Part shown: one piece after another, positions 1 through 64,000 of the stretch
Layout: each line of letters opens with the position of its first letter
Position numbering within the stretch: position 1 is the first letter of the stretch
Assembly: GCA_963666215.2 (NCBI GenBank)
Contig: CAXWPL010000001.1
Coordinates: 672,001 to 736,000, forward strand
Reading direction: 5' to 3'
DNA: 64,000 bases
Source of the DNA: Acidobacteriota bacterium
GTDB taxonomy: Bacteria; Acidobacteriota; UBA890; WLXD01
Program-made: the position numbers and the translations under genes
Notes under the pieces: generated by a model
Databases searched by the model: none
What the model was told of the DNA's origin: nothing
The model's input: the letters and a program-made list of their open reading frames with translations, nothing else

Positions 1-1093
1 GGCGCTCCGCTCCAGTGACCGCGTTGTTGTACGCGGCGACCTCGCCCACCATCCGGAAAAGGTCGCCGTGGCCGCTCGGCAGGGCGTAATCGGGAGCGCC
101 ATCGAGCGCCAGCACCTGCAGCCCCGTGGCCGAGAGAAGACCGACGGTTCGGGCCAGTGCCTGCTGCGTCTCGATCGCCTCCAGATCGCTCGGCACCTGC
201 AGGAGAATCCGCGAGATCGCGACGGCCTTGGTCAGATCGATGAGATCGTCAACGCCCTCGGCTCCGGCGGCCAGAAGGTCGGAGGTGTGCCAGACTCAGA
301 GGGAGTTGACCGGGGCTCGGTGTCGCCGCGCCGGGCGCACCGGCTCCGATCCGGAGCGACATAAATAGATGTCGTCGATGTCGACGTAGCCCGTCCCATG
401 ACTGCTGAGTTGTAGACCCGCGAGTTGGCGACTGCGCACGCCATCGATTTCCATCGGCAGCGAAACAGTCTGCCAGTCCGCCGTAGCCGAGAGCATGAAC
501 GACTCCGAGCGCCGTTGATGAGCATCAACGAAGCTGGCCTCGATGCTGCCTTCGATCTGGCCCCGAACGCGCAGCTGCAAACGTTCGAAGCGGCTGCCGT
601 CCAGGTAGAAGACGGTTTCGTCGCTCGGCTCATCGTCGAACAGTGAGATCTCGAGCCGCGGCCGGTCGCTCGCATCGGCGTCGAAAGCGACGCGGAGCGC
701 GCGGGCGTCGGCTGAGCCGACAAGCTCCGCACGGGCGCCGCCTGTTGCCTCGAGCCCCCCTCCGAGGCGATTGCTGGTGGCATTCTCGAACGGCGCAACC
801 AGGAAACATCCATCGGTGGCTGGGGCCAGCGAGCCCTTCTCGTACTCACGCTCGTCCTGCTCGTTCGTTTGCAGGTCGCCGATGCCCAGAACCGCTCCCC
901 GGTCACTCCACGTCACCCGCAGCTCACCACGATTCAGGTCATCGAGCGCTCGCCGACTATCTGCGCTGAGCTCGATCTCCAGAAGCTGGGGCTCGCCGAC
1001 TCCGTGCCCACTTCCAAGCGCCGCAAGCAGGCCGGCCACGACAAGAAGGACGACCCGTCGGCTTGCCGCTGCGTGGCTGCCGCTTCTAGACAT
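1..1093 (-). CDS. Exported protein, CBM/CIA30-like beta-sandwich followed by a putative glycoside-hydrolase-like domain; in-frame TGA at 296-298; runs off the window edge
   Basis: Signal peptide RRVVLLVVAGLLAALG; WQTVSLPM...GYVDIDDIYL resembles a CBM jelly-roll end; the frame stays open after the stop (NSL*VWHTSDLL...LALDGAPDYAL...VAAYN). Confidence 0.55.
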
Positions 1094-1300
1094 TTGCTCC
1101 CCTGCTCTGCCGTCGCCGCACCGAGTGCCCGTTCGCAGCGTAGCCGCGCCGGACGTTGTGCACGAAGCCCAATTGTTCGGGCTTTGCCGGCAGCGTCGGC
1201 CGATGGGGGTGCCGTCAGTCGCCTTGTTCGTTCACGGTCGGGGCGTCAGCGTTGCCGTTCCGACGGTGTACGGAGCTGTGGCGATGGCTCATCTACTCGT

Positions 1301-1340
1301 CGGGTGGCCGCGGCGCTCTCGCAGAGTCGCCGGCCACCCG
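1301..1340 (-). terminator. GC-rich hairpin downstream of the DUF4440-like gene
   Basis: cgggtggccg (1301-1310) and cggccacccg (1331-1340) form a perfect 10-bp inverted repeat; no clear U tract. Confidence 0.45.
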
Positions 1341-1396
1341 CGCCAATCCGGTCGTCGCCCCTCAGGGCTGACTAGAAGCAGTCGCCTGCTCTGGGA

Positions 1397-2323
1397 TCAT
1401 TCGGCGCTAATGTGACCGTTGCCGACGAGGTAGTGGATCTTGTACTCGCCGTCGTCGCCCAGGGCGGCCAGCAACAGATAGCTGCCGATCTGGATGGCGC
1501 TGCCGCCGTCGATCGTCAAGTCGTTCTGGTACCAACCACCGCTGCCTACCCAGCCGTCTCCCAGATCCACCTCTTCCACAGGATGAATGGTGAGCTGCGG
1601 CGAGCCCATCGCAATGGACTCCTCCATCTCGGCGGTAATCGCCTCGCGCCCGTGAGCCAAGGGCGCATCAGCGAAGCCAGCCACAGCACCGTCGGCGAAG
1701 GTGTCGGCCACCATCGAGGCGTGCCCCATGTTGAAGTGCGTGGAGTAGTAGTCGGCCAGGCTCGACAGCATGCCGTCGGCCAGGTCAGGGGGCGGCGGGT
1801 CGTCGTTGTCCACGACCTCGCGGCTTTCGTCCGCAGCGTCGTAGTTGGTCACCAACGCGCTGATCTTCCACGCGCCGTCGGCTTTCTGATAGAAGCCCAT
1901 CCAGTGACCCGTGGTGCTCGTGGGATCGGCGCCCTCGGGGGCGGCGTCGATCTGGTAGTTGCCAACGGCGGCCGCGCCATCGCCCATGACCCGCACGTCC
2001 GTGGTCTCCACACTGACCGTTGGCGACGCCGCCGCGATGTCAGCCTCGAGCCTGGCGGCTATATCCTCCCTGCCGTTCCGGACGTCGCCGTTCGCGGCCA
2101 GAAGGACTGCCTCGTCGGTGTAGAAATCGGCCACCATCGAGCCGTGACCCATGTTGAAGTGCAAGACGTAGTCGTCGCCGAGCGCCCGGATGGCGGCCTC
2201 GTCATCCATCGACTCCGCGACGGGAGCTGCGTCGGGCGCTTCGGCCTCGGGCTCAGCGGATCCGCCGCAAGCGAACGTCAACACACCAACGAGCAACAAA
2301 CTGAGAATGCGCTTCATGGTCAT
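1397..2323 (-). CDS. Lipoprotein with two tandem SnoaL/NTF2-like (DUF4440/YybH) domains
   Basis: Lipobox LTFAC; DEAAIRAL...FYTDEAVLL...GREDI...GAWKI pattern occurs twice; SD aggag. Confidence 0.8.
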   Translation of the reverse strand: MTMKRILSLLLVGVLTFACGGSAEPEAEAPDAAPVAESMDDEAAIRALGDDYVLHFNMGHGSMVADFYTDEAVLLAANGDVRNGREDIAARLEADIAAASPTVSVETTDVRVMGDGAAAVGNYQIDAAPEGADPTSTTGHWMGFYQKADGAWKISALVTNYDAADESREVVDNDDPPPPDLADGMLSSLADYYSTHFNMGHASMVADTFADGAVAGFADAPLAHGREAITAEMEESIAMGSPQLTIHPVEEVDLGDGWVGSGGWYQNDLTIDGGSAIQIGSYLLLAALGDDGEYKIHYLVGNGHISAE

Positions 2324-2555
2324 CTCCTGGAGTTTGAAGCGAGGAGATTGGAATCGCGGGCGCCACCGTACGTCGACCGTCCAAGGAGATCAACCCCGGC
2401 ACGCAGGGCTCGCCGATCAGAATCTCTGCGACTCAGAGCACAGATTACCTCGAATCTCGCCATAACACGATCAGCACAACGGAAGACGGACCCGCGCCGC
2501 GGAGCTCGAGGCGCTTCAACGACCGGACTTGACCGGCGTCCTGGATCCCCGCCGG

Positions 2556-4274
2556 CTAGATGCTCGTTCCCGCTTTGAGCTTGCCGCGGTCGACCTTGCC
2601 GAGATGAGTCCGTGGCAGGTCATCCAGGAAGGTGACATCGCGCGGGTACTTGTAGGGCTCCAGGCAGGTGCGGACGTGCTCCTGGAGCTCTTCAACGAGT
2701 TGTGAGCCGGGCTGATGTGGGCCCGCCTCTGCGCCGTCAGCGGCGTCCGCGTCGGAGAGGACAACGAACGCGTGCGGCTTGACGAGACCGTCGACCGAAG
2801 GATCCTCCACCCCAACAACCGCGACCTCCTTCACCGCCGGGTGCTCGAGCAAGCAGCTCTCCACCTCGCCGGGTGACAGCCACTTGCCCGACACCTTGAG
2901 CATGTCGTCGCCGCGGCCGCAGTAGGTGAACACACCGTCGGCATCGCGCTTGACCATGTCGCCGGAGACGTACCACTCGCCGCGGAACGCCTCCATCGTG
3001 CGGTCCATCCGTTGCCAGTAGCCGATGGCCCGTGAGTTACCCGCGACCCAAAGCCAGCCAATCTCGCCGTGCGGCAGCTCGGCGCCGTCGTCGTCGCAAA
3101 CCTTCACGCGAAAACCCGTAACGACCTTACCGAGCGTCCCCGGAACAACGTCGCCGGGCCGGTTGGTGATGAAGACATGCCACTGCTCGGCGGTACCGAG
3201 TCCGTCGAGAAGCTCGACACCGAAAGCCTCGTCCCAGCGACGATGCAGCTCAGCCGGAAGAGCCTCGCCGGCCGACGTGGAAAGCCGCAACGAGCTCAGG
3301 TCCTGCTCGGCAACCAGCTCGTGGGCGAGCATCTTGTTGATCATCGTCGGAACGTTGATCAGAATCGTTGGCCGGTGACGGGCAATCTTGCTGAACAGCA
3401 CTTCGGGCGTGCAGCGTTCCGGGAACAGCACGGCCGAGGCGCCTACCGCGAAGGGGAAAAGGAGATTCGACCCTGTGGCGTAGCCGAAGAACAGTTTCGG
3501 CACCGAGAGGGTGATGTCGTCCTCGCTGTAACCCAACGTTTGCTTGGCGTAGCGCTCGGTGGTGTTGACGAACGAGTTGTGGCTCTGTACCACCGCCTTG
3601 GGCTTCCCCGTGGTGCCGCCGGAGAACAGCCAGATCGCGGCGTCGTCGCGGTGAGTCGGGAAACACTCGAGCGCATCCGAGGACGTTGCCAGCTCTTCGT
3701 TGAAGTCGGGATCCCCCACAACGAGCAAGCGCCGAAGGAAGCGCGCGGACGACCGTGTTCGATCGCTGGACGCGACGAGTATGCCGTCCGAGGGCTTGCC
3801 CGCGGACGTGGCGAGCTCGCCCAACATGCCCGGGTCGCTGGCTCGCGCCACGCTGGCGATCGACGACACCTCGGCCTCGGGTGTTGCTGCGATACCCGCC
3901 GCCTGGCGGAACGTGGTCGCGGCATCAATGTGCACGACGGCGGCGCGCGCGCGCGTCAGCTCGAGAAAGTAGGCGACGTTTTCGTCATTGAGGTCAGGAT
4001 TGACCATCACCACAACGGCGCCGATCTTGAGCGTCCCGAAGAAGGCTGCGACAAACTCGGCTGAGTCGGGGAGTGCGATGACCACCCGCTGTTCCGCCTG
4101 AACACCGGCCTCGCGCAGCAGATTCCCGAATCGATTGGCTTGCGCCTGCACCTCCGCGTAGGTGGTGTTGCCCTCGTCGGTTCTGAGAGCCACACGGTCG
4201 CCGCGGCCCTCGTCCACGTGGGCATCGAGGAAGTGCGCAGCAAGGTTCAGACGCTCGGGGATCTCGACTGTCAT
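2556..4274 (-). CDS. Benzoate-CoA ligase family protein, probably 2-aminobenzoate (anthranilate)-CoA ligase
   Basis: AMP-binding motifs FSGGTTGKPK, SAGEALP, LDGLGTAE, GRGDDMLKVSG, PRTHLGK; KLFFGYATG benzoate-ligase signature; adjacent to the anthraniloyl-CoA monooxygenase cluster. Confidence 0.85.
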   Translation of the reverse strand: MTVEIPERLNLAAHFLDAHVDEGRGDRVALRTDEGNTTYAEVQAQANRFGNLLREAGVQAEQRVVIALPDSAEFVAAFFGTLKIGAVVVMVNPDLNDENVAYFLELTRARAAVVHIDAATTFRQAAGIAATPEAEVSSIASVARASDPGMLGELATSAGKPSDGILVASSDRTRSSARFLRRLLVVGDPDFNEELATSSDALECFPTHRDDAAIWLFSGGTTGKPKAVVQSHNSFVNTTERYAKQTLGYSEDDITLSVPKLFFGYATGSNLLFPFAVGASAVLFPERCTPEVLFSKIARHRPTILINVPTMINKMLAHELVAEQDLSSLRLSTSAGEALPAELHRRWDEAFGVELLDGLGTAEQWHVFITNRPGDVVPGTLGKVVTGFRVKVCDDDGAELPHGEIGWLWVAGNSRAIGYWQRMDRTMEAFRGEWYVSGDMVKRDADGVFTYCGRGDDMLKVSGKWLSPGEVESCLLEHPAVKEVAVVGVEDPSVDGLVKPHAFVVLSDADAADGAEAGPHQPGSQLVEELQEHVRTCLEPYKYPRDVTFLDDLPRTHLGKVDRGKLKAGTSI

Positions 4275-4489
4275 ATGGCGGACATTACCGAACCCCTTCG
4301 CGCTGCGACAAGCCGGGTTGTGTCACGACGTCTGGACGCACTGGCGACTCGCGACCCTTTCGGCGCCGTTCCGGCGCTTGCGGCGCGCCGTCGGCACAGT
4401 GCTGTCGCCGTACCGGCGAACGCGGCATCCTTGTCGCGCTGATCGCGCCCTCCGAAACCGAACGAAGAGACACGCACGAGGACCGAGTC

Positions 4490-6676
4490 GTGAGATCGAA
4501 GATCCCGGTGGGCCTGGCGTTGCTGCTGGCGGCCGGTTGGGTGCAGTCGCCCCAACGGCCTACCTTTCGTGCCGACGCACCCCTGGTGCGCGTCGACGTC
4601 ATCGTTTCCGACAGCGGCGGCGACTTCATCGACGACTTTCGACTGTACGAAGACGGTCAGCTCCAACGCCTCCTTTCGCTACAGCTGGTCGACGTCGAGC
4701 GAGGCGAGGTGACGGTGCGATCGTCGTCCACGTTCGGAGCGACGGCGCTCGCGGCAGAGCCGGTCGAGCTGGTCGAAACCGACGTCGCCGCGCTCTCGGC
4801 AATCGTGTACCTCATCGACGGTCCGACGCTCGATCCTACGGTCAAGGGACGCTTCGCCGATATCTGGGCCCGCGTCTTGGTGGAGACCGAGGACGCCACC
4901 CTGACGTCGCCGCGCGCCGTCTACATGATCGACTCGATCGGCCAGTTGCGCGAGATCACACCGCTGACACGCAATACCGAGGCCCTCCGCGCGAGCGGCC
5001 AGACCATCGCCGATCTGCCGCTGTCGGGCACGTCGCGAATGCAGCGACTCATCGAGGTTGCCGAGACCGCGAGCCAGAACAACGCACCGGCCATCGGGGG
5101 TGGCGGCGGCGGCTTGATGGGAGACGACCCGGGTCTGCGCCTCGCACAGATGAAAGCGCGCGCCTTCGAGGCCGAGGAGAGCTCGCGCAGCTTCCATTCC
5201 TTCGAAACGCTCGAGCGCTTCGCGAACTCGCTCTCGGCGCGCGGCGGCCGTACGGCGCTGGTGTGGGTGTCGTCGGGCGTCAAGATCACCCAGGGCGGAC
5301 CCTTTTTATCGGTGGTCGCCGTGGCCGCCGATCCGGCGGGAACCGGCCGCGCGATCCAGCGGCTCGGCGGCATCGCCCCAGATCAAGGTCTGCTATCGGC
5401 TCTCGAGCGAGTCCAGAAGGCCGCCAACAGCGCCAACGTGAGCATCTACGCAATCGACCCCAGCCTCCTCAACCAACGCCGTGGCCTCGAGTCCGACGCC
5501 AGCACGCAGAACACTTTCGGCCCCGCAGGCAGCGCGCTGGCGTCGCCGCTCGTTCGTGGAGCATTCGACGGCCTGCGCGACAGCATGCGCAACGCCGCCT
5601 CTGCCACCGGCGGCAAGGCATTGATCTCCTACACCGACCTGCGCTCGGCGTTCCGTGATATCGAACGCGATACCGGGCGTTTCTACCTGCTGGCCTACAC
5701 GCCGCCAGCACCGCATGGCGACGGCGTCTATCACGAGATCGACGTCGAGGTGGAGTTCGACGGAGCCGAGGTTCGCCATCGCGCCGGGTATTCGGACCTG
5801 GCGCTCGCCGACCGCCTGCAGAACCAAATCAACGCCGCGCTCGCCCTTCCTGGCACTGCCGACGGCCTCGGCATCGAGATCGACGTCGTGCGCTCCTGGC
5901 GCCCCAACGGCGCGGCAAACGTCATGCTGGCGCTCGGCCTGCGGCCTTCGGAGGCCGATTTCGCTATTGAGGAGGGCAACAACGGCGCCACCGAGTTGCG
6001 CTCGTTCCAGGTCAATGCGCTCGTTCTCGACGAGGACGGTGAGGTGATCGAGACGACGCAGCAACGCCACGAGCTGCGACGGCCGCGAGCGCGCCAGCAA
6101 GATCGTGGCAATACCGACGAAGCGAACGCTGCCAGCTCAGATCCACAGGACTCGGCGGACGAGCCCTACCTGGTGTACCGCTACGAGTGGACACTACCGC
6201 CCGGCGACTACGACATCCGGGTTGCCGCGCTGGACGAGATCTGAGGGCGCATCGGGGCGGCGAGCATCGGGTTCGACGTACCCGTCTCCGACGACAGCTG
6301 GCGGGTAAGCGACCTGGCGTTGATCAGCGGCGCCAACGCGGCGTCGCTACAGCCGGTGGTGAACGATCGCGCACCGGCCGGCGTGCCCCTGATTGCGTAT
6401 GTCGAGTTGATCGGCGGAGTCCAGCCGATCCTCTCGGGACGTCTGATGTCGAAGGAACAGGTTGCGCTCGGCGGCGACCAAGAAGGCGCGGACCTGGGGG
6501 CGCGACTGCCCGCTACGCGGATGCGGCGCGACACCGAGGGAGTGTTCCGCGGCACGATGGCGCTGCCTCCGTACCTTCCGGCGGGCGAGTACCTGCTGCA
6601 GGTTCAAGTCACCGATCCAGTCGCCAACCGTCACCACATCTTCCGCCGCGAGCTCCAGCTCCTCGACCACCGCTAG
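4490..6676 (+). CDS. Acidobacterial VWA-domain secreted protein; interrupted by in-frame TGA at 6242-6244
   Basis: PTFRADAPLVRVDVIV, GRTALVWVSSG, ANVSIYAIDP, ATGG, YLLAYTP; ORF 6320-6676 is in the same frame (DEI*GRIGAASI). Confidence 0.75.
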
Positions 6677-6708
6677 TGAGAGCGTCGTGGCGGAGCTCGT
6701 GGCGGCCG

Positions 6709-6714
6709 TATAAT
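6709..6714 (+). promoter_or_regulatory. Consensus -10 box of a probable leaderless promoter for the catabolic operon
   Basis: TATAAT lies 7 nt upstream of ATG 6722, with no SD. Confidence 0.6.
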
Positions 6715-6721
6715 CGCCGCC

Positions 6722-7540
6722 ATGCCGATCGAGCGACTTGCCGAGATGACGTGGGAAGAGGTGAGCGACCTCGATGGCGCGCGATCGGTGGCAATTCTGC
6801 CGTTGGGCGCCATCGAAGCTCACGGGCCGCACCTGCCGCTGAGCACCGACGTCGTGATTGGCGAGGCGATGGCTCGGAGCGGTGCCGAGAAGCTCGCCGA
6901 GGCCGGGCTGACGCCGATTCTGCTTCCCGCCCTGCCCTACACAACGGCGGGGTTCGCGGCGGCGTTCCCTGGAACGATTACGGTGGGATCGCGAGTCGTC
7001 TGCGACCTGATTGTGGAGATCGCGCGGAGCCTTGGCCGTGCCGACGTAGGCACGTTGGCACTGGCGAATGTTCATCTCGACCCGGTTCACCTGGGCGCCC
7101 TGCGCGGTGCCGTGTCGGAGATCCGCGCGGCGGAGCTGCTCAAGATCGTGTACCCCGACATCACGCGTAAGCCGTGGGCACTGCGCCTGAGCGACGAGTT
7201 CAAGAGCGGCGCCTGTCACGCGGGGTGTTACGAGGGCTCGGTGATGATGGCCGAGCGCCGCGAGCTCGTGCGCGAGGAAATCCAGGCGGTTCTGCCCGAC
7301 AATCCAGCCTCGCTCTCCGAAGCCATCGTTGCCGGCAAAACCTCGTTCAAGGCGGCGGGAGGACCGCAGGCGTATTTCGGCTATCCCGCCAACGCGACCG
7401 CCGAGGAGGGCGCCGCAACGGTGGAGATCCTCGGCGGCATCCTCAGCGAGGCGGTGCTGCAACGCCTCAGGCTATGGGAGCCCGACCTCGACTCAGGTTC
7501 CGTGCCCACGGATGTCGGCATGGCGAGGCCAGGCGCATGA
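6722..7540 (+). CDS. Creatininase-family amidohydrolase
   Basis: MTWEEV, LPLGAIEAHGPHLPLSTD, FPGTI, HAGCYEGS, G-x-FGYP motifs. Confidence 0.9.
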   Translation: MPIERLAEMTWEEVSDLDGARSVAILPLGAIEAHGPHLPLSTDVVIGEAMARSGAEKLAEAGLTPILLPALPYTTAGFAAAFPGTITVGSRVVCDLIVEIARSLGRADVGTLALANVHLDPVHLGALRGAVSEIRAAELLKIVYPDITRKPWALRLSDEFKSGACHAGCYEGSVMMAERRELVREEIQAVLPDNPASLSEAIVAGKTSFKAAGGPQAYFGYPANATAEEGAATVEILGGILSEAVLQRLRLWEPDLDSGSVPTDVGMARPGA

Positions 7541-8325
7541 ATACCCTACTGACGCTCGACGGGAAGACGGCGGTCGTCACGGGTGGCGGACGCGGCATCG
7601 GAGCCGCGATCGCCCGGGCGCTCGGAGCAGCCGGCGCGGCCGTCGTCGTAGCGGCGCGCAGCGAGAACGAGATCGACGGCGTGGCGACCGAGTTACGAGC
7701 GCTAGGAGTGCAAGCGTGGCCGGTGCCCGTAGATGTGACCGATCCCGACAGCGTCACCAAGCTGACGAGCGCCGCGATCGACCGCATGGGCCGGGTGGAC
7801 GTGCTGGTCAACAACGCCGGCGTCGTCAAGTCGGCTCCCCTCCACAGCCAGTCGCTGGAAGACTGGAACCGTGTCATCGCGGTGAACGCCACCGGAACGT
7901 TCCTGTGCACGCAGTCGATGGTCGCAGGCATGGTGGAAAGCGGCTGGGGCCGCGTCGTCAATATCGCCTCGGTCACCTCGAAAGTCGGCGCCCGATACAT
8001 CAGCGCCTATGCCGCCTCGAAGCACGCGGTGCTCGGGTTCACCCGCAGCATCGCGCTCGAGCTCGCCGACAAAGGTGTAACGGTCAACGCTATCTGTCCC
8101 GGCTATGTCGACACCGACATGACGACGGCTTCGCTGGCGCGAATCGAAAAGAAGACCGGCCAGGGCAGCGAACAAGCTCTCGCGATGATCCTCGCTGGCT
8201 CACCACAGGGCAGACTCATCGAACCCGACGAAATCGCACACTTGGTGCTCGCGCTCTGCGATCACAACGCCAGGGGCATCACCGGTCAGGCGATCGTCAT
8301 CGACGGCGGCGAGGTGCAAACATGA
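7537..8325 (+). CDS. SDR-family oxidoreductase (3-hydroxyacyl-CoA dehydrogenase-like)
   Basis: TGGGRGIG, NNAG, YAASK, VNAICPGYVDT; ATGA overlap with the upstream gene. Confidence 0.92.
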   Translation: MNTLLTLDGKTAVVTGGGRGIGAAIARALGAAGAAVVVAARSENEIDGVATELRALGVQAWPVPVDVTDPDSVTKLTSAAIDRMGRVDVLVNNAGVVKSAPLHSQSLEDWNRVIAVNATGTFLCTQSMVAGMVESGWGRVVNIASVTSKVGARYISAYAASKHAVLGFTRSIALELADKGVTVNAICPGYVDTDMTTASLARIEKKTGQGSEQALAMILAGSPQGRLIEPDEIAHLVLALCDHNARGITGQAIVIDGGEVQT

Positions 8326-8774
8326 GCTCGAGCTACCGCGTCATCAACCCCGAGGAGCTCGGTGCCCCGAGCGGTTGGAACAACGGCATGCTGGCGGCGC
8401 CTGGCGGCAGCGTGCTGTTCATCGCCGGGCAAACCGCACGGGGCGCCTCCGGACGCGTTGAACCGGTCGGCTTTGTCGAGCAGTTCGGCCGCGCCCTCGA
8501 CAACATCCTGGTGGTACTGCGCGATGCTGGAGGCACGCCGGTCGATGTCGGGAGGATGACGATCTACGTAACCGACCTCGACGCCTACCTCGACTCACTG
8601 CGCGAGCTCGGCGGCGTCTACCGCGAGCGCATGGGCCGACACTACCCGGCAATGGCACTCGTGGAGGTCTCGCGACTGGTCGACCCGGCGGCGCTGGTGG
8701 AGATCGAAGCCACGGCAGTGCTGCCAATGCCCGTCGACTTGACCGATCGTGGAGGTCACGCGCAGCTCGTCTGA
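8322..8774 (+). CDS. RidA/YjgF family protein
   Basis: LFIAGQ, GRHYPAMALVEVSRLVDPAALVEIEATA; ATGA overlap. Confidence 0.9.
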   Translation: MSSSYRVINPEELGAPSGWNNGMLAAPGGSVLFIAGQTARGASGRVEPVGFVEQFGRALDNILVVLRDAGGTPVDVGRMTIYVTDLDAYLDSLRELGGVYRERMGRHYPAMALVEVSRLVDPAALVEIEATAVLPMPVDLTDRGGHAQLV

Positions 8775-8852
8775 CGAACGGCTGAACACCCCAACCCGTG
8801 CCAGGCGGTCGCACTCTCCTTCGAGAAAACCAAAGCGAGCCGAACCCACACC

Positions 8853-9653
8853 ATGCCAATCGAGCCGAAGAGCTTTCTGTGGAGCGCCGACCCCGAAACC
8901 GGCGTCGCCACACTGATTCTCAATCGACCCGAGCGGCTCAACGCGCTGACGTTCGAAGTCTACGGCGAGCTGCTCCACACATTCCTGGCGCTGCCCGAGG
9001 AAACCGACGTCCGAGCCGTGGTGATCACCGGCCAGGGCAAGGCGTTCTGCTCGGGTGGCGACGTGCGAGACATCATCGGGCCGCTCTTGGAGGCCGACTT
9101 CGACAGATTGCACGACTTCACTCGCATGACGTGCGATCTGATTGGCGCCATACGGAGATGTGGCAAGCCCGTGATCGCGGCGCTCAACGGCACGGTTGCC
9201 GGCGCGGGAGCAGTCATCGCCACCGCGTGCGACATCCGTATCGCGGCGACCTCGGCGCGTATCGCGTTCCTGTTCACCAAGGTCGGGCTATCCGGCGCAG
9301 ATATGGGCGTTGCCTGGCTGCTGCCGCGCCTCGTGGGACTGGGTCGCGCCACGGAGTTACTCATGACGGGCAGCTTCATCGACGCCGCCGAGGCTCACCG
9401 AATTGGTCTCTACAACCAGGTCGTCGACGACGGGCACGTGCTTGATGTTGCGCTGTCGCTGGCGGAGTCACTGGCCCGCGGCCCGGCGGGCGCGCTGGCT
9501 GTGACCAAGCGCCAGCTCGACGCAGAGGCCGACCAGAGCCTCGAGCAAGCTCTCGTCGACGAGGCCCGGGAGCAGGCAGTCTGCATGCTGAGCCCCGACT
9601 TTCGCGAGGCCTACCAGGCGTTTGTCGACAAGCGCGAGCCGCGCTTCGAGTGA
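8853..9653 (+). CDS. Enoyl-CoA hydratase/isomerase family protein
   Basis: [41 protein letters not shown]. Confidence 0.92.
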
Positions 9654-12109
9654 GTCGGCCACTGCGCATCGTTTGCGTGGGCGCAGGTCCCGCAGGGCTG
9701 TACTTCGCCTTGCTCATGAAAAAGGCGAACCCGGCCCATCAGGTCACCGTTCTCGAACGCAATCGACTCGAGGACACCTTCGGTTTCGGTGTGGTCTTCT
9801 CCGACGCCACGATGGGCAATCTCACCGACGCCGACCCGGAGAGCTGCGCCGCAATCCGCGAGGCCTTCTTCCATTGGGACGACATCAACATCCACTACCG
9901 CGGTCAGGTGCTTGCGTCCACGGGCCACGGGTTCGCTGGACTGTCGCGGGTGCGGCTGCTGACGATCCTCGCCGAGCGCGCTCTCGAGCTCGGGGTGGAA
10001 CTGAAGTTCGAGATTGAAATCGATCGACTCGACGGATCGCTGGACGATTCGGACGACAACGTCGGCGGCGAGCTGCTGCGAGCCGCCGACCTCATTGTTG
10101 GTGCCGACGGCGCCAACAGCACGGTGCGCGACCGACTCGCCGACACCTTCGAGCCGAGCATCGACTGGCGGCCCGACCGCTTCGTGTGGCTCGGTACGTC
10201 GTGCCCGTTCCCGGCCTTCACCTTCGACTTCCGCGACGACGAACACGGTCTCTGGCGGCTGCATGCCTACCAGTACGACGGCGAATTCTCGACCTTCATC
10301 GTCGAGACAACCGAAAAGGCCCTGCGGGCGGCGGGCCTTACCGACGACGACGAGGCGGCTACGATCGAGTACTGCGAGCGGCTGTTCGCCGAGCGTCTTG
10401 GCGGACACCGCCTGGTGGCAAATCGTTCGATCTGGCGTCGTTTCCCGACCATCAAGAACACCCGCTGGTCGTGCGGCAACGTCGTGCTGATGGGCGACGC
10501 CGCTCACACGGCACACTACTCGATCGGTTCGGGCACGAAGCTGGCGATGGAAGACGCGATCTCGCTGGCGGAGCACCTGCGCGACATCGAGCTGCCGGCG
10601 CCTCCGGCGGCCAGGGCCACGCCTCCCGAGCTCACCGCCGCTCTCGAAGCCTACACTCGCGAGCGCATACCACTCGTCGAGAGCCTTCAACGCGCGGCGC
10701 AGGCCAGCCTGCAATGGTTCGAGAGCACGCACCGCTACATGGGAACCGAACCGATCCAGTTTGGATTCAACCTGCTGACCCGCAGCTTGCGGATTACCCA
10801 CGAGGATCTGCGGCTACGCGACCCGGAGTATGTCGACAGGATCGACCACAGCTTCGCCGAGAGCGCCGCAGCCCAAAGTGGGGTCCCCGTTGGCGACATG
10901 GCGGCGTTGCCGTGGCGCCTGTCGCCGCGCATCACGCGACCCGAGCCCGAGCGTCGTGATTCGGAACCAGACTCCAGAAAGCGCTCGCAAGCGGCCAGCT
11001 CTTCTGAAGGCGGCCGTGCAGCAATCCCTCCGCCCATGTTCACACCTTTCCGACTGCGCGACATGCTGCTGGCGAATCGCGTCGTGGTGTCGGCAATGTG
11101 CCAGTACCTCGCCAACGACGGCACCCCCGATGATTGGCACTTCGTGCACCTCGGTTCGCGCGCCGTTGGCGGCGCCGGGCTGGTGATGACCGAAATGACC
11201 GACATCTCGCCGACGGCGCGCATCACACCCGGCTGCGCGGGGATGTACGCAGCCGAGCACGTCAACGCGTGGAAGCGCATCGTCGATTTCGCGCACAGCA
11301 ACAGCTACGCCAAGGTGGGCTTGCAGCTGGCGCACGCCGGTCGCAAAGGCTCGACGCGGCTCGTCTGGGAAGGCATCGATGAGCCGCTCGAACGAGGGGG
11401 CTGGCCGCTGCTGGCGGCATCAGCAATTCCGTGGTTTGAGCGTAGCCCCGTGCCCAAGGCGATGGAGCGCTCCGATATGGATGGTGTGCGAGACGACTTC
11501 GTGCGCGCTGCCGAAATGGCCGACGCGGCCGGCTTCGACCTCATCGAGTTGCACTTCGCGCACGGCTACCTGCTGTCGAGCTTCATTTCGCCACTGACGA
11601 ACCAACGCGACGACGAGTACGGCGGCTCCGTGGAGAACCGCATGCGATTCCCGCTCGAGATTCTCGACTCGGTGAGATCTTCCTGGCCAACCGGAAAGCC
11701 GATCTCGGTCCGCATCTCGGCAGTCGACTGGGCGCCCGACGGCCTGCGGCCGGAGGACGCGGTAGAAATCGGGCGGATGCTGAAGGAGCATGCGTGCGAC
11801 ATCGTCGACGTGTCCGCGGGACAGACGGTTCCGCACGCGAAACCGGTGTATGGACGCCAGTTCCAGACGCCGTTCGCCGACCGGATCCGCCACGAGGCGG
11901 GCATCGCGACCATGGCCGTGGGAAATATCTCTTCGTACATGGACGTCAACACCATTCTGGCGTCGGGACGGGCCGATCTTTGCGCCCTCGCCAGGGCTCA
12001 TCTTTGGGACCCGTACTGGATCCACAACGCAGCCCAAAAGCTAGGCTACTCGCTTCCCTGGCCCGATCCCTACTCGGTGCTCGACAACTACACGCCACGC
12101 TTCGAGTAG
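9650..12109 (+). CDS. abmA: Bifunctional anthraniloyl-CoA (2-aminobenzoyl-CoA) monooxygenase/reductase, salicylyl-CoA 5-hydroxylase family
   Basis: N-terminal FAD monooxygenase ([40 protein letters not shown]) fused to an OYE domain ([27 protein letters not shown]). Confidence 0.88.
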
Positions 12110-12182
12110 CGTTACATTGCACGCGCGCGGACTCGCCGGCGCACTCGCCCACCCGCAGGGTCGAAACGATCAAGGAATAGAC

Positions 12183-12995
12183 ATGGGCCGGACGCGGACC
12201 TACTCCGAGTACTTGAAGCTCGACGAGTTGCTGTCTCTGCAGGTGCAGTCCGGCAAGCCTGACGAGCCGGATGACCCCGCCGCCCCCGAGCACGACGAGA
12301 TGCTGTTCATCGTCATCCACCAGGTGTACGAGCTGTGGTTCAAGGAGATCCTCCACGAGCTCGACTATCTGTCGCACTCGTTCCACGACAAGCGAACGCC
12401 CACGGCGCTGCACACGCTCAAGCGCGTCCTCACGATCCTCAAGACACTGGTGGGTCAAATCGACGTCCTCGAAACCATGACGCCGCTGCAGTTCACCAGC
12501 TTCCGAGACCGGCTCGCGTCAGCCTCGGGCTTCGAGTCGGCGCAGTTCCGCGAGCTCGAGTTCGTTCTCGGCCACAAGCGGCTGGAAGCGATCGAGCGGT
12601 TTCCTCGCGAGAGCCCGGCACGCGCGACACTCGAGCGCAGATACGGCGAGCCGAGCCTGTGGAACGCCTTCCTCAACTACCTCGCCAACCACGGCTACGA
12701 GCTTCCCGCCGAGGTCCTGGCGCGCGACGTCACCGAGCCGACGGCAGAATCGGCAGCGGTGCAAGCCGTGCTGATTGACGTATATCGCAACAACTCGACG
12801 CTGGCGCAGGTTTGCGAGCGGCTCGTCGACATGGACGAGGGTATTCAAGAGTGGCGCTACCGCCACATCAAGATGGTGCAGCGGACGATTGGCACCAAGC
12901 ACGGAACCGGCGGCAGCTCGGGGGCGGCCTACCTGCAAACCACGCTGTTCAAAGCGCTCTTCCCCGACCTGTGGGCAATTCGGGCGGAACTCTAG
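12183..12995 (+). CDS. kynA: Tryptophan 2,3-dioxygenase
   Basis: YSEYLKLDELL, HDEMLFIVIHQVYELWFK, SGFESAQFR, WRYRHIKMVQRTIG, GTGGSSG. Confidence 0.95.
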   Translation: MGRTRTYSEYLKLDELLSLQVQSGKPDEPDDPAAPEHDEMLFIVIHQVYELWFKEILHELDYLSHSFHDKRTPTALHTLKRVLTILKTLVGQIDVLETMTPLQFTSFRDRLASASGFESAQFRELEFVLGHKRLEAIERFPRESPARATLERRYGEPSLWNAFLNYLANHGYELPAEVLARDVTEPTAESAAVQAVLIDVYRNNSTLAQVCERLVDMDEGIQEWRYRHIKMVQRTIGTKHGTGGSSGAAYLQTTLFKALFPDLWAIRAEL

Positions 12996-13038
12996 CGTTG
13001 CCGCCCGTGCGGCGACGGCGCGGCAGCGAGCCGATCGA

Positions 13039-14286
13039 TTGAGCAGCGACCTTTGTGATTCGCGCCGCGTCAGCGCCAGCGAATTGTATCGCGCTCCCAA
13101 CCGTCTGGCGCGCTACTACCAGGGTTTTCGCGTTGCTCAACGCTTGTTGCTGACCGGCCATTCGCACCAGGCGTGGCCAGATGTCGCTCGCGACGCCCAT
13201 CTGCAAGCCTGGGACGACGCCGCCGAGTCGGTCGACAACAAATGGTCGCGCGCCTTCGAGATGGCCGATGCTGTTCGCGCTGGTTACGCCCGCCTGCTCG
13301 ACGACGATCGCGGCAAGACCAATGGCGTCGGCGACATCGCTCTCGGGGCCAACACCCATGAGCTCGTCGTGCGGCTGCTTTCGGCACTACCTCTTCTGGA
13401 TCGTCCCCGCATCGTCACGACCGACGGCGAGTTCCACACACTCCGACGACAGCTGGCCCGCCTCGAAGAAGAGGGGATCGAGGTGGTGCGAGTCGCGGCG
13501 CAGCCGGCGTCGGAAGTCGCGGCACGCTTGAGCGAAGCGGTGGACGACCGCACGTCGATCGTCATGGTCTCCTGCGTGCTGTTCGGCAACGCGCACATCG
13601 TTGAGGGCCTGGGCGAGGTGCAGCAAGCCTGCGAGCGCTCCGGCGCCGAGCTCCTCGTCGACGCCTACCACGCGCTGAACGCGATCCCGTTCTCACTGCG
13701 TGAGCACGGACTCGATCGGGCCTTCGTTGTCGGCGGTGGCTACAAGTACTGCCAGCTGGGCGAGGGCAATTGTTTCCTGCGGACGCCACCGGAGTGCCGA
13801 CTGCGCCCGATCATCACCGGCTGGTTCGCGGAATTCCCGGATCTGACGCGGAGCGCGAACGAGAACGTGGGCTACGCCGACGGTCCTGCGCGATTCGCGG
13901 GCGCCACGTACGACCCCACGAGCCACTATCGCGGCGCTGCCGTGTTCGACTTTTTCGAGCAGCTCGGGCTCGGGCCCGAGCTCCTGCGCGAGGTGAGTCA
14001 GCACCAGGTGGAGCTTCTGGCGAGCGGCTTCGACGACCTCGACCTGGACGCCGACTTGCTCACGCGCGATCGCAGTGTGGCGCTGGAAAAAGTCGGCGGA
14101 TTTCTCGCTCTCGAGTCGCCCATGGCCGGCGCTCTAGCGGCCCGGCTGCTGGAGCGCGGGGTACATTGCGACCATCGAGGCCATATCCTCCGACTCGGCC
14201 CCGCACCCTACCTGCGCGACCAGCAACTGACCCGCGCCATCGAGATCGTCGGCGAAGTGGTCAACGAAAGCAGTCCGCGGAGGTAA
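13039..14286 (+). CDS. kynU: Kynureninase (class V PLP enzyme); start codon uncertain
   Basis: LLTGHSHQAWP, DAYH, GGGYKYCQLGEG, TGWFA, RLGPAPY; directly follows kynA. Confidence 0.85.
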   Translation: MSSDLCDSRRVSASELYRAPNRLARYYQGFRVAQRLLLTGHSHQAWPDVARDAHLQAWDDAAESVDNKWSRAFEMADAVRAGYARLLDDDRGKTNGVGDIALGANTHELVVRLLSALPLLDRPRIVTTDGEFHTLRRQLARLEEEGIEVVRVAAQPASEVAARLSEAVDDRTSIVMVSCVLFGNAHIVEGLGEVQQACERSGAELLVDAYHALNAIPFSLREHGLDRAFVVGGGYKYCQLGEGNCFLRTPPECRLRPIITGWFAEFPDLTRSANENVGYADGPARFAGATYDPTSHYRGAAVFDFFEQLGLGPELLREVSQHQVELLASGFDDLDLDADLLTRDRSVALEKVGGFLALESPMAGALAARLLERGVHCDHRGHILRLGPAPYLRDQQLTRAIEIVGEVVNESSPRR

Positions 14287-14334
14287 GAGTTTCAGCCGTG
14301 CGAGGTCCGGCAAACCGAGCACCAGGAGAACCGC

Positions 14335-16265
14335 GTGAACGACACCGCCCAGCCGGCTCAGCGACGCCGTCCGATTTGGCGCCGACCCTGGGTGTGGATT
14401 GTTGTGCTGGGGCTAGCGGCAGCGGCAGTGGCCGCCCCGTTCGTGGCCGAGTGGATGCTGCGACGGACGGTCGACGCGACCCTGCTACAAGACACGATCA
14501 ACGCGGCGCTGGCCGGCTCCACCGACGATCTCTACTACATCGAGGTTGGCGAGCTCGACTACACGATCGCCGACGGTGACGTACTGGCGCGCAACGTCCG
14601 CCTGCGGCCGCGAATCGACGCGATTCACGAGCGCCGAGCCGCCGGGACCCTTCCGGCGTTGCTCTTCGATGTTGTGGTCGACGAGGTCAGCTTCGTAGGC
14701 ATCGATCTGGCCATGCTGGCTCAGGAACGTGACCTCTACGCGATGCGGGTGTCGCTGCAGCGGCCGCGGGTGCGAATCATCAACGCGATCGACCTGGCAC
14801 GGCAGGCCGCCGAAGACGCCGCCGCAAGGAATTCAGACGCGGGGCAGGTGTTGCCGCAACTGGGTCTGGGCCAGCGCGAGGGGGAACACGGCAACGAGAC
14901 GTTGCTGGAACACCTCGTGGAGGGCCTCCCGGTAATCGACATCCGCGAGGTGCGAATCGACAACGCCGACATCACCAGCGAGCAGCTCACCGAGGCAGCG
15001 CTACTGGCGGCTGCAAGCAGCAGCGCCAGCGTCACCGAAGGCACCCTCGATCTCGAAACCGTCAACAGCTCCGAGAATATACCCGGCGGCGGAACGGGCG
15101 ACCTCGCAGGCGGGGCGTTGATCGACCCCATCGAGCTGCTCCTTGCGGAGGCGCCGGCGACCGAGAGCATCGAGAACATCTCGATCTCCCTCGAGGACCT
15201 GCGGATCGACACCGCCTCGGCCCGCGATCCCGACAAGATTCTGTTCAGCGACAATGTGCGCGTGGAAATCGGCCGCTACACGCGGACCAACGCCGACGGA
15301 CTCTACCGACTCGAGACGGGACCGGTGGTGCTGTCGACGGGCGACAGCTCGATTCAGATCGATTCGGTAGCCTTCGCCCCAACCGTGTCCGACGCCGAGC
15401 TGGCGCGCCGTCGAGGTCGCCGCGCCGATCGGATCCGTTTCAGCTTCAACCGCATCGTGGCCACCAACGTCGATTACCCGCGGCTTCTGGAGCGCCTCGA
15501 GACGTCGGTCGGCAAGGTGGAGCTCACGGGATGGGAAATCGACGTCTTCAGCGACAAGCGTCTAGCGGCCGCGCGACGGGTGCGTCCGCCCTGGATGCCG
15601 CAGGACATCGCGGCCGACGGCAGCCCATCGCTGAGAATCGACGAGATCGAGCTGCGCGACGGCAAGGTAACCTACTCCGAAGTGGCAACCGACGGGGCGC
15701 GGCCCGGGTCGATCACCTTTGAGGACATCCACGGCAGCATCGTCAACGTCACCAACGACCCCGAGCGCATGAGCGATTCGAGCCCGGCGGTCGTCGATAT
15801 CGAGGCCAGGTTCGGCGGCTCCGGCGACGTCAGCCTGGAGATGAGGCTGCCGCTGCTCGCCAGCCCGGCCACAATGAGCTACCGCGGCAGCGTCACCAAT
15901 CTCGACGCCAGCGCGCTCAACTCGATTCTTCCGAATCTGCTCGGCCTGCGATTCACTCGCGGTCGAGTTGATTCCATCGCCTTCAACATCGATGTTGCCC
16001 GCGGCCGCGCGACGGGGTCGTGCAAGGCATCTACCGTGACCTGAGCGTGCAAATCATCGACAAGGCTACGCACGAGCGCAGCCTCGGGGATCGCCTCAAG
16101 TCGTTTGCCGCCAACCGTCTGTTGCTGCGCACCACCAACGTCCCGCGCGACGGCAAGGCGCCGACGGTTGGCCGGGTTGACCACCGCTTCGACCGCAACG
16201 CCGCGTTCTTCTCGATTTTCTGGGGCGGGCTGCGCTCAGGCCTTCTCTCGTTGCTCAGGCGCTAG
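14335..16265 (+). CDS. DUF748/AsmA-like membrane-anchored beta-rich protein; frameshift near 16020
   Basis: N-terminal TM helix; AsmA-like beta repeats; the C-terminus (FFSIFWGGLRSGL) continues in ORF 16020-16265. Confidence 0.65.
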
Positions 16266-16299
16266 CTGTCCTGTGGGCAGATCAGCGAGTCGGCGTGGG

Positions 16300-18453
16300 C
16301 TACCGCACTCCCAGGCGGAACCCCGACATCGGATTCACCAGCGTGAAGTCGACGTAACGGTCGGCTCCAAGCTCCCGGACGCTGGCCTCGATGGGCTCGC
16401 CATCCAGCGTCACCGCGCCCGAGAGACGCCGCGGAAGCAGCACCGACAGCTCGATCGTAGGGGCACTGGTATGGATCTCCATCGCGATCGCGCGCGCGTC
16501 GGCGTCGTAGCGATAGTCGTAGGCCACGCGAGCACCGTCAGACGGCTGCACCAGCGCAACGCGCACTGAGCCCTCGCCAACCCGAGGGCTGAGGCGGAGC
16601 AGTCGCCCGTCGGAGCCAGCAACGAGCTCGACTCCGAGATAGCCCTCGATGAGCGCCGAGCCGAGCGCACCAGCGGCACCCGAGAAGCGAGCGCTGCCGT
16701 GGGGACGCAAGTCACGATCGCTCCACTCGAAGATGCCGCCGTTGCTCACGCTCAGCCGAGCGAGGGTCCGCAACGCCTCGCTGGCGGCCTCGGCACGGCC
16801 GCTGCGGAACATCGCCAGAATCAAGCGCCCGGCAAACCAGTCCCAGTGCCCGCCGTTCTGGTACTCGTACTCCTCGTCGACGGAGGGATGCAGGAAGGTG
16901 CCCGACGGATACGGGGGCAGCATCGTAAAGCCGAGGGCCGGAAGGCCCAACCGACGATGGCGATCGACGATCGCGTCGAGTGTGGTCAACGCCATCTCTG
17001 GGCTGGCGATGCCCGCGAGGACGGCCATGGCGTTGCCGCCCGTGCCGAGCATGGCGTCTTCGTCGAACTCGTGCTGCAAGCCGTCGAGGTGGCTGTGGAC
17101 CCGAAAGTAGCCGCGCTCAGGCTGCCACAACAGTCGACGTGTGATGGCGGTAACCCGATCGGCCCGTGCCCGCCAGGCCGTGGCAGCCACGGCGTCGGCC
17201 AGGTGTGTCTCTGCGATCTCGGCCCAGCAGCGCGCGGCGAGCACGAACATCGACTGGTCGTAGATATCGACATTCCAGCGCGTGCTCTCGCCGGCGTATA
17301 TCGCCTGTTGATCCGCATCGACAATGTCGACGTCCCCCCAGTCGATGGTGTGGGCGCCACGCAGCAGGCCGCTGGCCGGGTCGCGACGTGAGCTCCAGGC
17401 ATGCAAGAGCGCGCGCTGCAGGCGCTCGGCAACCGGCTCACGGCCGATGGTGGTAGCAAGCCAGTCGCGATCTCCGACGCTGCGCACGTACTCGCAAGCC
17501 CCGAGAACCAGGCTCGTCTCCTGATCGGTCTCGGTTGTGTTGGTGTCGGTGAGACCCGCCGAGTCCACCCAATCCGCTATGCGGCCGTCCTGGCCCTGGT
17601 GCTCGAGGTGCAACTCGAGCCAGCCGCGTAGTGTGGGAGCGTCGAACAACCAGCGCGCCGCTGGCAGCGTGGTGGCGTTGTCGCGAACCCAGAGCTGCGG
17701 ATAGGTACTTCCCGCGGCGAACCCGGCGAATGCGCGGCCCTCGGCGGCGAACTCCGTTCGCGAGCTCTGCAGCGTACTGCCGATCAGCGTCCAGAGCTCG
17801 GCCAACTCGGGATCCGACGCGGTGAGCCTCGATTGCGACGGCCTGGCCAGCTGAGCACTGCTGATCGGTTGCACCTCGAGGCTCAGGAGCTCGACGGGCA
17901 GCGATGTCGTTGCCGATCCCTGTTGCGCAAACCAGCTGACGTGTTCGTGCACCAGGTCGAGCTCGAGCAGATACAGGCCGGGGCCGGGTAGCTCGGCCGC
18001 TTCAATCGTGAGCGGCAGGCGCACAGTCTCGCCAGTGGCAACCGGGCGCGGCAGCGCCAGCCGACGGTTGTCGAACCGCAGCGTCTCTCCATCGGCGCCG
18101 AGCAGATGAAACGACACGAACACCGGGAACGCCGGGTCCTCGGCGTCGCTGTCCCACAACATGCTGCCGTTGTTGGTCACCTCGATCTCCACCGTCTTGC
18201 GACCGGCGAAGGGAATCTGCAACAGCTCCAATGGAGCACGCACTGTCGCCGCGTACTCGGCAAGCCCACGGGGTTCTTGCGCGAGCAACGGTACGGCGGG
18301 CGGTGCCGCGGCGTCCTCGGGTTGCGGTTCTCGGGCCTCGACCGCGATCGGCGGGGAGGGCGCTGTCGCCGGCGGCGGGTCTTCGGGGAAGGGCGGGACA
18401 CAGCCGATCTGAAGAAGAAGAAAGAGAACGCCGAGACCGATGCGGCGGAGCAT
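16300..18453 (-). CDS. Lipoprotein with an Ig-like domain and an (alpha/alpha)6 glycoside hydrolase domain
   Basis: Lipobox LQIGC; VEVTNNGSMLW...DLVHEHVSWF Ig-like domain; YPQLWVRD, DQE, YQNGGHWDW motifs typical of six-hairpin glycosidases. Confidence 0.65.
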   Translation of the reverse strand: MLRRIGLGVLFLLLQIGCVPPFPEDPPPATAPSPPIAVEAREPQPEDAAAPPAVPLLAQEPRGLAEYAATVRAPLELLQIPFAGRKTVEIEVTNNGSMLWDSDAEDPAFPVFVSFHLLGADGETLRFDNRRLALPRPVATGETVRLPLTIEAAELPGPGLYLLELDLVHEHVSWFAQQGSATTSLPVELLSLEVQPISSAQLARPSQSRLTASDPELAELWTLIGSTLQSSRTEFAAEGRAFAGFAAGSTYPQLWVRDNATTLPAARWLFDAPTLRGWLELHLEHQGQDGRIADWVDSAGLTDTNTTETDQETSLVLGACEYVRSVGDRDWLATTIGREPVAERLQRALLHAWSSRRDPASGLLRGAHTIDWGDVDIVDADQQAIYAGESTRWNVDIYDQSMFVLAARCWAEIAETHLADAVAATAWRARADRVTAITRRLLWQPERGYFRVHSHLDGLQHEFDEDAMLGTGGNAMAVLAGIASPEMALTTLDAIVDRHRRLGLPALGFTMLPPYPSGTFLHPSVDEEYEYQNGGHWDWFAGRLILAMFRSGRAEAASEALRTLARLSVSNGGIFEWSDRDLRPHGSARFSGAAGALGSALIEGYLGVELVAGSDGRLLRLSPRVGEGSVRVALVQPSDGARVAYDYRYDADARAIAMEIHTSAPTIELSVLLPRRLSGAVTLDGEPIEASVRELGADRYVDFTLVNPMSGFRLGVR

Positions 18454-18815
18454 CGCCTCGCGAGGCTTTCGACAGGATCCCATGGCGGCCAAGAATAGCG
18501 GCTCGAGGAGCGCCGGGATCACCGAATGCGTAAGAAGTCGGCCGCCACTCAGTCCCTGAATAGAGAGAGTGCCGCGGGCAACCGATGATCCGGATTGCCC
18601 GCGGCGCCTCATGCAGGGATCAGAAAACTCCCTCGTTCATACGGCCAGCAGATGGGTCTCCCTGGCTGAAGTCGGGATCGAGCTCGAACGATCGGGGTGG
18701 GGGTCCGTCATCGCAGGGTGGGGGGCTCTGCGCCGCCGAGCTCGATCCTGATTATCGTTGTTGTCCTCTTTTTCTGGATTCTGTGGCGATGTTGCCGTGA
18801 TTCGTTACCGGCGTT

Positions 18816-19565
18816 CTAGCGACCGCCTCCGCCGGCGACCGCTGTGAAGTCGTCATCTCCGGTGGCCCAACCGCCCGGCTGGTTGAAGGCCGTATCGATC
18901 TCACCGTCGGGTCCGGCCGAGTAACAAACCACCGCCGAGCCAAACCCGTCGGTGGCAAGCTTGGCAGCGATGTGCAGGCCGAAGACGTTCGCCATGTAGC
19001 GGTTGCCCCACGGATCGGCATCGATACGATCCGAAATGTAGGGTCCGCGCCACGCGAAGAGGCTGTTGAAGCCCTCGGGCATGTCCAGGGGCGTCCGATA
19101 GCCAGCGGCGGGATCATCAGCGGGCGTGTTGTGGATCAGATGATTGGCAAAGGAATCCACGACGAACCTCACTGCATGCCCACTGATGTCGTTGCGCTCG
19201 GTGATCGAGTCACCGTGAGACGCACGCCAATGGCGACCCGCCACCCGAAGGTCGGGCCGGCTCAGCAACGGTGCGTTTCCGTCGCCAATCAGCAATCCCA
19301 CCGGCGCGCTGTCGCTTGCGGGCAACTCGTCACGTTGCTGGCGTGCCCGGCGAGGGGAGAAAGCGGTCTCACCCGTGTCGACGATGAACGTCCCGAGCGC
19401 CGAACACAGCGCGCCGAGGTCTTCCGCGACCCGGGCGTAGCGGGCCAGGCGGGTGTAGCCGCCCAAGTTCACCAGCATGATGGACGACAAGGCGCTGAGA
19501 GCGAGGACGACGATGCTCACCTCGACCAGCGTAAAGCCCCTCTGCCGGTTGTGGTTGGCCATCAC
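18816..19565 (-). CDS. Type II secretion/type IV pseudopilin-like protein (GspG-like)
   Basis: Prepilin cleavage motif QRG/FTLVE plus a hydrophobic helix; WRGPYI, DPWGNRY, YSAGPDG, DD motifs. Confidence 0.8.
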   Translation of the reverse strand: MMANHNRQRGFTLVEVSIVVLALSALSSIMLVNLGGYTRLARYARVAEDLGALCSALGTFIVDTGETAFSPRRARQQRDELPASDSAPVGLLIGDGNAPLLSRPDLRVAGRHWRASHGDSITERNDISGHAVRFVVDSFANHLIHNTPADDPAAGYRTPLDMPEGFNSLFAWRGPYISDRIDADPWGNRYMANVFGLHIAAKLATDGFGSAVVCYSAGPDGEIDTAFNQPGGWATGDDDFTAVAGGGGR

Positions 19566-20081
19566 GATGTCCCCGCGCTTCGAGAATTCTTGTGAGCACC
19601 CAAGGTACCGGTCGGGGGCCGATCAGCTAAGCCGGCGGGGACACAGGTGGCCGCGCCTGGCGCTGGAGTCAGTTCTGCCTAACAGAGCGCAGATCGGATG
19701 ACGTCCGACGGCCGTCATGACTGCCCTAGGCGCGACAACCGCGGCGTCGAGCCGAGATCTCTACGTCCGCCTAGGCCTGAATCGACACCGGAGGACACCT
19801 GAGGCGACAGGCCAGCTCGGCTGATTCCGGCGCCATCGGACAAACGTGGCCAGCGGCAGCGTTGGCTATCGACGGTGAGATTCGCCAAGTGTGCTCATGG
19901 TGGCAACAATCGTCCGCTTGTTCGCGGCGACCACGGGTGGGCCCGGCTGCGCATGCGTGCGCAAGAAATTCTTCGACCTCCACCGCGGGCCGGCTGCCTT
20001 TCGGCCGCGGTCGACTCCCCATTCGACGCCACACTGCCGATCGGATAGGGACGCGGAAACCGGGTCGAGGGCATACCGCAC

Positions 20082-20120
20082 ACAAAGAAAGGGCGCGCCG
20101 CGCAATGCGCGACGCGCCCT
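20082..20120 (-). terminator. Rho-independent terminator
   Basis: The minus strand reads agggcgcgtcgcgcattgcgcggcgcgccct followed by ttctttgt, about 25 nt after the stop at 20145. Confidence 0.75.
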
Positions 20121-20144
20121 CCAGGAGTCAGCTGAGCGGGGAGG

Positions 20145-21094
20145 CTACTCCGCCGGCATCTCGTAGCAGGCTAGCCCGTCGAGGAAAACGTCAAGCTCGA
20201 ACAATTTCTTGACGACGAGTTTTCCTCCGACTTTCTTGGCCGTGCCGATATAGGACTCGAAGGATGGGTAGTCCGCAGTGTAGGACACATACATCTGCTT
20301 GCCGGCGGTACAAGCGCCGGCGATGCGATAGCCCTCCGATACTCCGGGGTAGTCGATCATGAGCGGCTCGACGTTCTTCCACTTCCCGTTGGGCCTGTAT
20401 TTCACCGCACGGTCTCCCAGGAACTGAAAGCCCTTGCCCCTCCCGTCCCTCTTGTTGGTCATGCCGCCGCCGCGGTTCCAGTAGGACGGGATCGGGAACT
20501 CCGGGTCAATGATGCTAGTGTCGCCCTTCTTGTTGATCTTCATGATGCCGCGGATCGCAAACTCGCTGAACAAGGAGCGCGGACCATTGAAGCTCAGGAA
20601 CGCAGGAAAACCGTTGTTGCTGCCCTGCCGCGCCACACCGCCGGTCGCGGTGGAGTTCGTGCGTAACGAGATGAAATTCTCGAACGTCAGAAAATCTCCG
20701 TTGATCTCAGCGACCTTGTCCACTTGTTGTGGGAGTTCAGCACCACGAGCTGAGGGGTCGACGAGCCCTTGTTAACCTTCGAGTTGTGGCAGACGCCGTA
20801 GAAATTGCCGTCCTTGTGGTTGTACCAGATCGCGCTGCAGCGCCACCGGCGACCGTCGCCGAGATCAGTCGCCGTCTCACCGACAAGATCGACGCTGTAC
20901 ACCCTGCCCGAGCTCGACTTGATGTGGTCGGCTACTTCTTCCAACTCCATCGTGGCGTTCACGCCATGGTAGCTCGTTCCGATCATGATGACCGTCGGCG
21001 ACACTTCTTGGGCGGCATCCGACCTCACTGCCTGCTACAGGCTGACGGCCAGACCGAGGGCCAAAAGCGCTACCAAAATACCGGACCTACGCAT
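20145..21094 (-). pseudogene. Secreted beta-rich hypothetical protein; in-frame TAG at 21035-21037 and frameshift near 20723 (may be intact in vivo)
   Basis: SD ggaggg then ATG 21094; signal peptide MRRSGILVALLALGLAVSL*QAVRSDA; ORFs 20687-21028 and 20145-20723 join if one G is restored (NK-VDKV). Confidence 0.6.
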
Positions 21095-21176
21095 GCTTCC
21101 CTCCAACGTGCTCTGGGGGCGAAACTGCCACTAGTTAAAATAGCAAACCGAGGCTACCAGGTCTGTAACGCGTAGG

Positions 21177-22584
21177 GGGGATGTCACAGGCTCCGTTGAA
21201 AAAGGGTGACGGTGATCCGACCTCGATAGTGTGTCGGGGTCAATCCACTGGCATGGAGGATCACCGTCATGAGCAAGAGTCGCAGAACAGAGACAAGTAG
21301 GAAAGCGGCGCGCCAAGAGAACCCGCTCCTGGAGGCAGTGGTAGCGGCGCGATCGGATCTACGAGCGCTGGTCATGGACGCGGGCTTCGGGGTGTTGGGT
21401 TCGCTGCTGGAAGAAGACAGAGCTGAGCTATGCGGAGAACGCCACGCACGGTCACAGCAGCGGCGGGCGTACCGACACGGCTACGACGAGGGCTCGCTGG
21501 TGATGGGCGGCCGGCGGGTCAAGGTACGCAAGCCGCGGGCTCGGAGCGTCGATGGCCAAGAGCTGCCGCTGCCGCACTGGGAGAGGTTCAAGGCAACAGA
21601 TCCGCTCGAAGAGCGCGCCGTGGAGCAGATCCTGTGCGGCGTCACGACGCGCAAGTATGAGCGCTCGTTGGAGCAGCTGCCCGAAGGCCGAACTTCATCC
21701 GGGACGAGTCGCTCGAGTGTGTCGCGGCGGTTCGTAGCGCGTACCGCCCGGCAGGTGCAGCAGTATCTGGCCCAACCACTCAACGAGGTGGACTTGCCGG
21801 TGCTGGTGATCGACGGTACGCACATGGGCAAGCACCTGTTGGTGATCGCCATGGGCATCGACGCGGACGGCGTCAAGCATGTGCTGGGTGTCGTAGAGGG
21901 CACCACGGAGAGCTCCCACGTGTGCCGGTCGCTGCTGCGGCAGTTGATCGAGCGCGGCATGCCCGTCGAACGGGCGCGGTTGGTGGTAATCGATGGCTCC
22001 AAGGGCCTCCGTAAAGCAGTGCGCGACACGTTCGGCGAGTGGGCCCTGATCCAGCGCTGCCGTGTCCACAAGATCAAGAACGTATTGGAGCATCTGCCAG
22101 GGCATATCCGGCCCTGGTTCGCAGCCAAGATCCGCAAGGCGTGGAAGGCGGAGACGGCCACGGCAGCGACCAAGCAGCTCGACGCCGTGGTCAAGGAGCT
22201 GGAGACCGATCACCCCGGTGCAGCGGCCTCGCTCAGAGAAGGAATGCAAGAGACGCTCACCGTCACTCGGCTCCGAGTTCAGGGGCCGCTGCTTCGGACG
22301 TTACGTTCAACGAATACGATCGAGAACCTGAACGGGACGATCAAACACGTCAGCCGCAACGTAAAGCGGTGGCGCTCCGGGAGCATGATCGTTCGATGGG
22401 TGGTTACTGCACTCATCGAGGCCGAGAGCAAGTTCCGGAGGGTTCGTGGCTACCGCGACATCGCCAAGCTCGATGCCGCACTCAACACCGCCGTCGACGT
22501 TCCCCTTGAGCAGGAGCGCCGTACTGCGTAACAATTCCAACCACTTCACCGTCGCCTTAGTTCAACGGACGGTGGGACATCCCC
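21177..22584 (+). mobile_element. IS256-family insertion sequence
   Basis: Imperfect 39-bp terminal inverted repeats (ggggatgtcacaggctccgttgaaaaagggtgacggtga / tcaccgtcgccttagttcaacggacggtgggacatcccc) flank one transposase. Confidence 0.9.
21269..22531 (+). CDS. IS256-family (Mutator-type) DDE transposase
   Basis: VLVIDG, VVIDGSKGL, QRCRVHK, LRSTNTIENLN motifs. Confidence 0.93.
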   Translation: MSKSRRTETSRKAARQENPLLEAVVAARSDLRALVMDAGFGVLGSLLEEDRAELCGERHARSQQRRAYRHGYDEGSLVMGGRRVKVRKPRARSVDGQELPLPHWERFKATDPLEERAVEQILCGVTTRKYERSLEQLPEGRTSSGTSRSSVSRRFVARTARQVQQYLAQPLNEVDLPVLVIDGTHMGKHLLVIAMGIDADGVKHVLGVVEGTTESSHVCRSLLRQLIERGMPVERARLVVIDGSKGLRKAVRDTFGEWALIQRCRVHKIKNVLEHLPGHIRPWFAAKIRKAWKAETATAATKQLDAVVKELETDHPGAAASLREGMQETLTVTRLRVQGPLLRTLRSTNTIENLNGTIKHVSRNVKRWRSGSMIVRWVVTALIEAESKFRRVRGYRDIAKLDAALNTAVDVPLEQERRTA

Positions 22585-22618
22585 GCGATCTCGTGCCGCG
22601 CGGTGAGACTTGGTCCTG

Positions 22619-23110
22619 TTAGTCGCGCCTCATCCCGTACAGTCCCGACCCCATGAGCAGCCCGCCGAACAGCAGGTAAACCGGCACCGATCCACGATAG
22701 CCCTTGAACAAGAGGGCGTCGCCAGGGTCGTCGGGATCGTAGTAAACGACCACGTCGCTGCCGGGCGCGTACTTTTCGTGAACTCGCAGCACACCCTCGA
22801 GGTAGTAGCGGCCACCCTCGAGGGTGCCGCCCCAGCCCAGGAAATGGCGATCGTAGCCGCTGGACGCGTAAGACTCGCCGTTCACCGAATACGCGTAGCG
22901 AATCGTCGCCACGTGCCGTGGTCGGCGGATCGAATTCCCGGGTCGACTGCGAGTGTTCCAGAACTGGAACCAGTACTTCTTGTTCACCTCAACCGACTCG
23001 ACGACAGCCGTCGTAGAGGGCCAATCGGTGGTCGCAGCGCCGCGCCAGTAACCGAACAACACCACGAGAATCGCGAACGCGCCGAAAACGAAGGAGGCTC
23101 GGTGTTTCAT
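22619..23110 (-). CDS. DUF3592-domain membrane protein
   Basis: N-terminal TM; WPSTTAVV, YAYSVNGESY, VVVYYDPDDP; C-terminal TM. Confidence 0.8.
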   Translation of the reverse strand: MKHRASFVFGAFAILVVLFGYWRGAATTDWPSTTAVVESVEVNKKYWFQFWNTRSRPGNSIRRPRHVATIRYAYSVNGESYASSGYDRHFLGWGGTLEGGRYYLEGVLRVHEKYAPGSDVVVYYDPDDPGDALLFKGYRGSVPVYLLFGGLLMGSGLYGMRRD

Positions 23111-23205
23111 GGCCGTGCGGTCCGTTGGGGCTCCAGATGACTCCTACGGTCTGATCCCTACTTTTAGTCTGTCTTGGGCCAGTTCCATAACCCAAAAGAC
23201 GCCCG

Positions 23206-23370
23206 CTACTGGATCACGTGCGGTCCGAGGATCTCCGTGGTCCCAGGTGGCTGGTCCATGCGCTTGGCGATGTGTTCAACAGCGGCCACCAGCCGGGCGC
23301 CAAGCTGCGCCATGTAGATCACGAAGCCGATCCAGACCAAGACGAGAAAAAAGCCAGCGAGTGGCGCCAT
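23206..23370 (-). CDS. Small single-TM hypothetical protein (54 aa)
   Basis: SD ggagg before ATG 23370; hydrophobic segment followed by RLVAAVEHIA. Confidence 0.55.
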   Translation of the reverse strand: MAPLAGFFLVLVWIGFVIYMAQLGARLVAAVEHIAKRMDQPPGTTEILGPHVIQ

Positions 23371-23631
23371 CGAAGAGCCTCCTGGGATCGATTGGGAAGG
23401 GGTCCTGCCATTGCGGTTCAAGGCGTCGAAGACGATGCCGCCAGCAAGGCCGAGCTCGGCCGCTCGGCTGAGCGCCGACCTTAACCCACAGTTGCTTGCG
23501 TGATGGCGCGCCACGTGTTTTGCCCTCTACTCGTCGTAGATGGCCGTGCGGGGGCGCATTCGACGTGCGACGCTCGCCGTATTCTCCCCATCGACCAACG
23601 TCCGACGAGCCGATCGCATATATAAGGACGC

Positions 23632-24579
23632 ATGCTGTCGCTCGTTCAGCTCGTGGCCGGAGTGGTTGGCCTCTATTTCGGCGCCGAATGGCTGGTCCGC
23701 GGAGCTTCGCGCATCGCCGTACACGTGCGTGTGTCGCCGCTGATGATCGGGCTCACGGTCGTGGCCTTCGGCACCTCGATGCCCGAGATGGCGGCGGGTG
23801 TGCTGGCCGCATGGCGCGGCAACACCGACATCGTTCTGGGCAACGTGTTCGGCAGCAACGTTGCCAACGTGGGGCTGATTCTCGGCCTGACGGCGCTGTT
23901 CCGCGTCATCCCCGTCTCGATCGGGCTGTTGAAGCGCGAGATGCCCATCATGCTCGCGGTTACGGCCCTGGCCTACGGCCTTGCCTGGTGGGGCAGCATC
24001 GGGCAGCTCGTCGGCGCCGCGATGTTCGCCGCCTTGATCCTGTTCACATGGCTGACCTTGCGTTGGAGCCGTGATGAGCGGAAACAAGTCCAGGCCCAGT
24101 TCGAGCCCGAGCTCGGGCTCGAAGGCAAGATCCGCACTCGTGTCGAGGGTGCCTACGTGCTCGCTGGCCTCGTGGCGATGACGGCGGGGGCGCACTTCAT
24201 GGTCGAGGCTGCCGTCGATCTGGCAACCGCGTGGGGCGTCAGCCAGTTCCTCATCTCCGCCTCGCTCGTTGCCGTGGGCACATCACTGCCCGAGCTTGCC
24301 ACCTCGATTGTTTCGGTACTGCGAGGCGAGACCGACCTGCTCGTGGGCAACATCGTCGGCAGCAACATCTTCAACATTCTGGGTGCCCTGGGCATCAGCG
24401 CCGTCGTCCGCCCATTGCCGGTGCCTGCCGAGTTCCTGGGCATCGACCTGCTGGCCGCACCCCTGTTTGCCATCGCCATGGCGCTGGTGCTGCTCGACCG
24501 CCGCGTCGGCCGTTTTCAGGGGGCGGCGCTGCTGGTTGGCTACGGCGCCTACGTCTATCTGTTGCTGCAGCGGGGCTAG
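23632..24579 (+). CDS. yrbG: Calcium/sodium antiporter (YrbG/CaCA family)
   Basis: Two alpha repeats: GTSMPE...GNVFGSNVAN and GTSLPE...GNIVGSNIFN. Confidence 0.92.
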   Translation: MLSLVQLVAGVVGLYFGAEWLVRGASRIAVHVRVSPLMIGLTVVAFGTSMPEMAAGVLAAWRGNTDIVLGNVFGSNVANVGLILGLTALFRVIPVSIGLLKREMPIMLAVTALAYGLAWWGSIGQLVGAAMFAALILFTWLTLRWSRDERKQVQAQFEPELGLEGKIRTRVEGAYVLAGLVAMTAGAHFMVEAAVDLATAWGVSQFLISASLVAVGTSLPELATSIVSVLRGETDLLVGNIVGSNIFNILGALGISAVVRPLPVPAEFLGIDLLAAPLFAIAMALVLLDRRVGRFQGAALLVGYGAYVYLLLQRG

Positions 24580-24785
24580 CGACCGACGGCCAGTGCCATA
24601 TCCGTTGCTCAGCTGTACCGAGCACGGGTTGTTGATAGATTGCGCTGTCCTCCAACGCACTCTGTCCCGGTGACCCCTTGATCGGCAAGAGCCTCCCGGA
24701 ACGTTGGCACAATCGGGCGGTTGGTCTAGCCTGTGTCCCGGCCATCCGGCCGTCACGATCATCGGAGAAATCGGAGACAACATCC

Positions 24786-26390
24786 ATGCGTTTCGCCACG
24801 CTGCTGGCTACCGTTCTCGTTGCCGCGCCGTCGCTTTCCGCTCCCGTCCTGGCCCAGGAGGGCGGACTCGGGAAGGTGGAGTTCCCGAACTCCGGCGCGC
24901 CGGAGTCGCAGGCCGACTTCATTCGCGGGCTGCTGCTGCTGCACAGCTTCGAGTATGACGACGCGCGCGCGGCGTTCAAGGCGGCGAGCGATCGTGATCC
25001 CGACTTCGCCATGGCGTACTGGGGCGAGGCGATGACGCTCAACCATCCGGTGTGGCAGCAGCAAGACACCGAGGAGGCTCTCGAAGTGCTCGCCGGCCTC
25101 GGCGCGACGCCGGCCGAGCGCTACGCCAAGGCCGGCAGCGAGCGTGAAGCGGCCTATCTGCGCGCACTCGATGCTCTTTACATAGGACCCGACGAGAAGA
25201 ACGACCGCGACTTCATCTATATGGAAGCCATGCGTCAGCTCAAAGCTTCCTATCCGGACGACCTCGAGGCGGCCTCCTTCTACGCGCTGTCGATTCTGGG
25301 CAGCTGCCACGAGGGCCGGGACATTCCGCGCTACATGCGCTCGGCGGCGGTCGTTGAGGAGGTCTACGAGCGCAATCCGGACCATCCGGGCGCTCTCCAC
25401 TACCTGATTCACTCCTACGACGATCCGATTCACGCCCCTCTCGGGTTGCGTGCGGCGCGGCTGTACTCGAAGGTTGCGGCGCGCACCGGGCACGCGCTGC
25501 ACATGCCCTCGCACATCTTCGTGGCGATGGGCATGTGGGACGATGTCGAGGCGCTCAACGAAGAGTCGTGGCTCGCCGAGAACGCGCGTCAGGAACGTCG
25601 GGGTCTGGGCGCTGAAGCGAAGGGCTGGCACGCGAGGCTGTGGCAGCACTACGCCTTTCTGCAGCAGGGGCGTTACGACGAGGCGCTGCAGGTGATTCGA
25701 GAGACCGAGCCGGACGCCGAGATGCCTCTGTCGGGTCGTGCACGTGGCTCTTTGGCCCAAATGCGCTCGGCCTACGTCGTCGCGACGCACGATTGGGACG
25801 AGGCGGCCTCGCTCGAAGATGCCTCGGAGCTCGGTGGTGGCAACCTGGCCAACGCGCTGCTGGGGACGTCGATTGCGGCGCTGCACGGCGGTGATCCCGA
25901 GACGGCCGAGAAGGCGCTAGCCAAGCTCCAGGAGGACATCGGCGACAGTGAGGCAGACGAGCGCAACGCCTCTTCGCGCATCGTCGCGCTCGAGATCGAG
26001 TCGTTGCTCGCGGCCAGCCAGGGTGAGATCGAGCGGGCGTACGAGCTGGTCGGCAAAGCCATGCAGATCGAGGACAGCCGCCCGTTCGCCTTCGGCCCGC
26101 CGGTTCCCACGCTGCCGGCCCATGAGCTAATGGGCGACCTGCTCCGAGGCCATGGGAAGCCGGCCGAGGCGATCGCGCATTACCAGAAAGCGCTCGAACG
26201 GACTCCGGGTAGAGCGATCACGCTGCTGGGGCTGGCGCGCGCCGCCGACGCGGCGGGCGAGAGTGGGGCCGCACGGTTGGCATACGCCCAACTACAGGAG
26301 GCCTGGCACAACGCCGACGCCGACCTGGCGGATCTCGCTGAGGTTCGCCGCGGTAACGCGACGGGCGACCCCGATGGAGCCAGCCACTAG
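24786..26390 (+). CDS. Exported TPR-repeat protein with His-rich motifs
   Basis: Signal peptide ending VLA/QE; GLLLLHSFEY, DPDFAMAYWG, HPGALHYLIH, HALHMPSHIF. Confidence 0.8.
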   Translation: MRFATLLATVLVAAPSLSAPVLAQEGGLGKVEFPNSGAPESQADFIRGLLLLHSFEYDDARAAFKAASDRDPDFAMAYWGEAMTLNHPVWQQQDTEEALEVLAGLGATPAERYAKAGSEREAAYLRALDALYIGPDEKNDRDFIYMEAMRQLKASYPDDLEAASFYALSILGSCHEGRDIPRYMRSAAVVEEVYERNPDHPGALHYLIHSYDDPIHAPLGLRAARLYSKVAARTGHALHMPSHIFVAMGMWDDVEALNEESWLAENARQERRGLGAEAKGWHARLWQHYAFLQQGRYDEALQVIRETEPDAEMPLSGRARGSLAQMRSAYVVATHDWDEAASLEDASELGGGNLANALLGTSIAALHGGDPETAEKALAKLQEDIGDSEADERNASSRIVALEIESLLAASQGEIERAYELVGKAMQIEDSRPFAFGPPVPTLPAHELMGDLLRGHGKPAEAIAHYQKALERTPGRAITLLGLARAADAAGESGAARLAYAQLQEAWHNADADLADLAEVRRGNATGDPDGASH

Positions 26391-26432
26391 CCGCGGGAAT
26401 ACGCCACAACCAGAAAATGAGGGCTACGAGAG

Positions 26433-27395
26433 CTAGCCGCCCAGCTGATCGCGGCGGTGGGGCTCGTCGAAGTGGAGCTCGGAGCCGTGCGGCACGATCT
26501 GGCTCGGATTGATGCTGGTGTGCGTCACGTAGTAGTGGCGCTTGATCTGATCCATATGCACGGTGTTGGCAACGCCGGGCACCTGGTACAGCTCGCGTAG
26601 GTAGCCCCAGAGATTCGGGTAGTCGACGATGCGGCGGCGGTTGCACTTGAAGTGGCCAACGTACACGGAGTCGAAACGTACGAGCGTCGTGAAGAGGCGC
26701 CAGTCGGCTTCGGTGATCCGGTCGCCCACCAGATAACGCTGGCTCGATAGGCGGAGCTCGACCTCGTCGAGGCCGGCGAACAGCGCCTCGAAGGCCTCGT
26801 CGTAGGCCCGCTGCGTGGCCGCGAAGCCGCAGCGATACACACCGTCGTTGATGTGCGGGTAAACGAAGTCGTTGACCTGATCGATCTCGTCACGCAGCTC
26901 GGCCGGGTAGAGGTCGAGCGCTGGGCCAGGCTCCGCGGCCCACTCGTCGAACTCGCCGTTGAGCATGCGGATGATCTCCGACGACTCGTTGTTGACGATT
27001 TCTCCGGCCTGCTTGTCCCAGAGAACCGGCACGGTAACGCGCCCGGCGAACGCCGGGTCGGATGCCTGGTAGGCCTGCGCCAAAAAACGGAAGCCGTTGA
27101 GGCTGTCGAGATCGGTACCTTCGTCGCCGGTGAACGCCCAGCCGCGGTGGTCGCGGATGGGGTCGACCGCACTCATCGAGATCACGCCGTCGAGGCCCTT
27201 GAGATGGCGAACGATAATCGTGCGGTGCGCCCACGGACAGGCGTAGCTGACATAGAGGTGGTACCGACCTGTCGCGGCGAGAAACTCGGCGTCCGGAGCG
27301 GCTCGCACGTGGCGGTGAAATCGGCTCGGTTGCCGTTTCCAGGCGCCGTCGGTGGCGGCCTCTTCAGGGAACTGTGCGAGTGCGAGCGGTTTCAT
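26433..27395 (-). CDS. yqjG: Glutathionyl-hydroquinone reductase (Xi-class GST)
   Basis: YVSYACPWAHR, TVPVLWDK, NNESSEIIRM, RFDSVYVGHFKCN. Confidence 0.93.
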   Translation of the reverse strand: MKPLALAQFPEEAATDGAWKRQPSRFHRHVRAAPDAEFLAATGRYHLYVSYACPWAHRTIIVRHLKGLDGVISMSAVDPIRDHRGWAFTGDEGTDLDSLNGFRFLAQAYQASDPAFAGRVTVPVLWDKQAGEIVNNESSEIIRMLNGEFDEWAAEPGPALDLYPAELRDEIDQVNDFVYPHINDGVYRCGFAATQRAYDEAFEALFAGLDEVELRLSSQRYLVGDRITEADWRLFTTLVRFDSVYVGHFKCNRRRIVDYPNLWGYLRELYQVPGVANTVHMDQIKRHYYVTHTSINPSQIVPHGSELHFDEPHRRDQLGG

Positions 27396-27580
27396 GGTGG
27401 GCTTAGGATAGCTGCAGCTTGCGCAGCAGCTCGCTGAGCACGGTGGATGATCCGAAACGACGACGGGCTGATAACCTGCGAAAGTTCCCTCGACCGAGCC
27501 GACCGCTCAGGCGTCTAAATCAGCAATGTTCTGTGTGCCCGGCGTCCCGTGCGCCCGTGCCCCTCATCGTTGGAGTCAAC

Positions 27581-28930
27581 ATGTCCCGTTCGTATCTCTG
27601 CGCGCCGATTGCGCTCGTCTCGATGTTCTTGCTCGTCGCCCCGATGGCTTGTTCTTCCGGGGCGCCGGCTGACGGTGGCGGCGCCGGCGACTCGCAGTTC
27701 ACCTCCGAGACGGTTGATGGCGTTCCAACGGTGACGACCACGGCGGGGTCGAAGTGGGGCGGCCCGGCGATCCTCGAAGAGGAGCTTTCCATCGGCGTCC
27801 TCGAGGGCGACGAAACCGCGATGTTCGGTCAGGTTGACGGCGTGTGGATGACAGACGACGCCATTCTCGTGGTGGATGGGCACGCGCCTGCGCTACGTGT
27901 GTACGATCGCAGCGGCAACTACCTACGCGACATCGGCCAGCCAGGCCCAGGCCCAGGCGAATACGAGCACCCCTCCGGGATCGCGGTTACCGGCGACGGG
28001 CGGATTTACCTGCAATCGGGTCAGGGCGTCAACGTCTATGGCCCCGATGGCGAGTACGAGAGCTCCTGGAAGCCCGAGGGGAACATTCGCTTCGGCGGCA
28101 ACCTGGTTGCCGAGTCTGACGGTGAGGTCTACACGAGCTATGTCGACACCAGCGGCATGGAGCGTGGGGGGATGCGCAACTTCCAGAACCTGAAGCGCGG
28201 CATGGCGGCCATCAATCTCGAGGGTGGCTACGGCGAGCCCATCTATCCGCCCGACTCCGATTACGAATCGCCCACAGTCGAGGTCAATCTGGGCAACTTC
28301 TCCCTCGACCTCCCGGCCGTTGGTGCGCCGCGTCGCGCCTGGGGCATGGGGCCAGACGGTACGATGGCGGTTGGCGTGGGAACCGACTACAAATTCGAGA
28401 TCGTGCGCCCCGGCGGTTCGGTGACCGCGGTTGAGCGTTATTGGGACCCGGTACCTCTGCAGGCGGCGGAGGCCGAAGAGCAGGCCGAGCTGTTGTACTC
28501 GATGGTGCGGCAGCGCGACCCGGAGTGGGAGTACGACGGTCCGGCGTTTCCGACGCACAAGCCCGCTTTTGGCAACCTCACCATCGACCTCAACGGCCGC
28601 GTTTGGGTTGATCGCGCCGGCGTGGGAACGCTCGATCTCGACTGCGAAGAGGACGACAAAGAAGGCGGATCGAACATGGTGTCCGACGGTGGCCGCGTGA
28701 TGATTTCGATCGGCGGCGGTGGTGGCTGCTGGAGCTCACCTTCGATCCGCGACGTGTTCGACAGCGACGGCAGCTACCTCGGCGAGGTTATTCAGCCCAG
28801 GGGCGTGGAATTCTCGGGTGGCCTCTACATCAAGGACGATGTGGTGCTGGCAGCCGTCGAAGACGAGGATGGCACCGTGATGGTCAAGTTGTACCGGCTG
28901 CGCACGGGCGCCGACGCTATCGCCACGTAG
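27581..28930 (+). CDS. Six-bladed (NHL-like) beta-propeller lipoprotein
   Basis: Lipobox APMAC; EELSIG, IGQPGPGPGEY, GRVWV, DVFDSDGSYLG. Confidence 0.8.
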   Translation: MSRSYLCAPIALVSMFLLVAPMACSSGAPADGGGAGDSQFTSETVDGVPTVTTTAGSKWGGPAILEEELSIGVLEGDETAMFGQVDGVWMTDDAILVVDGHAPALRVYDRSGNYLRDIGQPGPGPGEYEHPSGIAVTGDGRIYLQSGQGVNVYGPDGEYESSWKPEGNIRFGGNLVAESDGEVYTSYVDTSGMERGGMRNFQNLKRGMAAINLEGGYGEPIYPPDSDYESPTVEVNLGNFSLDLPAVGAPRRAWGMGPDGTMAVGVGTDYKFEIVRPGGSVTAVERYWDPVPLQAAEAEEQAELLYSMVRQRDPEWEYDGPAFPTHKPAFGNLTIDLNGRVWVDRAGVGTLDLDCEEDDKEGGSNMVSDGGRVMISIGGGGGCWSSPSIRDVFDSDGSYLGEVIQPRGVEFSGGLYIKDDVVLAAVEDEDGTVMVKLYRLRTGADAIAT

Positions 28931-29044
28931 CGGCACGGGGTCGACCGGCAGCAGGAAGGCAGGATGGCGCCGGCCATGGTCGAGGTGGCCGATGCCGACC
29001 GCCGCCTGCAAGCAGATCGGGTGGGCTTTGAGAACGGGAAAAGG

Positions 29045-30421
29045 CTACGGATGAAGGCTCTCGATGAGCCGGTCGATCTCTCCCGCGATCTCACGGTGGT
29101 CCCAGGCTGAGTTGCGTCGCAGCACGTTGGACGTCATCGCCACGAGGTAAACGCGCTGGGTCTGTCCGGGCGCCGGGAGGGCTGGCGTTTCGACGATGGC
29201 GACGGAGTTCATGATGTTGGCGACGGTGCCCTCGTACTTGCCGCACTTGTAGCCGGGCTCGCTGCGACAGCTGTAGATCGATCCCGACTTGAAGTACACG
29301 GCGGCGTTCTCGAGCCGCGGGGCCGAGGCATAGCGGTAGCGATCACGGGTGAAGTACAGAAGTCTCTTCATCTCCAGGCTCGACCAGGCGTCGACCAGTC
29401 GCCCCTGCTCGAGCGCGATCATCCATGCGAGGAGCCCGCGTGCCGAGCCGTATGAGTGCCCGTCGGGGGTAACCAGCTCGCGCGCTCGACTGGTGAACAT
29501 GCGCGCCACGCGGATGTCCCCGTCGCGCAGTCCGGCTCGCTGTAGCGGCTCGGCGAGCATGCGCAGCGCCAACTCACGGCGATCGGGGAGGGGAACTCTG
29601 GCGAAGAACTGATTCTCCTGTTCGCGGCTCGGTGGATACTGGCGCACGAAGTGCCGCAGCAGCATCGCCTCCTTCCATACGGTCGACGCGGCTGCGTTGG
29701 ATGACGGGCTGACCATGTGGTCGATCCATTCGTACAGCGAGAAGCGGTCGCCTTCGCGGATGCGCCGGTGTTCCAGTCTTCCCGTTGTCGGGTCGGCGAT
29801 GGGCACGTCATGAGAATCGCTGCGCACGAACTGGTCGGCCACGATCTCCACTTCGCGAAGAACGCGGACACGCGTAGCCGGGTCGGGGTAGGCGCGGGCC
29901 AGGGCGTCGAACAGCCCGGTCATGACGATCAGCTTGCCGATGCTGCCAGGGGCCGCGCGACTGTCGGCGCGAACTCCGGCGTAGCGCGGGTGCTGGCGAT
30001 TGGTGATGTCGAGCAGCGCAACCGAGTAGGTTGACGACCGGCGCCGGAAAATCTCCTCTAGCCCCGCCTGTAGCTGCGGGTCGGCCGGGAGATCGTGGGC
30101 CGTGAAACCGTCGAGCGTGAGATGGCCGGCAAGGCGCTCGCTCATGGCGGTCGACGCGGGCCGACTCTGTGGGGTCGGCAAGGTTGCACCGTCGAGCTGC
30201 AATCGAATCGCGGCCGTCGATAGCCGCGCTCCGGGCGATAAATCGGGCCCGGGCAGTTGTCCACGCTGGACCTCTGAGTACGCCCAAAGGCGACGAATCC
30301 CGGTGCGCTCGTAGCCGTCGAGGGGATACGCCGAGGCCGAGTGTGTGCTCAACGCGAGGAGAGCGGCCAGGAGCGGGAGCAGCGGCACCCAGCGTGCCAG
30401 CGGTGGCTTCGATGATCTCAT
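29045..30421 (-). CDS. Exported serine hydrolase of the class A beta-lactamase/PBP fold
   Basis: Signal peptide ending ASA/YPL; SxxK (GSIGK), SxN (SSN) and KSG motifs. Confidence 0.75.
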   Translation of the reverse strand: MRSSKPPLARWVPLLPLLAALLALSTHSASAYPLDGYERTGIRRLWAYSEVQRGQLPGPDLSPGARLSTAAIRLQLDGATLPTPQSRPASTAMSERLAGHLTLDGFTAHDLPADPQLQAGLEEIFRRRSSTYSVALLDITNRQHPRYAGVRADSRAAPGSIGKLIVMTGLFDALARAYPDPATRVRVLREVEIVADQFVRSDSHDVPIADPTTGRLEHRRIREGDRFSLYEWIDHMVSPSSNAAASTVWKEAMLLRHFVRQYPPSREQENQFFARVPLPDRRELALRMLAEPLQRAGLRDGDIRVARMFTSRARELVTPDGHSYGSARGLLAWMIALEQGRLVDAWSSLEMKRLLYFTRDRYRYASAPRLENAAVYFKSGSIYSCRSEPGYKCGKYEGTVANIMNSVAIVETPALPAPGQTQRVYLVAMTSNVLRRNSAWDHREIAGEIDRLIESLHP

Positions 30422-30429
30422 CGTCGCGT

Positions 30430-33400
30430 CTATCGGCGCATCTGGGGCGGTTCGTCGAGCGAGATGACGCCCGAGCGGTCGGGATGCTCACCCGACCAGC
30501 TCACGGTGGTCACAGCGCTCGAACCGACCGTGGCCGGGTCGCCCACCAGCGGCCGGATCTGGAACAGGTAGGTCTTGTCGTCAACGAACCCGAACTCGAT
30601 GTCCCACGGCAGCGACGATCCGCTTTCGTCGAAGGCCTTCGGATATCGAGCGTCGATCTCGTCGACAAGACGCCGAAGATCGTCGATTCGCGGCTCGGTG
30701 AGCAGCCGGGCGTTCCCCTGCACCGGAACGCGGTCAATGCCGCCGGCGCCGGAGGTTACGAGGATCTTGCGCCACACAGCGCGCGCCGACGAAACCAACA
30801 CCGACTCGCCGGCGCCAGCCGTGGCGCCAGGCACGAGAATCGTCTCGGCCGGCTCTCCCTCGACCACGCCGCCGACACCTTCCGAGGCCGTGATGGTCCA
30901 CCAGCCGGCGCGCTTCTCCACCAGGTCGGTGGTGGCAAGCACTCCGGAAGCCTCGGCGGGCACACTGCGCAGCAGAAGAATCGACGGGTAGACGTGCTCG
31001 GGCGTTGTCACCAGCTGCTGCCGCCAGGTGTAGGAGCGTTCGCTGAATGGGCTGGCCCACACATCGCGAATGCCGTCGATAATTCCGTCGACGCTGATGC
31101 GGTTCATCACGGTCAGGTTGAGACCCGCGCCGGTGAAGTTCGGCAGGTCCTCGACATTGGTGTCGGAGCGAACGAAAACGCCGTACGTGCCATCTGGTCC
31201 GAAGTGCTCGTGCAACGCTGCCCGCAGTCGGCGCTCGAAGTCGGGCAGCAGCGGCATGGCCCGTATCGTTCTCTGAATCACTCGCAGGCGCTGTAGGAGT
31301 CGGGCATGGGCCTCTTCTTCGCTGTACCCACGCCGCTGTTCTCCCTCGACGGCCAGATAGGTGGCGCGCAGCTCGGTGAAGAGCGAACGGCCGGTGTTCA
31401 GCAGGTCGCGCTCGATGTGGGCACGAAAGACGCCGAACGGAATCACCAGGCCTTGCTCAACGCGGTCGGGGAAGAAGCTGCGCAGCTTGGCGAGATTGGC
31501 CGCCTTGGGGCCGATGATGCGGCCCGAGTCCTCGGGGCCAACCTCGTCGAGAGTGAAGAGCCGCTGCTCGTCGAGGTCGAGCCGGTCGGCGTCGATGGCG
31601 ATTCCGGCGGCCGGTTGCTGCGAGCGCTGACGCAGCAGCTCGGCGTCGACCGTGCGCAGATCGTCGCCGCGTCCTACGACCACCCCGCCATCCTGGCCGA
31701 CGGAGAAGAACACCTCGCGGCCGGCGTAGGCGCGCAGCTGCGGCAAGAGCTGGGCCGAGATGGCGGCGTTCGGGATGCCCAGGCTGCGCGCCAGGAGCTG
31801 GATGTGCGATAGCCGCGAACCTTCATCGAGGGTCAAGATGCCGGCCACACGACCCAGGTCGAGCACGGTCTTCGGCAGCACGTAAATGCCTCGCGGATCG
31901 AGCCGGCCAAGATCACGCTCGTCGTCAACCACGTACAGGCGTCCGCGGGCCACCCCGGTGTTGAGTGCCATCACGCGGCCTGGCGGCGGGGCGTCGAACA
32001 CGCTGTGCCGCACGCCGGCGGCGAGGCTGGCATCGCGGCTGAGGTCGTCGATGACGTTGCTCAGAGCAAGCAACACCGAGCCGCGCAACATGCCGTCCTC
32101 GAAGCCGCGCGCCGCAGGCTCGACCTGTCTGTAGCGCAGCAGCGGCTCGCCGTACGTTTGTCGAAGCGCGGCCTGTCCCCACAGCACCGCGTTGCCGAGG
32201 TACTCGACGCGCTTGCGGTAGTCCTCGGCGGGCAGATCCCGGCCGCTGGGTTGTGCCCGTAGCGCTACATACTCGCGTTCGGTCAGCCAGCCGCTGCCGT
32301 AGGCGGCGTCGGTGAGGTTCTCGACGAAGGCGAGATACTCCGCTCGCGATGCGCGACCGCCGCTGGGTGTTCTCCTCGACGCCAGCCACGAGTTGCTGGA
32401 GCTCCGTAGGAGAGCGTCGCCGTAGTTGATCAGGTCGAGCACGTGCAGTGCCTGCGCACCGGCGCGGCTGCCTGAGCCCAGCTGGTTGTAGCCTCGGCGC
32501 GCCGCCAGCAGCAGGCGCGACAGCTCAGCGACCTGCTGCCGCACGGTGCCGCCGCGAATCGCAGCCGCCGCTGCCCGCATTTCGGCCGTCAGATCCGTTC
32601 GGTCGAGCTCGTCGAGCTCGCTCGCAAGCGATGCCCATCGGTGTTCGTCGAGGTCGGCGGAGTAGAGCGTCTGCAGCTGGTCTTGGAGCTCGGCGAGTGT
32701 GCGGCGCATCATGCTCGAGCGCCGTTGCGCGGAATTCGCCGCCGCGCGTACAGCGTCGAGGTCGTCGGGCCCGGGGCTCGAGTGGATCTTGATGCGCAGA
32801 TCCATCAGCTCTGGGTTGAGACGGGCCATTTGCGTGGCGAGCTCGCGAATGCGATCGCCGGGCACTCCCGGCTGGCCGTGCGGCACCGCGGCCACGAGCG
32901 GGGTTGCGAGCAGCGGATTGTCGCGGCGCCAGGCAGGATCGCTCAGCAGCCGCACCAGGTGGCGGCGGCCGTAGCGCTCTTCGCTTTCGATTTGGCGCGC
33001 GCCTCGGTAGTAGCGCGCACCGCGCAGCACCCAGCCGTCGTCGTTGTCGACGAGGTAGTCCTCGAGCACCAGCTCGCGCAAACGGTAGTGGCCGCGGCGC
33101 GCGTCCTCGAATTGTTCGTAGGGCAGCGCCACCAGGATCGTGCCCACGTCGAAGCCCAACGCTTGAAGCCGATCGGCGTCGTCGGTGTAGGAGGCGTGCT
33201 GCTCACCGCCGCCACGCTTGCTGCAGGCGTAGGGCGTGGGAGGGAGTACGGCGCCGTCGCGGCAGTACCAGCGAATCCGCAGGTACGGGCCCTTGTCTCG
33301 CTGCTTCATCGCAGCGATCTCCGCTCGGACGTCGGCGACTTGATTGGCCGAGAGCGTAGGTAGCGCTTGGTGCTGAGCGCGCGCCGGAGCGACCTGTACG

Positions 33401-33501
33401 GTCGCGATCAACAGCGCTATGAGCGCTAGCAGTGGCACACAGGTGGTCCGAGCCAGCGATGGCCGGCCGCAGCGGTTGTCGACATGATCTGGAATGAGCA
33501 T
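30430..33501 (-). CDS. Exported PEP-utiliser/dikinase-family protein (phosphohistidine swivel domain + C-terminal ATP-grasp domain)
   Basis: Signal peptide ending ARA/QH; GILTLDEGSRLSHIQLLAR; GPKAANL, VIPFGVF, VRSDTNVEDLPNFTGAGLN, DIEFGF, FQIRP. Confidence 0.8.
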   Translation of the reverse strand: MLIPDHVDNRCGRPSLARTTCVPLLALIALLIATVQVAPARAQHQALPTLSANQVADVRAEIAAMKQRDKGPYLRIRWYCRDGAVLPPTPYACSKRGGGEQHASYTDDADRLQALGFDVGTILVALPYEQFEDARRGHYRLRELVLEDYLVDNDDGWVLRGARYYRGARQIESEERYGRRHLVRLLSDPAWRRDNPLLATPLVAAVPHGQPGVPGDRIRELATQMARLNPELMDLRIKIHSSPGPDDLDAVRAAANSAQRRSSMMRRTLAELQDQLQTLYSADLDEHRWASLASELDELDRTDLTAEMRAAAAAIRGGTVRQQVAELSRLLLAARRGYNQLGSGSRAGAQALHVLDLINYGDALLRSSSNSWLASRRTPSGGRASRAEYLAFVENLTDAAYGSGWLTEREYVALRAQPSGRDLPAEDYRKRVEYLGNAVLWGQAALRQTYGEPLLRYRQVEPAARGFEDGMLRGSVLLALSNVIDDLSRDASLAAGVRHSVFDAPPPGRVMALNTGVARGRLYVVDDERDLGRLDPRGIYVLPKTVLDLGRVAGILTLDEGSRLSHIQLLARSLGIPNAAISAQLLPQLRAYAGREVFFSVGQDGGVVVGRGDDLRTVDAELLRQRSQQPAAGIAIDADRLDLDEQRLFTLDEVGPEDSGRIIGPKAANLAKLRSFFPDRVEQGLVIPFGVFRAHIERDLLNTGRSLFTELRATYLAVEGEQRRGYSEEEAHARLLQRLRVIQRTIRAMPLLPDFERRLRAALHEHFGPDGTYGVFVRSDTNVEDLPNFTGAGLNLTVMNRISVDGIIDGIRDVWASPFSERSYTWRQQLVTTPEHVYPSILLLRSVPAEASGVLATTDLVEKRAGWWTITASEGVGGVVEGEPAETILVPGATAGAGESVLVSSARAVWRKILVTSGAGGIDRVPVQGNARLLTEPRIDDLRRLVDEIDARYPKAFDESGSSLPWDIEFGFVDDKTYLFQIRPLVGDPATVGSSAVTTVSWSGEHPDRSGVISLDEPPQMRR

Positions 33502-33634
33502 GGCTCCCGCGGATCATCCAACGGGGTAAGCCCAGGCCGTACCGCTGTTTGTATGTCTCGCCGCCCGCGCTGTCAAAGTTGCAGTTGCTTTTTGGGCCGC
33601 GACATTTCCTCGCAGGGGCGCCCTTCTAGGGTGG

Positions 33635-33664
33635 TTGCAAATAGAGTGACAACTACTATAGTAG
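33635..33664 (+). promoter_or_regulatory. Sigma70-type promoter overlapped by a palindromic operator (PadR autoregulation candidate)
   Basis: TTGCAA-N16-TATAGT; perfect palindrome CTACTATAGTAG at 33653-33664. Confidence 0.6.
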
Positions 33665-33720
33665 CTGCAGGAAGACATCCCGATCGAAGCCGTCAGCCCA
33701 CCAGCCCGAAAGGAAGCCAG

Positions 33721-34077
33721 ATGCCGCGCCGCACCAGCGACCGTACAGACCGCCAGGTTCCGCTCAGCCATCTCTCCTTCCAGGTCCTCTTGGCTTTGGG
33801 CGACGCGCCGGCGCACGGCTATGCCATCGGCAAGGAGGTCGAGCGTCGCTCGGAGGGCGCCCTGCAACCGACGACCGGCGCGCTCTACCAAGCGCTCCGA
33901 CGCCTCGAGGCGGATGGCCTTGTTGAGCCGGCCCCGGCCGATGGCTCCTCCGGCGATAGTCGCCGACGATACTTCCGGCTCACCGAGCGCGGACGCGACG
34001 TCGCGTCGCTCGAAGCGGGACGGTTGCACCGGCTTGTGGAAGTGGCGCGAAGCCGCAAGCTCTACGTCGGCTCCTAG
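33721..34077 (+). CDS. PadR-family transcriptional regulator
   Basis: HGYAIGKEV, GALYQALRRLE, RRRYFRLTERGR. Confidence 0.92.
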   Translation: MPRRTSDRTDRQVPLSHLSFQVLLALGDAPAHGYAIGKEVERRSEGALQPTTGALYQALRRLEADGLVEPAPADGSSGDSRRRYFRLTERGRDVASLEAGRLHRLVEVARSRKLYVGS

Positions 34078-34106
34078 TTGAAACGCTCGAAAACAACGAT
34101 ACCGAC

Positions 34107-35024
34107 ATGAACGCGACACGCAGCATCTATCGGTTGCTCATGCGCCTGTACCCGCGGGCGGTTCGACATCGTGACGGAGCGGCGATGCTCGAAACCTTCG
34201 GGCGCCGCGCCGAGGAGACCGCGGCTCGCGGTGGGCTAGCGGTCCGCCTCGCCTTTCTGGCCCGCGAGTGCACCGGGCTGGTGCGCGCGGCGCTGGCGGA
34301 GCGCCGCTCACCCGACGGTCTCGCCGCGATCGCCCGCGACGTTCGCTTCGCAGCCCGGAGCCTGCTTCGAACGCCCGGCTTCACGTCGGTAGCCGTGCTC
34401 ACGATGGCGCTCGGTATTGGCGCCAACGCGGCGATCTTCAGCGCTGTCGACACCGTGGTCTTCCGCTCGCTGGCGTATCCGGAGTCCGAACGGCTCGTGC
34501 GCGTGTGGCCCGAACACACCACGACCAAGCAGATCTTCGAGCAATTGCAGGAGGGCTTGAACGAACACGGCTCGCTGGCGATGTACAGCGGCTGGGACTT
34601 CACGTTGACCGATGTCACCGAGCCGCAGTACCTGTCGGGCGCCGCCGTGTCGTCGAACTACTTCGAAGTGCTCGGCGTACAGCCGCTGCTAGGGCGTTTG
34701 TTCATGCCAACCGTCATGAGCTACGCCGTGGGTTGCCGCACGAGAGAGCTCGGCATTCGCATGGCGCTCGGCGCCACGCCCACCGAGCTCGTTGGATCGG
34801 AGTTGGCGCGCGGCATGATTCCGGTTGTTGTGGGAGTAGTCGTAGGGCTGCTACCGGCCCTGGCCGGTGGCCGTCTGATCGCCTCTCAGCTGTTCGAGAT
34901 TGAGCCTACCGACCCCGCGACCTACGCGGTTGTGGTTACGTGCCTGCTCGCCGCCGCCCTGCTGGCGGCCTACCGGCCGGCAAAGAGCGCATCTCGAATC
35001 GACCCGGTTCGCTCGCTCCGATAG
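34107..35024 (+). pseudogene. ADOP/MacB-type ABC permease with a large in-frame internal deletion
   Basis: The N-terminus (DVRFAARSLLRTPGF...QPLLGRLF) joins directly to the last FtsX domain (VMSYAV..RTRELGIRMALG); 305 aa versus about 915 aa for the paralog at 38957. Confidence 0.75.
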
Positions 35025-35067
35025 GCGTCATATCGTCCGCGTATTCGCGGCTGGTACCATGCGGTCC

Positions 35068-36378
35068 ATGTCCTTTCGTCACGGGTTGTCGTTTGTCGTG
35101 CTCGTTGCTTTGGCCGCGTCAATCGCTGGCGCCGTGCCGGCGATTTCGTCGAGCACGGGTGTCCTCAGCGATGACGTGGCGATGATCGCCGCCGACGGTG
35201 AAGCGGCCAGGTACTGGTCGCGCTGGCGCGGCCCCTCGGGCCAGGGACTCGTGGCGGGCGACGGTTATCCGCGCACCTGGTCGACCTCCGAGAACGTCGA
35301 GTGGAAGGTCGAGGTGCCGGGCACCGGTAATTCGTCGCCCGTTGTCTGGGCCGACAAGCTGTTCTTGACCTCCGCTTTCGACGGCGGCCGCCGCATCTCG
35401 CTGCTAGCATTCGATCGGCGGGACGGGAGCCTACTGTGGCAGGCGGACGCGCCCGATGCTCCGGCGGAGGATGTTTATCCGAAAAACGGGTACGCCTCCG
35501 GGACTCCGTCAACCGATGGCGAGCGTGTGTACGCGTATATGGGCAACCACGGTCTGGTCGCCGTCGATATGGAGGGCAAGCTCGTCTGGCACCGGAGCTT
35601 CGGCGAGATTTCCGCTTCCCATGGCACCGCCGGCTCGCCGCTTCTCTACAAGGACCGCGTCATCGTCTACCAGGACCTGCGCAGAGGCACCGAGGTGAAA
35701 TCGTTCGTGGCTGCCTTCGATGCCCGCACCGGAGAGCCCGTTTGGTGGACCGATCGCCGGCAGAACACCGGGTGGGGGACGCCGATCGCCATCAGCGCCG
35801 GAGATCACGACGAGATCATCGTCAGCAGCCAGCGCGAAGTGGTGGCGTACGACCCCGACAACGGCACGGAGCTCTGGAATGCCGGAGGCAACAACTTCGA
35901 GGTCATCCCAACGCCCGTCGTGGGACACGGGCTGGTGTTCTGCTCGTCGGGTCGCGCCGGCCCGACCCTGGCGATCCGCCCGGGTGGCAGCGGCGACGTG
36001 ACCAACACGCACATCGCGTGGAGCAGTCCCAAAGGCTCGCCCTTCGTGCCCTCCACGCTGCTTTACGGCGACTACCTCTACATGATCAACGACATGCAGA
36101 GCATCATCACCGTTTACGCGGCTGCCAGCGGCGAGGTGATGTACCAGGCGCGCCTCGGCCGTGCGGCACGCGAGAGCTTCTCGAGCTCGCCTGTCGCCGT
36201 GGATGGCCACGTCTTCGTCACCAACGACGCGGGCGAGACGTTCGTCATCGAGGCCGGTCCCGAGTTCAAGCTGGTGCACACCAACCGCCTCGAGGAGCGG
36301 ACACTGGCCTCGCCCGCGCTGGTCGACGGGCACTGGTACATCCGCACCGCGCGGCATCTCTGGTCGATCGGCGACTAG
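35068..36378 (+). CDS. Exported PQQ-like beta-propeller protein (BamB-like)
   Basis: WSRWRGPSGQG, WKVEVPG.GNSSPVV, repeated G..LW blades; TACCAT -10 box lies 7 nt before ATG 35068. Confidence 0.88.
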   Translation: MSFRHGLSFVVLVALAASIAGAVPAISSSTGVLSDDVAMIAADGEAARYWSRWRGPSGQGLVAGDGYPRTWSTSENVEWKVEVPGTGNSSPVVWADKLFLTSAFDGGRRISLLAFDRRDGSLLWQADAPDAPAEDVYPKNGYASGTPSTDGERVYAYMGNHGLVAVDMEGKLVWHRSFGEISASHGTAGSPLLYKDRVIVYQDLRRGTEVKSFVAAFDARTGEPVWWTDRRQNTGWGTPIAISAGDHDEIIVSSQREVVAYDPDNGTELWNAGGNNFEVIPTPVVGHGLVFCSSGRAGPTLAIRPGGSGDVTNTHIAWSSPKGSPFVPSTLLYGDYLYMINDMQSIITVYAAASGEVMYQARLGRAARESFSSSPVAVDGHVFVTNDAGETFVIEAGPEFKLVHTNRLEERTLASPALVDGHWYIRTARHLWSIGD

Positions 36379-36500
36379 CACTGAGTTCTGCTGTGCCGTC
36401 CCAGTCTTCGGTTGGCGCACTTGCCAGGCTCCTGGTACTGTCGTGCAGTTCCAGGCCCCCCTGATCCCGCAAACGTCCAACCTCGGGTAGGGCAGACACT

Positions 36501-36528
36501 GAGCCCGCACGTCCGCGTGCGGGCTCTT
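36501..36528. terminator. Hairpin terminator between convergent genes
   Basis: gagcccgcacg-tccg-cgtgcgggctc, a perfect 11-bp stem. Confidence 0.7.
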
Positions 36529-36583
36529 GCTCTATCTAGCGGTCGATGCAGCTGCGAAGCCGGACAAGTTGCGGCGAGCTCGG

Positions 36584-38439
<1,856 letters not shown>

Positions 38440-38530
38440 CCGGAGACGATAGCAGCCGGCCCGCCCGAGCTGGGATCGCCAGGGTCCCTGGCGGATCCGG
38501 GCTCACCTCCGCGCGTGGGCTCGAGAGGCG

Positions 38531-38588
38531 TTGCTCTTGCCTCATCATGTGAGGTATAGTCGCCGCTACCTCCCCTCATCATATGAGT
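38531..38588 (+). promoter_or_regulatory. Promoter with two palindromic operator copies upstream of the second PadR gene
   Basis: CCTCATCATGTGAGG (38540-38554) and CCTCATCATATGAGT (38574-38588) flank TATAGT (38555-38560). Confidence 0.7.
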
Positions 38589-38615
38589 CCAACCTTTCCG
38601 ACTAGCGGAGACAGC

Positions 38616-38948
38616 ATGCGTCGACGGCGTTCTAACCTGCTGCAGGGTACGGTCGAGATCCTCATCCTGCAGATGCTCGACGGCGAGCCCATCCATGGCT
38701 ACGCGGTGTCGCAGGCCATTCGTGAGCGCACCGACGGTGAGCTCGAGCTCGAGGACGCGGCGCTTTACCAGGCACTGCATCGGCTCGAGGGGCGTGAGCT
38801 CGTCACGTCGCGTTGGGGCATCACCGAGAAGCGCCGACGCGCCAAGTATTATGAGCTCACCGACGCCGGCCGCGAGCGGCTACGCACCGAGGTTGTGTCG
38901 TGGCGACGCTACGTCGACGCTGTCTCCAAAGTCCTCGAGCCGGTCTGA
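38616..38948 (+). CDS. PadR-family regulator, acidobacterial type
   Basis: LLQGTVEILIL, HGYAV, LYQALHRLE, WGITEKRRRAKYYELT. Confidence 0.93.
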   Translation: MRRRRSNLLQGTVEILILQMLDGEPIHGYAVSQAIRERTDGELELEDAALYQALHRLEGRELVTSRWGITEKRRRAKYYELTDAGRERLRTEVVSWRRYVDAVSKVLEPV

Positions 38949-38956
38949 GGTTTCCG

Positions 38957-41704
38957 ATGCCCTCAAATCCTTTTCGTCCGTCGAAGTTCCGCTTCCGGCT
39001 ACCGTTCCACACCGCTCGACAGGCCGATGGAGACCTCTCTCGGGAGATCGATCACCATCTCGACGAGCGGGTCGACGATCTCATCGCCCAAGGTGTTTCC
39101 GAGAGTCAGGCTCGCACGCAGGCGCGGCAAGAGTTTGGCGACCTCGAGGCTACGCGGCGTGGCTACGTTCAGATGTCGGAACGCAAGGACCTGCGGCGGC
39201 GCCAGCGTGAGTGGTTTCAGCACCTCCTTCAAGACGTCCGCTACGCCGCCCGCCAGCTGCGGCAGAGCCCCGGCCTGAGCGCCATTACTCTCACCGTTCT
39301 GGCGCTCGGCATCGGCGCCAACGTTGCGATCTTCAGTCTGGTCGAGGCGACGCTGCTCCGAGCGCCCTCGGTGAGCGAACCTGAGCGACTCGTGGCGATG
39401 TGGACGACCTGCCGACGCGGCGATGAGCGCTGCTCGTCGTCGTACCCGGACTATCTCGACTTTCGCGACAGGTCGCGCAGCTTCGACGATCTGGCCGCCT
39501 ATGACGGGACGGTGGCGACTCTGGGCGGCGACGCCGGTACCACCAGCGAGGCCGAGCTCGCCAACACGGTGTTCGCCACGGGCAACTACTTCGATCTGCT
39601 GGGCCTGCAACCGGTTCGCGGTCGCTTGCTCACGCCGGCCGATGACGATCGCGCCAGCCCAATGCAGGTCGCCGTTGTGAGCTATCGCCTGTGGCAGCAA
39701 CGCTTCGGCGGTGCCGATGATGTCGTAGGTTCAACGCTCCGCATCAACAAGGCGCCGTTCACGGTGGTCGGTGTTCTTCCAGCAGGATTCAACGGCCTCT
39801 TCGTCGGCGGTGAGCCCGACGTTGTTGTCCCGCTTCTCACTGCGCCCGTGCTTGGCGAGAGTGGCGTCCCCGTTGAGATCTTCGCCGAGCGCGCTGCCCG
39901 GTGGATCGACCTTACGGTCGGTCGGCTCGCTCCCGGGGTCGACTTCGAAACCGCGCGAACGGAGATGCTCGCGATCTCCGAGCAGCTGGCTGTCGAGGAT
40001 CCGGAGGCCCGTGGTCCGCGCTCAGTTCACCTCGAGCCGATCGGCCGTTACCTGCTGCCGACCTTCGGTGGCTTCGATCTGTCGCGTTTCCTCTTCGTGC
40101 TGCTGTCGGTCGTCGGTATGGTCCTGCTGTTGGCCTGCGCCAACCTCGCGAACGTCTATCTGGCGTGCGCCACAGCCCGGCGGCACGAGATGGGCTTGCG
40201 CATGGCGATCGGCGCCAGCCGCGGTCGGCTGGTCCGGCAGTTGTTGACCGAGAGCGTGGTCTTCGCAGCGATCGGAGGCGTGCTCGGAATCGCCGCCGCG
40301 GCGCTCTCGTTGCGCCTGCTGGCAAGCCCGCAGCTGCCCGGTGGCCTGACGTTGGCGTCGGTTCGGCCCGCCCTCGATCTCCGTTTGCTCGCCCTTGGCT
40401 GCTTGTTGGCTTTGATCACGGGCGCCGCGTTCGGCCTCGTACCGGCGCTTCGGGCGACGCGTGGAACCCGCGCCAGCCTGCAGGCCGATCTGCGTGGCGC
40501 CCGCAGCGGTGACGGCAACGATCGCCTGCACCACGTGCTGATTGCGGCCCAGATCGGGATCTGCGTCGTGCTCCTTACCGGCTCTGGCCTGTTCCTGCAG
40601 GCGGCTCGCAATGGACTGAGCATCGATGTCGGGTTCGCGACCGACGGGTTGGCGGTGGCGCGCTTCGACCTCTCGAGCCTGCAGTACGAGCCAGCCGCGG
40701 CCCGCGAGTTCACCGACGCGCTTGTGGCTCGCATCGAGGCACTGCCGGGCGTAACCGGCGCCAGTGTCAGCACCCGTGTCCCGGTTACCGACAGCGCCGG
40801 CACAGCCACGATGTTGAGCGCGGTTCAGGGTTATGAGCCGGCGCCCGACGAGGAGCTCAGGCTCGAGTATGCCCACGTCGCGCCCGGCTATTTCGAGGCC
40901 CTGGGCTTGCCGGTGGTCCGCGGCCGTACATTCGAGGCTGCCGATGACCAGAGTCGCCCGCGGGCGATGGTGATCAACCAGACGATGGCGCGTGCTTGGT
41001 GGCCCGACGGCAACGCCGTGGGCGGGATGGTCACGCTGGGCGAGGCGCAGATCGAGGTCATTGGTGTTGTCGCCGACGCGAAGTGGGACGATGGCCTGCG
41101 GGTTGACGGCTATCCGTTCGGGTTCTTTGCCTTGGCGCAGGGCAGCGAAGGCACCGTCGCGCATCAACGTCCGATCAATCTGGTCGTTCGGGGCGCCAAC
41201 ATCAAACAGCTGTTGCCCGCCGTGCGACGCGAGATCCAACTGCTCGATGGCGACCTGGCGCTGTCGAGCTTGCAGACCATGGGCCGCGTTCTGGACCAGG
41301 TGTTGGCGCCGCAGCGGGCTGGCGCGGCCTTATTCAGCGGTTTCAGCCTGTTGGCATTGACGCTCGCGGCAGTCGGAATCTACGGCGTGGTGAGCTACAG
41401 CGTTGGGCGGCGGACGCGCGAGATGGGCATCCACTTGGCGCTCGGGGCCAGCTCGCGCGACGTCGTGAGCCTGGTTGCGCGCGGCATTGTCATACCGGTC
41501 GTTGCCGGGTTGGCGGCGGGCCTGGCGGCAGCGCTCGCGCTGTCGCGAGCCGTGGAGGGGTTCATGTACGACGTGACCCCTGGCGATCCGCTGACGCTCG
41601 CGGTCGTACTGGGGTTGCTCGCACTCGCCGCAGCGGTTGCGACAGCGATCCCGGCACGTCGCGCCGGTCGTGTAGATCCGGTGGTCACGCTCGCGGCCGA
41701 GTAG
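38957..41704 (+). CDS. ADOP-family duplicated ABC permease (MacB/FtsX)
   Basis: EIDHHL...ARQEFG prefix, QDVRYAARQL, LALGIGAN, LACANLAN, RTREMGIHLALGA. Confidence 0.92.
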   Translation: MPSNPFRPSKFRFRLPFHTARQADGDLSREIDHHLDERVDDLIAQGVSESQARTQARQEFGDLEATRRGYVQMSERKDLRRRQREWFQHLLQDVRYAARQLRQSPGLSAITLTVLALGIGANVAIFSLVEATLLRAPSVSEPERLVAMWTTCRRGDERCSSSYPDYLDFRDRSRSFDDLAAYDGTVATLGGDAGTTSEAELANTVFATGNYFDLLGLQPVRGRLLTPADDDRASPMQVAVVSYRLWQQRFGGADDVVGSTLRINKAPFTVVGVLPAGFNGLFVGGEPDVVVPLLTAPVLGESGVPVEIFAERAARWIDLTVGRLAPGVDFETARTEMLAISEQLAVEDPEARGPRSVHLEPIGRYLLPTFGGFDLSRFLFVLLSVVGMVLLLACANLANVYLACATARRHEMGLRMAIGASRGRLVRQLLTESVVFAAIGGVLGIAAAALSLRLLASPQLPGGLTLASVRPALDLRLLALGCLLALITGAAFGLVPALRATRGTRASLQADLRGARSGDGNDRLHHVLIAAQIGICVVLLTGSGLFLQAARNGLSIDVGFATDGLAVARFDLSSLQYEPAAAREFTDALVARIEALPGVTGASVSTRVPVTDSAGTATMLSAVQGYEPAPDEELRLEYAHVAPGYFEALGLPVVRGRTFEAADDQSRPRAMVINQTMARAWWPDGNAVGGMVTLGEAQIEVIGVVADAKWDDGLRVDGYPFGFFALAQGSEGTVAHQRPINLVVRGANIKQLLPAVRREIQLLDGDLALSSLQTMGRVLDQVLAPQRAGAALFSGFSLLALTLAAVGIYGVVSYSVGRRTREMGIHLALGASSRDVVSLVARGIVIPVVAGLAAGLAAALALSRAVEGFMYDVTPGDPLTLAVVLGLLALAAAVATAIPARRAGRVDPVVTLAAE

Positions 41705-41881
41705 CCAGACCTGGTCGAATCAAGCGTGAATCGGCGAGTCGGCCTGGCGCGATGGGGAGTGGGCGAGTAAGAATCGAGGTCCTCACGCTGACGAGTCTGC
41801 GCTCCGAACCTTTTGGATGGCAGTCCGCGCGGCGGTGGGTCCACCACGTTGACATCCCCCGACCTACCGGAGGTCACACCC

Positions 41882-42886
41882 ATGCGCCCTGCCGTCTCTT
41901 CCAGCGCCCGCGTCGCGCCCAGCCGGCGCCATGACGATGGGTCCGCGGTGTCGAGGGCCACGGGCGTCGCCACGGCCGCGATCGCCGTTCTCGGGGCGAT
42001 CACGATCTCCCTAGCCGTCGAACCGCTAGGGGCCGAGGCCGCACAATCCAGTCGTGCGGTATCGAGAACCGAGCGGGCGGTCAAGTACATCTCTGACAAC
42101 CGACCGACCGAAGCGCTCAAGGAACTCGACCTGGCGATCGAGGACGACCCGGAGTATTGGGAGGCCCACTATCAGCGCGGTCGCTTGCTGGGCCAGATGC
42201 AGCGCATGGACGAAGCGTTGCCGTCGCTGCTTCGCGCAACCGAGCTCAACCCTGCGATGGCGCACGCACACGAGCTGGCTGCGATCGCCGCCTGGGAGAC
42301 CGACGAGTACGAGGTTGCCTGGGATCAGGTGATCCAGGCGCATCTCGGCGGCGCTCAGGTCGAAGAGCGTATCCAGCGTATGGCCGGAGTGCGCCCTCCA
42401 CCCGACGACTTCATGGAGCGGATCACCGCGCCGCGCGGGTTCGTTCTACCGCTCGACCTGGAGGAAATCCAGACTCGCGCCGAGCTCCCGTTCGACCGCA
42501 ATGCGCAGGTCCGTGACGACGAGAACCGCAGCGGAATCCCGGAAAACATCCTCGGGCGAGACCTGGCCATCGAGACCGCCGCCGAGCAGGTCGACGTGCT
42601 CACGGCCTTCAGTAACGCGCTCGCCGACTCCCGCGTGTACGGCGTCGTTTCCGACCCGCGACTGGCGGAGTACATGCTGCGCATCTCCGTCGACGAGCTC
42701 GCCGAGCGCCCACCGCGCCGCATGGAGGGCTTTCTCGACCTGGTCGGCCGGGAAAGCGGGATCTCGGGCTACCGCACCGCCTTCACGTTCCGCGACATCG
42801 GCTCCAAAGGAGTTCTTCGCGGCGAGATCGCGCGCCTCGTGGACGACATGGGGGATTGGCTGCGTAAGCTGCGCGCTTCTCAATAG
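41882..42886 (+). CDS. Exported TPR protein with a C-terminal alpha/beta domain
   Basis: SD ggagg; hydrophobic signal segment; TPRs DPEYWEAHYQRG and LNPAMAHAH. Confidence 0.75.
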   Translation: MRPAVSSSARVAPSRRHDDGSAVSRATGVATAAIAVLGAITISLAVEPLGAEAAQSSRAVSRTERAVKYISDNRPTEALKELDLAIEDDPEYWEAHYQRGRLLGQMQRMDEALPSLLRATELNPAMAHAHELAAIAAWETDEYEVAWDQVIQAHLGGAQVEERIQRMAGVRPPPDDFMERITAPRGFVLPLDLEEIQTRAELPFDRNAQVRDDENRSGIPENILGRDLAIETAAEQVDVLTAFSNALADSRVYGVVSDPRLAEYMLRISVDELAERPPRRMEGFLDLVGRESGISGYRTAFTFRDIGSKGVLRGEIARLVDDMGDWLRKLRASQ

Positions 42887-42938
42887 TAGGGCGCTGGCGA
42901 CGGTTGCTGGAGGGCGCGAGGGCGCGCTGCAGAGAGCC

Positions 42939-43232
42939 TCACGCCTGCGGCCCCGCGTCGTCCGAATCGGTTTCAACCGTGTACTCGACCGCGATGATGT
43001 CGGGACGCGACCTCGTGGCCTTCGTCGCGGCGCCCGTTGAGGCCACGCGGCGGCCTCTCCGCCGTAGCCACTGCACTCGAATCAATCCCACAACGAGCAA
43101 CACCGCGCCGACCACCAGGAAAACGGAAAACAGAAAGCCGGCGAGTACCAGCAGCACGATCCCGACGAGCGTCGCCATCAGGCGTCCGGCGAGCCCCCTC
43201 GGAGCGAAGGTGACAACGCGGGCGTCGGTCAC
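42939..43232 (-). CDS. Small two-TM hypothetical membrane protein
   Basis: SD ggagg before GTG; long hydrophobic stretch; C-terminal IIAVEYTVE motif. Confidence 0.55.
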   Translation of the reverse strand: MTDARVVTFAPRGLAGRLMATLVGIVLLVLAGFLFSVFLVVGAVLLVVGLIRVQWLRRRGRRVASTGAATKATRSRPDIIAVEYTVETDSDDAGPQA

Positions 43233-43460
43233 CGCGCCGCCTCCGTATGCTGTTTTCGAAGCTGGTCCATACCGACAGTCTACTGCCGTCAAGCGCCCGC
43301 GTAACGGCAATCGGAGGTTCGCGGCCGTGCAGTTCGACGACCGCGTGGTGTCCCCAGAGACGCGCGTCGTCGATGCCGACCCGACTCAGACCAGATGGCG
43401 ATGTCACCTAGAATCAGCCGATCACGATGAACTGCACCCTCACCCGGAGCCCAGACGACA

Positions 43461-44363
43461 ATGATCGACGCACTGCGCACTCCCGAGGAAAGCTTCATCG
43501 ACATCCCCGACTTCGATTGGGCGCCCAACTACGTCGACGACCTTCCGGGGTACGAGGGGCTGCGTATGCACCTCATCGATGAGGGCCCACCGCTCGCCGA
43601 GAACGTCTTTCTCTGTCTGCACGGCGAGCCGACTTGGAGCTTCCTCTATCGAAAGATGATTGCGGTCTTTCTCGAGGCCGGCGGCCGGGTTGTGGCTCCC
43701 GACTTCTTCGGCTTTGGCCGCTCCGACAAGCCGGTGGACGACGCCGTTTACACGTTCGACTTCCATCGCGACGCGCTGATCGCGTTGCTCGAGCAGCGTC
43801 AGCTGCAGAGCATGACCCTGGTGTGCCAGGACTGGGGCGGCCTCATTGGTCTGACCTTGCCGATGGACATGCGCGATCGTTTCGATCGCATGATCGTCAT
43901 GAACACAACGCTCGGAACCGGCGACGTGCCGTTGCCCGCGAGTTTCCACGCCTGGCGTCAATACGTGCGCGACAACCCCGACTTCAACATCACATCGCTC
44001 ATGAAAAGAGCCTGCCCCACGTTGACCGAGCGCGAGCTCGCCGCCTACGAAGCGCCGTTTCCAGACACTCGATACTGCGCTGGCGTGCGGCGGTTTCCCG
44101 CCATCGTTCCGGCGCATCCCGACGATCCCGGCGCCGCGGTTTCGCGTCGTGCCCGCGACTTCTTGTCGTCGACGTGGTCGGGGGCGACATTCATGGCAGT
44201 GGGAGCCCAGGACCCGGTGCTGGGAGAGCCCGTCATGCGCGCGCTCCATTCGATGATCAACGGCTGCTCCGAGCCGCTCGTGATCGACGAAGCCGGCCAT
44301 TTCGCGCAAGAGCATGGCGACGTGATCGCCGCCAAAGCGCTCGAGTACTTCGCCGACCTCTGA
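43461..44363 (+). CDS. Haloalkane dehalogenase (DhlA/DhmA-like)
   Basis: LHGEPTWS, GFGRSDKP, QDWGG nucleophile elbow, AYEAPFP, EAGHFAQE. Confidence 0.9.
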   Translation: MIDALRTPEESFIDIPDFDWAPNYVDDLPGYEGLRMHLIDEGPPLAENVFLCLHGEPTWSFLYRKMIAVFLEAGGRVVAPDFFGFGRSDKPVDDAVYTFDFHRDALIALLEQRQLQSMTLVCQDWGGLIGLTLPMDMRDRFDRMIVMNTTLGTGDVPLPASFHAWRQYVRDNPDFNITSLMKRACPTLTERELAAYEAPFPDTRYCAGVRRFPAIVPAHPDDPGAAVSRRARDFLSSTWSGATFMAVGAQDPVLGEPVMRALHSMINGCSEPLVIDEAGHFAQEHGDVIAAKALEYFADL

Positions 44364-44510
44364 CGGTTGGCGGCCGCAGCTTGTCCGCGAGCCTCCGAGC
44401 GTTCGCCGTGGAATTCACATAGCCCGTGGCCGTCTCACTGGGGTAGGGGACCCCTGGGAGGGTTGAGTTCCGCAACCGGGGTCAACCGGGTCTTCTCTCT
44501 CGATCTCAGA

Positions 44511-44544
44511 TGACTATAGGAATTGACCATGGTCGTGATAGATT
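44511..44544 (+). promoter_or_regulatory. Toxin-antitoxin operator repeats and -10 box
   Basis: TGACTATAGG and TGACCATGGTC (palindromic) in tandem; TAGATT lies 6 nt before ATG. Confidence 0.6.
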
Positions 44545-44550
44545 CACGTC

Positions 44551-44844
44551 ATGGAAAAGATGGCGATCTCGGAGTTCAAGGCGACCTGCCTGGCGGTTCT
44601 GGAGCGGGTTCGTCGCACCGGCCAGCCGCTGCTGGTTACGCGGCGCGGTGAGCCGGTGGCTCAGGTAGTACCGCCGCCCGTCGACGTGGGTCCCGAGAGC
44701 GTCTTCGGATGCATGGCCGGGACGATTGAGCTTCTCGGCGACATCGTCGGGCCGGCGCTCGATCCGAGCGACTGGGAGGTTTTGCACGATCCGGACGCCG
44801 TACTCGATCCCGAGGTCCGCCGGTCGCTCGATTCCGAATCGTGA
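44551..44844 (+). CDS. Phd/YefM-family antitoxin
   Basis: ISEFKATCLAVLERV..TGQPLLVTRRGEPVAQVVP. Confidence 0.9.
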   Translation: MEKMAISEFKATCLAVLERVRRTGQPLLVTRRGEPVAQVVPPPVDVGPESVFGCMAGTIELLGDIVGPALDPSDWEVLHDPDAVLDPEVRRSLDSES

Positions 44845-44851
44845 GCGGTGC

Positions 44852-45241
44852 GTGAGGGGCTACCTGCTCGATACTCATGTTTGGTGCTGGTACGTAACGG
44901 GCTCCGATCGACTGGCCGACGCGCACCGGCGGAGAATCGAGGATGCGCCCGCCGAGTGCTGGTTATCGCCGATCTCGTGCTGGGAGCTCGGTCTGCTCGT
45001 CTCCAAAGGTCGCCTGCGTGTTGATCGTCCGTTCGTCGATTGGCTCGCCGCCGCGCGTCGCCTATTCCCTGTGCAGGAAGCGGCGCTGAACATCGAAGTC
45101 GCCGCGGCCTCGCTCGCCATCGGGCTGCCCCACCAAGACCCCGCCGATCGGTTCCTGGCGGCCACGGCCCAGGTGTTCGAACTCATCCTGCTGACCAGCG
45201 ATCGCCACCTGCTCGAAGCCGCGGGTGTCGAAACGCTCTAG
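44852..45241 (+). CDS. vapC: VapC PIN-domain toxin
   Basis: LLDTHVW, SPISCWE, HQDPADRFL, LLTSD. Confidence 0.9.
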   Translation: MRGYLLDTHVWCWYVTGSDRLADAHRRRIEDAPAECWLSPISCWELGLLVSKGRLRVDRPFVDWLAAARRLFPVQEAALNIEVAAASLAIGLPHQDPADRFLAATAQVFELILLTSDRHLLEAAGVETL

Positions 45242-45317
45242 CTACCGCGGGCCAGCGGGCACTCCAGCCGGCAGGAGACGGCCCCGCTTCCGCGCAAGAA
45301 TGGCGTCGACGTCGCGC

Positions 45318-46559
45318 TCATCCCGCTTCTCTCCAGATCGTCGCGAGGCGTCGAATGCCCTCGCGGATCAGTGTCGGCTCGGTGGCGAAGCTGAGGCGGA
45401 AATGGCCGCTGGCGCTTCTGCCGCTTTCGGTGTCGAACCCGAACGCGCTGCCGGGGATGAGGACGACGCCGGCCTCGTCGCGGGCGCGCAGGCAGAAAGT
45501 CATCGCGTCGCTCCCTGATCCAACGGAATTCAGGTGGGGCAGGGGCAGCCAGGAGTAGAAGCCGCCGTCCGGCTCGATGGGCGCGACATCCGGTAGGTGC
45601 TCGGCCATCGCTTCGCGGAGTGCCGACCATCGCACCCGGAGCTGGCGGCGTCCTTCTTCGAGCACCGGCTCGCCGGCGCGCAGAAGAGCAGTTGCTGCGC
45701 GTTGCGACGGGGTTGCGGCCGCGATGACCGTGAAGCCCTGGACGACGCGGGCCGGCTGCAGCCAGCGGGGATCGCCGACGCACCAGCCGATGCGAAGGCC
45801 AGGGGCCGCCCATGCTTTGCTGAGCGATTCTACGACTACGCCGAGGCCTGTTTCTCGCAGGCTCGGCTGAGGCTGACCTATCGTCAGCTCGCGGTAGACC
45901 TCATCGGAGATCAGCAGCAAGCTGCGCTCTTCGCAGGCTTCCGCCACGCGCCGGAGCTGGTTGGTGGTTGCGCCACCACCGGTAGGGTTCGACGGGTGAT
46001 TCAGGACAACCACTTTCAGTCGCTCGGTGTCGAGCCGGGAGATGATTTCGTCGGCGTCGAGTCGGTAGTTGACACGCCCATCGAAATTCGTCGCGACCAG
46101 TGGGTAGGGGATCGGTTCGGCGTCGCACAGGCGAGCTAGCGTCGGGTAGGCGACGAAGCCGGGGTCGGGCACCAGGACGCGGTCGCCGATGCCGAGCCAC
46201 GCGGTGAAGAGGTTGGCGAACGCACCCTCGGCGCCACAGGTTACGAATACTTCTGCGTGTGTCACTCGATGGCGTTCGGCGAGCGCGTCGCGAATCTCTT
46301 CGAGTCCGGCGTGAGGGCTGTATCCGCAGTTTCCAGAGCCCTGCCCGACGAGAGCTTGCCAGCCGACCTCAGCCATGGGCCAGCCGGGCTGCCCAAGGCC
46401 GAGCGGGATGGCGCCAGGAGGTGCTCCCTCACTTATGGTGCGTATCGGCGAGGTCTCGATGCCTCGAAGACGTCCCGCGACCGGCATTGCACCGACAGGT
46501 TTTGTCTGGTGGGTCGCTTGATCGGTTCCGGGTCCGGTCGGTGCCGTGGTCGGGTTCAT
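45318..46559 (-). CDS. Class I/II PLP aminotransferase, probable DapC role
   Basis: NHPSNPTG, SDEVY, SLSKAWAAPGLRIGW; translationally coupled to dapD. Confidence 0.8.
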   Translation of the reverse strand: MNPTTAPTGPGTDQATHQTKPVGAMPVAGRLRGIETSPIRTISEGAPPGAIPLGLGQPGWPMAEVGWQALVGQGSGNCGYSPHAGLEEIRDALAERHRVTHAEVFVTCGAEGAFANLFTAWLGIGDRVLVPDPGFVAYPTLARLCDAEPIPYPLVATNFDGRVNYRLDADEIISRLDTERLKVVVLNHPSNPTGGGATTNQLRRVAEACEERSLLLISDEVYRELTIGQPQPSLRETGLGVVVESLSKAWAAPGLRIGWCVGDPRWLQPARVVQGFTVIAAATPSQRAATALLRAGEPVLEEGRRQLRVRWSALREAMAEHLPDVAPIEPDGGFYSWLPLPHLNSVGSGSDAMTFCLRARDEAGVVLIPGSAFGFDTESGRSASGHFRLSFATEPTLIREGIRRLATIWREAG

Positions 46560-47371
46560 CGGAGAGCGCCTTCGAGTGCGGTGGCCGCGTCGGTGCTTTG
46601 GTCGCGGTATTTGACGATTACGGGGGCCGATAGCTGCAGGCCGTGGTCGCGCGCATAGTCGCCGCGCGCCGGCCTCGATCCAGGAACCACGACCGCGTTG
46701 GCGGGCACCTCGTGGCGTATCTCGTGGCCGTTGACGAGATCGAAGATCACGGTCGAGCCGGTGAGCGTGACACCGGGCGCGAGCACCGCGCCAGCGCGCA
46801 CAACGACTCCCTCGAAGATGCCGCAGAGGGCGCCGATGAAAGCGCCATCTTCCACCACGACCGGCAGCGCGCCGGCGGGTTCGAGCACGCCGCCGATTTG
46901 CGCTCCGGCCGACAGGTGAACGCGTGCGCCGACCTGGGCGCACGAGCCGACCAGGGCGTGGCTGTCGACCATCGTCGCGTCGCCGACCCAGGCCCCGACG
47001 TTGATGTACGCGGGCGGCATGACCACGACGTTCGCACCGAGCCGCACCCCACGGCGGATGCTCGAACCGCCGGGCACGAGGCGAACACCGTCGCTGAGCT
47101 GAAGCGCGCGGGCGGGATAGCTCGCCTTGTCGATGTAGTCGAACCCCGGCCCCGGCATCGCTGCGGTTTCGCCGCGCCGGAAGCCGATCAGAATCGCGCG
47201 CTTCACCCAGGTGTTGGCGCTCCAGTTGCCGGCTGCGTTGGGCTCGGCGGCCCGAACGTCGCCGGCCTCGAGAGCGGCCAACAGGGCTTCGTGGGCCGCG
47301 GGCCAGTTGGCATCAACGGCGAGCTCGCCGTCGTCGCGCTCGTAAAAAGCTTGAAGCTCCCCGACGGTCAT
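46556..47371 (-). CDS. dapD: Tetrahydrodipicolinate N-succinyltransferase
   Basis: WVKRAILIGFR, PAYINVGAWV, MVDSHALVGSCAQVG, IGGVLEP. Confidence 0.93.
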   Translation of the reverse strand: MTVGELQAFYERDDGELAVDANWPAAHEALLAALEAGDVRAAEPNAAGNWSANTWVKRAILIGFRRGETAAMPGPGFDYIDKASYPARALQLSDGVRLVPGGSSIRRGVRLGANVVVMPPAYINVGAWVGDATMVDSHALVGSCAQVGARVHLSAGAQIGGVLEPAGALPVVVEDGAFIGALCGIFEGVVVRAGAVLAPGVTLTGSTVIFDLVNGHEIRHEVPANAVVVPGSRPARGDYARDHGLQLSAPVIVKYRDQSTDAATALEGALR

Positions 47372-47481
47372 CTCGTTGTTTCCGCACCTCGTGATTGGGT
47401 CATGCGCCAGGTCGGTGATCGCGCTGTTTCGCAGCCTCCAATACTCCGATCTGGGGACGCCGCGATCTAGCCCGAATGTTG

Positions 47482-48372
47482 CTAGCTCGAGCCAAGTGCG
47501 CCGAGACTCTCGAGCGCGTCCCTGACACCGCGTCGCGTCGACTCACTCGCCGGCGCCAGTGGCGCGCGCACCACCTCGGTCGCCAACCCGAGCATCGCGA
47601 GGCCGGCCTTGAGCGGGATCGGATTCGACTCGGCGAACAGTGCGTCCATGAGCGGCAGCAAGCGGTGGAACGTGCTCCGGGCAGTGCCGACATCGCTCCG
47701 TCGGGCTGCGTCGACCATGACCTTGGTGGGCGCAGGAAGCAGATTGCCGACCACCGACACGAGGCCCGCGGCGCCAACGGCGATCGCCGCAACCGCCATG
47801 TTGTCGTCACCCGCCAGCAAACCTTTTCCCGCGGGCAGCGTGCGAGCGATCTCGGCGATCTGCGGCAGGTCGCCCGACGACTCCTTCACCGCCACCACCT
47901 GGGGGTTGTCCCAGAGCCGGGTGAGTGTCAACGGTGCGAGGTTGAGCCCTGTGCGACCCGGAACGTTGTAGACGATCAGCGGCAGGTCGGGGGCCGCAGC
48001 GGCCACCGCTTCGTAGTGCCGTACGAGGCCATCCGGCGTTGGTTTGTTGTAGTAGGGCGTCACCACGAGCGCGCCGGCGGCACCGAGGTCGGCGGCGCGC
48101 CGCGTCATCTCCACCGCTTGCGCAGTGGCGTTGTGCCCGGTTCCCACCACCACGGGTTGACCTTCGGCGGCCTCGATGCAGGCTCGAATCGCGATATCGC
48201 GTTCGCCGGCGGTCAAGACGGCGGCCTCGCCGGTCGAGCCGAGGGCGACCAGGAAGTCCACCTCGCCTGCCACGACGTGCGAAACGAGTCTCTGATAGGC
48301 ATCGATATCGAGCTCGCCGTGCTGGGTGAAGGGCGTCGCGAGCGCTACGGCGAGGCCAGTGAAAATGCTCAT
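47482..48372 (-). CDS. dapA: 4-hydroxy-tetrahydrodipicolinate synthase
   Basis: GSTGE, TPYYNKP, YNVPGRTG, VKESSG, ESNPIPLK. Confidence 0.95.
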   Translation of the reverse strand: MSIFTGLAVALATPFTQHGELDIDAYQRLVSHVVAGEVDFLVALGSTGEAAVLTAGERDIAIRACIEAAEGQPVVVGTGHNATAQAVEMTRRAADLGAAGALVVTPYYNKPTPDGLVRHYEAVAAAAPDLPLIVYNVPGRTGLNLAPLTLTRLWDNPQVVAVKESSGDLPQIAEIARTLPAGKGLLAGDDNMAVAAIAVGAAGLVSVVGNLLPAPTKVMVDAARRSDVGTARSTFHRLLPLMDALFAESNPIPLKAGLAMLGLATEVVRAPLAPASESTRRGVRDALESLGALGSS

Positions 48373-48388
48373 GCTTGTTTCCTGTTTC

Positions 48389-49153
48389 CTACAGGGGCGG
48401 GAAGGAGAACAAGGGATTCAGAAGGTCGGCAACAACAGAATCGAAGGGGTGCACGCCCGTCCGGTCGTGGATCCAGCGCGCTGCCACCAATGCTCCCACA
48501 CCGAAGGCTGCCCGCGAGTGTGCCTGGTGGGTGATCTCGATCTTTTCTTCAGTGCCGTCGACCCCCACAGTATGAAGGCCGAACTCCGAGCCGGCGCGCA
48601 GCGACGCCACGGCCAGTTGATCGGGTCTGACGTTGCCTTCGACGAGGTGCCACTCGCGCTTGCGTGGGCATGCCGCGAGGACCGCCTCGGCGAGCTGGAT
48701 GGCGGTTCCGGAGGGAGCATCGATCTTGGCGGCGTGGTGATGTTCGAAGACGTAGGGGTCGCGCGTCTCGTCGAGTGCCGCGAAGCCACCGAGCACGTGC
48801 GCGATCCGCCGCGTCAACGCCGCTCCGATCGAGAGATTCGGCGCCACTACTACGCCGATGCGATCGCCAACACGCTGCTCCAGGTCGTCGAGGGTCCATC
48901 CGGTAACCCCGATCACCAGCGGCGTTCGGTCTTCGATCGCCCAGTCCACATGCGCGCCTACCCCGGCGGCCACCGATGCGTCGATGGCGACGTCCACGGC
49001 ATTGGCATCGTCACCGGGCGCCTCTGGGTTTTCGTCGCGACCCATTTGCCAGACAACCGAGCCAACGCTGCGCTCGGCGATGCACGTCACGATCGCCGAC
49101 GCCAAACGCCCGCGGCCGAAGAGGCCGATACGCAGCCCGGAATCGTCGGTCAC
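48389..49153 (-). CDS. dapB: 4-hydroxy-tetrahydrodipicolinate reductase
   Basis: VIGVTGW, APNLSIG, EHHHAAKIDAPSGTA, HSRAAFGVGA. Confidence 0.9.
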   Translation of the reverse strand: MTDDSGLRIGLFGRGRLASAIVTCIAERSVGSVVWQMGRDENPEAPGDDANAVDVAIDASVAAGVGAHVDWAIEDRTPLVIGVTGWTLDDLEQRVGDRIGVVVAPNLSIGAALTRRIAHVLGGFAALDETRDPYVFEHHHAAKIDAPSGTAIQLAEAVLAACPRKREWHLVEGNVRPDQLAVASLRAGSEFGLHTVGVDGTEEKIEITHQAHSRAAFGVGALVAARWIHDRTGVHPFDSVVADLLNPLFSFPPL

Positions 49154-50352
49154 GAGGCGTTCCGGAGGAAATGGAGGGCGAGTCGGCGGTTGAGATCGAT
49201 GCCGGCCCAGAGGTCGGCGAACGAGAGGTGTTCCTCCTCGGTATGGGCGACGTCGATGCTCCCCGGTCCCGCCAGCACTACGGTTCCTGAGCCAGCCGCG
49301 GCTGCAGACCCCGGCGTGGCCGCCCTCGCCAACGCTGCCAGCACGGGCGCGTCGGAGCCGAACGGCACGGTGCCACGAGCGAAGCCGTGGATCTCGGAAA
49401 ATCGCACGGCCTCGCGTTGCAGCAGCACCTCAGTCTCGCCGCCAGGCGGTGCCAGCGCTCGAACCCTTGTTTCGATTGTCGAGCCCTGGAGCACGCGACA
49501 GAACAGCTCGGCCTCAGCCGCGTCGGGAACGACGTTCGGTGCGGTCCCACCCTCGATGCGTGAAAGATTGCAGGACTCCTCGCCAAGCTCCGCATCCGAC
49601 GCCCATTCCAACGATTCGATCGCGGCCAGCCAGGCGACGAGATCCTCGATGGCGTTGTGTCCGTTTTCGGGAGTCGAGGAATGCGCTGCCCTGCCGCAGG
49701 TTCTGAGTCGGAGGTGGAGAATCCCACGCTGGCCGGTTGCCAGCAGGAGGTCGGTGGGTTCACCCACGACGACGGCAGCGCACTCCGGCAGGCGCGATTT
49801 CAGAGTCAGCGCGGCGGCGGCCCCATCGCTGTGAGTTTCTTCGCCGACCACTCCGAGCCATCCCACGTCAGATTCGCCCGCGGCCAGCAGCGTCTCGATT
49901 GCACCGAGCTGCGCCACGATCTGACCCTTGGCATCGCACGCCCCGCGGCCGAAGACGGCGCCTGGCACCAGTTGAACGCCGCTCGCCTCGCTAGCGCTTC
50001 CCGGTATTCGGCATTCAAGCCATTCATCGTCAACGCGACACTCGAGCGCCGGCGGCACAGTGTCGAAATGCGTCGCGAACAGAACGCGCGGTGACCCCCA
50101 ACAGGCGAGAACGTTGGTTCGATCGGGAGCCACTTCTTGAAGGTGCACGTCGGCGCCGAGCTCTTCGAGCCAGTCGATGAGCTTCGGGAGTCCTCGATCT
50201 TCGTGCCCGGTTACCGTGTCGTCCCTGCAGAAATCGGCAAGTCGACATCCGAGACGCCTCACGAACCGCGTGGCCGGGATCTCGTTCGAGCGAAGGTCGA
50301 CGCCATCACGAATACTGTCTTGCAGGCGCGATTCCGGGCCGGACGAGAGCAT
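49150..50352 (-). CDS. M20 amidohydrolase (ArgE/DapE family), probable desuccinylase
   Basis: THFDTVP, GRGACDAKG, VGEE, GEPT, AHSS, GPGSIDVAHTEEE. Confidence 0.85.
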   Translation of the reverse strand: MLSSGPESRLQDSIRDGVDLRSNEIPATRFVRRLGCRLADFCRDDTVTGHEDRGLPKLIDWLEELGADVHLQEVAPDRTNVLACWGSPRVLFATHFDTVPPALECRVDDEWLECRIPGSASEASGVQLVPGAVFGRGACDAKGQIVAQLGAIETLLAAGESDVGWLGVVGEETHSDGAAAALTLKSRLPECAAVVVGEPTDLLLATGQRGILHLRLRTCGRAAHSSTPENGHNAIEDLVAWLAAIESLEWASDAELGEESCNLSRIEGGTAPNVVPDAAEAELFCRVLQGSTIETRVRALAPPGGETEVLLQREAVRFSEIHGFARGTVPFGSDAPVLAALARAATPGSAAAAGSGTVVLAGPGSIDVAHTEEEHLSFADLWAGIDLNRRLALHFLRNAS

Positions 50353-50419
50353 GGGAGGAAGCTACCACGCACCTGCGTTCCGGTCCTGGCACTATCCGCA
50401 GCCGATATGAGCCTGGAGC

Positions 50420-51596
50420 ACCACGGCACCAGGTTGGGCTCGAGGCGGTCGATCCGCGTGGGCGGGAGGCTGTAATCGGAGTACGCGTAGAAGCCGAGCA
50501 GCGAGCGCGGGCGTCGTCGCGCCACGCGGCGCGCAACGTCGTTGGCCAGGTCGACGAACCGATTCGAAAAGCTGACGCGGCCGCTCGAAGGCTCGATGGC
50601 GCTCGGGTCGTCCAGCCGAGTGCTTTCTGGACTGAAGTCAAACGCCAGCCCGTCGGGGGGTGACAACGACGCCGGCTCTCCTGGCTCGAGGCGCGTGATC
50701 ATTCGGCGGGCAAGCTCGGCGCGCATCTCGGGATTGGCGCTGTTGAGCCAGCGGCCACGCACCCGTTCGCCGCGGTCGTTCATGGCGAACCAGTCGGGGT
50801 GCTCGTCGAAGTCGTCCTCGGTGATTTCTCGCCACGAGTGGCTCGCAACCATCGGAACGCCGCCGGCGCCGTTCCAGCGTTTCCACGGCGTGGAATCGGC
50901 CCAGCCGCCGGATCCCCAGATCCTGCGGTGAGCGAACCCCGGACGGTCGGTGATTGTCATCGGCTCGATCGCCAGCGTTTCGAGGTCGGGGTGCACTCGG
51001 CCGAGGTCTCCCTCCATGAACCATCGACAGCCAAGCTCCTCCAGCAGTATGGCCACCGCTCTCGATAGCGCCTGTGGAGACTGAGCACCGATCAAGACGC
51101 GGTCGGGCTCGACAACCACCCTGACAGCGTCGTTCGACCTGCTGCTGACATCGCCGAGCTCGAGACCGGCATCGGCGGCTCGACTGCCTATGTAAATCTG
51201 CATGCCCGCACCGGGAGCTTCGGCAATCGGCAGCTGTGCACCCGTCATCAGGCCGATCCACTGCTGCAGCAACTGAGCGGCGTGCTTCTCGTGGATACCG
51301 CTCTCAGAGCGACCGGCGTCGGGTCCGATGACGATGGTCGCGGTCGCCTTTCGGTTTCGAACCACAACGGCCGCATCGCCGTCGCCGGGTCGAACAGTGG
51401 GTCTCGCGAAGTGCAGCTGCGGATCGGGTCGATAGTCGGGCGCCGCCGCCGCGCCGACGAAGTCTGATTGGCGCGAGCCTAGGGTTGCGACGCACGCTGC
51501 TATCGTGCCAGCGACCACGAGCGTGGCGGTTGTGCCGAGAGCGCGGAGATCGCCACCACGAGCGGAGCGGACTCGGGCCCACGCGTTGGTTGCCAC
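50420..51596 (-). pseudogene. DUF4838-like / GH67-GH20 N-domain exported protein, apparently truncated at the C-terminus
   Basis: AAQLLQQWIGLMTGAQLPI, LEELGCRWF, HPDWFAM, SLSPPDG, FYAYSDY; similarity stops after PNLVPW where the dap promoter begins. Confidence 0.6.
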
Positions 51597-51597
51597 G

Positions 51598-53280
51598 CTA
51601 GCCGTTACGCTCGAGCCAGTCGGTCAGTTCGGTGACAACGCGCTCGATCTCGGCGGTGGCAACGCCAGGGTCGTTGCTCGAGAGCCGGATGCTCTCGTGT
51701 GCTCGTACTCGATCGCTGCCGGTTTCGTGCAGGTGCAGATCGATTCGGAGATCGACTTTCTCCGGCTCGAACCTGTCGACCTCCAACGAAAGCCACCAAT
51801 CGGCAAGGTCCAGGGTGGCGGCGCGCCCGAGGCCGGGGGCAGCGATGACGGCGCCACTGAAGCGACGCTCGATGGCCCGCAACCATGCCGCTGCCTCCGG
51901 GTCGTCGTTCCAAGCGCGCACTACGGCCATGGTCGGGGCGAGCAGACGTAGATCCAAGTCGGGCGGTGGCGTGGAGTCGCGGCGCAATCCATCGATTACG
52001 CTGCCGGAATCGAGCCCTGCCTGGTAAGCACGGATGGCGTACTCCCAGGCTGTGTTGATGTCGCCGAGATCGCGCGAGACTCTGGCGATGTGGAGCTCGG
52101 AGGTCCCTGGGCGGATCTCAGCAGCGCGCAGGAACGACTCCCGCGCGGCCGTCAGCTTGCCGCCCCTCATCAACGCAACGCCGCGCTGGAAGTTGGCGTC
52201 CCACGACTCGACGTCGCTGGCCACGGCGCTGTCGAACAGGCGCAGTCCCTCGGTCGGGTTCGAGAAGAGAAGCTCGCGCGCCGCCGCCGCCACGTCAGCG
52301 CGCGCCGCGCGACGACCCCCCGCCGACGTGTAGTAGCCTGGCCTCGCGAATACGGTGGCCGCACCGGGTACTTTCACCTGGATCTGCCGCCAAAGCGGCA
52401 GCTCGGCGGCCGTTGCCGGCTCGGTCTCGAGTGACCCGGGAACGTAGCCGAGCAGGTACGACGAGCGCAGCAGCACCAGCACTTCACGGTAGCCGTCGAC
52501 CAGCGACCCGCCCGCGTGCTTCATCCGTCGCCCGCCACTGAGCTCGGTCATGCGTTCAATCTCGTCGCCGCCGAACGCCGCCGTCTGCAGGACGAAGAGC
52601 GGAACCTCCACCTCGAGGAGTCGGTCGAGGGCCTGTGGGCCGGAGGACAAGCTGTGGCTGTCGGTGCCGTCGGTCACGATGACGATGGCGCCACGGCGAC
52701 CGGAAGAAGTCTTGTCGTCGCTACCACACCCTGGCGCTACATGGCCGCCGCGGAGGGCCAGCAGGCGGTCGATTTGCAGCTCCTCTTGCGCGTCGACAGC
52801 ACCGATGAGCGCATCCCACAGCGCAGTTCCGCCGTCGGCGCCGGCGCGCTCGATGCGATCGCGCGGTGCCTCGTCCTGTGGGGCGCCCCAGGCGCTGCCC
52901 GGAACCCGGTGGTCGAACGGCATGACGTAAACGCAGTCGCGCGACCCGAGCGCGTCGAGAAAGGCCAGTGCAGCTGCGCGCGCGTTGGCCATCCTCGGAG
53001 TCGTGCTGCGACTGACGTCGAGCGCCAGAACGAGGTCGAGGGGGGCGTCGTCGGGCCGCAGGAACACCTGGATCGGTCGAGAGTCGCCGTCTTGGCGAAC
53101 CTCGAAGTCCTCCACCGTGAGATCAGGTAGAGCCTCGCCACGGTCGCCGAGCACGGTAACGGGAACGCGGACGATCTCGACCTCGGTCCGGTAGGTGGGT
53201 ACCTGACCGGCGGCGAAGATCGAGCTCGCGGCGAGTATCGCGAAAGCCGCGCCGGCTTCACGCATTTGTAACGGACTCAT
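51598..53280 (-). CDS. Secreted VWA-domain protein fused to a TPR and C-terminal domain
   Basis: PTYRTEVEIVRVPVTV, MIDAS motif DVSRS, GGTALWDA, VTDGTD, YLLGYVP, then TPRs. Confidence 0.85.
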   Translation of the reverse strand: MSPLQMREAGAAFAILAASSIFAAGQVPTYRTEVEIVRVPVTVLGDRGEALPDLTVEDFEVRQDGDSRPIQVFLRPDDAPLDLVLALDVSRSTTPRMANARAAALAFLDALGSRDCVYVMPFDHRVPGSAWGAPQDEAPRDRIERAGADGGTALWDALIGAVDAQEELQIDRLLALRGGHVAPGCGSDDKTSSGRRGAIVIVTDGTDSHSLSSGPQALDRLLEVEVPLFVLQTAAFGGDEIERMTELSGGRRMKHAGGSLVDGYREVLVLLRSSYLLGYVPGSLETEPATAAELPLWRQIQVKVPGAATVFARPGYYTSAGGRRAARADVAAAARELLFSNPTEGLRLFDSAVASDVESWDANFQRGVALMRGGKLTAARESFLRAAEIRPGTSELHIARVSRDLGDINTAWEYAIRAYQAGLDSGSVIDGLRRDSTPPPDLDLRLLAPTMAVVRAWNDDPEAAAWLRAIERRFSGAVIAAPGLGRAATLDLADWWLSLEVDRFEPEKVDLRIDLHLHETGSDRVRAHESIRLSSNDPGVATAEIERVVTELTDWLERNG

Positions 53281-53316
53281 CGGCCCGCGCTCTTTGGAGG
53301 CGATGGTGTCGTCGAG

Positions 53317-54963
53317 CTACTCCTGTCCGCTGTCTGGCGTGATGCTGTCGATCGATCGTTCCATCTTTTGCTCACGCACCATCTCGCGCACGTCCTCACG
53401 CAGTTGCTCAGCGTCGTACACGATGCCGTCTTTGATCGTGTATTTGATCTTGCCCACGCGAGCCACGGTGCCGTCGTCCATGAGCTTCACGGCTCCGGTT
53501 CCGTAGAGCACCTTGAGGTTCTCGAGCGGATTCTCCGGTACCACGATGATGTCGGCGAGCATGCCTTCAGCGATCACGCCACGGTCGATGGGTTGATTCT
53601 TTCTCTTGAACAGCTCCATCGCCGAGTGCTTGGTCGCAGCGCGGATGACCTCGAGCGGATGGAAGCCGGCTTCCTGAAGAAGCTCGAGCTCCTGGATGTA
53701 GCTGAAGCCGTAGAGCTGGTAGATGAAGCCGGCGTCGGAGCCGGTCGTTACCTTGCCGCCGCGGTCCTTGTACTCGTCGAGGAACTGCATCCACACCTTG
53801 TAGAAGTTCTTCCAGGCGATCTCGTCCCACGACGTCCAGTAGAACCAGTACGACCCGTGCGCGCGTCGCGACGGCTGGTAGAAGTCCCACTGCGAAGGCA
53901 GGGTGTATTCCTGATGCCAATCGGCGTTGCGCGACCGCATGACGTCGCGGCCGGCTGAATAGATCGTCATGGTGGGGTTGAGGTAGAAGTCGAGCTCGAG
54001 CATCTCGTCCATGACGGCACGCCACTTTTCGCCGCCCGGCTTTACGAAATCGACCTGCCGGGCCACCTGGCCGAAGCGGTGCTGCTCGTTGGCGTAGTTG
54101 TGGTCAACCGGGTACGGCTGCACCGAGGTGCCCTCGTACATGGCCTCGAAAAGCCCGTAGTAGTGGGTCATCGAGTCGAGACCGAGGCGTGCGGCGTCGA
54201 GCGCGTTCATGTCGGCCACGCCCGTCTGCGCCAGGTGGGCGGTAGTTCCCATCTCTTGCTTGTGGGCCTCGTCGATCAACGCCTCCATGATGTCGGGCCG
54301 ATAGGAGCCGAGCTTGAGCCCGTCGACGCCCTTGGCCTTGGCGTAGCGCACCCACTCGCGCGCGGTCTCGGCGTTGTCTACGGAACCGCCCTCCCAGTCC
54401 TCACCCTGGCCGGGGCGCTGGTAGGCAACAAGACGCGGCGCGGCGATCTCGTTGCGGGCGCTTCGTTCCTTCTCGGCAAGCGAGAACTCCAGAGACCCGA
54501 AGCCGACGCCGCGAGCGGTCGTGATGCCGTTGGCCATCCACAGCTTGTAGGTGTACTCGGCCTCGGGCGCCTTGCCTGGACCTCCCGTGTGGGTGTGCAG
54601 ATCGATGAGCCCGGGCAGCACATACATGCCGTGGGCATCGACCTCGTAGTCGGCGTCTTTTGGGCGGCGGTCCTCGTCGATGGGCAGGCCAGGGAAGCCG
54701 ACGCCGGTCACCTGCGTAATGCGATTGCCCTCCACAACGATGTCGACCGGGCCCATCGGTGGGCCGCCTGTGCCGTCAATAACCGTGGCGCCGCGGATGA
54801 TCAGCCGGTTGTACGGGCCCATGCCTTCCGAGCTGCCGCGATCGGGCGCCGGGATCATCTGCGGGTCGGCGCCCTGCTGGGCCAGCGCTCCGTCGGTGGC
54901 GACGGGTAGTGCGAGGGTAGCTACGAGGAGAGCGGCGAGCAGTACGAACGAGCGGCTACGCAT
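53317..54963 (-). CDS. Exported amidohydrolase-family protein
   Basis: Signal peptide; PGLIDLHTH, TGSDAG, HPLEVIRAAT, GMLADI. Confidence 0.88.
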   Translation of the reverse strand: MRSRSFVLLAALLVATLALPVATDGALAQQGADPQMIPAPDRGSSEGMGPYNRLIIRGATVIDGTGGPPMGPVDIVVEGNRITQVTGVGFPGLPIDEDRRPKDADYEVDAHGMYVLPGLIDLHTHTGGPGKAPEAEYTYKLWMANGITTARGVGFGSLEFSLAEKERSARNEIAAPRLVAYQRPGQGEDWEGGSVDNAETAREWVRYAKAKGVDGLKLGSYRPDIMEALIDEAHKQEMGTTAHLAQTGVADMNALDAARLGLDSMTHYYGLFEAMYEGTSVQPYPVDHNYANEQHRFGQVARQVDFVKPGGEKWRAVMDEMLELDFYLNPTMTIYSAGRDVMRSRNADWHQEYTLPSQWDFYQPSRRAHGSYWFYWTSWDEIAWKNFYKVWMQFLDEYKDRGGKVTTGSDAGFIYQLYGFSYIQELELLQEAGFHPLEVIRAATKHSAMELFKRKNQPIDRGVIAEGMLADIIVVPENPLENLKVLYGTGAVKLMDDGTVARVGKIKYTIKDGIVYDAEQLREDVREMVREQKMERSIDSITPDSGQE

Positions 54964-55410
54964 GGAGCCTCCGGCGGAGAGAAGAGCTTGTTGAGGCTGG
55001 ACCCGGCGACTCTACCTGCGGATCGCCTCGCCGACAACGGGCGCTGGCGGCAGCGCTGTTGTTGTGTCCACCACGGAAGTCTGTTCTGGACGTGGTGACG
55101 TTGGACCAGGATGATCCTCGGTCAGGCGAGACGCGCCTGGCGATGATCGGATATGAGGTCTTTGCAGCGACGAACCAGCGGGCGCACTACCTGTTCCTTA
55201 GACATAGATCCTCCAATTGGGGGCGCTCGCGGGAGCGCGGGGAGTATCCGTGCTTACGGCTCTCGACGGCGATCAGAGCGTGACGAACGCGCTGCTGAGC
55301 GTGGCGAACGGCCGCCGCGCGCCGTCGATGGCCGGTGTCCGGCAGCGGATCCGATGAGGAGGGCGGCGTTGAGACGCCGCCCTCCCGTCGGATGCGCGAT
55401 ATGAGGGGCG

Positions 55411-56040
55411 CTACTGCAGGAAGACGCAGTCTTCCTTGGAAGGCGACACGCCGGCGTCATTGAACGCGCTGACGCGGAAGCAGTGCTCCGTTTTCAGGGC
55501 CAGCTTGCCGAACCTTTGCCTGCGGGTATTGGCTGGCACGATTGTTACTCTCGTCAGCGACGGGCTGGCAATCCGGAACCCGGTTTCCCCGTCCACGTTC
55601 GACCAGCTCACGCGCACGGTTCTGCGGTTCTTGGTCCGCCGCACGGTCACGCGTCGCGGCGTTTCCGGAGCCCCGACGATGTCTTTGCCGAGCTGACGTA
55701 TTTTCAGGTCTCCACCGCTGGCCACCTTGATCCTCCCCACTCGCGGTGACCCTGTTGCGTTCTCTTCGAGGACGAAATCGAAGTCACCGTCGCCCGACTG
55801 CTTGCCACCCTGTGGCTTGATCCAGTCGGCCTTCGACGTGGGTTTCCATCCACAGGCGGGGGCATTCACATCCACCGCCGCATTGAAGGTCCCCCCTGTG
55901 CTCCCAGCACAAGGTTCGAGTTCATGTTCACGTCATAGAAACACGGAGCGGTAATCAGGATCGCCCCCGGTGCTCGATGCTGCGTGTCCGTTAGGTAGCC
56001 TATCGACGGTAGAGCGACGACGGCCAGGGTAGCCGCCACC
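55411..56040 (-). CDS. Exported BACON + fibronectin type III protein; frameshift in the C6 run at 55891-55896; start uncertain
   Basis: CGW..TSKADWI...ENATGSPRVGRI (BACON); VSW...ETGFRI...FRVSAFNDAGVS (FN3). Confidence 0.6.
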
Positions 56041-56238
56041 CTCTTGACCGATCTGACTGCTAGCGTGCTACGATCGCCAGCGTCGGTCGCAGCGCGCTCC
56101 GAGTGTTCCGCGGCCTACAGCTACCTTCGTGTACCGGCGATGCCGGGGCACGACGGCTACCGGCCGGCGGGCGGCGTCGGAAGCCGGGCGAGGTTGGGTC
56201 CTCGCTGACCTGAATTGGCCCGGAAAGGAGGTGGTCTA

Positions 56239-56283
56239 GTGATATCGAATTTATGTGGCTTAGCGGAGGTGGCGGCCCTGTAG
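56239..56283 (+). CDS. 14-aa small ORF MISNLCGLAEVAAL
   Basis: AAAGGAGGTG SD immediately upstream of GTG; ends in TAG. Confidence 0.45.
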   Translation: MISNLCGLAEVAAL

Positions 56284-56420
56284 GGGACTCTCCGCGCTCC
56301 GTGCGGGCGCTCGCGCGCCTGACACGGTGAGAGCGTCAGTGACGCTTGGTTCTAAGGTGCCCCGTAGTACTCAGTGAGTGCTCGATGATCGGGGAACCCA
56401 CCGCCACCGAAGCAAGTTCG

Positions 56421-56468
56421 GGCCCCGGCGCGCGACTGTTAGATGTCGCCGCCGGGGCCTTATCTGTT
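56421..56468 (+). terminator. Intrinsic terminator-like hairpin
   Basis: ggccccggcg...cgccggggcc 10-bp stem followed by ttatctgtt. Confidence 0.65.
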
Positions 56469-56569
56469 CAGGGCCGCGGCTAGTGGGCTGCGCCTCCTTC
56501 CGCTGGGCGACGCTCTGAAGGTCGCGGCCAGCAACGCGAGAGCGGCAACGTAGAGTCACGGGCAACGAG

Positions 56570-57637
56570 ATGCGTGAGTCCCCAGACTTGATAGCCCCGA
56601 TCACCCCGATCAACCGGATCGCCATTGGCGAGATCCGGGCAGCCGCTCAGCGGTTGGACGGGCGCGTACTGCGCACGCCCCTGCTGCGGTTGCCGGCAGA
56701 TACCGACGAGAGCGGAGCCGAGATCTGGCTCAAGCTCGAGAACCTACAGCCAATCGGCTCGTTCAAGCTCCGCGGTGCCGGCAACGCCATGCTGCTCGCC
56801 GGCAGCGACCGGCTCGCGGCTGGAGTGTGGACCGCGAGCGCCGGCAACATGGCACAAGGCGTGGCGTGGAATGCGCGCGAGATGGGGATCGCGTGCACGG
56901 TCGTCGTGCCGGACTACGCGCCGCGGAACAAGCTCGACGCCATCGAGCGGCTCGGAGGGGTGATTCGAAAGGCTCCATTCGATGATTGGTGGCGGATCTT
57001 GGTCGAGCATCGAGCGCCTCCCGAGTGGGGGCTCGAGGGATTGTTTGTCCACCCAGTCTCGGACCGGGCGGTGATCGCCGGCAACGGGACGATTGGCCTC
57101 GAGATTCTCGAGGATCTGCAGGATGTCGACGCCGTAGTCGTGCCCTACGGCGGCGGTGGTCTGAGCTGCGGCATTGCGTCGGCGATCAGGGGCTCAGGAT
57201 CCGCGGCCCGGATCTTCGCGGCCGAGGTCGACACCGCCGCTCCACTGGCGGCGTCGCTGGCCGCTGGGGAGCCGCGCCAGATCGACCACAAGGGCAGCTT
57301 CGTCGATGGCATCGGTGGCAAGAGCGTACTGCCGGAGATGTGGCCGCTCGCCAGCACGCTCTTGAGTGGCTCGATTGTCTGCGGCCTGGACGAGGTGCGC
57401 GGCGCGGTGAGGCGGCTTGTTGAACGCTGCCGGGTCGTCGCGGAGGGCGCCGGGGCAACGTCGGTGGCCGCTGCTCATCGACTCGCGTCGGCGTGCCGGC
57501 CGACGGGTTTGGTCGAGCTCGGCCACGAGAGCCGTTCCGCAGAGGGATGGGTCGCTCCCCAACGTCTTGTCTGCGTTGTTTCGGGAGGCAACATCGATAC
57601 GGCGCGACTGGCCGAGATCCTCGGCGAATCGCGGTGA
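56570..57637 (+). CDS. Threonine/serine dehydratase family PLP enzyme (fold II)
   Basis: KLENLQPIGSFKLRG, SAGNMAQG, PYGGGGL, SGGNID. Confidence 0.92.
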   Translation: MRESPDLIAPITPINRIAIGEIRAAAQRLDGRVLRTPLLRLPADTDESGAEIWLKLENLQPIGSFKLRGAGNAMLLAGSDRLAAGVWTASAGNMAQGVAWNAREMGIACTVVVPDYAPRNKLDAIERLGGVIRKAPFDDWWRILVEHRAPPEWGLEGLFVHPVSDRAVIAGNGTIGLEILEDLQDVDAVVVPYGGGGLSCGIASAIRGSGSAARIFAAEVDTAAPLAASLAAGEPRQIDHKGSFVDGIGGKSVLPEMWPLASTLLSGSIVCGLDEVRGAVRRLVERCRVVAEGAGATSVAAAHRLASACRPTGLVELGHESRSAEGWVAPQRLVCVVSGGNIDTARLAEILGESR

Positions 57638-57715
57638 CCGCATGGTCCGGCGGGGCCACGCTTCGACGATCGGAAGCCGGCCGTTGCCACGTCGCGAGTC
57701 GCGCGACGGGCAGGT

Positions 57716-58348
57716 TCATGGTCGCGGCTCGCTGACGTACCGACACCCGGCCACAGCGAATCGCAACGGTCGCGCCGCCCACTCCTGGGCGTAGTCGACG
57801 CCGACGCGTGGTCCGCAGGCGATACGGGCCAGCGGCAATGCGCGCCCACGCCTCTGCTCCAGGAATAGAGTCTTGCCACTCACGAGGTCCTCGGCGTCGT
57901 GCTGCCGCGTGATCGCCAGCGCCTGGCAGAGCTTCGCCGGTCCGGAGCAGAGGTCGATCTCGCGGTGAGCCTTGGCGCGTCGCGCGAACATGGTCTCGAT
58001 GCCGATCTCGGGCTGCAGCGCGCGGATCAACGCCGCTACGGGTTGCCCGGGCGTCCCGGCGACGACATTCATGCAGTGATGCATACCGTAGGTGAAGTAG
58101 ACGTACGCGTGTCCTCCGTCGCCCCACATGCTGCGGACGCGCTCGGTGCGGTGACCCCCGAAGGTGTGCGCGGCCTTGTCGGGAATGCCCAGGTAGGCTT
58201 CGGTCTCGACGATGACGCCCGCGGTGCGGAGGCCGCCGATTCTCGACACGAGGCGTTGGCCCAGCAATGCCCGCGCCACGCGTACGGGATCGCGGCGAAA
58301 GAAGGCCCTGGGAAGGCGCACGGGGATATCGGCGTCGGCGCTGATCAT
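57716..58348 (-). CDS. mpg: 3-methyladenine DNA glycosylase (AAG/MPG family)
   Basis: IVETEAY, YVYFTYGMHHCMNVV, LIRALQP, SGPAKLCQAL, GPRVGV. Confidence 0.93.
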   Translation of the reverse strand: MISADADIPVRLPRAFFRRDPVRVARALLGQRLVSRIGGLRTAGVIVETEAYLGIPDKAAHTFGGHRTERVRSMWGDGGHAYVYFTYGMHHCMNVVAGTPGQPVAALIRALQPEIGIETMFARRAKAHREIDLCSGPAKLCQALAITRQHDAEDLVSGKTLFLEQRRGRALPLARIACGPRVGVDYAQEWAARPLRFAVAGCRYVSEPRP

Positions 58349-58366
58349 TGGAGTACGCTACACGCG

Positions 58367-59374
58367 ATGCGGTACACACGATTGGGCGGCACAGGCCTCG
58401 AGGTATCGAGAATCTGCCTCGGTTGTATGAGCTATGGCGACCCCGGTTGGCGCTCGTGGGTGCTCGGGGAAGCGGCGTCGCGCGAGCGTTTCGAAGTCGC
58501 CCTGGAGGCCGGTATCAATTTCTTCGACACGGCCGATATGTACTCGCTTGGCCGCAGCGAGGAGGTCACAGGGAAATGGCTGGGTGAGCTCGCCGACCGT
58601 GACGACTACGTGCTGGCGAGCAAAGTCCACTTTCCGCTGAGCGACGCGCCGAACCGCTCAGGGTTGTCGCGCAAGCACATCCTTGCCGCCTGCGACGATT
58701 CGCTGCATCGTCTGGGGACCGACTTTATCGATCTCTACCAGATCCATCGGTGGGACTTTTCCACTCCAGTGGAAGAGACGCTCGAGGCGCTTGATTCGCT
58801 GGTCCGGGTGGGCAAAGTCCGCTACCTGGGCGCCAGCAGCATGGCGGCCTGGCAGTTCGCCAAGCTCCTCTCGACTTCCGACCGCTTGGGCCTTCATCGG
58901 ATGGTCTCGATGCAGAACCATCACAATCTGGCCTACCGCGAGGAAGAACGCGAGATGATTCCGCTGTGCCTCGACGAGGGGGCTGGATTGCTGCCGTGGA
59001 GCCCGCTGGCGCGGGGGTTCCTGACGGGCACGCGCACGCGCGAGAATCCGCGTGTCACGGCGCGGGCGCAGGACGATCAGCATGCCGACGCGATGTACTA
59101 CCGCGACTCCGATTGGCACGTCCTCGACGCGCTACTCGAGGTCAGCGCTGCCCGAGGCGAGTCGCCGGCGAGCGTGGCGCTCGCATGGTTGATGTCGGTG
59201 CCTGGAGTGACGGCGCCGATTATCGGCGCCACGAACTCGGATCACATCCGCGCCGCCGCGGAGGCGGCGGAACTGTCGCTAGCGGCGAACGAGATCGAGC
59301 GGCTCGAGGCGGCGTACGTGCCGGGCCCGATCCGCGGTCATGATCAACCTCTGCCTCGACAGATGAGCCACTAG
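58367..59374 (+). CDS. Aldo/keto reductase
   Basis: ICLGCMSYG, FFDTADMYS, IDLYQIHRWD, GKVRYLGAS, PWSPLARG. Confidence 0.95.
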   Translation: MRYTRLGGTGLEVSRICLGCMSYGDPGWRSWVLGEAASRERFEVALEAGINFFDTADMYSLGRSEEVTGKWLGELADRDDYVLASKVHFPLSDAPNRSGLSRKHILAACDDSLHRLGTDFIDLYQIHRWDFSTPVEETLEALDSLVRVGKVRYLGASSMAAWQFAKLLSTSDRLGLHRMVSMQNHHNLAYREEEREMIPLCLDEGAGLLPWSPLARGFLTGTRTRENPRVTARAQDDQHADAMYYRDSDWHVLDALLEVSAARGESPASVALAWLMSVPGVTAPIIGATNSDHIRAAAEAAELSLAANEIERLEAAYVPGPIRGHDQPLPRQMSH

Positions 59375-59456
59375 CTCAACGTTCGCCTCACGCGGCCGAT
59401 GCGGCTTTTGTTCCCGAGCCGTATCGCCGCCGGTGGTGGGAAGCGCATCCGATTTG

Positions 59457-59864
59457 TTATTGGGCTTGGCCAGAGTCGTGCTCGGGTTCTCCCGCTTGCG
59501 GCTCGGCGTTCTCGCCCTCCGGGACGGCCCCAGGCACTTGTTCCTGTTCCTGGAACATCGGCGGCGCCTCGCTGAACGGCTGGACCCGCTGCCCAATCGA
59601 CCGTAGAAGCCACACCATTCCCCCCACCGTCCCGATCAGCAGGACGATCAGAAGCACGATCGAGCCCTTTTGCCAGCGAGTCAGCGGAATCTTCTGCGGC
59701 GGCGGGGCGTGTTCGCGCACCGCGGCAAGCAGGAGCTCCGCGCAAGCGGGGCAGTCGCGGCAATGCCCCAGGATGCGCTCCTTCTTGTTCTCTCCGAGCT
59801 CCTCCTTGGCAAAGTTCAGGAAGTCCGCGGCGTCGGGATGGCGGGGCAAATCGGTGGGTGACAT
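59457..59864 (-). CDS. Zinc-finger (zf-HC2) anti-sigma-like membrane protein
   Basis: H...HCRDCPAC (HxxxCxxC) followed by one TM helix. Confidence 0.7.
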   Translation of the reverse strand: MSPTDLPRHPDAADFLNFAKEELGENKKERILGHCRDCPACAELLLAAVREHAPPPQKIPLTRWQKGSIVLLIVLLIGTVGGMVWLLRSIGQRVQPFSEAPPMFQEQEQVPGAVPEGENAEPQAGEPEHDSGQAQ

Positions 59865-59873
59865 GGCCGTCTT

Positions 59874-60740
59874 CTAGCCCCGGAAGATCTTCGCGACGGC
59901 CCAGCCGAGCAGCAAGATCGCTCCAAGGACGAATGTGCTGTGGGTGTGTCCGTACGAGATCGTCGGGTAATGGTTGCTCACCATGATGAGGATGAGCGGT
60001 TGCACGATGAACGTATTGTGCTTGGAGCGCAGTGGGCCTGCAGCCAACAGCTTGGCGCTCGGGGTTTCGCCGCGCTGTGCCTGGGCGATCAGGCGCGTTT
60101 GCGCCGGCAGGATTTTCAGCCACACGTTGGCCGCCATGATGGTGCCCAACAGGGCCCCAATCATGAAGAACGACGCGCGGGACGCGAGCACCTGTCGCAG
60201 TCCATAGTGGGTCGCGAGCAGCAGAACCAACCCTACCGCCGCGAAGCCCACCGGGCTACGCGCCAGCGGCGTTGCCACGAGCCCGTCGTAGACCAGCCAG
60301 CCGACGAGGAGCAAGCCCAAGCCGATCGCGCCCGCCAGCCGCGCGTTGCCGTTCGGCGGTACGAGCAGGCCGCCCAAGTAGTACGTGAGGATGAGCAGCA
60401 GGAAGCCGCTGATCCACGTCGTTGCGGCTTCCTATTTGAACCAGTGCAACTGCGGCGGCATTGCGGCGGAAGGGGCGTGCTTCTCGGCGAGCCAGAAGCC
60501 GCCGCCGTGAATCATCCAGACGTGGCCTTCCACGTGGCTCGTTAGTCCGCCACCGGCAGGATCACCTGGTGGTTCGGCAGCGCCAGGGCTGGCGGGCGGG
60601 GTCGGCGCCGCCAGAGGTGGCTGAACGGCACGCTCGAAGCGGTTGAACAGGTACGTCTGCCCGATCCATAACATCGCCGCGAACACGTGAGCCCAGCGCA
60701 CCAGCAACTGCAGCCAAGCGGTCAGGTCGTAGGAGCTCAT
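59874..60740 (-). CDS. puuD: Urate hydroxylase PuuD-like membrane protein (N-terminal domain only); in-frame TAG at 60432-60434
   Basis: RWAHVFAAMLWIG, WMIHGGGF, LHWFK*EA.TTWISG, GTIMAANVW.KILPAQ, RSKHNT, MVSNHYP. Confidence 0.75.
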
Positions 60741-61066
60741 CCCAGGTGCCCGTCCATCGTGGCCTCGAGAGGTACAAGCGGTCCTGACTCGGTCCGAGAG
60801 CTCGAGGACCCTATCCAGCGAGCTCAAGGTCCAACAGTGGCAGCGAGGGGAGGGACCAGCTCGCTACAACTCTGGAGCTCGGACCGCTTGCACCTGTCGA
60901 AGCCGCGTGGACTCGACCCAGACTGCCGAGAAAGCCCCCTTATCGTCAACCAGCCGCCTGGTGTCGGATCGCCGGGCCAATCGTGCGATTCGCGCGGCCG
61001 CAAGTCGATCGGATACTAGTTGGCCGCCGCGGCGAAAGCCACCGGCGGTCGGGCTAGGCGGGAGCG

Positions 61067-62065
61067 CTAGTAGACGTCGAGGTCTTGGCCGGAGACGGTG
61101 GCACCGTCGTAGCGGCTTGCGACTTCTTCGAGCAACCCGGATTCGGTCGTTCCCCAGAACAACTGGTGGTACAGAACCAGTAGACGTGGCCTTGCGCGCG
61201 CCGCAATTTCGCCGAGCTCGGTAGCCGAGGTGTGGAAGCTCGAGTGATATCGCTGCCACTCCGGCGGCCGAGCGGCGAACCCGGCGTCGCTGTAGACCTC
61301 GTGAACGAGCATGTCGCAGCCGTTGCAGTACTCGACGATCGCCTCGCTCGGGCTCGTGTCGCCGGAGATTACGAAGGTGCGGTCGGCGGTGCGAAAACGA
61401 AATCCGAAAGCGTGATCCCACGAGCCGTGCGGCACGCGGAAGGCGTCTACCGACACGTTGTCGTCGCGGTAGATCTCGCTGATCGGGCGACTCTCGTCGA
61501 TGCCACGGATCTCATGGACAACATTCGAATGTCCGGTGTCGTTCGCCGGCTGACTGCCGTCCAGACGCAGGCGGATATCGACGGTGTACGCCGCAGTCAG
61601 ATGCTCCATCATCGACGCGATGCCGGGCGGGCCGTAGACCTCCAGAGGCGCCTCACGGTCGTCGGCCGTCCAGGGCGACAGCAGCAGATCGGGCAGGCCG
61701 AGGGTGTGGTCGGAGTGCAGGTGGGTGATGAAGACACGCTGGAGCTGCGAGTTATGCAGGCCGTCGACGCCACGCTCCGCGGCCGCGGCCGCGCGTCGGA
61801 CGATGCCGGGTCCAGCATCAACCAGATACGACTCACCGCCGACAATCACGGCCACCGCCGGGCCCGATCGCGCCGGGTCGGAGTTGGGTGTGCCGGTGCC
61901 GAGAAGCACCAGCCGAGCCGTACTTGGTGCGGCCGGAGCGCTCTGGCCGCATCCAAGGACCGCTAGCACGGCGGCCACGACGCATACACGGACGGACGGT
62001 CGACGCGGACCGGGTTCTTCTCCGTTGATCTGGCGCACGACCCCGACCACTGCTCGCATAGACAA
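61067..62065 (-). CDS. RNase Z/arylsulfatase-like MBL-fold hydrolase with a probable lipoprotein signal
   Basis: LLGTGTP, THLHSDH, ISGDT, LVHEV, LVLYH; lipobox AVLGC. Confidence 0.85.
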   Translation of the reverse strand: MSMRAVVGVVRQINGEEPGPRRPSVRVCVVAAVLAVLGCGQSAPAAPSTARLVLLGTGTPNSDPARSGPAVAVIVGGESYLVDAGPGIVRRAAAAAERGVDGLHNSQLQRVFITHLHSDHTLGLPDLLLSPWTADDREAPLEVYGPPGIASMMEHLTAAYTVDIRLRLDGSQPANDTGHSNVVHEIRGIDESRPISEIYRDDNVSVDAFRVPHGSWDHAFGFRFRTADRTFVISGDTSPSEAIVEYCNGCDMLVHEVYSDAGFAARPPEWQRYHSSFHTSATELGEIAARARPRLLVLYHQLFWGTTESGLLEEVASRYDGATVSGQDLDVY

Positions 62066-62067
62066 CC

Positions 62068-63774
62068 TCAGACCTCGATCTCACTTCCGACCGTCAGCAC
62101 CCAGCGGCTCCTGCCGGTCACTTCCGACAGCCCGTAGGCCAGGTCGAGGCGGAAGGTGGGCTGGTTCGTCACCAATCGGTTGCGGGCAACAAGCAGGCCG
62201 GCGCCGACGTTGGTGCGTAGGTCTCCGAGCGCTAACGACTGACCGCCGGGCCAAGCGTATCCAGAATCCACGAATACCGCGGCGCCAAGCGACAGCACCT
62301 GGATGAACTCGTCGACGAAGAACCAGCGGTCCTCGAGGGTCAGGAGCATCGAACGGTCGCCCACCCATTGGTGCACGGCGTAGCCGCGCAGCCCGTTGTG
62401 GGCACCCAAGGTGATCTGACGCTCTGGGTCGAGCCGAGATCCGTGTTCGAGCACGGCCTTCGCAACGAGCAGGTTGCGCGCTGCGAGCCGATCGACGTAC
62501 GAGAGCCTGGCGCTCAGGAGGCTGTTTTGCAGTTCATCGTCGCGCTGCCGCGCGCTCCATGACACCTGTCCACGCACGAACCTGGCGGGGCGGAGAAGCA
62601 CGCCGCCGCTGTGAGAGAGTCGAAAGAACAGGCTCGTACCGCGCTCGCCCCCGAGCCAGTCGGTCGAGACGCCGAGCGAGGCACGCGTTTCGGAGCCCAG
62701 GTTGAAGTCTTCGGCCACTTCGAAACGATTGACGTGGGTGAGCTTGACGAAGCGGTGCTCGACTCGGGAGAGGCCAACCTCGAGGATGCCGAAGTCTCGC
62801 AAGTCGCCGGCGACCTCATCGCGTCGCCTCCGATAGGCCGTGTGGAGCCTTATGGCGGAGCTTTCGCCGTGGCCAACGGCTCGCGCGTACTCCAGGTCGT
62901 ACCAATCGCGGGCGTGCGCAAGCCCGCCAACCCGATCCGCCGACTCGTAGAGCGGGTCGATTTGCTCCCAGCTCTCGGCGCGCGCGGCCATGCTCCAGGT
63001 TGCGTCCAGCGCGTAAAAGGGGCGTTCCAACCTGAGTGCCACCCGGTTGCCGTCGGAGCGATTACCATAGGCCGCCGCCAAACGGAAACGCGACCCGCCG
63101 AGTCGTGGGTCGCCGTAGGTCAGGCCGGTCTCGTTGCGCTCCAGGTCTTGACGCCGAAAGACATTGATCTCTTTGCCGAGACCGGCGAGGTTCTTTTCGG
63201 TGAATCCCAGGGTCCACAGCGTGCGATCGCCGACGCTACCGAACTGGATTTCCGGAGAGGTTGTCCAGTTGTCCCAGGTGGTCACACGCACATGGACGCC
63301 ACCAGGCGGGCCGGCATCTCCAATGGCGGCTGCCGCGGCGGTTTTCTCGACTCGCGCGTCGCGCAGAAACGGAAGCGCACGCAGGTTGCGCTCAGTTTGC
63401 GCAAGGTGTTCGGCGTCGACTCGATCGCCCACGGCAAACAGCAGTTCCCGACGGACGACATGCTCGCGCGTCTGGACGTGCAATTTGTTCGCGAACTTGC
63501 GACCGCCGCGCGCTCTGCCGCCGGCCTCGTCGAACACGTCGTGCCGCACGATCTCGACCGAGACGATCGTGTCGGCCTGCTCGAGTGTCTCGAGACTCTC
63601 CACCAATTCGCCCGTCGCTGAGTCGCCTCGAGCCGAGCTCGGGGGCGCGGCTTCCACAGCTTGGCGCGTTGCGGCGGCCGCCACAGAAGGGGCGACAAAC
63701 CCAACGACCGCGACGAGCGCCAGTGGGATGACTGCGAGCCGAGCGAGTTGGGTGCCTTGCGGGCGACTGCTCAC
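62068..63774 (-). CDS. Omp85/TamA-like outer-membrane protein with a POTRA domain
   Basis: TREHVVRRELLF, ERNLRALPFL, EKNLAGLG, GLRGY, VFVDSGYAW, RLDLAY. Confidence 0.85.
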   Translation of the reverse strand: MSSRPQGTQLARLAVIPLALVAVVGFVAPSVAAAATRQAVEAAPPSSARGDSATGELVESLETLEQADTIVSVEIVRHDVFDEAGGRARGGRKFANKLHVQTREHVVRRELLFAVGDRVDAEHLAQTERNLRALPFLRDARVEKTAAAAAIGDAGPPGGVHVRVTTWDNWTTSPEIQFGSVGDRTLWTLGFTEKNLAGLGKEINVFRRQDLERNETGLTYGDPRLGGSRFRLAAAYGNRSDGNRVALRLERPFYALDATWSMAARAESWEQIDPLYESADRVGGLAHARDWYDLEYARAVGHGESSAIRLHTAYRRRRDEVAGDLRDFGILEVGLSRVEHRFVKLTHVNRFEVAEDFNLGSETRASLGVSTDWLGGERGTSLFFRLSHSGGVLLRPARFVRGQVSWSARQRDDELQNSLLSARLSYVDRLAARNLLVAKAVLEHGSRLDPERQITLGAHNGLRGYAVHQWVGDRSMLLTLEDRWFFVDEFIQVLSLGAAVFVDSGYAWPGGQSLALGDLRTNVGAGLLVARNRLVTNQPTFRLDLAYGLSEVTGRSRWVLTVGSEIEV

Positions 63775-64000
63775 AGGACAGGGGACCGAGACATGCCGGC
63801 CACCCTATTGCACCCAGGAGTCCCACGCCAACGCCCGGCCAGCATCCAGAGGTCGAACGCCGACGGCCGGCCAATCCTCGTTCTGGACTCGCTCTCGCTG
63901 ATCTCGTCGATCTGGCGAATCTAAAGGCCGTCCAGGATCTCGACTGAAACGACCGTCTCGACACCCTGGAGACGGTGGCCGCGGTGGGTGTACCAGGTGC

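Follow-up and report, generated by a model that had tools for sequence, protein, structure and literature searches.

Promoter-like site, terminator-like hairpin and transcript of a small RNA gene

The window, the whole stretch of 64,000 nucleotides analyzed here, comes from an Acidobacteriota bacterium and carries a small RNA gene at 56081–56468 on the plus strand, in one copy in its own genome. Upstream, a promoter-like site (56044–56074, +) reads directly as TTGACC (56044–56049), a 19-nt spacer and an extended −10 element, TGCTACGAT (56066–56074), and from it transcription is predicted to start at about 56081. Relative L005 has a similar TGCTAGCAT in the equivalent position to the −10. A consensus scan missed the site because the scan requires a spacer of 16–18 nt. 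At the other end lies a terminator-like hairpin (56420–56468, +), in which the GC-rich stem-loop GGGCCCCGGCG ... CCGCCGGGGCC (56420–56459) is followed by TTATCTGTT. This element was likewise missed by the consensus scan and falls outside the RNA contig cover; homologs have textbook terminators in the equivalent position.

Metatranscriptome contigs of 315, 312, 284 and twice 151 nt, from four RNA runs in two studies, match the locus with no differing letters. They start at 56090–56101 and together cover 56090–56412 (annotated +), which is the minimum extent of the transcript, since the contigs give neither the strand nor the exact ends. Cover is zero over 55900–56089 and 56413–56700, and the flanking genes are uncovered. 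The transcript seen as RNA is thus at least 323 nt long, against a prediction of about 390 nt between promoter and terminator. This is a stand-alone, expressed gene, and its product is a structured small RNA or mini-mRNA.

An earlier note, made from the sequence alone, had proposed a structured intergenic RNA here. The RNA contigs, which lie on the region and not on its flanks, support a discrete, structured and conserved RNA, as do the covariation and the conserved reading frame described below. The note had also correctly placed an extended −10, stems, a Shine–Dalgarno (SD) sequence, an ORF, a second SD-like box and a terminator hairpin.

Architecture of the RNA and its mini-ORF

The RNA is built around a mini-ORF (56239–56283, +), read directly as GTG-ISNLCGLAEVAAL-TAG: a GTG start (V/M), 13 further codons and TAG. 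It is open in all 35 homologs compared: 34 of them have 14 codons and one has 15, all but one start with GTG (the exception with TTG), and every stop is TAG or TAA. The single 3-nt insertion among them preserves the frame. In these homologs the ORF ends ...GAG-GUG-GCN-NNN-NNN-UAR, with GAG replaced by AAG in 2 of 35. The arrangement of SD, start, EVAA ending and stop that the earlier note offered for checking is kept in its SD, start, frame and stop in 35/35. Other classes have an ORF of 11, 14, 18 or 19 codons with an AUG start, always running in frame into GAG-GUG-NNN-NNN-NNN-UAR. The position of the start codon differs between classes and is in frame with the fixed stop throughout.

Two boxes in the RNA are complementary to the anti-SD, as had been suggested. 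The first, SD1 (56222–56239, +; GGAAAGGAGGTGGTCTAG, containing AAAGGAGGTG), is complementary over 18 nt to the 3' end of the genome's own 16S rRNA, which was read from L185. All 18 positions pair, 15 of them Watson–Crick and three G-U, with a longest Watson–Crick run of 11 nt. The predicted duplex has an energy of −25.7 kcal/mol, compared with −9.2 kcal/mol for a 6-nt SD. Across the 35 homologs, 454 of 455 cells of a 13-nt core are paired. Variation is limited to A/G opposite U and C/U opposite G, which keeps the wobble; positions opposite C or A are fixed. A 12-nt 16S complement occurs at six sites in the genome, and SD1 alone has a start codon at SD spacing. Judged by its substitutions among homologs, SD1 is under selection for pairing with the 16S tail.

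The second box, SD2 (GGAGGTGG, 56265–56272), lies inside the ORF and overlaps the 5' strand of a long-range helix, helix B (GGTGGCGG, 56268–56275; together 56265–56275, +, read directly). Its GAGGTGG is invariant in homologs except for AAG in 2 of 35, and its predicted duplex with the 16S tail has −14.6 kcal/mol. The stop codon invariably follows three sense codons past the GUG of SD2. In helix B, GGUGGCGG inside the ORF pairs with CCGCCACC (56401–56408), 130 nt downstream. The helix is 96.5% paired among 71 homologs; two pairs change on both sides and five on the 3' side only, to G-U. The earlier note had paired SD2 differently, as GCGGAG with CTCCGC just after the stop. That pairing is possible, but the family-wide partner of SD2 is CCGCCACC. 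The TAG itself (56281–56283) sits in the loop of a hairpin, CCCT-GTA-GGGG (56276–56286, +), whose three modelled pairs all change on both sides.

Just past the stop, an anti-SD-like stretch, CTCTCCGCGCTCC (56288–56300, +), can pair with SD1 (helix A) or with SD2. Relatives of the same family have a continuous helix A of 12–19 bp with SD1, and compensatory changes between CUCAG/CUGAG, CUCGA/UCGAG and CUCGG/CCGAG. Helix A in the window has a duplex energy of −24.6 kcal/mol with a z-score of only −0.7. Overall it is weak (mean z −0.73; 16% of 99 sequences below −2), and duplex z-scores of SD1 against the post-stop region are weak outside the window's own family. SD1 may be masked by the internal anti-SD-like stretch.

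The remaining elements flank this core. A 5' domain (about 56081–56183) with a hairpin read directly as TCGTGTACCGGC/GCCGGGGCACGA (56127–56138/56142–56153, +) is specific to the class; in relatives of other classes the promoter lies about 15 nt before the SD. It is followed by hairpin H1 (56186–56207, +), GCGAGG/CCTCGC (56188–56193/56200–56205) with the loop TTGGGT, in which 7/7 modelled pairs change on both sides among the 71 homologs. Between the anti-SD-like stretch and the 3' part lies a variable hairpin region (56301–56358, +), an insertion relative to most homologs that appears as gaps in alignments A1–A3. Hairpin H3 (56360–56394, +), CCCCG/CGGGG (56360–56364/56390–56394), has 95.2% of cells paired and three of four pairs changing on both sides. 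ACCCA (56396–56400) then leads directly into the 3' strand of helix B (whole element 56396–56408, +, read directly). The H1 loop, as UGGGU, may pair with this ACCCA to form a pseudoknot; support from the alignment is mixed, and the flanking pairs are mismatched in many sequences.

Over the whole fold, 92.7% of cells are paired compared with 86.2% in shuffled alignments, and none of 500 shuffles reaches the observed values. Among 71 distinct homologs, 16 of 23 modelled pairs change on both sides, and three stems covary, as the proposal of a structured RNA had anticipated. The folding z-score is −2.6 on the plus strand and −3.9 on the minus strand, so energy alone does not pick the strand. Two further candidate structures were rejected: pairing of the SD2 region with the terminator's 3' strand as an anti-terminator, because the window's complementarity is absent from L027; and a tRNA-like 3' end formed by H3 and CCGCCACC, because ACCCA intervenes and a CCA-type end is not conserved.

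Distribution and relatives

Searched with a covariance model, 23 of the 26 genomes of the class have a single match, among them 12/12 of the high-quality ones. In a sample of 151 genomes of the phylum, the window-derived model R1 matches 24 and the core model R2 matches 39; with R2, about three in four of the sampled genomes gave no match. Members occur in genomes labelled Acidobacteriota, Nitrospirota, Myxococcota, Binatia and others, with Actinobacteria joining through Ms_IGR-5 (below). BLASTN among 61 relatives recovers only four convincing partial homologs, the remaining short matches being GC-rich noise.

The window has no Rfam match at gathering thresholds, and in E-value mode only chance-level matches (mir-4523 on the terminator, CC2171 and DUF3800-XI). 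Ms_IGR-5 (RF02471), the actinobacterial sRNA named after IGR-5 of M. smegmatis, likewise gives no match on the window at its gathering level (45 bits) or at E≤10, and none in the window's own genome at E≤1. No locus in the 151 phylum genomes exceeds the RF02471 cut-off; the best score 43.8 and 42.5 bits. Several loci elsewhere bridge the two models: L106 scores 22.7 bits with R1 (E 0.0055) and 46.7 bits with RF02471, L071 scores 30.5 and 29.5 bits, and a locus in genome G134 scores 45.1 and 24.7 bits. L117 reaches 49.1 bits with RF02471 and has no R1 match. The expectation that Rfam would be silent was thus right for the window itself and wrong for homologous loci elsewhere, which reach or approach RF02471.

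In the Ms_IGR-5 consensus, printed with two aligned members, the parts come in the same order as in the window: an SD of the AAGGAGGUGGUCC type, a short frame ending GAG-GUG-GCN-NNN-NNN-UAG (the GAGGUGGC-N7-UAR ending), a 3' strand complementary to GGUGGCNN and a terminator directly after it. The window RNA has roughly double the length: its 5' domain takes up about 140 nt, H1 stands in front of the SD, and hairpins are inserted. In the structure line of Rfam, the 3' strand of helix B is unpaired, unlike in our model. The gene belongs to a cross-phylum family of which Rfam's Ms_IGR-5, a distant relative of the window RNA, is the actinobacterial branch. Streptomyces expresses Ms_IGR-5 as a discrete sRNA (PMC8079986, PMC8780764), whose function is described as uncharacterised (bioRxiv 10.1101/2021.12.14.472595). 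A literature search, with most subscription journals outside it, returned no description of non-actinobacterial relatives of Ms_IGR-5 or of an Ms_IGR-5 mini-ORF.

The closest published parallel in design is the rre small mRNAs, rreB of Bradyrhizobiaceae (Bradyrhizobium) and rreR of Rhodobacterales (Hahn et al., RNA Biol 2017, PMC5711450). The rre type calls for 16 nt or more complementary to the 16S 3' end, with the initial G of a GTG start as the last position, before an sORF. As described in that paper, the rre RNAs resemble the window RNA in being small mRNAs that stand alone, each with a promoter and terminator of its own, with 16S complementarity running through the initial base of the start codon GTG, a 14-codon sORF ending in UAA or UAG in rreB, an SD partly buried in a hairpin and a genomic context that is unconserved between lineages. 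The complement in rreB is 17 nt and perfect, whereas that of the window extends over 18 nt with the three G-U pairs noted above and at most 11 Watson–Crick pairs in a row. The rre literature is restricted to Alphaproteobacteria, and the likeness is one of design.

CC2171 (RF01867), a Caulobacter sRNA, is probably the Caulobacterales analogue of rre. Like the window RNA, it has an GAAAGGAGGUGAUCC SD with 7-nt spacing to a G/AUG start, then a small ORF and a terminator. Unlike the window's, the CC2171-type ORFs at 15 loci have 22–32 codons, often a UGA stop, and no GAGGUGGC. RF01867 scores 15.1 bits on the window (E 1.1) against a cut-off of 75, less than at two unrelated sites of the same genome. 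The alphaproteobacterial genome G165 contains both a CC2171-like and an R1-like locus; the two therefore behave as separate families. As a side observation, CC2171-type ORFs have GGAGCAGCC a few codons before the stop, which resembles the GGAGGUGGC box of the window; we do not claim homology.

Contrary to the earlier description of the RNA as uncharacterised, it has catalogued relatives under RF02471, and its design is known experimentally from rreB.

Possible roles of the RNA and its mini-ORF

A ribosome-engaging or translation-coupled role, one of several suggested in the earlier note, is the best-fitting reading. In the form that we consider, and to which we give roughly half of our confidence, ribosome docking and translation of the mini-ORF remodel the RNA, with the peptide of secondary importance. 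At rest, SD1 would be partly masked by helix A and SD2 locked in the long-range helix B. A 30S subunit would dock on SD1 by a duplex of 13–18 bp with the 16S 3' tail, placing the GUG, whose first base is the end of the duplex, in the P site. Translating the 14 codons would unzip helix B and the stop-codon hairpin. With UAG in the A site, GAGGUGG would lie 5–6 nt 5' of the P-site codon; since this spacing is that of an initiation SD, the terminating ribosome could re-pair with the RNA. The selected outputs would be ribosome occupancy, ribosome-driven refolding and ribosome-dependent RNA turnover, with the peptide sequence less important. The order of events, the re-pairing of SD2 and the cellular role are inferred.

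Published work on rreB bears on the same question. Experiments demonstrate 30S binding, weak translation and start-codon-dependent decay, while overexpression left growth unchanged, and the authors call the function elusive (PMC5711450). The unchanged growth argues against simple ribosome sequestration, which the earlier note had also entertained.

Could the locus instead be a gene for a functional 14-residue peptide, where RNA structure and over-long SD serve just to set its amount? We regard this as possible though unlikely. The frame, start and stop are conserved, several close relatives differ at third codon positions only, and along a spanning tree of the homologs single-base codon changes divide into 85 synonymous and 157 non-synonymous. 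The synonymous share is 35% (85/242) compared with 24% expected at random, which would allow a degree of selection on the peptide. Within clades, RreB and RreR are likewise conserved as peptides according to the published account, which at the same time describes the synthetic peptides as unstructured and their presumed overproduction as without phenotype (PMC5711450). Across phyla, however, the only conserved residues, E-V-A, are fixed as GAG GUG GCN: a synonymous replacement of the GAG or GUG codon is never seen in the 35 homologs. The constraint on E-V-A is at the level of nucleotides and not of amino acids. The other residues vary widely between lineages, as does the length (11–19 codons).

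Conversely, the RNA could be an untranslated regulator, such as a base-pairing sRNA or a decoy for a protein or the 16S tail, with the open frame a by-product of structure. Strong nucleotide-level conservation, a pseudoknotted fold and the possible masking of SD1 by the anti-SD-like stretch would suit such an RNA. Ms_IGR-5 was reportedly first found by Li et al. in 2013 through a pull-down with a foreign Hfq. The behavior of the reading frame makes this reading quite unlikely. Among 71 ORFs found with a pattern that imposed no open-frame requirement, none has an in-frame stop, while the other two frames contain stops in 44 and 53; the start moves between classes and keeps its frame with the fixed stop; and the one 3-nt insertion is frame-preserving. 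Ribosome footprints reported on MS_IGR-5 homologs in mycobacteria also speak against it (PMC4974804).

With its short ORF and, after it, hairpins and a terminator, the locus has the outward form of a leader or attenuator of the downstream gene on the same strand, which encodes a PLP-dependent dehydratase-like protein (56570–57637). This is highly improbable. No conserved neighbor gene was found among 116 loci: even the most frequent flanking genes recur in just 10–12 loci each, the largest neighbor cluster (57 loci) consists of spurious GC-rich reading frames, and in some relatives the downstream gene is convergent. The RNA contigs stop short of the downstream gene, and no single amino acid is enriched in the peptide.

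We give next to no weight to a tmRNA-like or permuted tmRNA rescue RNA. The window RNA recalls tmRNA in its size, its structure with pseudoknot-like pairings, its alanine-containing C-terminus and a short frame with the stop codon in a hairpin loop. The frame of tmRNA has no SD or start codon of its own; that of the window RNA has both, and the window RNA lacks the tRNA-like domain. ARAGORN finds no tRNA or tmRNA in the window, and no tmRNA-family Rfam match falls there. The acceptor ends are absent, as had been noted, and a standard tmRNA (RF00023, 180.5 bits) lies on another contig (G000:C4:335655–336004), the sole match over the cut-off in the genome. The likeness of the alanine-rich C-terminus to an ssrA-type degron was rejected because a real tmRNA exists elsewhere in the genome and 'EVA' is fixed as the nucleotides GAG GUG GCN.

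The ribosome-engaging reading can be carried further, to a proposal that we consider rather unlikely as a whole: an ancient cross-phylum RNA that would hold ribosomes at the start and at the end of a mini-frame by means of two 16S-tail sites, the second re-pairing with the anti-SD when UAR, read by RF1, is in the A site. Such an RNA would sense or buffer translational status (free 30S, RF1 termination, recycling), coupled to its own fold and decay, and would unite Ms_IGR-5 with the acidobacterial, nitrospirotal and myxococcal forms, perhaps also with rre and CC2171.

To our knowledge, very few small RNA genes are common to distant bacterial phyla, the well-known ones being tmRNA, 6S RNA, RNase P and SRP RNA. 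(6S RNA, RF00013, was not found in this genome, which is uninformative, since the same search was positive in only 5 of 14 control genomes.) Across phyla, the family described here retains near-complete complementarity to the 16S tail, a mini-frame, an invariant internal SD-like box whose distance from the stop is fixed, and a long-range helix. Its comparative anatomy yields separable targets for mutation: SD1, the start codon, GAGGUGG versus its helix partner, and UAG versus UGA. Streptomyces and M. smegmatis are tractable carriers of homologs. Should the RNA act on ribosomes, it would represent a new layer of translational control; otherwise, it is a well-defined and widespread micro-gene.

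Locus, distribution and expression

The small RNA gene occupies 56081–56468 (+). ORF calling places an ORF ending at 55411 (−) upstream of it and a PLP-enzyme-like ORF from 56570 (+) downstream. Every element that the earlier note had listed from sequence alone is present by direct reading: an extended −10, TGCTACGAT (56066–56074, +); a Shine-Dalgarno (SD) sequence within GGAAAGGAGGTGGTCTAG (56222–56239, +), here SD1; a mini-ORF from GTG to TAG (56239–56283, +); a second GGAGGTGG (56265–56272, +); a GC-rich hairpin followed by a T-rich stretch (56420–56468, +); and the listed stems. A TTGACC (56044–56049, +) lies 19 nt upstream of the extended −10. Neither the promoter nor the terminator was called by a consensus scan. 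Folding energy is −205.6 kcal/mol (z −2.6) for the + strand, and z is −3.9 for the − strand, so the strand cannot be assigned from energy by itself; we infer the strand, ends and translation of the RNA.

At 55411–56039 (−), two overlapping frames resemble a single secreted-protein gene: 55866–56039 gives 57 aa with a signal-peptide-like start, and 55411–55875 gives 154 aa. The frame change near 55866–55875 could be either a genuine frameshift or an indel introduced in assembly.

The RNA stretch is single copy in its own genome. BLASTN against relatives found four partial homologs that centre on the SD and ORF, and from these we built a covariance model, R1. It matched exactly once in 23 of the 26 genomes of the order, the order being coextensive with the class, including all 12 with ≥90% completeness. 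Of 151 genomes sampled across the phylum, 24 had an R1 match. R2, a shorter model that uses sequence only and spans the core from SD to stop, matched 39 of the 151. Within reach of these models, therefore, the family is universal across the class but patchy across the phylum as a whole.

Each of four metatranscriptome runs, drawn from two studies, contains short contigs 100% identical to the window, spanning 56090–56404, 56101–56412, 56101–56384 and 56120–56412. No contig in these runs covers 55900–56089 or 56413–56700. This is the pattern expected of a discrete and abundant small transcript, seen in contigs that carry neither strand nor exact-end information and could include DNA contamination. 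In both studies contigs stop at 56404–56412, 3′ of the helix B 3′ strand (see below) and 5′ of the terminator hairpin, which reflects either falling cover or processing of the 3′ end.

The mini-frame and its peptide

The layout of SD, start, E-V-A and stop noted earlier recurs across the family: SD, GTG-type start, open frame and TAR stop are kept in 35 of 35 homologs. The start, TTG-GTG in one homolog, lies 7–8 nt 3′ of GGAGG, and the stop is TAG in 24 and TAA in 11. Length is 14 codons in 34 homologs and 15 in the other, where a 3-nt insertion preserves the frame. One genome per species was scanned with a pattern that set no requirement for an open frame, which gave more than 110 loci. We examined 80 among the matches listed, representing 71 distinct ORFs; none of these has an in-frame stop, as against 44 and 53 of the 71 in the other two frames. 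By these comparisons the mini-frame is kept as a reading frame.

Loci in other classes of the phylum have a promoter near SD1, an AUG start at 5–14 nt and frames of 11, 14, 18 or 19 codons, always running in frame into GAG-GUG-NNN-NNN-NNN-UAR. The mini-frames of L173 (genome G061) and L175 (G123) have 19 or 18 codons. In L173 a segment of ~21 nt containing GAGGTG is present twice, which lengthens the frame; the SD-like box can thus duplicate within the ORF.

The peptide sequence is only loosely constrained. When 85 distinct ORFs are joined in a minimum spanning tree, single-base codon changes are synonymous in 85 cases and not in 157, a synonymous share of 35% vs 24% for random changes, the latter uncorrected for transition bias. 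This modest excess keeps alive the reading of a true micro-protein gene, which we nevertheless consider unlikely. The sole motif common across phyla, E-V-A, is always encoded by GAG GUG GCN and never by synonymous codons, and constraint at E-V-A therefore acts on the RNA. Beside so conserved a frame, a regulatory RNA that is not translated seems distinctly improbable.

Pairing with the 16S tail and the RNA fold

The 16S gene of the same genome ends in ...CTGGATCACCTCCTTTCT. The SD1 18-mer, which ends on the first G of the GTG start, can pair with 18 of 18 bases of this tail (15 Watson-Crick and 3 G-U). The predicted duplex has −25.7 kcal/mol vs −9.2 for AGGAGG. Assuming the same 16S tail in relatives, the 35 homologs keep 454 of 455 cells paired over the 13 central positions. 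Variable positions are those facing U, which hold A or G, and those facing G, which hold C or U (47 G-U cells); positions opposite C or A are invariant, bar one U-to-C in one sequence. Such wobble-only variation marks a sequence that pairs in trans with a partner that stays constant, and SD1 is selected for pairing with the 16S tail.

The 12-nt complement of the tail occurs at six sites in the genome: one in an rRNA gene, three read as coding sequence, one without a nearby start, and the window RNA, the only one with a start codon at SD spacing. A second site with a 16-nt complement (AAAAAGGAGGTGATCC; L190, G000:C4:998678–998689 plus flanks) has AT-richer surroundings, no start codon at SD spacing and CTCCTCC ~100 nt downstream; this could be a further RNA of the SD/anti-SD type.

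Among 71 distinct homologs, in an alignment fitted to the covariance model and so biased towards the modelled structure, modelled pairs are 92.7% paired vs 86.2% in shuffles, and 16 of 23 change on both sides. None of 500 shuffles reached the observed figures, and sliding partner strands by 1–3 columns lowers pairing to 44–65%. Both-side changes occur in 7/7 pairs of stem H1 (56188–56205, +), 3/3 stem pairs of the stop-codon hairpin (56276–56286, +) and 3/4 pairs of stem H3 (56360–56394, +). Long-range helix B joins GGUGGCGG (56268–75, +) with CCGCCACC (56401–08, +) and is 96.5% paired; two pairs vary on both sides and five on the 3′ side only, to G-U, the 5′ strand being frozen.

Two further pairings lie outside the covariance model. 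In helix A, the SD1 region pairs with a CCUCC-like stretch directly 3′ of the stop hairpin. The helix is a continuous 12–19 bp with compensatory changes in same-family relatives; over all 99 sequences its duplex energy is weakly better than in shuffles (mean z −0.73, 16% below −2). Since helix A crosses helix B, the fold would be pseudoknotted or switching. Pairing of the H1 loop UGGGU with ACCCA shows U-A/A-U exchanges, yet many flanks are mismatched.

The second SD-like box, GAGGUGG (SD2), is invariant except for AAG in 2 of 35 homologs. In all 42 covariance-model homologs it is followed by exactly three sense codons and then UAR in the hairpin loop; UGA is the stop in none of the 42. When the stop occupies the A site, the 3′ edge of the box is 5–6 nt 5′ of the P-site codon, the usual SD-to-start spacing. 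The predicted SD2/16S-tail duplex has −14.6 kcal/mol. Because the helix B 5′ strand is unchanged though the helix could covary over its full length, a second constraint probably acts on it, which would most simply be pairing with the anti-SD of a terminating ribosome.

Known relatives and proposed role

Gene neighbours compared over 116 loci show no conservation, the commonest being greA-like upstream (12) and lipid-kinase-like (12) or DNA-glycosylase-like (11) downstream. On this count the window RNA is a gene of its own rather than a leader; that it is an attenuator is very hard to credit. tmRNA is excluded, and a tmRNA-like RNA is the least credible reading, with a negligible chance.

The earlier note had called the RNA uncharacterised. 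The window itself has no significant match in Rfam, but related loci reach RF02471 (Ms_IGR-5). Two of the 17 pattern-scan loci from other phyla, among the matches listed, exceed its cut-off of 45 bits (L117, 49.1; L106, 46.7). Matches below threshold in other classes of the phylum (43.8, 42.5, 33.8 and 32.7 bits) have the same layout. R1 at E≤0.01 matched 72 of the 80 pattern-scan loci among the matches listed, and three loci, L106, L071 and one in G134, are hit by R1 as well as by RF02471. From these bridging loci and the shared layout, we read the window RNA as a divergent branch of the Ms_IGR-5 superfamily that falls outside formal Rfam membership.

Elements of this kind are already known: Rfam lists Ms_IGR-5, and rreB has been studied experimentally. 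Published accounts describe Ms_IGR-5 as a discrete, expressed sRNA in Streptomyces (PMC8079986, PMC8780764), with ribosome footprints in M. abscessus and M. smegmatis (PMC4974804), as NAD-capped and ‘yet uncharacterized’ (bioRxiv 10.1101/2021.12.14.472595), and under the annotation name ncMSMEG15794c (PMC10454040). The account of rreB, an alphaproteobacterial mini-mRNA, gives the same design: a 165-nt mRNA with a GTG-started sORF of 14 codons; it binds 30S subunits and is translated weakly, and changing its start codon to a stop stabilises it (PMC5711450). The window RNA differs from these forms in its 5′ domain of ~140 nt and total length of ~390 nt. In a literature search that reached few subscription journals, we found no published account of a GAGGUGG box kept invariant and at constant spacing to a UAR stop, of helix B, of wobble-only SD1 variation, or of the Ms_IGR-5 layout in Acidobacteriota, Nitrospirota, Myxococcota, Binatia and others, a spread that rests on MAG record labels with possible binning errors.

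CC2171 (RF01867), the likely Caulobacter analogue, matches the window only at the SD (15.1 bits). RF01867 was found in 16 of 101 alphaproteobacterial genomes at E≤0.001, three of them over the cut-off. The 15 CC2171-type loci that we read are unlike the window RNA: ORFs have 22–32 codons, UGA stops are frequent and GAGGUGGC is absent. We treat rre/CC2171 as a functional analogue, not as a demonstrated homolog. Many CC2171-type ORFs (L199, L201–L203, L205, L206, L209) have a conserved ACGGAGCAGCCTC a few codons 5′ of the stop (peptide ...TEQP...), which resembles the ACGGAGGTGGCAGCC box of the window RNA family. Genome G165, labelled Alphaproteobacteria, has both a CC2171-like locus (L205, C14:229608–229810, 39.4 bits) and a window-RNA-family locus (L194, C23:165285–165444, R1 25.4 bits), so two extended-SD mini-mRNA families can coexist.

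Plain ribosome sequestration, one role suggested earlier, is argued against by rreB, whose function is termed elusive and whose overexpression left growth unaffected (PMC5711450). With confidence evenly balanced, we propose that the window RNA is a ribosome-docking mini-mRNA. Translation of the mini-ORF would remodel the RNA's own fold; ribosome occupancy and RNA turnover would be the selected outputs, and the peptide would be secondary.
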